In this document: positions 1 through 64,000 of the stretch, one piece after another | How positions within the stretch are numbered: the stretch's first letter is position 1 | Layout of the letters: every line of letters begins with the position of its first letter | NCBI RefSeq assembly: GCF_020745735.1 | Contig: NW_026867509.1 | Coordinates: 806,001-870,000, forward strand | Direction of reading: 5' to 3' | Length of the DNA stretch: 64,000 nucleotides | Source: Hemiscyllium ocellatum | Taxonomy: Eukaryota | The notes under the pieces: generated by a model | What the model was told of the DNA's origin: nothing | Databases searched by the model: none | Seen by the model: the letters and a program-made list of their open reading frames with translations, nothing else | Program-made: the position numbers and the translations under genes

Positions 1-445
1 AAGCAACATTTATGGATTGACTTTGAAATGGATGATAAATAAAAACTCTGCATGGTTTCTTTACGTTCTGCTGGTAGACTCTGGTTTATATTTGTTCAAG
101 CTGTCAAACTCTGTGTTCATTTCAACCATCATTTATCCTGCCTTTGTTGTAACGTTTTTTACAGCAAAAAGGATGTCGATTTCAAGTGGAGCTTGGTTCA
201 CCAGTGTGACAGAGATCGAGACAAACAGGAAAAGAAAAAGGAATGTTGAGAACGACAAAGTAATAAACAGAGGAAGATAATGTCAATAATTCTCATTAAT
301 TATCACGTAGCTGCCATCAGCGCTGACAGGGCAGCCAATCCTGCCTCGAAGGAATGTCCCATATTCTCAGTGAGCAAAGTCTGATGCTGATCTGCATTAT
401 ACTTAATGTCGAATGAAATTCGCATAGTTTCTGTTCAATTCTAAA

Positions 446-1167
446 TGGTATGAAGACTAGGGTGTACTTCAAGAGAGTTAAAAGTAGAAGAATGACTGAT
501 CACAACAGCACATGTTGTCAATAATGCAACAATGTATGCGACACTTGGTCGAAAAATTTGATTCGTTGCCTGGAAACCAAAACAAATTAGAATTTGGCCA
601 ATCAGTTTAAATTATACCCCGAATGAAAACAATTTCCCATCAAGTTTGAATTGAGAATATTCACAGTCTTAAAACCATTGACACATTCCGATACTCTGGG
701 GGAGGGGTGGGGGTTATAAGACCGGTGGGAAATTGAACAGTTAAGAGGAGAATTGTCAAGTCCTACCATGTCATGGATTGAATGAAAAAAATGTCTTAAA
801 CGTACCTCTACGATCAGTAACCTGCAACGCAGAAATTTCTAACAAGGAAAAAATAATGCACAGGAAGATCCGAAGACAGGAACCTACAGCTGACTAGCAT
901 TTGATGAGAAGTGCTATTTTGTAAATCCTGGTTTGGAAAATTGTTGGGATAGTATTGTAAAAGGGAATGTAAAACATACATTAAAGGTAGAAGTTGTAAA
1001 TAGCGGTTAGTTACTTATTGTCTGTTATGCTTTATGAAATAAAGTTGTTAATTGTAACTTTAAATACTGCTTGGCCACTCGAATTCTCACGGATTACTGC
1101 GTGGGATAAATCTTTTCTGCGTTGCTGGCTTTAAATTAAGCAGGAGACTTTACTCCATGACGTAACA
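446..1167 (+). repeat. 5' LTR of Gypsy element
   Basis: Aligns by eye with 14225-14945 (for example tgaagactagggtgtacttc vs tgaagatgtgggtgtacttt; gaatttggccaatcag in both; gggataaatcttttctg...ggctttaaattaagcaggag in both). Ends ...gtaaca. Confidence 0.85.
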
Positions 1168-1170
1168 GAT

Positions 1171-1181
1171 TGGCGACTCCG
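1171..1181 (+). other. Primer binding site (TGGCGACTCCG)
   Basis: TGG-initiated motif 3 nt after the LTR end. From memory it is complementary to the 3' end of a tRNA-Arg; the isoacceptor is not verified. Confidence 0.7.
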
Positions 1182-1353
1182 GTCCGTGATGTGAACTTGC
1201 TTAGGCAGATTTGAATTGATTTGGGAGTAAGAAAACTCCCAACAGATTTAAGCAGTTGCAGGTTACTGGCCGAGATATATTAATAAAACGCAGGGGGGAC
1301 ATTTTTTTTAAAATGTCGGTGACCTGTGGTTAATTAAATTAAAAGTGAGAGAA

Positions 1354-2150
1354 ATGGCTTTTAAAGTTGCTAACGATGTTACAGGATTTGAAAATGATTC
1401 TCAGATTTGTCAAGAAAGTTTAGAATGAATGAAAAGTGCCATACTTTTAGAATTAGTGAAAACATTAGTTTTGATTTAACCAAGAACAAAAGTAAACCTG
1501 AAATTGTAAGAAATTGTAAGGGAATTACTCAAACATCTCGGTATGTCAGAGAAACAGACAAATGCAGTAAAGGGAGAAAAACCTTACATTACAATTGTGG
1601 AAAATGGAGTTAGAAGATAAACATAAAGATTGAGAGGAAAGAGAGACGGAGAAAAGAAGAGAAAGAGACAGAAGAAAGAGAAGAAGAGGAAAAGGAGAGA
1701 GGCAGTTCTTGGCAGAGCAAATACACAGATAGAGGAAAGGGAGACAAAAACAATAAGAGAGAGAGAAGAAAGGGCGAGAGAAGGAGAGAGAGAGTATTTG
1801 TACTTGAGAAGTTGCGAATCAGTTAGCAAAATCAAGTTAACAGGATGGAGATTAAAACAGAAGTTAGTGACATATGTAAGTATGTCAAAACTGCCACAAT
1901 TTTATGAAAAATTGAAAAATTGGCTAGGTAAATGGTGTCGTCTGATGATTTATGGGTAATGCCATTTCATAGAAAATTGGCAAGCAGAACTAGTGAGGCA
2001 CATGTTGCGTTGTCAGATTAGGTGTCAAGTGATTATGAAAAGGTTAAACAGGCTGTTTTAAGTGCTTATCAATTGATGCCAGAAGCATATAGACAGTAGT
2101 TCAGAAACACACAGAAGAAACCAGGTCAGACTTAGTTGAGTTCGAAAGAA
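1354..2150 (+). pseudogene. Gypsy gag N-terminal/capsid remnant (SCAN-related region)
   Basis: Broken frames give an E/R-rich coiled coil and SAYQLMPEAYRQ*FRNTQKKPGQT, typical of Gmr1-type gag. Confidence 0.65.
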
Positions 2151-3644
2151 TCATTTGGCAGGAAAAGGATGATAGAGTAAATGAATGCATGGCTGAGGAG
2201 ATGGTGTATGGGAGAAGGAGTCACATTTTTGGATCATTGGAATCTCTTTTGGTGTAGAAGTGACCTGTTCAAGAAGGACGGATTGCACCTAAATTGGAAG
2301 GCGACGATTATACAGGCAGGGAAATTTGCCAGAACTGCTCGGGAGGTTTTCAGCTAGTAAGGTGTGTGTGGAAGGAGGGGGGCATGGAATTGTGAAGAAA
2401 GAGATCAATCTGAGGCTGGTACAGTTGAGAACAGAAATGAGTCAAACAGTCAGGGCAGGCAGAGACAAGGTAGGATGAATAAATTAAACTGCATTTATTT
2501 CAATGCAAGGGGCATAACAGGGAAAGCAGATGAACTCACAGCATGGTTAGGAACATGGGATTGGGATATCACAGCAATTACAACATGGCTCAGGGATGCG
2601 CAGGACTGGCAGCTTAATGTTCCAGGATACAAATGCGAGAAGAAGGATAGCAAGGGAGGCAAGAGAGGATGGGGAGTGGCATTTTTGATAATGGATAGCA
2701 TTACAGCTGTGCTGAGGGAGGATATTCCCGGAAATACATCCAGGGAAGTTATTTGCGTGGAACTGAGAAATAAAAAAGGGAAAAAAACATTACTGGGATT
2801 GTATTATAGAACCCCTAAGAGTCAGAGGGAAATTGAGAAGCAATCTTGTAAGGAGATCTCAACTGTCTGTAAGAACAATCGGATGGTTATGGTATGGGAA
2901 TTTAACTTTCCAAACATCGACTCGGACTGCCGTAGGGTTAAATGTTTAGTTGGAGAGGAATTTCTTCAGAGCGTTCAAGACAATTTTCTGATTCACATGT
3001 GTATGTAACTACTACAGAAGATACACAACTTGACCAACTCTTGGGAAATAAGGCAGTGCAGGTGACTGAGGTGTCATTGCGGGAGCAGTTAGGGGCCAGC
3101 GACCATAATTCTATTTGTTTTAAAATCGTGCTGGAAATGGATAGACCAGATCTAAAAGTTGAAGTTCTAATTTGGAGAAAGGCCAATTTTGACGGTATTA
3201 GGCAAGAAATACGAAAGCTTATTGGAGGTAGATGTTCGCAGGTAAAGAGACGGCTGTAAAATAGAAAGCATTCGGGAATGAGATAACAAGAATCCAGAGA
3301 AAGTATGTTCCTGTTGGGATGAAAAGAAAGGCTGGTGGGTATAGGGAATGCTGGATGACTAAAGAAATTGAGGGCTTCGTTAAGAAACAAAAGGAAGCAT
3401 ATGTCAACTGTAGAAAGCATAGATCGAGTGAATCCTCGGAAGAGTATAAAGGAAGTAGGAGTATACTTAAGAGGGAAATCAGGAGGGCAAAAAGGGGACA
3501 TGAGATAGCTATGGCAAACAGAATTAAGGAGCATCCAAAGGGTTTTTACAAATATATTAAGGACAACAGGGAACTAGGGAGAGAATAGGGTCCCTCAAAG
3601 ATCAGCAAGGCAGCCTTTGTGTGGAGCCACAGAACATGGGGGCG
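2150..3644 (+). mobile_element. Old CR1 LINE, part 1 (ORF1 esterase end and APE endonuclease), decayed
   Basis: KKDGLHLNW (ORF1 end), CIYFNARGI, VLREDI, LLGLYYR, GASDHNSI motifs across stops and frameshifts. Confidence 0.85.
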
Positions 3645-3862
3645 CTAGGTTACCTGGGTAAGGTTTTTTTTTCTCTCCCCTTATTTAAAGGCGTAGGCGA
3701 GTCACCCGAGGCACTACACGAGTAGTGCCTCCCACCCTTCCACCTCCTCTAACCTAATAATAAGACCAATTGTGACTAGCGGGTAAGTGCTGCATTTTCC
3801 TTGTTTGTTTCTTTAGATTTAGTTGGTTTTTGTTTTTTTAAGGAAAGCTTACTTTTAGAGGG

Positions 3863-4789
3863 ATGGCAGTGCAGAGAGGGCAATGTTCCTCTTGCAACAT
3901 GTATGAGGTGAGGGAAGCCATCAGCGTCCCTGCTGAGTACACTTGCAAGAAGTGCAACCATCTCCAGCTCCTCCAAACCCGTGTTAGGGAACTGGAGCTG
4001 GAGTTGGATGAACTGCGGATCATTCGGGAGGCAGAGGAGGTCATAGATCGGAGCTATAGGCAAGTAGTTACTCCGAAAGTTCAAGATAGATGGGTGACAG
4101 TGAGGGGGAGTGGGAGGAGGAAGCCAGTGCAGGGACCCCCTGCGGTCATTCCCCTCAAGAACAAGTATACCGTTTTGGATACTTGTGGGGGGGATGACTT
4201 ACCAGGGGCAAGCAACGAGGTTCAGGCCTCTGGCACGGAGCCTGGCCCCGTTGCTCAGAAGGGAAGGGTGGAGAAAGGTAGAGCGATAGTTCTTGGGGAC
4301 TCGATAGTGAGGGGTACAGACAGACGGTTTTGTGGGGGCGACAGGGACTCACGTTTGGTATGTTGCCTCCCAGGTGCAAGGGTACGTGATGTCGCTGATC
4401 GTGTTTTCCGGGTCCTTAAGGGGGAGGGGGAGCAGCCCCAGATCGTGGTCCACGTTGGCACCAACGATATAGGTAGGAAGAAGGGTGAGGATGTAAGGCA
4501 GGCTTTCAGGGAGCTAGGTTGGAAGCTCAGAGTTAGAACAAACAGAGTTGTAGTCTCTGGTTTGTTACCCGTGCCACGTGATAGAGAGTCGAGGAACAGG
4601 GAGAGAGAGCAGTTAAATGCGTGGCTACAGGGATGGTGCAGGAGGGAGGGATTCCGGTTTCTGGATAACTGGGGTCCTTTCTGGGGAAGGTGGGACCTCT
4701 ATAAAAAGGATGGTCTACACTTGAACCTGAGGGGCACCAGTATCCTTGGGGGGAGGTTTGCTAGTGCTCTTTGGGAGGGTTTAAACTAA
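3863..4789 (+). CDS. CR1 ORF1p: N-terminal zinc finger, coiled coil, SGNH/GDSL esterase-like domain (308 aa)
   Basis: CSSC..CKKC zinc finger, LELELDELR coiled coil, VLGDSIVRG, HVGTNDIG and DGLHL esterase motifs; ATG start; no stops. Confidence 0.93.
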   Translation: MAVQRGQCSSCNMYEVREAISVPAEYTCKKCNHLQLLQTRVRELELELDELRIIREAEEVIDRSYRQVVTPKVQDRWVTVRGSGRRKPVQGPPAVIPLKNKYTVLDTCGGDDLPGASNEVQASGTEPGPVAQKGRVEKGRAIVLGDSIVRGTDRRFCGGDRDSRLVCCLPGARVRDVADRVFRVLKGEGEQPQIVVHVGTNDIGRKKGEDVRQAFRELGWKLRVRTNRVVVSGLLPVPRDRESRNREREQLNAWLQGWCRREGFRFLDNWGPFWGRWDLYKKDGLHLNLRGTSILGGRFASALWEGLN

Positions 4790-7674
4790 CTCCGCGGGGG
4801 CATGGGAACCAGGACTGTAGCTTTAGGGTACAGGACCTTGAGTGTAGGGAGGTTAGGAATAATGCAGCGATCTCTAAGGAGGGTGACTGTAACCAGAAAG
4901 GTGGATTGAAGTGTGTATACTTCAATGCCAGAAGTATAAGGAATAAGGTAGGTGAACTTGCAGCGTGGGTTGGTACCTGGGACTTCGATGTTGTGGCCAT
5001 TACAGAGACGTGGGTAGAACAGGGACAAGAATGGCTGTTGCACGTTCCAGGGTTCAAATGTTTTAGTAGGATCAGACATGGGGGTAAAAAAGGGGGAGGC
5101 GTGGCATTACTTGTCAAAGACAGTATCACAGCAGTGGAATGGACGATGGAAGAGGACTTGCCATCTGAGGTAGTTTGGGCTGAGGTTAGAAATAGGAAAG
5201 GTGAGGTCACCCTGTTAGGTGTTTTCTACAGGCCTCCTAATAGTCCTAGAGAAGTAGAGGATAATATTGCGAGGATGATTCAGGAAAAGAGTGAAGGTAG
5301 CAGGGTGGTTGTTATGGGGGACTTTAACTTCCCAGATATTGACTGGGAGAGCTATAGCTCGAGTTCATTAGATGGGTCGGTGTTTGTACAATGTGTGCAG
5401 GAGGGTTTCCTGACACAATATGTCGACAGGCCAACAAGAGGGGAGGCTATATTGGATTTGGTTCTAGGTAATGAACCAGGCCAGGTGTTGGACTTGGAGG
5501 TAGGTGAGCACTTCGGGGACAGTGACCACAACTCGGTGACTTTTACTTTAGTGATGGAGAGGGATAATCGTGTGCCGCAGGGCAAGAGCTATAGCTGGGG
5601 GCAGGGAAATTATGATGCAGTGAGGCATGACTTAGGAGGTGTGGATTGGAAAAACAGGCTTCAAGAGAAGAACACTAATGAGATGTGGGGAGTGTTCAAG
5701 GAGCAGCTACTGCGTGTCCTCGATAGGTATGTACCAGTCAGGCATGGTGTAAAGGGCCTTGTGAGGCAGCCGTGGTTTAGTAAGGAATTGGAGTCCCTTG
5801 TGAAAGGGAAGAAGGCGGCATATGTAAAGATGAGGCGTGAAGGTTCAGTAGGGGCGATTGAGAGTTATAAGGTAGCCAGGAAGGAGCTAAAGAGGGAGTT
5901 AAGAAAAGCGAGAAGGGGACATGAAAAGTCTTTAGCTGGTAGGATTAGGGAAAACCCAAAGGCTTTCTATAGGTATGTCAAGAATAAAAGGATGACTAGG
6001 GTAGGTATCGGTCCAGTCAAGGATAGTAGTGGGAAGTTGTGTGTGGAGGCGGAGGAGATTGGAGAGACATTAAATCAGTACTTTTCATCAGTATTCACTC
6101 AGGAACAGGACACTGTTGCTGATGTGAATATGGAATCACAAATAATTAGAATGGATGCCCTGGAAATATGCAGGGAAGAGGTTTTGGGAATATTGGAAAG
6201 GAAGAATATAGATAAGTCTCCTGGGCCTGATGGCATTTACCCCAGGATCCTATGGGAAGCTAGGGAGGAGATAGCAGAGCCATTGGCCTGGATTTTTATG
6301 TCATCGTTGTCAACAGGAATAGTACCAGAGGACTGGAGGATAGCGAATGTGGTCCCATTGTTCAAGAAAGGGAGTAGGGATAGCCCTAGCAACTATAGGC
6401 CAGTGAGTCTGACTTCAGTGGTGGGCAAAGTCTTAGAGAGAATGGTAAGGGATAAGATTTATGAACATCTGGGTAGGAATAACGTGATCAGGGATAGCCA
6501 GCATGGTTTTGTGAAGGGCAGGTCGTGCCTCACAAACCTTATTGAGTTCTTTGAGAAGGTGACCAAGGAAGTGGATGAGGGTAAAGCAGTAGATGTTGTG
6601 TATATGGATTTTAGTAAGGCGTTCGATAAGGTTCCCCATGGTAGGCTAATGCTAAAACTTCGGAGGTATGGCATTGAGGATACATTAGAGGTTTGGATTA
6701 GGAATTGGCTGGCTGGAAGGAGACAGAGGGTAGTAGTTGATGGATTATGTTCATCTTGGAGCGCAGTTACTAGCGGTGTACCACAAGGATCTGTTTTGGG
6801 ACCATTGCTTTTTGTTATCTTTATAAATGATCTAGAGGAAGGACTTGAAAGCTGGGTAAGCAAGTTTGCGGATGACACAAAAGTCGGTGGAGTTGTGGAT
6901 AGTGAGGAAGGAAGTGGTAGGTTACAGCGGGATATAGATAAGTTGCAGAGCTGGGCGGAAATGTGGCAAATGGAATTCAATGTAGCTAAGTGCGAAGTCG
7001 TTCACTTTGGTAGGAATAACAAGATGATGGATTACTGGGCTAATGGTAGGCTACTTGGTAGTGTGGATGAGCAGAGGGATCTTGGTGTCCATGTACACAG
7101 ATCTCTGAAAGTTGCCACCCAGGTAAATAGTGCTGTGAGGAAGGCATATGGTGTACTGGGCTTTATTGGCAGAGGAATTGAGTTCCGGAGTCCTGAGGTC
7201 ATGTTGCAGTTGTATAAGACTCTGGTGCGGCCTCATCTGGAGTATTGTGTGCAGTTTTGGTCGCCATACTATAGGAAGGATGTGGAAGCTTTAGAACGAG
7301 TGCAGAGGAGGTTTACCAGGATGTTGCCTGGAATGGTAGGAAAATCTTATGAGGAAAGGCTGAGGCACTTGGGGCTGTTCTCATTGGAGAAGAGAAGGTT
7401 TAGGGGAGATCTGATAGAAGTGTATAAGATGATTAGGGGTTTAGATAGGGTAGATACTAAGAACCTTTTACCGCTAATGGAGTCAGGTGTTACTAGGGGA
7501 CATAGCTTTAAATTAAGGGGTGGTAGGTATAGGACAGATGTTAGGGGTAGATTCTTCACACAGCGGGTTGTGAGTTCATGGAATGCCCTGCCCGTATCAG
7601 TGGTGAACTCTCCTTCTTTATGGTCATTTAAGCGGGCATTGGATAGGCATTTGGAAGTTATTGGGCTAGTATAG
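4771..7674 (+). CDS. CR1 ORF2p: APE endonuclease plus reverse transcriptase (967 codons, no early AUG)
   Basis: YFNARSI, GDFNFPD, SDHN (APE); PGPDG, QHGF, DFSKAFD, GVPQGSVLGPLLF, KFADD (RT); CR1-type C-terminus (RGHSFKL..GRFFTQRVV). Confidence 0.95.
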   Translation: MGGFKLTPRGHGNQDCSFRVQDLECREVRNNAAISKEGDCNQKGGLKCVYFNARSIRNKVGELAAWVGTWDFDVVAITETWVEQGQEWLLHVPGFKCFSRIRHGGKKGGGVALLVKDSITAVEWTMEEDLPSEVVWAEVRNRKGEVTLLGVFYRPPNSPREVEDNIARMIQEKSEGSRVVVMGDFNFPDIDWESYSSSSLDGSVFVQCVQEGFLTQYVDRPTRGEAILDLVLGNEPGQVLDLEVGEHFGDSDHNSVTFTLVMERDNRVPQGKSYSWGQGNYDAVRHDLGGVDWKNRLQEKNTNEMWGVFKEQLLRVLDRYVPVRHGVKGLVRQPWFSKELESLVKGKKAAYVKMRREGSVGAIESYKVARKELKRELRKARRGHEKSLAGRIRENPKAFYRYVKNKRMTRVGIGPVKDSSGKLCVEAEEIGETLNQYFSSVFTQEQDTVADVNMESQIIRMDALEICREEVLGILERKNIDKSPGPDGIYPRILWEAREEIAEPLAWIFMSSLSTGIVPEDWRIANVVPLFKKGSRDSPSNYRPVSLTSVVGKVLERMVRDKIYEHLGRNNVIRDSQHGFVKGRSCLTNLIEFFEKVTKEVDEGKAVDVVYMDFSKAFDKVPHGRLMLKLRRYGIEDTLEVWIRNWLAGRRQRVVVDGLCSSWSAVTSGVPQGSVLGPLLFVIFINDLEEGLESWVSKFADDTKVGGVVDSEEGSGRLQRDIDKLQSWAEMWQMEFNVAKCEVVHFGRNNKMMDYWANGRLLGSVDEQRDLGVHVHRSLKVATQVNSAVRKAYGVLGFIGRGIEFRSPEVMLQLYKTLVRPHLEYCVQFWSPYYRKDVEALERVQRRFTRMLPGMVGKSYEERLRHLGLFSLEKRRFRGDLIEVYKMIRGLDRVDTKNLLPLMESGVTRGHSFKLRGGRYRTDVRGRFFTQRVVSSWNALPVSVVNSPSLWSFKRALDRHLEVIGLV

Positions 7675-7762
7675 GTTAGGTAGGATTCGGTCGGCGCAAC
7701 ATCGAGGGCCGAAGGGCCTGTACTGCGCTGTATCCTTCTATGTTCTATGTTCTATGTTCTAG

Positions 7763-8839
7763 ATGCTAAATGAATATTTTGCCTCGGTAATTACTGTGAT
7801 AAAGGATATGGAAGATATAGACGGTAGGGAAATAGATGGTGAAAGCTTGCAAAATGTCCAGATTACAGAGGAGGAAGTTCTAGATGTCTTGAAAAAGGTA
7901 AAGGTGGATAGATCCCCAGGACCCGATCAGATGTACCCGAGAACTCTATGGGAAGTTAGAGAAGTGATTGCTGGGCCTCTTGCTGAAATATTTGTATCAT
8001 CGATAGTCACAGGTGAGGTGCCAGAAGACTGGAGGTTGACAAATGTGGTGCCACTGTTTAAGAAGGGCGGTAAAGACAAGCCAGGGAACCATGGAGAGGT
8101 GAGCCTGACCTCGGTGGTGGGCAAGTTGTTGGAGGGAATCCTGAGGGACAGGATGTATATATACTTGGAAAAGCAAGGACTGGTTAGGAATAGTCAACAT
8201 GATCTTGTGCGTGGGAAATCATGTCTCAAAAACTTGATTGAGTTTTTTGAAGAATTAACAACGAGGATTGATGAGGGCAGAGCAGTAGATTGAGCAATAT
8301 GGACTTAAGTAAGGCGTTCGACAAAGTTCCCTATGGGAGACTGATTATCAAGGTTAGATCTCAAAGAATACAGGGAGAACTAGCGATTTGGATACAGAAC
8401 TGGCTCAAAGGTAGACGACAGAGGGTGGTGGTGGAGGGTTGTTTTTCAGACTGGAGGCCTGTGACCAGTGGAGTGCCACAAGGATCGGTGCTGGGTCCTC
8501 TACTGTTTGTCATTTATATATATGATTTGGATGCGAGCATAAGAGGTACAGTTAGTAAGTTTGCAAATGACACCAAAATTGGTGATGTAGTGGACAGCCA
8601 AGAGGGTTACCTCAGATTACAACAGGGTCTGAATCAGATGGGCCAATGGGCTGAGAAGTGGCAGATGGCGTTTAATTCAGATAAATGCGAGGTGCTGTAT
8701 TTTTGGAAAGCAAATCTTACCAGGACTTAAACACTTAATGGTAAGTTCCTAGAGAGCGTTGTGGAACAAAGAGATCTTGGAGTGGAGGTTCATAGCTCCT
8801 TGAAAGTGGAGTTGCAGGTAGAGAGTATAGTGAAGAAGG
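7763..8839 (+). mobile_element. Old CR1 LINE, part 2 (RT), decayed
   Basis: LNEYFASV, SPGPDQ, DLSKAFDKVP, GVPQGSVLGPLLF, KFANDTK with frameshifts. Confidence 0.9.
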
Positions 8840-10214
8840 TGATAACCTTTTCTTCTGCTACATCGATGACTGTATCAGCGCTGCTTCGTGCTCCCACGAG
8901 GAGGTTGAACAGGTCATCTACTTTACCAACACCTTCCACCCCGACCTCAAGTTTACCTGGACCGTCTCAGATTCCTCCCTCCCCTTCCTCGACCTCTCCA
9001 TTTCTATATCGGGCGACCGAATCAACATGGACATTTGCTATAAACCAACCGACTCCTACAGCTTCCTCGATTACACCTCTTCCCACCCTGTCCCCTGTAA
9101 AAATGCCATCCTATATTCCCAATTCCTTCGTCTCCGCCACATCTGCTCCCAGGAGGACCAGTTCCAATACCGTACAACCCAGATGGCCTCCTTTTTCAAA
9201 GACCGCAATTAACCCCCAGACGGGATCGACGATGATCTCCACCGCATCTCCTCAACTTCCCCCTCCTCCACCCTTGAGCCCCGTCCCTCCAATCGCCTAC
9301 AGGACAGAACCCCACTGGTCCTCACCTACCACCCCACCAATATCCACATACATCGTATCATCCGTCGTCATTTCCGCCACCTCCAAACGGACCCCACCAC
9401 CAGGGATATATTTCCCTCCCCTCCCCTATCAGCGTTCCAAAAATACCACTCCCTCTTTGACTGCCTCATCAGGTCCCCACCCCCCACCAACACAACCTCT
9501 ATTCCAGGCACCTTCCCCTGCAACCGCAAGAAATGAAAAATTTGCACCCACACCTCCCCCCTTACGTCCCTCCAAGACCCCAAGGGATCCTTTCATATCC
9601 GCCACAAATTCACCTGCACCTCCACACACATTATTTACTGCACCCGTTGTGTCCTCCTCCATGTTGGGGATTCAGGCCACCGACTTGCAGAACGTTTCAG
9701 AGAATACCTCTGGGACACCTGGACCAACCAACCCAACCACCCCGTGGCTCAACACTTCAACTCTCCCACCCACTCCACCCAGGACATGCAGGTCCTTGGA
9801 CTCCTCCATCGGGAGACCATAGCAACACGACGGCTGGAAGAAGAGCGCCTCATCTTACGCCTAGGAACCCTCCAACCACAAGGTATGAACTCAGATTTCT
9901 CCAGTTTCCTCATTTCCCCTCCCCCCACCTTGTCTCAGTCCCAACCCTCGAACGCAGCACCACCTTCCTAATGTGCAATCTTCTTCCTGCCCTCTCCGCC
10001 CCCACCCCACTCCAGCCTATCACTCTCACCTTAACATCTTCCACCTATCGCGTTTCCAACGCCCCTCCCCAAGTCCCTTCTCCCTACCTTTTTTCTTAGC
10101 CTGCTTGGCACACTTTCCTCATTCCTGAAGAAGGGCTCATGAACGAAACGTCGATTCTCCTGCTCCTTGGACGCTGCCTGACCTGCTGCGCTTTTCCAGC
10201 AACACATTTTCAGC
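8840..10214 (+). mobile_element. 5'-truncated Penelope-like element (RT C-terminal half, GIY-YIG endonuclease, 3' pLTR)
   Basis: Frame ...FCYIDDC...TFHPDLKFTW...FLDLSI...YKPTDSYSFLDYTSSHP (PLE RT), then a C-x-C/IIYC region and AQHFNSPTH...EERLILRLGTLQPQGMN (GIY-YIG). Flanked by a degenerate 12-bp duplication, tagtgaagaagg (8828-8839) / tagtgaggaatg (10215-10226). Confidence 0.9.
10125..10152 (+). ncRNA. Degenerate minimal hammerhead ribozyme in Penelope 3' region
   Basis: CTGAAGA - agggctcatgaac - GAAA CGTC: catalytic core boxes and a GUC triplet are present, but stem II is only partly paired. Confidence 0.6.
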
Positions 10215-10865
10215 TAGTGAGGAATGCGTTTGTAATGCTTTCCTTTATTGGACAGAATATTGAGTACAGGAGTTCGGAGGTCATGTTGCGGCTGTACATG
10301 ACATTGCTTAGGCCACTGTTGGAATATTGCATGCAATTCTGGTCTCCTTCCTATCGGAAAAATGTTGTCAAACTTGAGAGCGTTCAGAAAAGGTTTCCAA
10401 GGATGTTGCAGGGTTGGAGGATTTGAGCTGTACGGAGAAGCTGAACAAGTTGGGGCTGTTTTCCCTGGAGTGTCAGAGGCAGAGGAGTGACCTTCTAGAG
10501 GTTTACAAAATTATGAGGGGCATGGATACGATAAATAGTCAAAGTCGTTTCCCTGGGATATGGGAGTGCAGAACTAGAGGGTATAGGTTTATGGTAAGAG
10601 GTGAAAGATGTAAAATAGACCTAAGGGGCAACCTTTTTCACGCATAGGATGGAACGTGTATGGAATGAGCTGCCAGAGGATGTGATGGAGGCTGATACAA
10701 TTACAACATTTAAGAGCCATTTGGATGGGTTTATCAACAGGAAGGGTTTGATGGGATATTGGCCGGGTGCTGGTTAGTGGGACTAGTTTGGATTGGGATA
10801 TCTGGTCGGCATGGGTTGGACCGAACGTTTTTCCGTGCTGTACGTCTCTCTGACTCTGTGATCCA
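10215..10865 (+). mobile_element. Old CR1 LINE, part 3 (ORF2 C-terminus and 3' UTR)
   Basis: EYRSSEVMLRLY..LLRPLLEYCMQFWSP, LGLFSLE..R.RSDL.EVYKIMRG; continues the frame broken by the Penelope insertion. Confidence 0.88.
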
Positions 10866-10869
10866 TGGC

Positions 10870-11745
10870 TGTGCTATTTGAAAATAGATAGGGCATTTGA
10901 GACATGATCCTGCAGAAGGAGTTTTAAAACTCACTTCCTGAGACGGTAAGAATTCACCTGGAGGAACAGAAAGATAGAAAGTGAGAAAGGCAGGAATTAT
11001 TAGACGAATATATGCTGATGCATAAGACAAGCCTTCAGCTGAATTTCGTCCTGTGAGGGATAGAAGTTGGGAGAAGCAGATAGCCTTGACTACTTAACCA
11101 AGAGAAGAGAGAACTAGTAAGATTTTAGCACAGGATAAAAAAAATGCCGAAGAGTATGGAAAGGAGGCGAAAGGCCTCAGATGGTTCCACTGTACTAAAG
11201 CGGGATATGTAAAGAAACAACACAGGGCAGTAATAATGGGCACTGTGGGAAAAGATGTGGTGAAAGAATCTAAGCCAGTGTCATTGGTGAAGGTAGTAAA
11301 GGATACCCCAAGAAGAGCCGAGCAGGTGCACGAGAGTGCACAACCTAGACAGGGGCTGAGTATGGAGTTAATACCTTATATCGACAAAGAAGTCGCCTCT
11401 GCGGGTAAAGTTTAATCAGAAAGAACAGGGGAAGAAGGAGAAGAAGATTAATTTTGAGAGATACAGGATCTAACCAGTCGCTGATTATAAGGGATGAGCA
11501 CATACGCACTCTATCTAATTTGTTACCCGAGAATGTGATCATTTGTGTGATAGATGGACAGAAATTTCGCATTCCATTGTGTAAGCCCAGGTTGGAGACT
11601 GGGGAAGTTGCAGTGGGAGCAATTGAAAGAATGTCAGTTTCAATAAGTAAGTTTGTTCTTGGGAATGACTTGGCAAGATCTAAGGTGGGAGTGTTAGCCT
11701 TTGTTGTGGAGAAGCCCAAGAAGACCAAGAGACTGAAGACTTAAA
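10870..11745 (+). pseudogene. Gypsy gag C-terminus (zinc-knuckle remnant) and aspartic protease remnant
   Basis: FKNSLPETVRIHLEEQK-like gag; ...FHCTKAGYVK knuckle; ILRDTGSNQSLI protease motif; FVLGNDLA. Confidence 0.7.
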
Positions 11746-11989
11746 ACCCGAAATATCTTGGTATTTTCCCAGATTGTGTGGTAAACAGAGATCACTATCA
11801 AAACTCACAGCACGAAGTGAAAAATAAAGAAAAACACGAAGGAGTTGAGGTTCATTTAGTGGATCGCCGGTTGGAGGTAATGTTGCAGGGAAAACCTGAA
11901 CAGGCAGAAGGTCAGACGGAGGTGTTTAGTTCTGAAAGGCAAAGAGATTGCAACAGCAAGACAAGATGATAAAAGATACCTATGTGAAT

Positions 11990-12560
11990 GCGTACCCTGA
12001 AAAGGAGGCAGAGAATATTATACAGGGTTATTATTTGAAAGATGGAATCCTCAGACATAAATGGAGACCACGGCAGGTTAGTGCAGAGGACAAATTGGCC
12101 GAGGTGCACCAGATTGTGTTGCCGGTAGCATACAGACAGGAAATGTTACAGGGAGCACAAGAACTACCTGTTGCAGGTCACCTGGGGTACGAAAGATTCG
12201 GTCATGAAGTGAGAGGCCATTTGAAATTAATTAAGGAAACAATTGACAGGTCCAAAGTCGGAGATCTCACAATTAGATTATGTATCGGATGTGAGGGAGA
12301 GTTTAAATCACGTAGGTAGATTAGTTGAACAGCATCTAAAGATGGCACAGTGCACAACGGAGCACGTGGCAGATTAAAGCTTTGACACTCGGAAATTTTC
12401 CCAAGGGGATAATGTGTCAGTACTGTTACCAATGGTGGCAGATCCTTTCAAAGCCAGGTTTAGTCGTCCGTATCAAATTGAGAAAAAGTTGAGTCATTTG
12501 AACTATTCAGTAAAGATGCCAGATAGGAAAAAAGGTCATATGAAAACTTGAAACTGTATT
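11990..12560 (+). pseudogene. Gypsy integrase remnants (zinc-binding region and C-terminal GPY-type region; catalytic core apparently deleted)
   Basis: YYLKDGILRHKWRP..VHQIVLPVAYRQEMLQGAQELPVAGHLG, followed shortly by PFKARFSRPYQIEKKLSHLNYSVKMPDRKK. Confidence 0.7.
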
Positions 12561-12759
12561 ACATGAGAGAGAGTGAACTGAAGAAACAGGTGTTAGTTAC
12601 TGCCCCGCGGAATGAGAAATCAAATTCAGACGACATGGATTTTGATGTGGCTCAAAAGACTTTCAAAAATGACGCAGTCCTTGAGAAGTGGGATTGATTA
12701 GTTATCTCTCTGTCTCAGGAACATAGAATGGATTTGAAAGATCACCACTACATTATAAG

Positions 12760-14015
12760 GATATGTGTAAGAATCAGATGAGGAGGACTAATGCTATTGT
12801 ACGTAAAGCAGACGTTGGGAATACTACTCCAATACAACAACACCCCTGTCGTCTTAATCTCTCAAAGTCAGACAGATCCAGTGGAGGTGGAGGCCATGCT
12901 CGACGAGAACATCTTCGAACCAAGCCAGAGCGAGTGGAGTTTGCTGATCATCTTAGTTCCCAAGCCGAAGGGACTCAAAGACTCTGCATGGATTATTGGA
13001 AGTTCAGTGCTGTTACAAAATCGGATTCATATCCAATTCCTAGATTGCAGGACTGTATCGAGAAATTTTGACAAGCCAGTTACATCACACAGTTGGACTT
13101 AATGCCTGGTTACTGGCAGGTACATTTATCAGAGTTGGCTGAAGAAATTTCTGCTTTTGTAAACTCAAATGGGCTATATCAATTTCAAGTGATGCTCTTT
13201 TGAATGAAGAACGCACCCGACACATTCCAAAGACCCATGAAGTGTTGTGGCTGGGTTAACAAACTGTGCAGTCGATTTGGACGATGTAGTGAACTGGAAC
13301 CATTACATGGTACAGTCGGCAGAGCTCTTTGAACAACTACCAGAAACAAACCTGGTGAATAACCTAAATTAAACGGAATATGAAAGAAAACAGAGGTGAC
13401 GTTCTTGGGACATAACATTGGTAATGGAAAGCTGACCCCATGGAACGCAACAAGAAGGCTATCGAGGAATTTTCACTACTACCCTTGAAGAAAGAGGCAC
13501 TTCGATTCTTCAGACTCAGCAGATACTATTCGAAGTTTGTTCCAAACTTTAGCAGTATAAATGTACTGCTAACGCATTTCCTGAAGAAGAACGCAAAGTT
13601 TCGGTGGACAGAATCATGCCAGAAGAAATTCGATCATTTCAAATTGATATTAACCACCAAACCAGTTTTAGCTCGACCACACTGTTCAAAACAAAGTCGC
13701 CATTGATGCTAGTGACACTGGAGTTGAAGCTGTACTCCACGGGAAAATGAGGACGGGATTGTTTCATTTTTGAAGAAGATCAACATCCGCCAGAGGAAAT
13801 GCTCCAAAATCGAAAAGGAACTTTTGAATTTGGTACTGTCCTTACAGCATTTTAATGTACATGTCACGAACAATGTGTCGGAGACGATTGTGTACATTGA
13901 CCACAATCCGATTACATTCTTAGAACGTTTTGAAGGTAAGAATATGATGTCATTGGAGTCTTATGTTATGGACTTTTACTTTAAAAATTGGAGATGTCGC
14001 GTCAGAAGAATATAA
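12760..14015 (+). pseudogene. Gypsy reverse transcriptase and RNase H remnants
   Basis: PIQQHPCRLN, RLCMDYWKFSAVTKSDSYPIPRLQDCIEK, FLRLSRYYSKFVPNFS-like thumb, IDASDTG, EKELLNLVLSLQHF, YIDHNP. Confidence 0.85.
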
Positions 14016-14210
14016 TTAAGGACTTTTAATCGTGGATTGAACAGATAGAGTTAAGATGAGATTTATCTTTGTTCAATGTTTTGTGTACGTGTATAGGTAT
14101 AGGGAACAAATTAAGGTATCATTATATGAACGTTATCGGCATGTTAGGGTAATGTATTCTGAAGGTACAAAACCTGAAGCCGTCTTTTTATTTTGATGGT
14201 TCATTTTATT

Positions 14211-14224
14211 CTTAAGGGAAGAGG
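14211..14224 (+). other. Polypurine tract
   Basis: cttaagggaagagg immediately 5' of the 3' LTR. Confidence 0.7.
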
Positions 14225-14945
14225 TATTATGAAGATGTGGGTGTACTTTAAAATAGTTAAAAGCAGCAGATTTATCGATATAAGACCAAGTCTCCTCAAT
14301 GAGGCACAAATGTATGTAACACTTAGTTGAACGACTTGATTATCGTGTTGCCTGGAGACAAAAACAAACTCGAATTTGGCCAATCAGGTTAAATTATACT
14401 CCGCAAAAAAAAAGCCAAATTCCAATCAGATTTGAATTAAGTATAGTGACAATCTTAAAGGCCAATGAGACAATCCAATACTCTGAGGAATATGATCAGA
14501 GGAACATTGAACGGTTGTGAGGACAATTGCCAAGTCCTAGCATGTAACAGACTGCGTGAAAAAGTAAAAACCTTAAAAATACCTTTTCAATTAGTAATCT
14601 TTGACGCAGGAATTCCTAACAAGGAATAAAGAAAGCACAGCAAGGCTCATAAAGAAGAACCTACAGCTGCCTAGTTTTGAGATAAGAAGTGCTATTTTGC
14701 AAGTCATCGTTGGGAGTTTTATTGGACTAATATTATAGAAGGGAAAGTAAACAATAGGTCAGAGAAGGAAATTGTAAATAGTGACGAGTTAATTTTTCTC
14801 TGTTATTCTATAAGAAATAAACTTGTTAATTTTAACTTTAAATAGTTCTTGGCCACTCGATAGTTTACAGATTACTACACGGGATAAATCTTTTCTGTGT
14901 CGTTGGCTTTAAATTAAGCAGGAGCGTTTACCCCAAGCCAGAACA
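14225..14945 (+). repeat. 3' LTR of Gypsy element
   Basis: Diverged copy of 446-1167, ending ...gaaca. Confidence 0.85.
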
Positions 14946-14958
14946 CGGAAACAGACAC

Positions 14959-15391
14959 GTGTTCCCTATCATCCTTAATGAAGACAATTGCGTCGTTGCC
15001 TGGTGAATTTGTTACAAAAGACGTATTGCACGTAGCAGGTATTTTATTTATTACTTGCCTTTTGAAACATGCCGTAACTGTATTACAGCACCGAATTGCA
15101 CGGATTCAATGTCACAAGATCAATTTAAATTAACTATTCAGAATGAGATATCATAAATCTGGGCTTCCGTTATTTGACAACCTAATCCACTACAAACATG
15201 TCCTTGTAAATCAGGTATCACCATGTAGGTCTGAAATATTTACTGGAACTATATAACACGAGAAGATGAGACAAGTCTCCAGTTTTAACAGGAAGGTGCG
15301 CTGAAACTTTAATGAATGTAAACAAACCCATTGCTTTCAATATTTCCGGCCTCCAGTTTTTCATATCTATACATCTTTGTGCCAGGGAGCC
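14959..15391 (+). pseudogene. TCR alpha/delta-type V pseudogene (degenerate leader to 15002, intron 15003-15088, V exon 15089-15391)
   Basis: G|gtgaat donor, tattacag| acceptor, N-terminal DSMSQD, C-terminal FNISGLQFFISIHLCARE (YYC-like), several stops and frameshifts, followed by a 23-RSS. Confidence 0.75.
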
Positions 15392-15430
15392 CACACATCT
15401 GCAGAAATATTGAGAACCCTGTCAAAAACC
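15392..15430 (+). other. 23-RSS of V pseudogene
   Basis: cacacat - 23 nt - tcaaaaacc. Confidence 0.8.
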
Positions 15431-15455
15431 CTGCACTGAGAATTCCAGTCAGTGT

Positions 15456-15469
15456 CTATCAGAGGGCGC
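15456..15469 (+). promoter_or_regulatory. CTCF-like motif
   Basis: ctatcagagggcgc matches 12/14 positions of CCASYAGRKGGCRS; 25 bp 3' of the RSS nonamer. Confidence 0.45.
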
Positions 15470-17070
15470 TTTCAAATCGATAAATTAAACAATTCTTCTG
15501 AAATGAAAACAGAGCATACTGAAGTGGCTGAGGAGGTCTAACACCATCTGTGGAGAGAGAAACAAAGTCAGCGTGTCGAGGCTGCTGATGTGCCTCGAAG
15601 CCATGGAAGACTGAAAGAATACTACCAGCGCCCCGACAATTTATGCCATGATTTCCTTCAATGTCTTTCAATGTATCTCGTTCAATCCCAGTGTCTTGTC
15701 AAATTTAAGTTTCAATAGTCTATCCAAGTATAGCCTTTTCTAAATTTTGAACTCTTTTGGTGAAACAATTTCGTCCTCTATCACAATGGCTGAGAAGGTA
15801 ATCCCATCATTTGTAAATATAGGTGCAGTAGTATTAATTTTACACCTTATTCCTGCCCCCAACGTCCACGTGAAAATACCACTTTTCTGGCCTTTGGCTG
15901 TGCTCTGCATTTATAATGTCTTCGTTGGCCAGCATGGGAACTGATCCTTCGGTCGATCTTCCCTGTACTGACAAAATACAACAAGCTGGCATGATTCCAT
16001 ACATCAGTCCTGAACTGTTTATACACCAAGAGAAAACTTGGAGACTTGTTTCTGGTAGTTCCTCTTCGCTTTTCTATTTCGTGTGTGTATGTCCACATCA
16101 ATATGTCTATGCTTGGGTGTTCAACTCTGCACGTAATGACATATGCTTAGACTGGAGGTTGAATGAATTATAGTGTCAAAACCTCTCTGCCTGATGCTTA
16201 CTATTCCAACTAAAATAATGCAGTGTTACAACCTGCTGACGAATCTGTGCTATTGCACAGTAGCACTGTTATTAGGGCTCCTCTTGGCTTGTTTTTCTGT
16301 GGGGTGCCATTTTAGTTTTTAGGGATTCCTTTCCATGCTCACTGACTACATCATTTAATGATGCCATCAGCAAATAACAAAACTAAGGAAAGTACTTGCT
16401 CAACATCTGGTCTTCTGTTAGTTATCCAGTTATCTATTCACTATCAGATCACTGCAACGATGTAGTCTCTTGTTTCATTAAAATGTGGGACCTTATCAAA
16501 CGTCGTCCGAAATTACAATTACATTATATCTCCTCATTTTGTTTTATTTTTCCTACCTCCATGCCGTCCACGAATTTCTTTAAATTTGTCAGGCATGAAT
16601 TCCCCTTTAATGAAGACATAATAGGTGCAGAGTTATAGGAAGAGAAGGCAAGTGATATATTTATACGGTTAAGTGTACAATTCGGAGTTTAAAACGCATG
16701 ATGATAGATAAAGTTCAGAATAAATACAGTAGTACAGGCAGTAGTGTAACAGACAGCATACTATAAAGGTTTAGATTGATGTGGGCCCCAGCGAAAGTAC
16801 ATCGTCATATGACTGTATACTATTTGTCAGTAAATATCACACTTCATTTGCAATGTTGAGCATTTCCAGAAGTGTTCAATTAATCACTAATCTGAATTTA
16901 ATCTGGGTTGAGTATACATAAATAGCTTGATGCAGGAACTCATAAACTGAAGCAGGTATCCATGTTCCTGTTGAATAAAATACAACTGACTTTAATTGAA
17001 ACCTGAAAAATAAGGTCCGTTTGGAATTCGGACATAGATGGTTGTTATGAAAAATTACGCACACTGTTAA

Positions 17071-17180
17071 GTGCATGAGTCAGAGGGAAGTGTGTCCGGG
17101 TGGTTTACTCTTCGGAGGGTCGGTTTGGACTTGTTGGGACGAAGGGCTGCTTCCCACACTGTAGGTAATCTAAACTGTAG
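17071..17180 (+). mobile_element. 3' fragment of shark tRNA-derived (HE1-type) SINE
   Basis: ttactcttcggagggtcggtttggacttgttgggacgaagggctgcttcccacactgtagg, the reverse complement of the SINE tail seen at 18710 and 47821. Confidence 0.65.
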
Positions 17181-18709
17181 GGACATTATGCCAATTCACC
17201 ACAGGACAGTGGCTATGTCACATTCTAGTTAAGTTTGCATAATAATAACAATGATAATATTACGTCAGTAATTCACCTGCATTGTCAGTGACGGCCTTTA
17301 AATAGTCATGAAATTACGACAACAGTGTCATAATTTATTCAATATGTCTCTGTCCGCGTAAACGGTAGAAGTACATATATTTCGTCCTATTCTCGTAAAA
17401 TCAGCGACACCGTTCAAACATTCAAATGGCAAAAGTCACAAGAAGATAGCATTAAGTCGAAGCTGAGAAAACACTTTGATAAAGTACTTTCTTCTTAACA
17501 AGAAGAAATTCCGCGTTTAAAGGAGTGCATTTATAACATTCATACCAAAAATAAACTCAATTGGCGAATTAATATCCTTACATTGGACAGTGATGATGTG
17601 AAACTGAATTCATGCCATGGAACGTAAAGAAAAAAAATCATGTTAAACTAGAACATACAGATGTGCTTCAGGTAAAATTGCAGCATTTCTAGAACCAAAC
17701 AATGATCCTCTCACCTGCAAACTCTCGACAGTACTTTACCTGGCATTCCGTTAGCTCCTTGGATAGGAAAATAAATGGCAAATCCCACAAATGCTGGTGT
17801 TCTGTGCATTTTTAACAAAGGCTCTGAGTGTGCTGTGCAATGTCCTAAAATGTTCTCTATTATTCATAATACCAGGCTGCAGCGAGGCTATTAGTTGGTT
17901 TGATGATTTGAACTAATTACATTTGTTTCAGGTGACAAATAATTGCAGCTGCTGCTCGAATGAAGTTTTTGATTTGGAGGAATATAATGTTTTTCCTTCA
18001 TGGGATTTGACAAAGTTGGATTTGAGAATTAAATAGAGTAATGATTATTCAAGTTATATGAGTAACACAACAACATATTATTTATAACTATACGTTAGAA
18101 TCCTAGATTTTAGTGAGTAACTTTGTGGTTACATCTATTTAAAACCTAAATAATTTGGTAACAATTTACCATTGTCTGTCAAATGATGTGTTCTAGCTAT
18201 TAGAGCCAATGCAAGTGTCTGGAGGCCAGAGAACAAACAAAGTTTATAGTTTAATACAAAGATAAAGTATTTTCCACAAAAAAGGCAACAGTTGTTGCTG
18301 AGAATTTGAATTTAAGCTGCTGACATATCAGTTTCATTGTTGGATTTAAAACGGTGGCCTTTAATGTCGAGATCGGATCAAAATTTAAACTTGTGCTGTC
18401 TTGTGCCAAAGATTAAAGAAGCGATAATATGAAGATTAACAGAAGACTGCAAAATGGCCTTCTGCAATAGCATCTAATTGCTCAGTCATTGTTTACACAA
18501 GAGTGTGCTTAACTCCTGTTTTAAACAATCCAACTATCAATGAAAGTTTAGCATGCAGATCTATTCTGAATAGTCGCATTCAGATATAATGTTCTGCAGA
18601 TTGGCATCGACAGATTGGCAAGTTTTTTTTGCATAACCCAATGCTAAGATTGTCTGTGAGTACCTGTGAATATTGAACATCTTGAAGCATAGCTATCGCC
18701 TTCACACAG

Positions 18710-18994
18710 AGAATCACGACAGTGTGGAAACAGGCCCACAACGACTCTCAGCAAAGTAACCCACCCAGACAGATTCACCAACCTGATTACCTTATAATTA
18801 CCCCTTGACCAATGGGCAATTTATCATTGCCAATTCGCCAAACCTTCACATGTTTGGATTGTGGGAGGAAACTGCAGCGCACAGAGAAAATCCATGCAAA
18901 TACGGGGAAAATATGCACACTCCACATTGACAGTCAATTGAGATTAGTATCGAACCGAGTCCCTGGCGGCAATGCTAACCACTGAGCCACCGTG
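18710..18994 (-). mobile_element. tRNA-derived SINE (HE1-type)
   Basis: Minus strand begins cacggtggctcagtggttagcattg (A box) and ends in a CR1-like tail (cagtgtggaaacaggccc on +). Confidence 0.8.
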
Positions 18995-19522
18995 ATACCT
19001 GCAGAACAATGCAGTCCGGATTACTGAAATTCAGTTCAGTGAGGTAAATGTCACCTGGATCTGAGTATAGAGAAAATGTGACATAAGTGACTCTCAAGAA
19101 AAAGATGCCGAGTAAGCTGATTAACATCAAAACAAAGGACAAGACGAATGCAGGTAGGTTCAGCAATTGCAGAAAGATCTAAAAAAAAACAAATCAATGT
19201 ACATAAATATTTGAAGTTGTCCGATAGGGTAGAAAGAATAAAAAAGAAGTACATTATCTAAATGGCAAGAGTTGCAGAGCTCTGAGATGCAGAAGGGTGT
19301 CACAGTCCATGAAGAATGGCAGATTAGGAATGACGTGCAGGAAATAATTAGGAAAATTGATAGAATATTTTCATTTTTGTCCAATGGATCTCATAGAGCA
19401 ATAGATTCATGTTTTGTTACTCGACCAGAGACGGCTATTCAACAGCTTAGTGTCAAACTCATGAAACTTTCGCACATAACCTGCGCACTTTTCTGATATA
19501 CAAAAGAAAGGCTACTGCAAAC

Positions 19523-20612
19523 AAATACGGAGGTAGGGCATTGAGGGTGCGTTAGAGGTTTGAATCAGGAATTGGCTGGCTGGAAGAAGACAGAGGGTAG
19601 TAGTTGATGGTAAAGGTTCATCTTTGAGTGCAGTTACTACCGGTTTTCGGCAAGGATCTGTTTTGGGATCATTCCTGTTTGTCATTTTCATAAATGACCT
19701 GGAGGAGGGGCTAGAAGGTTGGGTGAGCAAGTTTGCGGATGATACAAAAGTCGGTGGAGTTGTTGACAGTGACGAATGATGTGGCAGGTTACAGCGGGAT
19801 ATAGATAAGCTGTAGAGCTGGGCAGAAAGGTGGCAAATGGAGTTCAATGTAGGGAAATGTGAAGTGATTCACTTTGGTAAGAGGAACAAGAAGGTGGAGC
19901 ACTGGGCTAATGGTCGGATACTTGGTAGTGTGGATGAGCAGAGGGATCTTGGTGTCCATGTACACAGATCTCTGAAAGTTGCCATTCAGGTAAATAGTGC
20001 TGTGAAGAAGGCATATGGCTTTTATTGGTAGAGGAATTGAGTTCCGGAGTCCTGAGGTCATGTTGCAGTTGTATAAGTTTCTGGTGCGGCCGCATCTGGA
20101 GTATTACGTGCAGTTTTGGTCGCCATACCATAGGAAGGATGTGGAGGCATTGGAACCGGGTGCAGAGGAGGTTTATCAAAATGTTGTCTGGTATGGTAGG
20201 AAGATCATATGAGGAAAGGCTGAGGCACTTGGGGCTGTTTTCATTGGAGAAAAGAAGGTTTAAGAGTGACTTGACAGAGGTGTACAAGATGATTAGGGGT
20301 TTAGATAGGGTTGACCATGAGAACCTTTTTCCATGTATGGAGTCAGCTATTACGAGGGGGCATAGCTTTAAATTAAGGGGAGGTAGGTGTAGCGCAGATG
20401 TTAGGGGTAGATTCTTTACTCAGCGAGTCGTGAGTCCATGGAATGTCCTGCCAGTAACAGTAGTGGACTCTCCCTCTTTATGGGCATTTAAACGGGCATT
20501 GGATAGGCATATGGAGGATAATGGGCTAGTGGAGGTTAAGTTGGCTTGGGTCGGCGCAACATCGAGGGTCGAAGGGTCTGTACTGCGCTGTATTTTTCTA
20601 TGTTCTATGTTA
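19523..20612 (+). mobile_element. 5'-truncated CR1 of the same subfamily as the intact copy
   Basis: Long near-identical stretches to 6660-7760 (for example gatcttggtgtccatgtacacagatctctgaaagttgcc), several stops, ttctatgttctatg tail. Confidence 0.92.
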
Positions 20613-21329
20613 ATATCCAATGCCCTCTCTAGTATCTGAATTAAAACTGTCTGTAGCCTCTTCTAGGCTTTTCATCCATAAACATATGGCTCATTGTGTG
20701 AAAAAGAGCTTATGTCATCCTTTTTTGCAATGCTTCTTCCGGAATATTACAAGATTAGAATATCATTTTATTGTCACGTGCACATTGCAAGAGTACAGTG
20801 AAAATCATTTGCAATGGCTGTCTTCCTATGACGAAATATTAGGGGTACACGTTTTCAGTACAAATCTTTAATACAACAGTCAAATACAAGTAATTGCATT
20901 ATTATACCAAGTTGAAGAACACGTTTAAAAATATAAGTAGACATTATGTCACAACAGCTCACCACAGTGTCTCTGTATGTGGTTGGACCTAACGCACCAG
21001 ATCTCAGTCCACCATCCACCAGCAATCCTCGCTCTGCTCTAAGCCACAGTTCATTACATATCGGCATTGAACTGTTCCAGAGTAATTCATGGACTGCTTC
21101 CTCCGTACCAGTGTCTGCCTGTGACTCACTGCCCATACAGTGCTCTGTGGCTGGTTGCTGGCGTGCTCCTGTAGGACTGCTTCCACGTACTGTTCTGTTC
21201 CCCTGCTTCAAAACCGACAAACCTTACGCAGTTCCAGAGATCGTGGCCCATTTGCCGCTTCGGGGCTATTGGTTCATACTGTTCTCTGGGGCTAGTGGCC
21301 CACGTACTGTTAAATCTGTGTCTGCTGGC

Positions 21330-21720
21330 TATCGAATATTTTAGGAGTGGGAACACTTTCTCACATTCTATTCTGAACAGAAACTTATTCAGAAAGTTCT
21401 GCTTCAGATTCACATTTATTTGTGTGAACGCAACTGTCATTCTATGCACTGTACTGAACTCTTTAGTTCAGAAGAGTGAGAATGTATTGAAAGCAGTACA
21501 CCGAAATTTTACTGAAGCAATGTCTCGAATGGTTGACTTGCGAAGTCAGCATGAACAGTTGAGACTTGTTCATTGGAGGCCAGAAGAGAAAGAGTCCATT
21601 TCACTCGCAAATATAAGACCTTGGGAGGTTTTCACAAGTCAAGTATATAAAGAATGTTCTATTCTCTCGGCGAATCTTGAAATCGGAATCCCAGGTGAAT
21701 GATGAGGATTCAATCATTTA
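21330..21720 (+). mobile_element. Highly decayed CR1 ORF2 3' fragment
   Basis: Weak resemblance to the CR1 C-terminus (cattggaggccagaagagaaag); boundaries approximate. Confidence 0.4.
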
Positions 21721-22357
21721 CTGCACAGATAAAGATGATTTATTTCCTCGCAGAGGTCTGTGAGGTTTTGGAACTCTCTTTCTCTACAGGCACTACAGCA
21801 GGTATATGAATATTTTGAGGCAAATTTAAATACATTTTTGCTTTTGAAAAAGCATGGATCTTAATTGTCAGTCGATGGGATTGCGGAGGATTCAGATAAA
21901 TCTTGGACTTTTTAAACGTCACGACAGGCTTGAATTGATGAATCCAACTGTCAAATTGTACATTGATATGAAACCCTTCATAAAATGAATACTTGAAGAT
22001 GTTTCCAAACAGTGTTTCATGATGTTGACAATTCGACTGAGTTATCTCACATGTGAACCTAAGACTCAGAGGTCAGACAGATACGGATTGACTGAGTCCA
22101 AGGCGCTCTCCTCCTGATTATATATTGTACCAAAATCATGCCAATCAGTTCAGGGGAATACTAATGACTCCGTGTTAGTAATGGAATGTAGCGAGTGGGG
22201 TTTCCAGATTGTGAAATATATCGCGAGTCCCTGGACCAACATTTCAAGCTCAAAGAAAAGCACAAATGAAACCAGATGACCAACTTTCCCGCTCAGCTCT
22301 CTGGGTGGACGTAGATGCAGCCTCTACTCACACAACAGTTTCCAACCCCACCCCCTG

Positions 22358-22364
22358 TACGTCA
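22358..22364 (-). promoter_or_regulatory. CRE-like motif upstream of NAR-TCR V leader
   Basis: TGACGTA on the minus strand about 165 bp upstream of the ATG. CRE-containing motifs are typical of TCR V promoters, but a 7-mer is weak evidence. Confidence 0.3.
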
Positions 22365-22528
22365 GTGTAACGTTGGCAATGATTTCACATCCGGATCAAG
22401 AACAGCTGCATCTGCATGTTAACTTGATCATTCTGCTTCATTTTAGTCCAGCTCTGAGCTGCCTTCTCCCAGAGGAGCAGTCAGCTTCCAGACTGCATGA
22501 AACATCTGCTACACCAGGCAGCAGCACG

Positions 22529-22571
22529 ATGGGAGCTATACTTGTCCTTTTACTGTGTACCTATACACTCG
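22529..22571 (+). CDS. NARTCRV: NAR-TCR V leader exon (MGAILVLLLCTYTL + G)
   Basis: ATG, hydrophobic 14 codons, phase-1 donor G|gttagt. Confidence 0.9.
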
Positions 22572-22703
22572 GTTAGTACGGATCCAACAATCCAACATGG
22601 TGCACAATTAGTACAAAGCTTCCCGAATCCATGAAAAAAAAATCGGCATTGCCTCTGGTTCAGTTCCTTTGTGCGGACTAATATCTCTCCGTTTAATTTC
22701 CAG

Positions 22704-22991
22704 AATCCTTTTGTCAGTCAGTGGTACAGTCCCCACCAGCGGACATCAAGAAAGAGTGCCAGTCTTTCAGCATCGACTGCGTTTTCTACGGTGGCTTCTT
22801 TGCACGTCCTTTAGAGCGGGGGGAGTTCTTCAAACAAACAGAGACTGGAGCAAAACGAGAGCGGATCTTGTCAGGAGGACGGTTTGTTGTGAGGACGAAC
22901 ACAGCAGAAAAGACATTTTCGCTGCAGGTTCAGGATGTGAATGTTAAAGACACTGCCACATATTATTGTAAAGCCTGGTATAGAGATAGCA
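22704..22991 (+). CDS. NARTCRV: NAR-TCR variable exon (IgNAR-like V domain), intact
   Basis: tttccag| acceptor in phase with the leader; ESFCQSVVQSPPADIKKECQSFSIDCVFYGGFFARPLERGEFFKQTETGAKRERILSGGRFVVRTNTAEKTFSLQVQDVNVKDTATYYCKAWYRDS. VNAR-type deleted CDR2 (RERI..GGRF), YYCKA, extra FR1 Cys. Confidence 0.93.
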
Positions 22992-23030
22992 CACAGTGAT
23001 TTGACCCGGCCTCCCACCATACCAAAAAAC
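22992..23030 (+). other. 23-RSS of NAR-TCR V
   Basis: cacagtg - 23 nt - ccaaaaaac. Confidence 0.92.
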
Positions 23031-23345
23031 TCTCCGCATGTTATCACAGATGTAAATGAAATTCCGAAGCCCTTTAGCCTTGAACTCCCCACGTCTCCAT
23101 CTCTGACCACCAACTCCACAGTCCGGTTTATACCAAAACTAGGTTGTCGCTGTTATCATTTTGAGTTTTGTTAATGCTGAAAACGTTCGTTAGTGATGTC
23201 TTTTGTTTGATCGCTGTTAATTAATCCGTGTTGGGAATGACTGATCCCTCTTAAGCGTCACTAATAACAGATGGGATCCAATTCTGATGCTGGGACCTGC
23301 AGCCGCTTTTAAAACAAAAAAAATTCGCTTCTGATTCATACCGAG

Positions 23346-23373
23346 AGATTTGATGCTGACTAGAAACATTGTG
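23346..23373 (-). other. 5' 12-RSS of NAR-TCR D
   Basis: agatttgat - 12 nt - cattgtg; heptamer 6/7, nonamer weak (5/9). Confidence 0.7.
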
Positions 23374-23388
23374 TGACTACTGGGATTA
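23374..23388 (+). other. NARTCRD: NAR-TCR D segment (tgactactgggatta; frames *LLGL, DYWD, TTGI)
   Basis: 15 nt flanked by facing heptamers, midway between V and J. Confidence 0.88.
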
Positions 23389-23416
23389 CACGGTGAATGA
23401 GACCTAAACAAATATC
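23389..23416 (+). other. 3' 12-RSS of NAR-TCR D
   Basis: cacggtg - aatgagacctaa (12 nt) - acaaatatc. Confidence 0.88.
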
Positions 23417-23725
23417 ATGTCCAATTACAATCAATGTTCTGTGGCACGTCGCTCCGTATGCATTAGAAGAAATTGGCGTCCTGGTTTGGTTTTATTGTAC
23501 TTTCTGACTTCTATTCTGGATCTTTTGAATTGCACTCAATTTTTGAGAAGAGCTAATCTCCAGTTCAGGTTATTGTGCCTTGTCTCTGAGATTTTCGAAT
23601 TTCCTCAAGGACAACTTGAACTGACGTATTATATCCAAATTGGAATTGAGTGTACTGACTCAAAGCAACTCGATAATGAGGTAGAACCGAGTGATGATTT
23701 TTACCCCAGAGATTGGTGTATCAGT

Positions 23726-23766
23726 AGTTTTTCTGCAAAGGTGTGACCGAGAACCTTGTCACTGTG
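23726..23766 (-). other. Long-spacer (23-class) RSS of NAR-TCR J
   Basis: Perfect cactgtg at 23760-23766. The T-tract nonamer is at 23-25 nt (tttttctgc at 23 nt; agtttttct at 25 nt); there is no nonamer at 12 nt. Confidence 0.78.
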
Positions 23767-23819
23767 GTACTCCGACGAAGCAGTGGATGGATCCGGGACA
23801 ATGGTGACTGTCACAGCTG
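23767..23819 (+). CDS. NARTCRJ: NAR-TCR J segment (YSDEAVDGSGTMVTVTA + G)
   Basis: GxGT-x-VTV J motif, phase-1 donor G|gtaagt, in phase with the acceptor at 28654. Confidence 0.92.
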
Positions 23820-25049
23820 GTAAGTGAATTCAAAACAGACCGTGTTCAACACTGTGCAGGAAACTACTTACTGTAGTTGTATTCTTGTGATCTATATTCC
23901 CTCAACATAACTTCATTTAAAATAAACATTTTTCTAAGGTAAGTTTTCATTGCAATTTTAGATCTGAGAGCAGAATTAGCAGTATGAGTCAGGGCTGAGA
24001 GTAAAACCCGAGACAAGAGACAATAGGTTTGGTTGACCTGATCTGTATCATTCTTATTAAAAAAAAAGACATAAGATAATGCAAGCATAATCCCAGTCTC
24101 TCACTCTCAATGTTAATTGTTATAAATGGATTCAGGTTATCAAACTGCTAAGCCCCAAGCCCACATGTTGAATTGGATGTTACTGCGAACAAAGTAGCTG
24201 TCTTATGTGCAAAGGATTTTTGTCTGATCCTGGCAATGGGAATGAGGAATCAGGAAAGAGCACCTTGTTGTACAATGATTTGTCTGAGACCTGGAGTGGC
24301 ACAAAGCCGAGAACATGTTAGAGCAGGCTACAGATTTCCTAGATTTAGTCCTGGCAGAATTTTACAATTGGGCAGTCAGTGACTGAATTTAATTTTATCC
24401 TTTCTGATGTTTCTTTCTGTTGCCTAAATATTCGCATTAATTTCATCCCTTGCCTCCCTTAGAAAGAAACGAATAACTTCAGGCACCCACCCATCGTAAA
24501 TGTTAATATTTGAAATGCTGATGGTGGCTCTTTTCGACTGGGATCTCGAATTTCCTGGCAAAGCACGAACAACCAAATTAGAAACGAATGCAACTTTCCC
24601 TTTGTGTTCAACTTTTCAATTCATAGAAAGCAGACAATCAACGCAGTATTTAACAGTTTGACTCGAATCTAGATAATGACTGATTTTGATAAACTGGCTC
24701 GTTTCAATCTGATAATTCATGGTCTTTTCTGACTTTCGCACTCAAGGACCCCTCCAAGTGATGTCTGGTTTTAAGATGTTGCCCGATTTGTCACTGTAGA
24801 CGTCTCCAAAGTCCTTCTTTAATAACGACATTTTTTTCCAGGTTGATTTCATGCCACCCTTGAACAACCCTCTTATACAACTGAACTCGTTAATTTAACA
24901 GTCGTGGAAACAAGAGACATAACTATCCACTGTCTGTTGAGTCAGTCTAAATGCAGAGGCGAAGTAACCTTTAATATCAGTGGGTTGCTAAGGCCTTGTG
25001 TTTCGTTTTGCTTCTTCCTTTCACAGTAAGCGGATCTATTTTTCGATCA

Positions 25050-26060
25050 GAGGGTGGTGGTGCAGTGTTGCTCTGAGATCTGTGGGACTGTGACCAGCGG
25101 TGTGTCACAAGGATCGGTGCTGGGTGAACTGATTTTTGAATTTGAATAACGGAAGTCTAGTTAATAAGATTCCAAGTGACGCCAAAGTTGGTGATATAGT
25201 AGACAAAATAAGTTACCTCAGAATACAACTGGATCTTGGTCAGATGGTTGATGGATTGTGGAATGGCAAACAGTGTTTCGAATCGATGAAAAATGAGATG
25301 CAACCTTTTTTTAGGGCAAATAAGGGCAGACATCTACATTTAGTGGTAAGGACCTAGTGAGCCTTGACAAATAAAGAGGTGTAATGCAGTTTCTTCGTAA
25401 TTGGAGTAGCAGGTAGACAGTATAGTGAAAAAGGAGTTTCCGAAGGTTCCCATTCTTTGTCAGTGCATTAAATATAGCACGTAGGACGGTCACGTTGCAC
25501 CTGAACAGGACATTGGATAGGCCATTCGTATACTGCGTTCAATTCTGGTATCCCTGCTATAAGAAAGATATTGTGAAACTTAAAAGGGAATCAGAAGATA
25601 TTTGCACGTATGTTCCGAGAGTTTGAGGCAAAAGCGGACACATAATGCACTGAGTTTTTTTTCTCCCTAGAGATTCAGAATCTGTGTTGTGACATGACAG
25701 AAGTTTACAAAATGATGAACAGAATAGATAAAGTGAATAGTCAATACCTTTTCCACTGCGTGAGGAAGTCGAAAATTAGAGAGCATCGCTTTCATGCGAG
25801 GTGGGAGATTTATATCGGACATAAACGTTAACTTTCTCATGTTGAGTGTGGAGTGTTTTTGGAATGAACTGCCACAGCAAGGAACAGACACAGTTACAAT
25901 TGCAACATTTGAAAGTCAACAGGATAGGCATTTGAATAGGAAGGCTGACGTGGGATGTGGGATAAATGCTGGCAAATGGGACTAGATTAATTGAAGATTC
26001 CTGGTCTTCATGGACGACTTGGTCTGATCGGTCTGTTTCCATGCTACACATCTCTTTGAA
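25050..26060 (+). mobile_element. Decayed CR1 3' fragment in the J-to-V intron
   Basis: gtgtcacaaggatcggtgctggg (GVPQGSVLG-like) through a 3' UTR ending tgtttccatgctacacatctctttgaatctatg. Confidence 0.8.
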
Positions 26061-27229
26061 TCTATGATGCTGAACTTCAATTGCAAGCCCAGGTTCACAG
26101 TTATCGATAGTATTAAAGGGGGTTGTGTTACATTAACCATATAGCGAAACCAAATGCATGTGGAGATTGGTCCAATTGTATATCACTCAATGCGAAAGCG
26201 CCTTACAATACATGAAGCGCCAAGACAATAGATAGATATATTCAGGGGAATTTATTTGAACTGAGACAGTTCAGAATATGAAGCTGGCTGACAAGTGGAG
26301 TGGTTGGAACGAATGGTTCATTATGGTGATGGCGTCATTGCAAAATAGAGAAAGAAAACTGGAAGGGAATGTAAGGAAACGGGAATCAGTTAGAAACGTG
26401 TTAGTTACAGTTCGGGAGGGAGAAGGCATTTAGAATGCACAAAAACAGATGCAGTCAATTGCCCTGAATGGACTATTCTTGATCTGATGTCTCCATGTGA
26501 TGCAAATTTCAGAGAACACCTTGCCAGTAATCGTGTAGAACTGTTCATCAATGGAGTGAAGCACTTGAAATTGTCAGATATTCTGATAATCTAGTTCTCA
26601 GTGACAGAAAATCTACTGTGTAAGTGGCAATGCCTGAACCCAAATGTCAATTGTGCGACTTTGGGACCAATTCACAGGATGGGAAACAGCAAGCCAATGT
26701 CACAAAATGAGAGTTATAGATTTTGAAATGAAATTATTTGAAGCAATTATCAGAGAAGTGAAATCAAGCGAGATTAGTTCCCTGGTATATGGAAAGACGA
26801 ATAGTTCCAAAGTTAGCCTGGTGCTACAGTGTGGTTATGGAATGTTGCAGAACGTTGACATACAGGCATAAAATAATGAAACTGTCGTGATAAATTGCAA
26901 AATAATGCAATCAGTCTCATAAGCTGTACTAAGAGGGGCATTCAGTCCAAAAGCAAATAGACTGTTAAATCTGAAGAACACGCTTTGAAATCGACGAGAA
27001 CATTGTATTAGTTAGTGGGAAACGTCATTTTGGACGGATGGGAAGGCAGGAGAGAGCATGCAGAAACATGTACATGAATTATTTCATGGTACAAGGACTT
27101 TGGAGCTGGAGATGGATTGAAGATGTTCTGTCTACTTTTCTTCAAGATGTGAAGTGTGAAAAAAAATCGAGAACAAAGAACAATACAGCACAAGATCAGG
27201 GCCTTCATTTCTCTGAGTTTCCATTGACA

Positions 27230-27700
27230 CATTTTCCCTTCCATACCACAACTTTCTCCACACATGATCTGTATCTTTTCATTCCCTTCCTTTCAGTGTA
27301 TTCGTCCAGGTACTTGTTGAAATCTGCTACTGTGCCTGCTTACATCGTCTCCTTTTGCAACGCCTTCTGGCCACTCCCCTCTCTTTGTGTGAAAAACTTG
27401 GATCGCGTACCTCTTCTATGATCTCCCGCCTCGCACCTTGAACCTGTTTCGCCGTGGAATTCATCCCTCCACCCTGGGAAAAAAAACTCATACTTTCCAT
27501 CCTCTTCATGCAATTCACAATCTTACAGGCGTCTGTCAGATCGCCCTGCAATCTCCTGCGTTCCTGTGACAACAAACCCATTCTACCCAAACATTTTTCA
27601 CAGGTAAACTCCTCCATACCAGGGAAGTCCTGTCGAACAGTTTTAGTATGGGCCCAAAACCATTCGCTTCCTCCATACTTAATGAAGTTAATCAAATTCA
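27230..27700 (-). mobile_element. Decayed CR1 3' fragment
   Basis: Minus-strand LGRMGLLSQERRRLQGDLTDACKIV motif. Confidence 0.7.
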
Positions 27701-28653
27701 TGAACAGTGTGAACAGAGCAGATAGTGTCAAACTGCTCCAATTGGTGGAAAGCTCCAGAACTGAAACAAACACATTGAATAGATAAAAGAATCAATGACG
27801 ACTTAAGCAAAATGAATTTAATTTCAATGTTTGTGATGTATAATGTAATTCCTGAGACTGCAAGAAAGGCAAACTTGGCCAAGGTGTTCTAGAGGAAATT
27901 GCATAATTATCTAAGAAGGAAGTGTGTGTCAGCCGCTGGCAGAGAGTGGGAAGTGGTAGTCGTTGAATTCCTCATTCAGAGACACAGTATGTGCACGTCA
28001 GACCGAATGATCTTCTGCTGTGCCAGTACTGTTCTTAATTATCTTCCCGAATACTGTGGCCTACAGATACTTACCGTTCATCTAGGTCAATAACTGCTGA
28101 TGAGTTTTATGACGTTCTGTTGGATCTTACTGACCATAAAGATGTAACATGGCGGGGGTAATTGTCTGTTATGTAAATCTGCAGAGTGAACATCTGAGTG
28201 AAGAGGAGCATGAACTATTTTTTTTTCCCAGATGTACATTTAACAGAAATACAGAAGAAGATTTTTAATAAAATCGATTGAAGCAGACAACACAGTATCG
28301 GTAGTGCATGTGTAGATTCTTCAAATAAAACCAATTCCTCCCATTCTGTAGTTTTTGCCCGTTCTCCTGGGATCCTTCCCTGTTGCAGTTCATTTGCAAA
28401 CTCCGTTTGAAATTTAGTCTTAATTCTGAATTCTTATCATGCATTCTGATGTTTGAATCTGGTAATAACAACGCACTCTGCCAACAGCAAGAAATTGCAG
28501 CATCTGGATATTAATTTGTTAATTATGATGAAGACCGTGTCAAAGCTGTGTTAAATTAAGAAAAAATCTCTTAATGACAGAAATGTTTGCACGATTTCCA
28601 GGTTTCCAGCACAACCAGTGCTCTAAAACCTTTTTTCTTAATATGTTCTCCAG

Positions 28654-28963
28654 ATTCCCCGTCCCTGGTGTCTCACAGCCCTACTGTCAAAACCTCAGTT
28701 GCAGTTGACACCATTACTTTAAGCTGTAAATATTCAGGATTCTGTCAGTACACAGTTTACTGGTACCGTCATGCCCCAGGACAGGCTCTGGAATACCTGC
28801 TTCAGAGATACACTTCAGGACAGCAGAATAACAAAAATGCAGCTGGAGGAAGAATTTCTGCTGATATTGACTCTGCAGCGAAAATTACTCGTTTATATAT
28901 CGCCACAATACAACAAAGTGACTCTGCTGTGTATTACTGTGCACTGAGTCGGCGCTCAGCATA
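28654..28963 (+). CDS. TRDV: Leaderless supporting TCR-delta V exon for NAR-TCR, intact
   Basis: ttctccag| acceptor; DSPSLVSHSPTVKTSVAVDTITLSCKYSGFCQYTVYWYRHAPGQALEYLLQRYTSGQQNNKNAAGGRISADIDSAAKITRLYIATIQQSDSAVYYCALSRRSA. Canonical C/W/YYC plus a CDR1 Cys; I found no leader exon nearby upstream. Confidence 0.93.
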
Positions 28964-29002
28964 CACTATGATCCAAATGACGGAGAGAACTGTACAAAAA
29001 CG
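28964..29002 (+). other. 23-RSS no.1 of supporting V
   Basis: cactatg - 23 nt - acaaaaacg. Confidence 0.9.
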
Positions 29003-29023
29003 TAACCAGACTAACGATTAGGA

Positions 29024-29062
29024 CACAGTGACACAGAACACAGACAGAGCTGTACAAAAACC
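29024..29062 (+). other. 23-RSS no.2 (perfect consensus), 60 bp downstream of no.1
   Basis: cacagtg - acacagaacacagacagagctgt (23 nt) - acaaaaacc. Confidence 0.92.
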
Positions 29063-29084
29063 TGAACGTCCTGACGATTGCAGC

Positions 29085-29123
29085 AACAGCAATACAGAGA
29101 ACAGAGACAGCTGTACAAACAAA
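29085..29123 (+). other. Degenerate 23-RSS no.3
   Basis: aacagca - 23 nt - acaaacaaa; the invariant CAC is lost, so it is probably inactive. Confidence 0.65.
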
Positions 29124-31959
29124 TGAAGTGGTTTGCAGTTGAGGGATATGGGAAACTTGAAATCTCGGACTGCAGCATAGAAACTTCATTCATTGTGTGG
29201 TAATCCATCGTACAGAATGGAAAGATTATAATTTTATGAATGAGTTTGTGATTTCCTGAAAATTAATTTTAGATATTACTTTCTACATTTTTCAATACTT
29301 GTCTTAGAAAACTGGTACTTGGGGAAGATGGTTTGTTCTCTTCTACGCAGGGAGAGAATAGAGAAAGCAGATTCAATGAACACTTACAGATTTTTTTTCA
29401 AATTTGTGGAGTTCTGGAGAAGCAGAAAGAGTCCGGGTAACACTGCTCTAGATAGCAGTGATAATAACAACATGGCAAATGCATGAATATTTGATTTTAA
29501 ATTTGTATTTACATTTTTGGAGAGAAATAACTCCCAGTTAGACAAGTACTTTCTAGCAAGATTTTATGTGAATGCATAAACTGTGTTTCTTAATGTTCAC
29601 AGAAAAATCAGATGAAAACGATAGATTCAGTTCAGCTGAGTTTCCATCATCAACAACTAACCATTTCCTTTTATTACTTTAATTGTCATGGAAGGTGTAT
29701 TCTTCCTTCAAGGGAGTAGATTTTTCCACTTCACCTTAATTTGAATTTAGAAGTTAATTTTATTTTGTCATATTTTATTCCTTGAATAAAATAACTTTGG
29801 TTAGTTTGAGGTTTTACACCATCATGATAAACTGCTCAGAAGACTCAACTGTCAGTTAGATTCTGTTTGTGCAGGTTCTGTTGTGGTTTTACTGTTACTC
29901 ACTAGCATGTGCAACTTCTACGTCCTGGAAAACTTAAATTCCCGAAAAAAATTTTCCTGATTCTGTCCGGTGCTCCACGAAACTCCACGAGTTTTACATT
30001 ATGTACAATGCTCAGGACAGGGGTGGGCGAATCAACTGTCAACTGGAGAATGACAGAACTTTGTACTCTACAATAAAGGTTCACCGCTCTAACCACAGCA
30101 AACCAGTTTCACCAAGGCATTGTGCTCTTCTCTTCCGTTCTCCCCCTTGTAATTTTTCTAAAATTGACATCACCTCCACGAACTCCATGCAATCGACTGT
30201 CAATGAGGTCTGATGTGATTCGGTAACAAAAATATTTCTTCTCGAGCTGTGCTGTTATTGAACTGATGGATTGGTCGTTCTTTATTCTTCACCAATCCAC
30301 TAAATAAGGAATTTCTAATCCTGCCTCTTTGAACACACGCGGAATTTGAATTTTTTTTATAATATCAGCTCTTCATTCCCGGTGTTACAGTTCTTATGGA
30401 CGAGAGGAGAGCACGTAAAAATATCTTAAGAAGGGTGCCAAGACCCTAACATTTTCTTATTGTAAAAATAGATGCGAACTCATTGTTCCAGATATGATGA
30501 GACTGATGAAATAACACAACATTAAACAAAACACAACTAATTTATGTCATGAAGTTAAAATGCAAACAAAAGAAAACATTATTTAGAATAACTTAACGAG
30601 TGAAAAACATAACCGCTTAATACATAAAGTACAATTTCCTAACTAATTGTTCGAACACAGTAACTACCATAACAGTTCCCTGGAAAGACGGCATTCGAGA
30701 AAAGCATTCCTGCTGGAGCTCTTCTACCCCGCCTATTCTTTCTCTTTCCTTCGGTTAGTTTTCTCTGTTTTTTTCTTGTTCTCCCTTGAACCCCAAAACC
30801 GAATCGTTTTGCAGCAGCAGGCATGCGTCACAAGTACCAGAGCAACGAGGCCTGACAGAGAATCTGGTTTGCAAGCTCTAAATTATCGTTGTAGGTAGCA
30901 ACGACACAGAATCCCTGGAGCAGCGCAGGGATGCAAGTCTCTGATCATCACGTGAGCTGTGAGACCTAGAGCAGCACGGGAGGTCGCCTCGGTCACGTGA
31001 GTATTAGCGAGATCTGGACCGAGACTGGCATGGGGAAAGCAATACTTGAACTTACCTTGGAGCAACTGAGTGCCAGAATGGAGCGGACTGGAGGCTTGCA
31101 GTGGAGTATAGACGGCTGGTAGATTAGAATCAACGTGGATGCGCTATGCTGAGGTGCAACGATGTCATGTGTATTTATAATGTCTTATCTTGCTGTAATG
31201 TCAAACCTTTAAATATGTTCTTTTTTCGATCTTAGTTTTAAACTCTGTAAAGTAATGCAACTACTTGTATACCTCTGTTGTATGCAAGATTTCTACCAAG
31301 GTACTTGTACTTAAGATGTCGCCTTCAGAAGGCAGATAGTTAAAAACATTTTCACTAAATTCTTGCAAAGGATTGCATGTTACAATAACGAATATGCTAT
31401 TCTATTCTATTTTGTTACATTAAGTTCTGATTTATTACATTGTATTCTCAACACACCTCTTGGCAAAGAGGTCAATTCAAAGACAGTTTTTTTTTCATGT
31501 ACTTCTCCAATACAAGAGGGAACAACATCAAGAGAGATTTCACAAAAAGTAGCAACTCAGAATTATTCACTGAAGCGTCCAGCTCTTCTGGGAATACAAT
31601 CAGCTTCTGACTGCTCAAGCTGAAAATATCGAAGTAACCCTGATTACTTACTGCATGAATACTGATTACTTCAGCACAGATCAGACATAAACCAGGCTCT
31701 CAGACTCCTCGTTAAGTACAACAGGCACCTCTACAAACAGTTATTAACTCACCATCACAAGTTACTATCACAACTGCCTTTTCTGTCGCTGATGCTTCTG
31801 TTTTCTTTGATGAGTCGAAACTCATTTGTATTTCTCACTGCATGATTACATTTTGTTTCCTGTACACCGACGCTAACTTTTCCTGTTTTACGAAATGACA
31901 TGAAAGTTACTTATTTCCTTTTGCTTAACTTTGCTCCTGTTGTTAACTTCAGCGTTAAA

Positions 31960-34330
31960 TCATGGTAGGAGATCCTATGCGCCTCCAGTGCAATTTGGTA
32001 ATTCAAGGACAGTTCCCATATCCCTGATTCCTTCATGTGCAGGATGTGTGCCCAGATGCAGCCCCTGTCTGACACTTTGATAGCTCGGTAGATGCGGGTG
32101 GACTCACTTTGGAGCTTCAGCGAGATGGAAAAAGCTATGGTTAGCACGTTTAGTAACTTGGTGACACTATAGATTAAAAAACACTTAGGAAGAGTGATCA
32201 AAAGTGTGGCAAAGCTGTCTCTTTAAAAAGTTATTTTGTCCATAGATTATTTTTAAAAATGGTCAGAGATACAGAAATATTGGGAAATATCCTAGTGTAA
32301 CAAAAGCAGGAGAGTGTTCTGTTCTCCTAGTTCAAGATTTTATAAGTTTCCTATTGTTGTATCAGTCAGAAGCTGCTGGTTTTCGGTATAACAACAGAAG
32401 CTGAGGCAGTGAATAATGTTCAATGCTTCAGGAGATGATGCTTGACTGATTTTCCTTTTGAAATCTCTTCTCCTGTAAGGCTCTGTGCATGAAATTAACT
32501 TTTGCCGTGATGTGTGTTTTTTAGATGTTATAGGAAATGGAACAGCTCCTTAGCTAATTTTCTGTGTCGGTCATTTAAGTTTCCAAAAGTTAAGATCTAC
32601 TAAATTCTATTTCCTATTGTTTGTGTTTCAACTGTAGCGTTTAAATGAATTCTGTTTTGCTTCAAGCCATGTGGATCAGTCAGCTGCATCACACCCGGAA
32701 CATCACCTCACATCTGCCTTAAGATAAGGAAACGCTACGTTCCAGATTACCTTCTCAAAATATGTTGAGGGGGTCTGACCTAGGCTATAACAACAGGCAG
32801 AGGAAGAGCACGAAGGCAGTGCAGGGGTCGTCTGCAGTCATCTCCCTTCAGAACAAGTATTCAGTTTTCGACACTGGTGGGAGAGATGGTTCACCAAGAA
32901 AAAATTGCAGCAGTCAGGGTTATGGTAAGATGGCTGGTCATTTTGCACAGGAGGGAGGATAAAACCTGTCAGAGCTGGAGTGATTGGGGAGGAACTTGTT
33001 AGTGGAACAGGGAGATGCTTCTGCCTCCACAAAAGAAAGTTCAGGATCGTATGCTGCCTCCGTGATGTAGGCGTCAAGGAAGCTTCCAAGCGGCTAAAGG
33101 ACATTCTGAGGCCTCGCGGAGTTGGGTGGGGGGACGTGGAGCTGGGGAGAGAGTGAACTTGCAGCTGTCATGATACATATAGGCACCAACAACACAGGCA
33201 AAAATCGGAATGTTGTCCAATGAGCTGAATTTAGGGAGTTACGTATGAAAGTTAAATGTAGGACTTCAAAAGTAGTCATCCAGGAAATGCTACTCGTGTC
33301 ACATGCAAGCCAGAGTGAGAATAACTAGATAACTAAAAGGAACAGATGGCTTGGAGGCTGGTGCAAGATGGAGGGATTCAAACTGATGCCACACTGGATC
33401 CGGTTCAGGGGAAGATAGGACCGGCATAAACCAAACGGTCTGCACCTGGGATGGACGAGAAGCAATGTCATGGGGAAGTGATTTCTATTGCTGTTGGGTA
33501 GCGTTTAAAATACTATGGCAGGCGAATGGGAAACAATGCACAATTCGGAAGGACGTGAAGTTCGGACAGAAACAACGACAGAATGTGAAAAATTGAAAGT
33601 TGAAGGCAGAGACACGAAAGACAATAATAAAAATGAGCAACATTATGCAGTGATTCAGAAATCGCAATATATCTCAAACCAAAATGACCTGAAAGGTCTG
33701 TACCTCAATGCGATTGACATTTCAATCACGTGGATGAATTAACCGCGTAAACATTTACTTATGCATGTGATATCATTGCGATCACAGACACTTGCCTCCA
33801 GGATGACTGAGGATGGGAACTCAACATCGAGGAGTATTCAATTTTCAGGAAAGACATTAAAGGGAGGTGAGGTGGATTCGATTATCACACTAGTAAAATA
33901 GAAGGGGAGCCAACACGATGTGAAAGCTGTATGGGTGGAAATGTAGAATACCAAAGAGAAATTGCGTTATGTGCAGCTACCAAACAGTTGTTCCGATATT
34001 GGGCACTGTATCGTAAAGGAAATTGGAAATGGATGTCGTATATCTATTGCATTTGCTTCAATTTACTTATTGATTAGACCAAGAAAACTGGCAACAATAC
34101 GCTGGACGAGTATTTCCTGAATGTATGAAGGATTTTTTTTCCTCTCCCAATATGTCAAATAACCAATTAGACAGTAAGCCATATTGTATTAGGTATTGCG
34201 TAGCGAGATTGGATTAATTAGCAACATTGTGGAGAGTGATCCTTTGAGGAAGAGTGACCATGAGATGGTAGAAGTCTTCATTAAGATAGTTGTGTTTCTG
34301 GACTTAATACTGAGCTCAACACATAGAAAA
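31960..34330 (+). mobile_element. Decayed CR1 (ORF1 zinc finger, esterase and APE remnants), interrupted
   Basis: IPDSFMCRMCAQMQ (about 32020), VISLQNKYSV (about 32840), IHIGTNNTG, LKGLYLNA, DHEMVE motifs. Confidence 0.75.
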
Positions 34331-35229
34331 TGTGAACCAGCGCCATTATTTTCAGCTTTATTTGTTGCATTCTCTGTCACCATGTTCTCTTGCCGCTCCC
34401 CCCCCCCGCCCACACACCGCCCCTTCCACATCCCCAACCCCTACTCAGTGGTAATGTCTGCCCTTTCAAGTCTGCCAGTTAAATACACAATTCTCTGGCC
34501 ATTCCGATGTTATTATCGCTTAATCTGAAATATAACTTTTTTTAACAAGCACTCTACATCGCATAACTCCCAATCCCGTAAATATAACATAGATGCTGCC
34601 CCCTCCACAGTCCACTTCTACTCTAATGATGAGTCATCTCGAACCGAACTGTCAACTTGCTGTTTCTCCATAGATGCTGTCTGACTCGCTGCGATCTCCA
34701 ACATTAATTGTTTTCAGTATTAATTTCAATGCCACTTTTCAAAGGAGATGACAAAGAATTGCCCCATTTTCCTTTGAAAATCTCCAAAAAGCGTGGATCT
34801 TGTTATTATCAAATTGCTACTCACTTGGAGCTCGCTTTGTGATCGATTTTTACCACGATTTGTGCATGTCAGCTGGAACCACTCATCAAATGTTTTCACT
34901 GATGTTAAAGCTGCTATGAGCCCCGAGATTATCAACTCCACCACCCCTTCAACTCACGGGAATGTGTACAGCAAGTAATACCACAGACTACTCAGATCAC
35001 TATTATTATTATCATCATGTTTATCATCATCATCATTACCAAAGCTAAATATGTTGTGTGGCTGTTTCTGTGATATGTAACCCACTGACAATATGTGTTT
35101 ATTTTGATGCAATGTGGCAGTCAATTTTCCTATTAATGTATAACACTAATCCGAAGGGACTTGTGCATCAAAAATAATTTGGAAAAAGTTTGAGTACTGC
35201 TGCTGAAGTGCATCAGTTATGAAAATAAT

Positions 35230-36092
35230 TGAATGAATAATGCAATGTTTCTAAATGGACAAAGCAACATATTCTTGAACTGCTCTCTCAACTTAGCCTG
35301 AGTTACAAATGCAAGTATTTGTACAGCAACTCAAAATATGGTGCTTAAATCCAATTTCCCGTACGAAGTATGGTAACCATATAGCTTCATAAATAAAAAA
35401 AAAGGTATCACATGAAAGTTGTCCATCACAGGATGAAATTCCCTGAGATAATAAATAGTAAAACTATACACTACCTTTGGATCTCCATGTCTGGGTCTCT
35501 TGCATTTCCTCGCCATTCTGACGATGCAGATTCTTCCGGGCTTTTCTGCTCATCAAAGTATGTTGGATTTTTAAATAATTAAACAGGAGAATTGTAGGGC
35601 AAAAGGAACTGCAGTGAGTATAATGTACGAATGAACTCTATTAATGCCCAAATAGAAGATTCAAGAATTTCAGTCGTTCTGCCACAAAACCAGGGTTGTT
35701 CTCCAGCCAGGAAACATCCATGAGCACAAAGTACCAGAAATTGCCTTTGATGCAACTCAATACAGTCAACTGTTCCCAAGCTGTCTTCTTGGTGCAGTAT
35801 TTACACTTCAACTTCTGTCAACAAATAGCCACACATCTATCAAAAGTTAAAGAGACAGTGAACAAGAGAGAACAATCAGTGACTACGTAAACCAGGATAG
35901 CATGAATATTGCACACACGGCCAAATTACAGGAAAATCAACTATGATTTGTAAACAGTTTGAATATGACTCAATGTTACGTCAAGAACTACAACCGTTAG
36001 ATCCGCTGCAGCCATCGTAAAAAGGTATTGGGTAATACATTTGGACAGACCGTATTTTCCATGAGATAATATCAAAATTGTCAGTACGGTGT
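35230..36092 (-). pseudogene. Rhodopsin-class GPCR pseudogene, resembling the shark-expanded GPR139-like family
   Basis: Minus-strand frames: VLTILILSHGKYGLSKCITQYLFTMAAADL (TM1-2), VCNIHAILVYVVTDCS..TFDR.VAIC..KLKCKYCTKKTA (TM3-4), ILLFN, ISGNFIL, LSCCTNTCI..TQAKLREQFKN (TM7); several stops and frameshifts. Confidence 0.75.
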
Positions 36093-37489
36093 CTGCCAAG
36101 AAAAGAAAACAAAAATAAATTATAAATCAGCTTGGAAAAAAAGTTCCAATTTGAGTATTTGTTCAGATTTTGTCTGCATTAATGTGATCAGAAAATGATT
36201 AAAATATTTACATGTTGCTCAGCATTTTTTCTAGGTAAAATAATTCGTCGTTTAGCAAAACCTAGCATATAATCAGCATGATTTGGCACAGAAGTAACAG
36301 CACTTCAGGTAATCAAGTGTAATGAGTATCCTGCTTACAGCCTGCAGTACAGCAGAAACAATCAGCAACAAACAAATTGAAATATAGTAAAAGAAGTTGG
36401 ATGATCTCCGTGAAATCGTTCAGAATATGGTGCGTAGCTATGATCTGACATCAACTCAGTTCAAGCATCTGATCATTATTCATTGATTACCAGGGAATCA
36501 CACAAATTTCTTACATAACGCATTACCATTGGAATATTGTGAGGCACCAATCCAAATCCTGCTTCAATTCATTATCCATCATTTCCGGATGAATGAGGGA
36601 AAATAATGCAGCATGATAAGTTTGGTTTCCCTTGATAATTTCACAGTGGCTCCTGGTTTATTATGTAATATCGACCCAAGTCCTGCTTCTAATATTGCCT
36701 CATTAAGCATGATATGGAATGGCAAAAGCAAGCAAGATTCCTGCTGTTGAACATAACCCAGTAATACCAGATTAGTTCAGCAAATCAATCAACCTACAAT
36801 CCTCCTTTTCATCATTACGCAAAGTCTATAGGTTATTGTCGGAAAATTAGGCTAATGCTCGTGCTGCTGAATTTGCTCAGTGACTCAGGCTTGGTGATAG
36901 TGAATCAGTCTAGATTTATGTTCAGGAACATTAGGCTGTGAGGATGTGTTTGCATATGCGCACGTGTGCATGTGCATGTGTGTATGTGTCTGTCTGAAGC
37001 AAGAGAGTGTCCCAAAAAGTGTCCATTAGTGTGTTGCAGTGATGTGGCGAACGGAGCAGGGATAAAGCATGCATGCATTAATTACACGATTTCTTTGTGG
37101 TATTTTTCCTGGATTGGAAATCCATGGATCCAGGATAATGCTTGAGAACTAAGGTTCGAATCTCTCCATGGCAGAGAAAGCAACTTTAATTTAATTCATA
37201 AATATGAATTCAAATTTTCAGCCAATTGTGACAATGAAACAATTGACAAAAGACCCTGTTTGTTGCACTCATCCACTGACCGACTCGGCACATGACTACA
37301 GTGACTCCACCAGCAAGGTGGTCCACTCTGAAAGAGGACAGATCAGACAGTAAGATATACCAAATGCCTGCTAAGCTAAATGAAAACAGTGACTACTGGC
37401 TGGAATACCTGGCACAAATCAAGGCATTAATACCACGAATGGCACGCAATATTGCTGTTCCTACGAAGTCTTCTGCTGGCATTTGCTCG

Positions 37490-37965
37490 TTCCTCCCCAA
37501 GATGTTTGCCAGGGTTCGAGGATTTGAGCTACTGGGAGAGGCTTAACAGGCTGGGGCTGTTTTCCCTGGAGCATCGGAGGCTGAGGGGTGACCTTATAGA
37601 GGTTTACAAAATTATGAGGGGCATAGATATGGTAAATAGTAAATTCTTTTCCTTGGGGTCTAGGAGTCCAGAACTAAGGGGCATAGGTTTAGGGCGAGAG
37701 GGGAAAAATATAAAAGAGACCTGAGTGGCAACTTTTTATTTCACACAGAGGGTGGTACGTGTATGGAATGAGCTGTCAAAGGAAGTGGTGGAGGCTGGTA
37801 CAATTGAAACATTTAAGAGGCATTCGTATGGGTTGATGAATAGGAAGGATTTGGAGGGATATAGGCCTGTGCTGGCAGGTATGACTGGATTGGGTTGGGA
37901 TACCAGGTCGGCATGGAACGGTTGGACTGAAGGGTCTGTTTCCATGCTGTACATCTCTATGACTC
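37490..37965 (+). mobile_element. CR1 3' fragment
   Basis: LNRLGLFSLEHRRLRGDLIEVYKIMRG and CR1 3' UTR. Confidence 0.88.
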
Positions 37966-38699
37966 TATGTACTGCAGCAGTTTTAGAAGGCACTGCACTA
38001 TTCGCATGTGATGTCGATATATGGTGGTGATGATAATGAAGGCAAGATTACAAGAATGAAAACAGTCGGGTCAGGTTTCATAATATTTCATGGACTGAAA
38101 AACCACGCATTTAGAACTTACTCCAATTGCATTCTCCTGCTTGTTGGCACGGGAATGCCTCTTTTGATTTTTATTTGTTTGTGGTTTATTTGATTATTTT
38201 GAAACGAATCTGTGAAACACGATTTGCTTGTTACTTTGCAAATTAAAAGTGTGAATATCTGAGAGTGCTTTATATCAGACTTGATAACTATGTGGTTACA
38301 TGACTCCAATTATACAGGTTTAATATTGTTCTGTAAGAAGTGGCTGAATTGACATTAGTCAAGGCTTACGACAGTCAAAACACTGATAATTTGGAGAGAA
38401 ATGTTTCAATCCAGCTTGCGTGGACAGAATCAAATTTCCTTCATATACATTTTACATGCATTCGGCATGTCCAAGAAACCAGAATCCTGCATGAAAGGAA
38501 AACTTTGCAATTGTTCAAAATCAAACGTGAAACTAATCGAAGATAGATCAGAATCAGAAGTAAATTATAACTTTGCATCTTTTCAATAAATCATGATACT
38601 AATGTAATTGGAAACCAAAACAAGAAGCACTCTTTTTTAAAATCACGTCGGTAAATGGCTGACAGACGTGTTCCTTCCTTCCTTTCTACTTTCTTCACC

Positions 38700-39740
38700 A
38701 TGCTAAAATGACACTACCAAACGAAGGAAGTCTAAACTCATACATAGAAAGTGGGATATAACAGCAGTACTTCATTGGAGGCTCACTGGTAACATTACCT
38801 AGTATGGTAACGGAACATATGACAATGAACCTTCCAGCTCAATGAGCACACTTACATCCAGAATCTTTACCTGAGCTAAAAATCTTCTCAAAGCTTGCCA
38901 AATTCCTCTGTTACCACAGGGTACAGAAGTGGGCTGATAATTGGCAAGTGGAGTTCAACCTGGAAGAGTGTGAAGTCATTCCCCTTGGCAAGTCGAATTT
39001 GAATGCAGAATACAGGGTAAAAAGTAGTATTGCTGGTACTGTGGTGGAATTTCGGACTCTCAGTTTCTATATCCAGAGATCCCCCAAAGTTGCTAACCAG
39101 GTTTACAGGGTTGTTAAGAGGGGGTACGATGTGTTGGCTTCGATTAGAAGTGGGATTGAGTTTACGAGCCACGAGGTGATGCTACAGTCTTATAGAGCTC
39201 TGGTCAGACCACATTTGGAATATGGCATTCAGTTCTAGTCGCCTCAATATTGGAATGCTGTGGATGCTTTCGAGAAGGTGCAGAAGCGATTGTCAAGGTT
39301 GATTTCTGCACTGGAGGTTTTATGAAGAAAGTTTGAGGGAATTAGGGCGTTTCTGATTGGAGCAAAAATGTGTGTAAAGTGACGTGATAGAGATATACAA
39401 GACATTGAGGGGCATAGATAGAGTAGATAGGCAGAGACTGTTTGCCCATGGTGGAAATGTCTATCACGACGGAGCATAATTTTAAAGTAATTCGAGGAAG
39501 GTTTAGGGGAGATATCAAAGTTGGGTTCTTTAGAAAGAGAGTGGTGGGAACGTGGACTGCACTGCCAGCAGTGGTAGTAGAGTTAAATATATTAGGAATA
39601 TCTAAAAGTCTCTTCAATAGGCACATGGAAGATAGCACAATGAAGGTTGTGTAGGTTAATCTGATCTTGGAGTTGGATTAAAGTTTGGCACAACTTCGAG
39701 TGCCGAAGGGTCTCCACTGTGCTGTACTGGTATATGTTCT
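38700..39740 (+). mobile_element. Decayed CR1 3' fragment
   Basis: MEFNLEECEVI..IEFTSHEVMLQSYRALVRPHLEYGIQF and 3' UTR gtgccgaagggtc..ctgtgctgtactg. Confidence 0.85.
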
Positions 39741-42700
39741 CAGCTCTGTGAAAGCCTTCTTGTTTCTGCAAGTCTACACAGTCTCCCTTCATATCTGTTC
39801 CTCCAATGCCTGCTGAACATTTGATGGCCAATATTATAATCCAAATAACGTTATCATCCCATTCTTCTTCCTTAGTTGCTTCCACAACGTCTCACTGAAT
39901 GATCCTTCAGTTATTCTATCTTTGAATACCTCTGTTATATTCACCTTAATTAAAAATGAAACTGGCACTCTCCTTCTGCCACCACCTCCGTCCCGCCTGA
40001 AACACTTGTACTACTTCACATTAAGCATCCAGTCATGAAACTCCCTTTGCCATACCTACAATCCACATCCCCATCCACGCCCTAAATTCATCTGCCTTAC
40101 CTGTCAGCCCTCTTGCATTGAAATATATGCAAATTAATGCAACAGGCACTTCTTGCTCTCTGATGTGTTGCAGGCCTGAGCTGTCCCTTCAACATACGAT
40201 TGCTGAGAACTGCATATCCTTCAAAACATGCACTTTCAAATTCTAGTTTAAATGCCCATATTTGAATGCTTCTGTTGCTGCCCACATTTGTTTTGGTGTC
40301 TCTGTAAGTTTGTTTCCATGTTTATATATTTCCGTCAATGTTTCTTTTCTGTCTGACTTCATGCCAGGTGAGATATCAGTTCCCGATTCCTAAATGTATG
40401 CCTGCAGCGTCCTGAAATCTAATTAAACCTTTTACAAAAAGGGATGGCAGTTTCAGTGGAAGATAAATTGTCTGCAAGGATGTTAATCAATTATTGAGCA
40501 TCACAGTCTCTATCCTGATTTCTCTGTCTTATGATTCGAGTGATACAGTGTCACCCTCTGATGACCAAAATTCACAATTGCTTTAGCGCAGGTTGAAACT
40601 CCTAGGATTTCAATCATTGGGCAACTTAAATTGAAGGCAGCATCACATCACGCATAAGGTCAATGTGAACTCTTTGCTGTCACTCCTGGGGAAAAAAATA
40701 CTCCAGGGCTGAAATAAAAATGAAAACTATTTTTAAAAGAAAAGAAATATGTCAGTTTATGGAAAAGTGTATGGAACAGTCTATTTAAAAATGAGGAACA
40801 TAGAAGAAACAGATTTTACAAATGTCTGCACGTATTTAGCATCTTAATTTTAAAATACTCTGCATTGACTACTTGCAGCTCCAAAGCAGCGAGAACAAAA
40901 CCCTGCAGAATACTTTTAAAAGGCTTTGTTCAATTTATCCTGAATTAACAATTAAATGTTTCTCAGTGCACATTGTTTTAATTCTCATCTTCAGTTATTA
41001 CGAAATGGTTGCATCTCTGAACATCGCTTCTGCGAGCTGTAACTGCATCGAACGTTATTTGTTGATATTCTTCTGGACTCAGTTTCAAGATCTTTATTCA
41101 AAATGGGGGAAAGAAAGCAAATGCAGCCATTGGCCAATGATTGTAGTACAGAATTACCAGGGGACGTGGAGAGTTCTACAAGAAAATGATTTTTTAGTTG
41201 CAAACAAAAGTCATGACAACCAGGGAGCGAATTCTCAATTGCCCCCGAACCTCGGTGTCCATTATTTTACATTATTTTATCATGCTTTCTTCGAGTTTAT
41301 CAGCATATCCAATTGTGTTAGTCAGGGATATCATTCAGCAGTTATGCAACAAACTAATGATTTTAGTCCATGTTATCTCTCTACTCCTTGCACTATATTT
41401 TTTTTTCTGCGTCAAACTTAATTCATAGCACAATGATTATTTATTATTTCGTCTGCCGCAATGGTCTCCCTACTCCAATCTTAATATTTCTCTATTATGC
41501 TACAGTTAGATATTTACTATTACATCAACCACAATGGACTTTAGCCCAAGGTTGACCCAATCACATCACGCTAACATTTACTTACATGTCACATGCTTTG
41601 ATTAACCTGATTATGCTGCCATTGGTACGTAACGTAATTATACTACCTAACTATCATGTTTCTCCCACTATTGCTCTATATCCGATTGATGTAGTATTCT
41701 GATTGATGTAGCATTTCACAAATCCTTGCAACATTCCACCCAGTCCTCATGTTTAACACATCAAATGCCCTTATTCACTTTATTTTCCATGTGATCTGCA
41801 GTTTTGTGATTCCAAGAATGCTAGAATATATTAAAAAGAACTTAACACCAGAATATTTAGTAACAAGTAGCTGGTCATACAGTGTTAGCAGAGCTAAATG
41901 AAGTGAAAAATCTGCCTGGCAAATTTGGTGGAATTCTTCCAGCAGAGAACAAGCAGAATGGCTAAAAGGGCTGGCTCGAAAATGCATTTGCATTTCCAGA
42001 TCATGTTTGAGAATGGACCACAAATTAGAATACTTAATAAAATAAGAGTCAAAGTATCAGAGGCAGATATTAGCATGGAGAGACAGTGTCTTAACTATTC
42101 GTACACTAACGCTTGAAAAAAGACAGTGCGTGCCCTGACAGAATGCGAATCTGAGCTACAGTGCGACAAACCTCAATGCTGGGGCCTCAGTCTTTCAGAA
42201 CATGTACCAATGATTTGAATAAGGAAAGAGAATTTACTGTCGCCAAATTGGCGAGTGACAGAAAAATAATTGGAACACAGGTTGTAATGATGAAACAACG
42301 AGACTGTGGAAGGAAATAGAGTGAAAGGGCAAAAGCTTGGCAGCTGAAATATTACATCTGAAATAACAGCAAAGGTGAATATTATGCAAATTGATGACGA
42401 TTTCAGAAACGTGCAGAGATTTTCGGGGATGGAGGAGGTGACATTATTGTGGCTCCTATTGCATCGGTCTCATAAAGTTGGAATGTTGACACAATGGGGA
42501 ACAGGGAAATTACACAGAACGTTGGCCTGCACTTCAGAAGGAATGGAGATTGAAGTTCATTTTCTGAGCTTTCACTACAAGCAGTTTGCTGACTGTTTGA
42601 TTCGAGGTTAAGTTGATTTGTTCATGGTTTAAGTTTGAATTGAGTATGTCTGCCTGCGATTCCACAAATATCCCAACAGATCGCATCGCCAGCTGACAAT

Positions 42701-44019
42701 TTTGCACATCACTGGGAATGCATTTGATCATCATCTTTCTAAAAGAACAGTGATACAAAATGGCTTTGATAAATGCAGCCGCGAGACAGTTAAACAGGTG
42801 AGATTTCTGAAGCTCCATTATGAAGTGAAGTTTCACAAATTCTTCTTCATTCTCAACACCTGTGGAAGTTTCAATCAATATAAATTCTGCCCGGAATTCT
42901 GAGTGTTATCGATGTCAAGATACTATAAAGGACATTTATGCAGTCTCGCACGCATGTTACTACTGCCACTTTAATCCCAACATCGGTGCAGTGTGCCCAA
43001 AACAAGTCAAACGACAAAAAAACTGCATTGTCAAATGACTGCTGGATATTGAAACATGATATTCATAAACCTCGCTGTCGCAATTTACAGAGGTCTCCCA
43101 GCACGCAGTCAGTTCACTAGCTTGTGTCGCCACTACTTCAGTGAGACTGGAAGGCAGAAGCTGCATCTCAGCGAATGCAAACAGCTTGAAAAGGGATAGT
43201 CAGTTCCCATACAGAAGGTATGACGGCTGATACAGAGAACAAATGGTGAAGATGTCACTCCAACTCCAACTCAAATTGTCTCCCTCTTGTGACAATCGCA
43301 GAACACACTGAGAGGAACAAGTGTAAAACGTCTCCTCCTAAATCGTGAATTAACCATGTAGCACCTAACTACATCCATTGCCTGCTCACTCAATATTTCC
43401 GCACATGCACGAGGCACAAAGGGAATCAATCACTGACTGATTTAAGTGCAACTGGCATCGCACAGCACATAGCCTTTTCCACAAAACCAACATATTTGCT
43501 CAAGCTCACATCAATTAACAAAGAGTTTGGAAAATAAAGAGCGTTGCAGTTGAAGATTGTAATATTACATTTGAAGACCGTGAGAAATTTTTAAAAATGC
43601 TTGCATGAAATATCAAAAGCTTCATTGAAAATAAAAGAGAAATACAAACGAAAAATAGAAATTGTTGCAGAAACTGGAATATGTTTCTGATGGCATAATC
43701 ATGCTTAATGAAAGTATGGTTCTCGTGTTCGGGCCTAGCCGGATGGATAGAATTTTAAATTAACTGCCACCAGAATGAGACAGACATGATGTACAAAGAT
43801 CACAGCAAGGTACATGAGGTAAGAAAAGACTATGCAAATTTGACTGAAGACATTTGAAGATGTGCAGTCTGATCTTCAGATTCAGCTCGGTTAAAATTCA
43901 GAAGCTATTAATCTTGGAACTAATCACAACTGAGCTGGATATTTTCAACAGTCACATTCCATTCAAGTGAATGATTTAACTTTTCTTCAGAATAGCAGTA
44001 TCAGATTGCTTTACGAAAT

Positions 44020-44050
44020 TATATATATATATATATATATACATATATAT
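44020..44050. repeat. (AT)n microsatellite
   Basis: tatatatatatatatatatatacatatatat. Confidence 0.9.
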
Positions 44051-44150
44051 GCCTTCATTTTTAAAAATATTAATAAAATCTATTAATTTTCTTCTGTAGC
44101 TCCATTTATTTTGTCAAATAAATGACTCCTTCGTACAGCTTGTAAACTCG

Positions 44151-44440
44151 GGAGCCACGGTGGCTTAGTGGTTAGCACTGCTGCCTCATGACACCATAAA
44201 CCTCCATTCTGATTCCACTCTCTGACGACTCCCTTTGTGGGGTTTTCACCTTCTCATCATGTCTGTATGGGGTTCCTCTTAGTATATCAGTTTCCTTCCA
44301 CAATCCAAGGATGAGCAGGCTATGTGGGTTACCTATGAGGAATGCTGATCTATTATTGCATATGGACTGCTGTTTCAGAGGATCAGTGTGGACTCAATGG
44401 GCAGCATGGTGTGCTTTCACACTGTAAGAATCCTATGATT
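44151..44440 (+). mobile_element. tRNA-derived SINE (HE1-type)
   Basis: gggagccacggtggcttagtggttagcactgctgcctca head, conserved core, cacactgtaagaatcctatgatt tail. Confidence 0.8.
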
Positions 44441-45063
44441 CAAACATTGTATCTCATAACCAGGCACAGCAACTCACCCCGCCAATGACAACGATTTTCT
44501 CGCACACCATGCACTTTGTCAGCCCCAAACCTCAAGCCTCCGGGTACAACTCACCCATGAACATCAGGAACTTGCCTCCATTATTTCCACAAGAAAAATC
44601 GTGAGATTTAAAGTAAGAAGAGACTAATGATGAGATGGGAACAATATTCCCTACCATCCCACTTCCAGCTCTGGTCAGTCCACTTCACAGGCTCTGGCGT
44701 CTCATCCATCTCATTGCGACCACGGGTCAGCGCTATCTGAAAACGTAATAGAGATCAGGTGCCTCTTCTTCAAAAAGTGACTTGGTGAAAATTTAACATA
44801 GATGGCGCAATTGAGTTCAAGTCGATCAAATAATATTTCACTTCTGATTTAAACTCTTTGCTTCCAGGTGACAAACGGTAATTGCTCTTTCGGTTTCTGC
44901 TCATGGTATCGAGACGTGTACCTTGAACATTAATCTCTGTCTGACTCTGGTCATCTCCACGTTAAGAGGTCTGCTTTACTTAAATCTTAAATATCCTTGT
45001 GCACATTTCCCGTTTCCACTTCCATGTGATTAACTATCTTCCCTTCCTCCTAGCTAGCAAGTG

Positions 45064-45392
45064 ATACAGCGGGTAGCTCAATAATTAGCTCAGTTACCTC
45101 AGAACAACAGGGACCCGTGTTCGATTCTAGCCTTGAGTCCTTGTCTGTCTGGCGTCTTCACATTCACCCCACGTCTGCGTAGGGCCCCTCTCGGTGCTTT
45201 GGTCACTTCACACAACTCAGAGATTTGTATATTAGTTGAATTGACCATGCTAATTTGCCCATAATGTTCGTTGATGTATAGGTTAGGTACGTTAGTAAGG
45301 GCTAAATGTGGGGAATGGTTCTGGGTGGGTAACTCTTCGAATGATCATTGTGAACTTGTTGGACCAGTTTCCACATTGTAGATATTCTATGA
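45064..45392 (+). mobile_element. tRNA-derived SINE (older copy)
   Basis: gggacccgtgttcgattctagcc (B box-like), core tttgaccatgctaatttgccc, tail ccacattgtagatattctatgatt. Confidence 0.7.
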
Positions 45393-46528
45393 TTAACTGG
45401 GCGTTAGCTGATTACTTTTAAAGATGAGTAATATATAAAGTGTCCCAATCAGAACAAGGGGCCAAAGCAGTAACGAGTCAAGAGTCGACGATAGGTCACA
45501 GTTACCCTGTACAGCTGTACAGTATGAACTACACTGTTATTGTCGATATTCATGACAAGTCACTCACTATCTGTTCAGACCCAGTCGTTATGGATATAAC
45601 TGAACGGCTCCAAGTTTTGAACATTTCAGTGGGAATCTCAATCCGGGACGACATACTTTTCAGCTGTTCATGAATATGTTGAGTGCGACAGATAGCCAAT
45701 GGGACAATGCACCAGTTTGTCCAGTGTTCAAATCTCACAAGGGCAGCTGTTGGAACTTTAATTCAAATCACAATTCTAGAATGGAAAAGAAAGTCCAAGA
45801 ATGGTGACCATGATAACCATGACTGATTGTTGTAAAATACAAGAATGTCCAGATTCTGACTTATGGGGAAGGGAGATACCTCCCTATCTGGAATGGCACG
45901 CATGTCACTCCAATCACATGTGCGTGACTCGAAATTGCCTTCTGAAATGGTGAACTTAGCAACATGGTTCAGTCGAATCAAATGTTTGTAGTTGCCGTAG
46001 CACGCATAGTCCACAAAAGCGTAAAAATGATAATTGCGATTTGGAAATGTGCAGCAACTTATAATAAGCATGGGATTCCACTGAGTAACAATTGATGGCG
46101 TGAATAAATTGGAGGACATTTCTCCTGAATTGAAAATGAGGCAGATTTTGTGGTACTTATCGATTCGTCTTAATTAATAAGAATAATGCATTTGTCGCTT
46201 GTTAGAACAGTTGAAATCGAAGGAAAGAAAGTTTAAGTGAGGAAGACTCAGAAAAGTAAGAAGAAGAAATAAGGAAAGGAGACGCATACAGATAGCAATT
46301 GGAAACAGCAGAAAGTGGTTGGGCAAAGTCAGCTGTGTTTACTCATCAGCAAGTGAACCTTTGGTGCACAATAGTTGCCATGTCAGAGAGAACAGACAAT
46401 CAGAGTAGAGAAACGTATTTTCTTTCCAGAATTCGAAACTGACTCTGATTCGAGTTACATCCTTAACTGAAGACTAGAAGAGTCAAAATATTTGTAAAGG
46501 TGAACTGCTTATAAGGTCAACTGTAATC

Positions 46529-46950
46529 ATGTGTACTCTCCGTGTTTTACTCGGAATGATGATCATGCTGTTCGGTGAACTAAACCCATCAGTATGTAAT
46601 TCTCGGTTGAGATTCGCAAAAAATATTTTTCAGATATTCTGCATGTTCTTCAATGAACGAATGGCCTACATGCAGTCTCCTAAGAGCCGCTAGAATTAAT
46701 GACTAAGGAGGTGTGGACCCGAAAACTGATCTATAATGACATTGCAAGAGAACAGATTCTCTTTTTCCACAATCTCTCTCGTGGGGGATCTTCAAGATGT
46801 TTACTGAAGAGTTAAAGTCCGAATCAAGGTGGAAGCCATATTCAGAATTCTCTGATGAATTTACTTGGATCAAGAGAATAAAATGATCCCCTTAAATGTC
46901 GCTGGATCTCATGTCTCTGGCTCAACAGAATTGCCGTTTACTGGGCCCCA
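46529..46950 (+). pseudogene. TCR alpha/delta-type V pseudogene (leader 46529-46574)
   Basis: Leader MCTLRVLLGMMIMLF+G|gtgaac resembles the leader at 54817. The decayed exon reads TNGLHAVS*EPLELMTKE...AVYWAP; acceptor and RSS are degenerate. Confidence 0.55.
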
Positions 46951-47601
46951 CCGGCATAGTCAGTATGTACAAGCAGCAGCAATTGTCAGCTTTGCTCAGT
47001 GAATCAGATCTGAAATTCAAACTGTGAACTATCAACATAATAGCAACCTCATATTAAGACCATGTTGACCTAATGATCGTTTTCACTGGTACTGAATCTA
47101 TGACATTCTGTTAAAAGAAAAATCCCTTCTTCATGATCAGTGACAAGCATTTGTAACAGGCAACCTGTGCCACCATCTTCAGCACAACATTAAATGTTTC
47201 CAGTCATTGCCTCATCTCAAGGATTCACTCTGTTAAACGACGAAAAAAAAATCACTTTAATTCATGTCTTAGAAATGTTGCCTCACTCAGGCAGTGGTCA
47301 ATTCTCGGCCCCGATTTGGTTTAATAATAATTATGATACATGATTGCATAATACGATCAATGCGGAGAGTTCTGATAAACGTTATTCTGTGCCATTCATT
47401 GTAGTGAGAACAATTTCAGCTCATTGCCCGTTCCTTACCCAGACCTCATGGATTGTGAGACAAAACAGCAGAAATTTGAGTGGATGTCAACTGTGACGCT
47501 GCTAGCCATGCAGCACGACCGATGTGACTCCTCATCTAAACGCTGAGCTGAAACAGTCATCTTAGATCCCTCTGTTCAAACCTGCAACCAGCTCTGAAAG
47601 C

Positions 47602-48218
47602 ATGTCCATGATTATTAGTTACTCGTTCTTCACTGCTGCAGCTCTCCTTACTGGTAAGTTCCCCAAAATGTAAGAAAGCACATTTGCAGATGAAAATGGC
47701 ATATTGTTCTTTAATTGCGCACTAGCTCCATTTGCAACAGGCTCTGCTACATTGATTGTGAAATTTAACAGTAAAAACATAAGATTTTTCGGATATAAAT
47801 TCCAGCAGGTGTTATTTGTTTAGATTACTTACAGTGTGGAAACAGGCCCCTCGGCTCAACAAGTCCACACTGACCCGCCGAAGCGCAACCCACTCATACC
47901 CCTACATTTACCCCTTAATTTTATGGACTGGGTTTCACAGGAGCCAGTTGCAGAGACACAGATGAAAGGAAACTCGGCGACAATTCATTTCAAATAATCG
48001 ATCTCTTCTGCTTTCTGTTCTGAACAACTGTACCATCAGGATGGTGGACAATCTTCCACATTCGTGATTTACATACCAAAGTCAGGAGACGTTTTTAAAG
48101 CAGAAGACGTTGTTGATTGATTTTCTGCAGTTCTGGACACTTCAAAAAGCGAGGGAAATTTCACCGTCGATGAGCTGCAGCTGTCTGACAGCGCTGTTTA
48201 TTACTGCGGGCTGAGAGA
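47602..48218 (+). pseudogene. TCR alpha/delta-type V pseudogene (leader 47602-47653; V exon with SINE insertion, two stops, first Cys lost)
   Basis: Leader MSMIISYSFFTAAALLT+G|gtaag; MDWVSQEPVAETQMKGNSATIHFK*SISSAFCSEQLYHQDGGQSSTFVIYIPKSGDVFKAEDVVD*FSAVLDTSKSEGNFTVDELQLSDSAVYYCGLR. Confidence 0.88.
47821..47915 (-). mobile_element. Short SINE/CR1-tail fragment inserted at the start of the V exon
   Basis: tagattacttacagtgtggaaacaggcccctcggctcaacaagtccacactgaccc, the same tail family as 17071 and 18710. Confidence 0.8.
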
Positions 48219-48256
48219 CACGGTGACAGAAACAGGGGGAGACTTGTACAAAACTA
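48219..48256 (+). other. 23-class RSS (22-nt spacer)
   Basis: cacggtg - 22 nt - acaaaacta. Confidence 0.8.
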
Positions 48257-48724
48257 CTGCTATCATTCGGATGAAGTGAATGGATTGGGGCTGAGTGAAT
48301 AGACGTGTGGATTGACTAAACTTTCAGCAGCTTGTGACGATTTAAAATTAGTCCAAAGAGAGAAAATGCAAGTGTGAAAGATTGGAAAGATTTCATCTAT
48401 ATCTTTAAGATCGAATTCTTTTTCAACATTATGTAACAATCTGATCAGTAAATCTGACAAAATTATTTTATATTGTATTCCAAGCATTAAAGTGATAAAC
48501 ATAAAAGGCAAATGCAGCATAATGCCTGGGAACGGAGAGAAAATGGATCTGAACTTTGTATTTCCATAAAGCCTCAACCCTTCTCTTCAGAATTCTGAAA
48601 TCTCTGCTTGTGTTTATTGTGAGCTTCTTGCTACTTTTCTGACCAGTTTATCTTACGTTCAGTTTGCTTTGTGGTACCAGTGGAGTTAACTTTGTTCTTA
48701 GTCTTCTTGTATCCATTAATCACT

Positions 48725-49060
48725 GTTCATAGAATCATAGACGTCTTACAGTGAGGGGAGCAAGCCATCCAGCCCTTCTAGTCAGCAGTGACCCTCTGAA
48801 GAGCGTCCCACCTCGACAGATTCCCGATCCTGTCCCTGTCAACATGTATTCCCTGTAGCTAATCCACCAAACCTACATTTCCCTGCACACATTGAGCAAT
48901 TTAACACGGCCAATCCACCAAACATCCATCTTAGGACTGTGGCAGAAAACCACAGCACCTGGAGGAAACCCACGCAGACAGGGGGAGAATGTACAAACTC
49001 AACACAGACAGACGCATGAGTGCGGAACTGAAGCCAGTCCAGACAGTGTGAAACTAATCT
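48725..49060 (-). mobile_element. tRNA-derived SINE
   Basis: atagaatcatagacgtcttacagtg tail; ctggaggaaacccacgcagacagggggagaatgtacaaactc core. Confidence 0.8.
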
Positions 49061-49609
49061 GTGAGCAGCTCTTCAAGCCCGTTCGTCAACTTCTAGCTAA
49101 TTCTTGAAAATAACTGCATTAAATCACTTTTCTAAGGGATCTTTAATTGTAATTGTGAAAATGTTTTTTTAAATTGAGTGACATTTAATTGGGTAATTCC
49201 AATTATTTGGAATAAGCTCAGTTCGCAGTACACTGCCTCGAGAATAAACTCGCACTTCTATCCGCAAACTATCCATTCCCTGATTCCAGTTCGTTCTAAG
49301 CAGCGGCACGCGAATGGAACACTTTCAATTTTCCTTCATATCTCTCTGTGGTCATTGCAGACTAAACTTATTGACGAAAGAAAGCATGTTCAATTAACAG
49401 GGGAAAATGGTAATGCATTTTAGAACATAAACTAGTACAATGAAACTGGGTTTTCTCTTCCAAAACCCACGATATGAAGACGACGGAATGTTAATGAAAA
49501 GCTGTCTTATTCAGCATAAGTGCATTTTTTCTCATTTTCCTTTCGACTTTTGCTAACACAAATGTACAAGAGCTGTGCTCAGTAAGTTCAGAGACTCCGT
49601 GTCTTCATG

Positions 49610-49865
49610 TCTGCGTGTATGCATCTGCGAGTGCGCATGCATGCTTGCAATTGTATGTTTATGTCAGACTGAGTCTCTATGTGTGTGTCTGTGTATGTGT
49701 GTATCCACGCATGTCTGTCTATATGTGCATCGATATGTCTGTGTTTGTGCATGCATGCCTGAATTTGTAGCCTCTGTGAGTGTGTATGTTTTCACGTGTA
49801 TTTGCGTGCATATCTATACATGCATGCCTACATGTCTGTTTGTCTGTGTGTGAGTAACGTGTGGT
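49610..49865. repeat. Degenerate (TG)n/(TGTA)-rich low-complexity tract
   Basis: Runs of gtgtgtgtctgtgtatgtgtgtat. Confidence 0.8.
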
Positions 49866-49911
49866 TACATATGTACAATGTTTGGGTGTTGCATTATTTG
49901 ATTCTACACAG

Positions 49912-50195
49912 TTCGAGTCTCTCAGAAGATATCCTCTCTTCTCTCGCTTTCCAAACAGCTGTGCCTGGGGAATCAGTACAGACTAACTGCAGTTAAGGAA
50001 CATCCACATTGTACATAGTGCATTCGTCCAAACTGCAATCGCATCAGGAATCGTGCAGGTACTGGGATAAAGAGAAACTAGAAAAGACAAACGCCTGGAA
50101 TTTAATTTGTCGACTTTATGAACAGGTTGATACCACGTTGTCTCCGTGCCATGAAAGTAAATGTGGCAGTGTGCTTCTATCTGCAGCATCACACC
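49912..50195 (+). pseudogene. Decayed TCR V exon
   Basis: acacag| acceptor; SSLSEDILSSLAFQTAVPGESVQTNCS*GTSTLYIVH resembles FR1-CDR1 of the V at 54946; gtggcagtgtgcttc resembles the AVYF region; no RSS recognisable. Confidence 0.55.
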
Positions 50196-51102
50196 TGACT
50201 TCACATTTCCTGTTTCCATTTCCGGGACAGATGCTGCAATCTTTCCAAAGACATATGGGCAATTGATGTATTAAGACAGATATCACGAGGTTGATCACAG
50301 ATATGTCTTATGAGAAGATATTGATTGGAACTGATTTCTCTGGAGTTTGCAGGTATGAGATACGATTTGATTGAAAAATAGTAAATTCTTCGTGTGCTTG
50401 ATCGGGTATAAGCATAAACGCTTGGAGAGGGGGAGTCGAGGATCACAAGGCACAACCTCAGAGTAAATGGACAGCCAGCTTGATCAGAGACAACGAGAAA
50501 CTTATTCTCTCAGGCAGAATTAAGTATTGCAAATGGAAGTAGAGGCTTAGGCAGACAAAGTTGTAATGACTAAGTAATTAAGGATTATGGAGAAAAGATA
50601 CGAAAGTGGAGTTGAGGATTTTCAGATAAACGATAATCTCACTGGAATGGAAGAGCAGAATACATGGGCCTAAGGCTTACTTCTGTTTCATATCCAATTG
50701 TTGTATTGATTTTCACAGCCAATGCTTGCAAATTTTTATGCCATTCGGACCTGTTCAATAAACAACTATAAATGGTGGACTGCTGCACAAACATTCGTTT
50801 TGCTCTTACTGCAGTTTAACTGGTGCCTGTGATCCCTTGGCTGAGAAATCAAGCCTGTCTCTATTTCCACTCCAACATTTCCTTACATAAATTGCAGTTG
50901 GCTCCTCATTTTTAGTTGTTCATGATGATGACTACATTTGCATACTTTGTTGTTTTGAAAAAAATAGAAATGCATATTAATGCAGAAATAAACAATTACT
51001 TTATCTGAATTAGGAGAACATGATATCGTCACGAACGTGGGATTGACGGCTAACTAACCTCCTGTCAACACCTCAATCTGTACATTCGCTGACATGCCTG
51101 GC

Positions 51103-51141
51103 AGTTTGTGTACAAGTTCTCTATGATCCTGCAGTTATGTG
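51103..51141 (-). other. 23-RSS of inverted V
   Basis: Minus strand cacataa - ctgcaggatcatagagaacttgt (23 nt) - acacaaact; the spacer resembles that at 15399-15421. Confidence 0.8.
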
Positions 51142-51441
51142 GCTCGTAGTGTGCAGTCATACATGACAAGTCTGTCAGCAGTGCCGCCTTACCGGTTAGA
51201 AGCACAGTTCGATTAGATTCATTGAACTTCATTGAAAAACGTTTTGTTCTTGAAATTCTTCTGTATTCCCACTTTATGTGCTCCTCTGTCCCAAAACATC
51301 TACTTGAATATTGAAGATACCAAAACAGGTAACGTACATCATTGATTGAATTAGACCAATTGCAGAACAATTGATTATCAACTCTTACATTTACTGAGGT
51401 CTCCCCGGGCGCCTGAGAAACAGGGTCTCCTCGCCAATGGT
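51142..51441 (-). pseudogene. Inverted TCR alpha/delta-type V pseudogene
   Basis: ttttctag| acceptor; DHWRGDPVSQAPGETSVNVRVDNQLFCNWSNSINDVRYLFWYLQY..RFSMKFNESNRTVLLT..LTD; a frameshift near MYDCTLR (YYC degenerate). Confidence 0.82.
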
Positions 51442-52719
51442 CTAGAAAATCAAAGAAGGTTATTAAGTTAAACATTGACATATCACTGTAACTTTCTCAT
51501 CCATAATCAGTCAGAGAACTGCGATACTTAGTTTGAGAATTATGCAGAAACGTATTAAATACAACATACTCTATAACAAACAATTTAATTTGCTTTAGTG
51601 TACTTTCATTGGCTTCTACGATGATCAGTTCTCCACTGAGACTTGTAAATGAATGTGAATACGTTAATTTTTCCAGTGCCTATCAAACCAAATTTGAATT
51701 CGATCTGCTGGGCTCCGTCCATGAGCCATTCGCCTCAGACATTCAGGAGTGTTCAAATTGTTTTCTTCATTTCACTTCAATTTATGGACATTTATGTGCT
51801 CTGATTCCATGTCATAAATGAAGCATCAGTGAGCTGAACTGCCAAATATTTTTCAACGCACCAGTTAAGATAGCTACAGTGGTAACGATAAAGTTAAAAA
51901 TAAACCCAAACACTTTTGCCGGGAAATGATAATGTATTTGAACAGAAAGTGATTCCACCTGAAATGGTTATTCGTCGAGAAATGAAATATGTACTGATAT
52001 CTGTCACTCTGCTAATTGGCTTCTTGTTGATGGGGACACAGGGTAACATCCAAGCAAGTGGCAAATTAATTGTTTTGCACAAAAAAGCCATCAGCTCTAC
52101 ATTCCTTGTTCCGAAATTACTGACGTTAGCAAAAGGCGTGGTGAAACGGAGCAATATTGACACAGAATTCTGCAGTGGGACGAATTATTCATTTCATTTC
52201 ATTTTTTGAATCTGTCCTGAAACATGCAAAACAGAAAACATTGCCAATATAGCATTTATTTTACAATGATGTTGAAGTGATTCGTTGAAGTAGCGAATTG
52301 GATGTGGACTCAATCCACTGTTTGGTCTTGAAACATAGTCAATCCGTTTCTTCTATCCTTCCAAAGTATCTTCCTTGTTGCAAATGATACGTCTTCATTT
52401 ATTCACGTCTTTCTCCTAAGCGTCATGTTATCCCAGTTACATTTTTCTTCATCTGTAGGTTGTTCCATTTCGTTTATACTCTCTCTGTGGATGTTTGACT
52501 GTTTTCTGCCTCTTTTGCGTCTCCTGACAGGTATTCATAATCCACTATTCACTTTTTCCGGAACTTCATGATCTCTTTATTGTGTTCGCTTACTCCTGTA
52601 AGCTTTGATCACTTTATTTCCAGATCTATGTTTCTCAGCCCCTTTTGCTCTATGGTTATCTATTGTGCTGTTGTAATATCTCCTTAAATCCGATTTATAA
52701 TATTTCTAATTTTGACGTT

Positions 52720-53410
52720 TTGTCATGTTTTTCTTTCTCTCTGTGTCTCTCTCTCCCTCCACCCTCCATCTCTCTTTATGTTTCTGCTTTTCTCTATCCC
52801 TCTCTGTCAGTCAATGTTAGTCTCCTTCAATTTGTGTTTTTCCCATTCTGACCAGTAGAATGCTACATTCCCTTTTCAGTGCATTTTATTTTTCACGCTT
52901 TTTCCATTACCTTTTTTCTTCTAGGTACATTCTCATTCTCTCCGTGTTTCTTTGTCTATCTCCCTTTATATAAATTGAAATTTGGTTCTCTTTTCACGGT
53001 ATTCTCGGGCTCTATACTTCTTTATTTTTCTCTCTCCCTATTGCTCTTTAGTTTTCACTGTCACACCAATTCTGTTCCATGTGATGTTGCATTCTTCCTT
53101 TATCTCCTTCCTTGCCTCTGCCTTTCACATCTGTACTTCAGATTTTCACTCTCCCTCTCTCCGTTTTACTTGACCTTTGGCTACACTTTGATCTCTACTA
53201 TGTATTGTGTTATGACCGTGTCTCTGTTCCTCTCTTTTGTTTTTTGTCACTTCTTCATTCTTCACATCATTCGAGCCTCCCTTTGTTTTCCTCCCCAAAT
53301 CATGATGCTTTCCCACCTGTTTTTTGTCTTCCTCTCGACATTGTGGTCTGTGGAGGTGAAGCAATCTATCCAGTTCTGCTGTTTTACTGCTACCTTTCTG
53401 ATGTTCTGAT
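52720..53410 (+). repeat. Long pyrimidine-rich low-complexity tract
   Basis: About 700 bp dominated by T and C runs on the + strand. Confidence 0.7.
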
Positions 53411-54816
53411 GTCTGAGGAAATTGTCATTTGCAGAAAACAAATATGAATCACAGATCTTTCGCCAAGTCAGAAGCATTTCATTTTTAATCAAGTCGTTAT
53501 TTTCTAAGAAGATCTCAATTATTGAAAGTCGAATTGTTCCAAGAAAATACACGGATCATGTGAAGGAAAAACATGACATAAGTGTTGAAATGTATGAATT
53601 TCTGATAGTATGAATCAACATTGAACCGCTGGGTTCAGTTTTACCTATATTTTTTTTCTTCACTGCGGAAAAAAAAAGACGAATTTACACTGAAAACTTC
53701 ATTTTCACTGTATCTGAGGATCTAATGTTCGAATTAAGTCGATTTTAAGGAAAACTTGAAATTTCTTTTCCAACACAGCACTTGAATCGAATACGGTTTA
53801 TCCCCATCCAGATCTGCCTTCAAATACTAGCGTTGATTCTAGATGTTTATTTGATTAACTAAATTCAAAGTCCTCGTTTCTGTGTTCAAAATCCAGACCA
53901 TGAAGTCAAATTATTAATCCACCTGGGGTGGATTTCTGAACTTGTAATAATCCCCGATTTTCTGCAGTGAAGAGACAAATACAAGAATTGAGAACCCTCT
54001 TTGAATAACGTGAGGGAAACCATTTTTTCGTGCAAAATCTCTAAATTTGCAAGTTGCTGGTATGTTTTCCTGGATATTTATGTCTCATTCTTGCCATCTG
54101 GACATACTTCAGTACAGTAAAAAATGAACTGATTAATAATATGAAATTCAAACTGTAAGCTAATTTCCCCCCATTTTTGATTAATTGTTCAAAAACATTT
54201 GTCAATTTAAGTGGTTTAAAGCAAGTAAAATGACCAAAGTCGCGATAATGTTATGGTCTTCATTTACAGCAAAATTAACTTATGTAGATAAGAACCGGAT
54301 TCACTCTCTTTCTCGATGCTGCGAATTTAGCTGCAGTCGCTTCCATGTTAGTTCGACATTTGAGGTGGGATGATTGCATTTCGTCCATTGTAACTGTTCC
54401 CATGTATGGAGTACTGGTTGAAATGAGAGAATCGGGGAAATTGGATATTCTACGCATTATCGTTCCAGCAACATGGTAGAAGGATATTGATGTTCAGATC
54501 GAGTATGTAAATAGATTTGCAGAGAGTGCATTTGACAGAAGCAGACAGGCATTGAGCAGAAGGGAAGTCTGCAGTTGCAGGGAAAGTCAGAACATAGATA
54601 AAGAGAAACAACCAAAGAACGTCGACAAGCAAACGTGATTGGTGTATGACCTTCATCAGATCTGAGCAATCAACCAATCTTATTTCTTCAGAAAACCCCC
54701 TGCGTTTCCTCATGAGTGAAATATGCCCCGATCTGAATTCACTGTTCTATATCGGATTTTAACTCTCAATATATTTGTAGATTCAATTATTACTGTACAA
54801 ATCTAGAAGGCGTGTC

Positions 54817-55249
54817 ATGTGTCCCATACGCTTCTTACTAATAATTATGTCCGTACTGCTTGGTGAGTCTATGTTTAAATATTCAATGCATGTTACATGA
54901 GTTATATTTTCTGACAGATGTTTGATAGATTGTGTTTTGTTGCAGGGACTAATAGCGAAGATGCAACATTCCAGGATCTGCACGAATTCATAGTCCTGGA
55001 AGGACAGAATATAACGCTGAACTGCAGTAAGTCGACATCTTCTGTTCGAACTGTGTTCTGATACATTCAGCATCCTGGGGACACTGTGGGATATTTAGTG
55101 AAAGCATATGTTTCGGGGGAAGGGAGAAACCTCGCAATATTTTCAAGACAGGTTCTCTCCTGTTTTGTTCAAAGTAAACAACGTATTTCCTTTCAAAGTC
55201 GCTCGAGTTCTTCTCTCCAACACCGCGTGCCGTTTTGTGCTTTGGAACC
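54817..55249 (+). pseudogene. TCR alpha/delta-type V pseudogene (leader 54817-54862, V exon from 54946)
   Basis: Leader MCPIRFLLIIMSVLL+G|gtgagt; GTNSEDATFQDLHEFIVLEGQNITLNCSKSTSSVRTVF*YIQHPGD (conserved Trp is TGA); after a frameshift, QDRFSPVLFKVNNVFPFKVARVLLSNTA..FCALE. Confidence 0.88.
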
Positions 55250-55287
55250 TACACTGCTGTAAATACTTCAGTCCCTATACAAAAACC
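55250..55287 (+). other. 23-class RSS with mutated heptamer
   Basis: tacactg - 22 nt - acaaaaacc (perfect nonamer). Confidence 0.7.
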
Positions 55288-58200
55288 TACTTTGAGACTT
55301 CCAAGTGATGTCCACGTGAGGGACCTCCCGGACCAATAAACTCAGTCAATAATACAACACCCAGGATGAGAATCACAAAATCATTAATGAAATCAATAAA
55401 AGCACTCAACAAGATCATGCAAGGAAAATACAGGAGAAATCGTCTGAATTCTTAATTTAACTTGCAAAATTCATTTTTTAAATAAATTAATGCCTGCTAC
55501 ATTTATGTATGTTCAGTCATGTTATTGTTTTCATATACCTCTGAAATTTACTGTCCATTTACATTTGTTATTGATTTACATTTCACAAAGTAAAACTTTG
55601 GTATTTCAGTCTCGAGCATGGACTTCCCTCAATTGTCATTTTTTTTTCGATATTTGTTCATTGTGTGCTGATGATATTCGTATGCCAATTTTAACATCCA
55701 AAATGACTGTACTGTTGCTTCAAGCCCAACACAGACAACATAAGCATTTCTGTTATGAGGACATTATTGACACCTGAGCTCGAACTCGTTCAAAGGGAGC
55801 TCGTCCCCATCAGACAGGTCTTACAACAACACCTTTTACACAACAATGTTCGTGCAGAGAATCCTGTAATATGTTCAGAAGATTCCTCAGGAGGTGGATT
55901 AGCATGAAATTCCTTTAATTCCATACCTCTTACAGTGCAACAGCATCACTGGAGTCCTCAAGCACTTCGGATATACATCAGGAGGGGGAGTTGAGGGGGA
56001 AAACAATTTCTGCTGGGTGATTCACGTAAAAAATTAAAGCATCTTATCTCTTTCATCAGGCCCAATTAGATTAAAATGAGTAGGAAATCTCTCCCGAAGT
56101 GTGAACTGGAATGACTCATGTCGTCTACATTTCAGTGGAATAATGTGATCTGATAGTCATACGAAAGACAACGAATACCACAAGAAGTAACACAGTGAGC
56201 CCCTGATGTAGACCAGATGAGCAATCTATAAGCATTTTTCTGGAGATGTGTTGCCTCTGAAAGGCTTACATGAAGCATATTAATGTGCTAGTTATATCTG
56301 GACGTGAGATTACCAACCACTCTTATGTTCCTTCAATTGTGGAAAAGATCGTGGAAAAATAAACTAATGAGGATGAAGAACTAACAGGGAACACATATCT
56401 CATGTATGGTGACAGACAATTGCCCAGTTAGAGCTGTTTATGTTCATTAACAGACAGATCATCAATTACTGCTCTGAGAACAGGTCGATAAATACCCAAA
56501 AGAACTAGATAAGAGCATCCGAAGAAACAAAATCAGATCATTCATTGCGAAGATCCCAGCCAGCCCTTTTACATTACTTGCAGTGAAGGTTTTGTTACTC
56601 AATATTTCCTTTGACTATAGTGTATTCCTGGCAGTTCAGAGTTAACAAAGCATTACAAAGCCCGTCACATTTTTTTTTTCATTTTCGTTCAAACATGTTG
56701 TTTTTCTTAAAATCGGAGCCTTGGCTATTCTGTTACCCAGCTGTTCTACTCAATCCAAAAACAGGAATTGTTGTAAAAGCTATTAGGTGTGGCAGCTTCT
56801 GTGAAGAGAAATCAGAATTAACACTTGCATTCTGGTCACCCTTGCTCGGAATTGATGTTAGCTAGTAAAACGTCAGTTTTTATGCAAAAGCCACGTTGGG
56901 GGAGTGGTCAAAGACTAAATAGGAGATGGGCATAGAACCAACCGAGGGAGCGATCTGTTGGAAAGACTAAAGAATCGCTTAAGGTTCTGGATAGGAAGAT
57001 TAATACTGTTAATGAAGACAGTTACTAATAAACAATAGGTAGTGTGCAATCGTAGACTAAATAATAAAAATGCCTGGTGTATGCTGTAAGGGGCTCGGAC
57101 ATAGGAAATTTCAATTGAATTCGATATTGAGTCAAGGGAGCTACCAATTCCCCTAGCAGAAAACGGGGTGCTGTGCTGACCACTTGCGCTGAGTTTCACT
57201 GAAGCATTGCAGCAACCTTGAGACAAGAATGTTGGCAAAGAACAGGGTGGTGTACTTGCTATATATGAATGTAAAATGTTGAGTAGTAGTGTATTGCACC
57301 CATTTGCAAAAAGCAGCACGATTATATTCTACCTGCTAATTTGAACAAGTGGAGAACAGTGGTTTATTAGATTATTGACATGTGACTGGATTGGATTGCT
57401 TTGCCTGAATATTAATCAGATAAACTATACAAAATTAATTTCTATTTCAATGCTGGAAATTGCAATTCAATGTTTTTGGTGTAAGATGGAATAATCTGTT
57501 ATCATTGTGTTCGACATTTCCATTCACAGATTTCATGATTATTATGAAGAAATTTATTGCAGATCTCTCTTTATTTTAAACAATAGAATGACATATAGTG
57601 TTTAATCAAGACAGTTCAATAATATGCTTAAATTTACCACAACCACATTGTTTGGGGATGACGATACTATTACGGTTATCATACAATTAGGCAGATGGTG
57701 TAGATTCTCTTGGTGTACCACCATTTATTTTATGGGGATAGCAGTGAGTGATTTATCGTGATTGGGTGCATCCTGAATTGGATGTGTCGTATTGACTTCT
57801 GGCACAGTGCTCGGTCCACGACCTCCGGCTATGCACACAGCACAGTGATCATCTATACCAGACGAAATTGCCCTGCCTGGCTGACTGTGCTATTCAGCAT
57901 CCACCATTTCGTGGTGATATGCTGCCAGAGTTAGAACAGAAGATATTGCATCATTAAATCTGTCTTGCTGTTCATCGGAGTGGTTTGTTTCCTTACCTGC
58001 ATCCAGAGCCTGCCTTTCTAAATTAAAGACTGACTCTTGTACAAAGTAGACAGAATGACCTCATTCTGTGACTTCATAGAAACATGGAAAACATAACCTT
58101 CATGGAGGATCTGTGACTGGCTGAACCACATCTTGACGCCTATTCTCTCGATCCACCTCATTCCGCTGCTCAATCCCTTGACAGTCAGATACATCTTGGT

Positions 58201-59367
58201 GTCCAGTTGTGCCTGAATGAGACAATATGTTGAGGGAAACCATGGAGGCCCAGAGATGGCCACCCTCATCAGGTCCATTTTACTGTCCTTCAACATTTCG
58301 CTCATCTTCATCTTCTTTGGACCATCAATGCCATGCTCTTCCTCCATGTTCAGTTAGGGGTGAGTCCTACTGTAGTGGCTTGGATTTCACAGACCAACAA
58401 TTTCTGGTTCAACAATCGAACAACAAGTTACAGAGACTCATATCCAGCAACAAAATCTTCATTTGAGAATACCCCAGTAGTTTCGAGGCTAACTCAAGAA
58501 CGTGTTGGTGTCTTCCATCACATGTCTGGCTAGTTACATATAATCTTGTTATGTTGTTTTCCTTCCATCAGAGAGGATCCGTGTGTGGCACTCTCCCCAC
58601 CCCCGACGCACTCACACCTCTCCCTCTGTCTCGCCCTGCCTGTCTCTCTCTATCTTGATAGCTCTCTTAAAGTTGAATACCATTGTGTGTTCTTGCTTCT
58701 CTGATGGAGATACGAACAATGCATTCCACAGCCTTGATACCCGTGTTCGCTAAAACGAACGGATTTTGAAAAAAACACAAGTTATGCGCCGAAGATAGAT
58801 ATGCTAAAACAAGGTCCGTACCTGTGATCATTAATGCAGATTTCCAATGATCCGGCTCATTTCAATTGATATTCACCACTTTCTGTCCTTTCTTCTCAGT
58901 CACCATTCTTCTATGACTCACTACCTGATTCGCTCTCATTTACATCTCAGGGTTGTTGTATTGATATGTTTGAATCTCTGACGTTGTCTTTCACGTTGAT
59001 ATGGTCCCCATTAACACGCCTCAACAATGATCTCGATAGTTTTTTTTTGATTTCTCTGGATCGTATAATCCGTGCCATTAGAGGTTAAGTCCCGATTTAG
59101 TTGAAGTGTTTCACAGTCTCAGCAGTTCCAGCCCATTTCGCACGAACCACCAAACCCCAAACACACCTGAAGTCGTGCTTTACCTTTTCCCTTCCACAAA
59201 AAGATCAAGATTATTTTCGTGATTCTTTTAGTTTCTGTTTCGTTCAATATTGTACAAGGTAATCAGACACGAGGCTTTACTTCCACTTCACATCATTAAG
59301 TCACATTTGCCAGTTACTGGTTGTTAGTTATCTCGTCTTCGGCTGTGAATATCCATAAGGGTTACGT

Positions 59368-59381
59368 GCGCCACCTTGTGG
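59368..59381 (-). promoter_or_regulatory. CTCF-like motif
   Basis: Minus strand ccacaaggtggcgc, 13/14 match to CCASYAGRKGGCRS. Confidence 0.55.
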
Positions 59382-61020
59382 TGGATTTGGATAAATTAGG
59401 TGCGTCGCGTTTCCATCACTGAAATGTGATATATCTGTGATTCATTCTTCAGTGAAAGCCATGTTATCATGAGGATAGTTCGCCCTCCTCCATGATAAAT
59501 ATTGTGGCCCCTGAATTATAAGTTGTTTGTTTTGAAAAATGCTAAATATGTAAAAAAAAATACATAATGTTTTTGGAATTTTAAGAATTCAATATCTCTG
59601 ATAAATTCGTTGCCTATTGTTCGTACTGAAATTGAGCTTCTAATCACAGAAACTCCAAATTCCAAATTGTATGAAAATGGAATGCAAAGGTTGACTTGAA
59701 CTTGTATCTTCAATTTGTCATGGACAGTCACTGAAATGGAAATGACAGCATTGGTTTCTCCCCAGGATCGCTATTGTTGAATTTCGCCAGCAAAAAGTGC
59801 TTTAGTTCAGATCTCCAGTTCATTGTTTTATTGTTTTAGTGCAATCAATGATAGGAAATGTAATAAACGCTTGTTCTGATAATGTCATTGAAAGATTCTG
59901 CAATTGAAATATTGCTTTCAAAAGCTTTCGACAGTTCGATGAGCAGCACGACATTAACGATTTCTAAGTTGCATTTGAAGCACAGGACACTTTTTTTTCG
60001 TGCCCGTGAGACATGCAATTGAATATGGTTTCACCATCGAAGAGGAATCCCAGCCATTTTGTTAGTTTTCTAGCTGACGTCAGTCACAACAATGGTCAGA
60101 TATGGAGACTCGCAGAAAACAGATGCATTTAACAATCATAAACGCCCTACAGCGAGAGGCAGACCATGTGGCTCTTCTTGGCCATAACAATACTCCGAAG
60201 AGCATTTCTACCAGACCCACTCCATCTGTCCTTAATCCTGTATTTTCAGTGGCTCGTGCTATTCACCAAGACTGCACAACCCCGGGCTCTATGGGCAATA
60301 TGGCATGGCTAATACACCCAACAGGTATAATTTGGTCTGTGGAAGAAGACAAGTGCATTTGAAGGAAACCTAGAGAGACACGGAGAAATTAATCAAACTT
60401 CACAGTCGGTCGTCAGAGGATAGAGTCGAGCCCAGACTTTGATTCTATTAATGACCGAGTCAGCATGCCGCCCAACAGCAACATTTTTATGTGAACAGTT
60501 ACGTTGGTGGTAATGTCTATCTTTAATCAGAGCGGTTTATTCTGAGACTCCTATATTATCAGAACTGAGCTGGACATGTTTGTCTCTGTGTCGATCGCTG
60601 AAATTCATTACAGCCAAATCACATAATCCCTACAATGAGGAAACAGGCCCTTTGACCCAGCAACTACACTTGGTCCTCCAAGGACCCATCCATACCATTC
60701 AACTACTGTACAGTATTTACGGGAATGGGTTGTCAATAGCAATGGCAGTTACTTAAGAAAATGATTCATGGCTGACAGCAAAAGTACCACAGTGAAGAAG
60801 AATGATACTAGTAAGGAGTTGAGCCAACCATGCTTTACTCAAAAACTTAAAGAGAGGTTAAGAGGCAAGAGAGAGGATTGGGGATTCTTTTTTAATTACA
60901 ATGGAAGATGGAGTTCTACTCCAAGAATCAAACAAAATCTCATCTGCTTGATTCAGTATGCACTTAATCAGTTGAATATGGAGGGTGGGAGGGGGCGGAG
61001 AAAGATGCAGACAGGCAGAC

Positions 61021-61022
<2 letters not shown>

Positions 61023-61082
<60 letters not shown>
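61023..61082. repeat. (AG)30 microsatellite
   Basis: Uninterrupted AG run. Confidence 0.95.
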
Positions 61083-61084
<2 letters not shown>

Positions 61085-62194
61085 GAGACAAACCAGCGAT
61101 GTTTGTCTCGTCTCAGATATAGGGCACCATTTAAAACAGCATTACGAGAGTTCCATGCAGTCGATACATTCTAACAATGGTTCCTCTGGGATCTTAATGC
61201 TATTTACTCGCCAGTTTTCGTGAGGTTTCTTGAGGTGAAGTTATCATCAGGAATATTCACATTATACATACTTTAAAAGTAACAGCGCTCTTGTAAAGTT
61301 ATTAGTTATTTATCAGAATTGCAGGCTTACAGGTTAATCCGATTTATTTTGTCAACAAATTCCGTCCACGACCCCTTCCGCATCATCTTCGAAACTCACA
61401 AACTCTCCAATTCAGGACAAAGAATCAAAGTTACCTGAGCAACAGAAGCTTCAAAATCCAGGCCAAAGCATACATACCATTCCGAGTTTGAACTTCATAA
61501 TGATTATTGCACATCCGCCAATTGAAAATCCTAGCCGTCCCTTCTTAATATCATTGGGGTGCACACTCACTAGACTGACAGTCGGTGGCATCGTGGCAAC
61601 GTCAGTGGCTTGCAATCCAGCTGCTCAGATTATGTCTTACTGTTCATGGATCCCATCATTCCATCTGGAGGTATTTGGGCGTGAACTTCTCATAATATGT
61701 AGTTAGAGCCTTGTGATTGGAAATGCCAAGATACTCCCATTAGTGTGTTTTGAACAATATATTGTGTCACTTCAGTGAATTCGTTGGTCTGTTACTGAAA
61801 CACTGCTGCAATGAAGGCAAATTTGGAAAATCCAACTGATTCCTTCATCCAAACATGGATACAGGGTAATTGGCCAAATGTTAAATGAACAATTCCTTGA
61901 ATATTTTAGCTAGTTAGACAGATGTTTAATTAATAAGAGAGCCAAGGGATATAATAGTAAGGCAGTAAATGGATATTCAGATCATTAAATCATCCATAAT
62001 GCCAGTGAAAAGCAGAGTTCCAAATGGACTTAATGTCCAATAGCTTGCCCATACATCCCATACTTTATTGCTTTCTAACAGTTATTGATGAAATTCTGCT
62101 TGATGTTTATAGACATAGAAAGTTAACACTCTATGTCCCCACACAGTCACTGTAAACTGATTACATATGCATGTGAATAATCTTCATGCCACTG

Positions 62195-62208
62195 CTGCCT
62201 TCTAGTGG
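62195..62208 (-). promoter_or_regulatory. CTCF-like motif
   Basis: Minus strand ccactagaaggcag, 13/14 match to consensus. Confidence 0.55.
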
Positions 62209-62329
62209 CAGCCAGTCATAATTGAGTTCAGAGGAAGTGCACAATTTCGCGTCATACAGTCACAGAGATGTACAGAACTGAAAGATCTTTTGGTTCAATT
62301 CGTCCATGCTTTCCGGATATCCCAAACAA

Positions 62330-62720
62330 ATCTAGCTCTATTTGAAAGAATTTTGTGCATATCAATCTAAACCCTTCCTATTCATATTCGTTCAGATTCT
62401 TTTTGAATTTTGTCATTGTACCAGCCTCAAACACTTCCTTGAGAAGTTCATTCCATACGTCTGCAATACCCCTCGTGGAAAAGTTGCCTCTTAAATCCCT
62501 TTGAAGTCTTTCTCCTCTCACCTTAAACCTATGCCCTCTATGACTGGGCTGCTCCCTCCGGGAGAAGCAATCTGGCCTGATCGCCCTATCAATGATCCTC
62601 ATGATTTTATGAACTTCTAAAACGTAACCCTGAGCTCCAAAGCTTCAAGAAAACAGTTCCAGCTTGTTCAGCCTCTCATTACAGCTCAACTCTGGCAGAT
62701 TTTTGTAAATCTTTCGACAA
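62330..62720 (-). mobile_element. Decayed CR1 3' fragment
   Basis: HRGHRFKVRGERLQRDLRGNFSTRGIADVWNELL on the minus strand. Confidence 0.8.
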
Positions 62721-63149
62721 TGTGTTCAGCTTTAAGACAGATGCAACTAATGTAGTCATTCATTGTATGGGCATTAATTATTCATTGTTGTAATGATCTT
62801 TCTATCTACTTAGCAATCGAATAATGACTTCAATGAACAAAGTATAATGCACAAAGTGGAGACAATGGCTGCAGTGGAGTTGAACAGGGTGCAATTACAA
62901 AAGAATGTTTTCATCATCGCACAGTCAGCACAAAAATTATAGGCTGCTCAGACTGTTTGTGTTGTGCTATTCTATGACTGACTAAGACTGCAAGTTGCTT
63001 CTCTTTACTGACTCAACAAGAAGTTACGCCACTATCGTTGTTGGTGGTCCTGAGTTGTCACACAGTGACGTGTACCACTGTACAAATGGTGTACTGACAC
63101 AAAGACAGAGCACTCTTATAGACTGTGAATTTCTTTTAATAATTCTTTA

Positions 63150-64000
63150 TTCACATGTGAGACTTGGGTGTCACTGGCTGGCCAGTATTGATAGCTCGTC
63201 CCTATTTGACCTTGAAAAGGTGGTGATGAGCTACCTTCTAAATCGCTGCAGTACACTTGCAGTAGGATAACCTACAATGCTGGTAGGGAGGAAATTCAAA
63301 GAGTTTGACCTAACGACTGTGAAGGACCAAGTCAGAGTGATGAGTGGCTTGGATGGGAACTTGCAGTTGATGTTGTTCCCAAGTACCTGTTGCCCTTTTC
63401 CATCTACATGGACATGATTGTGGGTTTTCTAGTTGCTTTCTTAGGATGCAGGGTGTAGTTCTGCAGTGCATCTTGTAAATGGTACATACTGCTGCAACTG
63501 CGCATCAGTGGTGGAGGAATTCAATGTTTGTATATGTAGTACCAATAAAGTGGGTTGCTTTATCCTGGATGATGTCAAGCTTGTTGAGTGTTGATCCAGC
63601 CGCACGCATCCAGGCAAGAGTGGATTGTTCCATCATACTCGTGACTTGTGCCTTTTAAATATTGTATAGACATTGAGGTGTCAGAAGGTGAGTTACTCGT
63701 CGCAGTATCCCTAGTTACTGACCTGCTGTTGCTGCTATTGTGTTCATGCGGTGAGTCCAATTGAATTTCTGGTCAATGGCAACCAAGGATGTTGCCAGTG
63801 GGGAGTTCTGTGATGGTAGTACCCTTGAACGTCATGGGGCGGTGGTTAGAGTGTCTCTTATTATTGATGATCATTGTCTGCCACTTGTGCGGCGCGAATG
63901 TTACTTGCCATTTGTCGGTCCAAGCACAGATATTTTGTAGATTGTGTTGCATTTGAGCACAGACTGCTTCAGTGCCTGAAGAGTTTCGAATGATGCTGAA
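63150..64000 (-). mobile_element. Decayed non-LTR retrotransposon (CR1/L2-type) 3' fragment
   Basis: Common shark LINE-derived sequence (acttgcctggatgcgtgcggctgg, gtccaattgaatttctggtcaatgg); subfamily not determined. Confidence 0.55.

Follow-up and report, generated by a model that had tools for sequence, protein, structure and literature searches.

A germline tandem array of three 23-RSS units behind the supporting V-delta segment of a shark NAR-TCR cassette

V, D and J gene segments are normally described with one recombination signal (RSS) per side, and RAG cleaves at the border of the signal's heptamer. Embedded or cryptic RSSs are known to serve secondary rearrangement, as in the VH-replacement heptamer located in FR3 and the kappa RS/kappa-deleting element, and successive V-J replacement occurs at the TCR-alpha and Ig-kappa loci. 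In artificial competition substrates, two RSSs are placed in tandem and the strengths of the signals are ranked. Minisatellites are tandem repeats of 10-100 bp, and their copy number changes by slippage or unequal exchange.

We analysed a window of 64,000 nucleotides, the whole stretch of DNA under consideration here, in which a V segment is followed by three successive RSS units. The array is like the embedded RSS systems in that a signal surviving the first join, here RSS1 after a join at RSS2, could drive a nested join on the same allele. Unlike those systems, the retained element would be a complete 23-RSS located 3′ of the V segment and its use is a prediction; RSS1 would be kept only if an outer signal were used first, and that join is expected to be non-productive. 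As in the competition substrates, two signals of the same type and orientation lie about 60 bp apart and would compete for one partner, but this array is natural, carried in the germline and inherited across species. The period of about 60 bp and the head-to-tail arrangement of diverged units recall a minisatellite, except that the repeated unit is itself a recombination signal and each copy is a potential site of RAG cleavage.

The gene type is a known one. The NAR-TCR cassette of cartilaginous fish (Criscitiello, Saltis and Flajnik 2006, as summarised in PMC1845163 and PMC12227049) consists of a leader and NAR V, a D, a J with a splice donor and a leaderless V-delta with a CDR1 Cys. The cassette in the window has the same layout. 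In the papers that could be searched, a supporting V of a NAR-TCR is nowhere said to be followed by several RSSs in tandem. The array is presented as an uncommon arrangement of RSSs at a gene type that is already known, and an earlier description of it is possible.

Reading of the sequence, the list of open reading frames and a scan for RSSs show that the + strand of the window carries an entire NAR-TCR cassette in germline form. The leader exon (22529-22571, +) extends from the ATG at 22529 to a gt splice donor at 22572, and the reading-frame list gives it as MGAILVLLLCTYTLG. The NAR-TCR V exon (22704-22991, +), identified from the same list and the sequence, matches the Pfam V-set family with an E-value of 1.9e-7; it lacks a Trp at the WYRK position and its a-b loop carries a Cys. 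The scan found a single 23-RSS directly behind it (22992-23030, +). The D segment (23374-23388, +) and its 3′ signal, a 12-RSS of the form CACGGTG/12/ACAAATATC (23389-23416, +), were both read from the sequence. On the 5′ side of D, positions 23346-23373 contain a good heptamer (cattgtg) and no convincing nonamer at 12 or 23 nt. The J segment (23767-23819, +) has its heptamer, cactgtg, at 23760-23766 and a gt splice donor at 23820. When translated by hand, this donor is in phase 1 and in frame with the supporting V exon, with TVTA followed by a split codon (g plus at) that encodes D and continues as SPSLVSH.

The leaderless supporting V-delta exon (28654-28963, +) lies about 4.8 kb downstream of the NAR-TCR J segment. 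It is preceded by a ccag splice acceptor (28650-28653), matches Pfam V-set with an E-value of 4e-13, carries a Cys in CDR1 (SGFCQYT) and ends in YYCALSRRSA. A protein search of a large protein collection returned no homologue of this exon. The NAR V and the supporting V of the window agree with the account of NAR-TcRV and the CDR1-Cys TcR-delta V in PMC1845163. The exon anatomy, the splice phase and the V-set match all bear out the original identification of this exon as a supporting V-delta that has no leader and carries the CDR1 Cys, and the NAR-TCR cassette to which it belongs is complete. We rejected the possibility that the long V end (CALSRRSA) represents a germline-joined D segment, because single-RSS paralogues share the CALSRRSA end up to 28960.

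The scan showed that the other two V-type signals of the window are single. One belongs to the NAR V and the second follows a V fragment whose coding part ends at 48218. This fragment (47990-48256, +) comprises the 3′ half of a V segment (…DSAVYYCGLRD), has an in-frame stop upstream and carries one signal, CACGGTG/22/ACAAAACTA at 48219, and no array; it is probably a V pseudogene fragment. Two 12-RSS-like hits at 53319 and 62698 were rejected as J signals, as no J-like coding sequence adjoins them. Elsewhere in the window, the region at 2-8 kb has a strongly positive GC skew, which is accounted for by a + strand non-LTR retrotransposon (about 4400-8400) with endonuclease-like and reverse-transcriptase-like frames; its ..MDFSKAFDKVPHGRL.. 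motif, for instance, is found at both 6602 and 8297. Another LINE-like reading-frame fragment occupies 20025-20639 (+), and an (AG)n microsatellite of 32 copies is located at 61023-61088.

Directly 3′ of the supporting V-delta exon, the sequence of positions 28964-29123 (+) reads as three head-to-tail units of about 60 bp, each composed of a 23-spacer RSS and a linker of 21-22 nt, with no linker listed after RSS3. RSS1 (28964-29002, +) has the form CACTATG/23/ACAAAAACG, with its heptamer at 28964-28970 and its nonamer at 28994-29002. It abuts the V coding end and agrees with the consensus at 13/16 positions over the whole signal, including 8/9 in the nonamer. Linker 1 (29003-29023, +) is 21 nt long and contains a TAG at 29019-29021 in the V frame, where the open reading frame 28587-29021 stops. 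RSS2 (29024-29062, +), of the form CACAGTG/23/ACAAAAACC, sits 60 nt from the V end and is a perfect consensus signal (nonamer 9/9, whole signal 16/16), with its heptamer at 29024-29030 and its nonamer at 29054-29062. Linker 2 (29063-29084, +), also read from the sequence, has 22 nt. RSS3 (29085-29123, +), of the form AACAGCA/23/ACAAACAAA, has its heptamer at 29085-29091 and its nonamer at 29115-29123; it is without CAC, and its nonamer agrees with the consensus nonamer ACAAAAACC at 6/9 positions. All three spacers end in ctgt. The canonical 23-RSS is defined here by a CAC heptamer at the coding end, a spacer of 23 +/- 1 nt and an A-rich nonamer close to ACAAAAACC. The 23-nt spacer is present in all units and a CAC heptamer in RSS1 and RSS2 only, of which RSS1 alone abuts the V.

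These readings agree with the three-unit anatomy that had been proposed, from heptamers, 23-nt spacers and nonamers to linkers and ctgt ends, and the outer RSS2 is indeed closer to consensus than the V-adjacent RSS1 (16/16 versus 13/16). Two other readings of the array were rejected on its sequence: the linkers are not D segments, having no suitably placed 5′ heptamer and nonamer, and the minus strand offers no properly placed heptamer and nonamer for a 12-RSS inside the array.

The repeat statistics support an origin of the array by tandem duplication, as was originally proposed. The spacers of the three units are identical to one another at 15, 18 and 16 of 23 positions (shuffle p <= 1.5e-4), and the ungapped self-identity of 39/60 at offset 60 and 38/61 at offset 61 ranks in the top ~1e-4 of window positions. 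This self-identity is confined to about 28960-29130, with no fourth unit. The linkers, which the proposal also took as related, share only weak similarity (p 0.017-0.07). Tandem Repeats Finder, run on 28000-30000 and on the whole window with a score threshold of 30, did not report the array, because its units are only about 65% alike. A search of the rest of the window for the core motif of the array returned nothing besides one chance-level hit. The chance expectation of a perfect 23-RSS in the window is 3e-5.

The array is part of the germline of this species (species A below; B, C and D are other species). It is unchanged in a 224-nt short-read contig from another sample (S3; X4 record 23), which spans 28932-29155 with 0 differences, and across four samples from two studies of species A, 0.89-0.95 of the sampled words are present. 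The read evidence consists of assembled contigs of bulk DNA and so cannot show somatic joints.

Co-linear arrays are found in two related species. In species B, a 740-nt contig (X9 record 25) is co-linear over 28501-29204 with 42 substitutions, and its eight gap letters are made up of the inserted GATC and two deletions of 2 nt each, at 28636 and at 29044. The GATC is inserted at a GATC site (28969-28973) in run X9, and another contig ends in GATCGATC; the insertion is probably a Hi-C ligation junction rather than a real difference. Such junctions have apparently been carried into Logan contigs, and caution is needed when indels are read from such runs. In species C, three co-linear contigs span the array: Ca (568 nt), which is 92% identical and over 28958-29140 (183 nt) shows 14 differences but no gap; Cb (597 nt), which is about 17% different; and Cc (2392 nt), which is about 18% different. 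A second sample of species C contains both Ca-like and Cb-like contigs. Three-unit arrays are thus present in both related species, including at least two further loci in species C, and the unit number in the orthologues of species B and C is three. The co-linearity of these arrays indicates that the three-unit layout is older than the species split and at least one cassette duplication.

V paralogues that are at least 80% alike occur in all three species with one RSS (CACAGTG and a spacer starting ATACACAGTACGGAGAG), followed by unrelated sequence. The spacer of RSS1 is homologous to the spacer of this single RSS (..ACGGAGAGA..CTGT; loose contig ends at 28960 and 29067). The 22-mer AGAGCTGTACAAAAACCTGAAC at 29046-29067, which comprises the spacer end, the nonamer and 5 nt of flank of RSS2, is identical in RSS2, in unit 1 of Cb and in the single RSS of the paralogues of three species. 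From this comparison, the 22-mer reads as an unusually conserved extended signal motif of the V family that reaches past the nonamer.

The individual signals have fared differently across these sequences. RSS1 agrees with the consensus at 13/16 positions in both A and B and at about 15/16 in Cb (CACTGTG, 23-nt spacer). In Ca its nonamer scores 8/9 and its heptamer is unreadable, as it lies near the end of the compared stretch, where differences within about 31 nt of the ends are unlisted. At 29002, a G>A change is listed for both species C contigs, yet the unit 1 piece of Cb implies an end of ...AACC. The RSS2 heptamer is CACAGTG in A, B, Ca and Cb. Its nonamer scores 9/9 in A and B, 8/9 in Ca (ACCAAAACC) and 7/9 in Cb (ACAAAAGCG), while its spacer measures 23 nt in A, Ca and Cb and 21 nt in B, where the 23-nt spacing has been lost. 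Decay of RSS2 in orthologues, which had been named at the outset as evidence that would speak against a retry device, is seen in part: the spacer of B and the nonamers of Ca and Cb have drifted. The heptamer has stayed perfect throughout. The RSS3 heptamer is AACAGCA in A, B and Ca and CACAGCA in Cb and Cc (29085 A>C), and its nonamer is poor in all the sequences compared; RSS3 is clearly decaying. The nine spacers of A, Ca and Cb are each exactly 23 nt long.

We compared the variability of the signal positions with that of their surroundings. Across A, B, Ca and Cb, variable sites number 5 of 32 in heptamers and nonamers and 18 of 83 in spacers and linkers (p 0.6); the comparative set comprises five sequences, so a rate test has little power. 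Units 1 and 2 are identical at 13/16 signal sites and at 31/40 of the remainder, a similar degree of divergence in both classes. Between units 2 and 3, the corresponding values are 11/16 for signal sites and 21/23 for the spacer, which puts the greater divergence, if there is a difference, at the signal sites (p 0.10). When polarised by sister units, the species A array carries about seven derived changes, all of them in spacers, linkers or the last position of nonamer 1, and the ancestral units are about 78% alike at non-signal sites. With this non-signal divergence of about 22%, the chance that RSS2 keeps its 16/16 match comes to 0.02-0.08 under a simple model of neutral drift, which is marginal; RSS2 may or may not be under selection.

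The original prediction held that a join at RSS2 leaves RSS1 intact in the coding joint and that the array is a built-in retry or editing device. The first part agrees with the known mechanism of RAG, since cleavage at the RSS2 heptamer would keep both RSS1 and linker 1 on the V side of the joint. The retained 60 nt read in the V frame as YTMIQMTERTVQKRNQTND, followed by the TAG at 29019-29021, which stops two bases short of the RSS2 heptamer. This TAG is kept in A, B and Ca. Because of it, a join that uses an outer signal first would be non-productive unless it is trimmed. In the read-through of unit 1, all four codons changed between A and Ca are non-synonymous, so the stretch is under no protein-level constraint and does not form a conserved coding extension. 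Furthermore, a normal V end is produced only by a cut at RSS1, so the array would add no canonical attempt; whatever the number of outer signals, we infer one. A second cut at RSS1 requires a 12-RSS remaining downstream, i.e. outside the window. No RNA run containing this sequence was found for species A, and in two RNA-like runs of species D the matches covered words of the V exon only, with nothing on the array. The idea of a retry device is left unsupported by the in-frame TAG, the single canonical attempt, the drifted outer signals and the absence of excess conservation at signal sites.

The array's anatomy, its tandem origin, its germline reality and its inheritance across species and paralogues are observations. 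Beyond these, the explanation that we favour, with moderate confidence, is that the array is a germline inherited RSS minisatellite that is nearly neutral, with RSS1 as the productive signal, RSS2 as a probable RAG competitor and RSS3 dead. A 23-RSS with about 21 bp of 3′ flank would have been tandemly duplicated to three copies behind the supporting V-delta, and RSS1, located at the coding end, would be the productive signal. Sequence 3′ of the used signal leaves on the excision circle; extra copies would therefore be cheap and could persist, drift and change in number. In species A, RSS2 would probably compete with RSS1 and be cut by RAG on some occasions. The resulting join would be longer by 60 bases, with the intact RSS1 and the in-frame TAG, and would mostly be a dead end, open to rescue by trimming or by a second cut at RSS1 and joining to a remaining downstream 12-RSS. 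RSS3 would be a fossil. The use of RSS1, the cleavability of RSS2 and the near-neutrality of the array are inferred.

Several of the measurements point to this minisatellite-like behaviour. The spacer of RSS1 matches that of the paralogues' single RSS. The outer copies drift, as seen in the RSS3 of A, B and Ca, which has no CAC where that of Cb and Cc does, the 21-nt RSS2 spacer in B and the altered nonamers of Ca and Cb. Heptamer and nonamer sites are as variable as spacers and linkers, and the in-frame stop is kept. However, three features are harder to accommodate. RSS2 is perfect at 16/16 despite the non-signal divergence of about 22%, for which the neutral probability is ~0.02-0.08. Every one of the nine spacers in A, Ca and Cb measures 23 nt, and Ca is free of indels over 183 nt. 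Lastly, a strong RSS2 that competes with a weaker RSS1 and has no use would be expected to do slight harm, yet it persists.

The same features form the case for selection on the stacked signals of the NAR-TCR supporting V, through nested sequential rearrangement or through better capture by RAG of a promoter-less V, which we consider unlikely. RSS2 matches the consensus fully in A and B and almost fully in Ca, the three-unit layout and the 23-nt spacing have been kept at several loci that are 8-18% diverged, and no locus lacks an excellent signal among its first two (RSS2 in A; RSS1, at 15/16, in Cb). Set against this, the unit retained by an outer-first join has a conserved in-frame TAG and is without amino-acid constraint, and the inferred single canonical attempt does not increase with the number of outer signals. 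Moreover, the RSS2 spacer of species B is 21 nt long, RSS3 is dead in 3/5 sequences and signal positions show no excess conservation. More broadly, it is improbable that stacked 23-RSS arrays have been conserved by selection as a trait of shark NAR-TCR supporting V-delta segments and that RAG uses their outer signals in vivo. If this were so, the outer signals would serve the capture of a promoter-less V or a nested, outer-then-inner rearrangement, on an allele that cannot change its V without losing the assembled NAR domain.

Far less probable is a role for RSS2 as the main working signal, with the RSS1 unit serving as a coding insert of about 19 residues in CDR3. By consensus RSS2 ranks first among the three signals, the 60-nt unit preserves the reading frame, and by hand translation unit 1 of Cb reads through with no stop. 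But A, B and Ca all retain the TAG (29019-29021) just two bases ahead of the RSS2 heptamer, the four codons that differ between A and Ca all change the amino acid, and the RSS1 unit has its homologue in the usual single RSS of V paralogues. An assembly artefact or a chance resemblance, for which the silence of Tandem Repeats Finder at a score threshold of 30 might speak, can be dismissed along with the notion of a single-cassette oddity, as the array is reproduced by independent contigs from another sample and two other species, with repeat statistics of p ~1e-4 and an expectation of 3e-5 perfect 23-RSSs in the window.

Whether nearly neutral or selected, a natural, heritable array of 23-RSSs in the same orientation, one of them a perfect consensus, is a ready-made competition substrate for RAG. 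For annotation, automated RSS finders will misplace the V boundary at such loci. The supporting V segment is under a particular constraint, as it must rearrange on an allele whose NAR V-D-J has already been assembled. Should the outer signals be unused, the array would show that recombination signals can act as ordinary minisatellite units, and it would reveal the speed at which redundant signals decay. If they are used, nested rearrangement and a choice between signals would be part of the biology of a primitive antigen-receptor locus.
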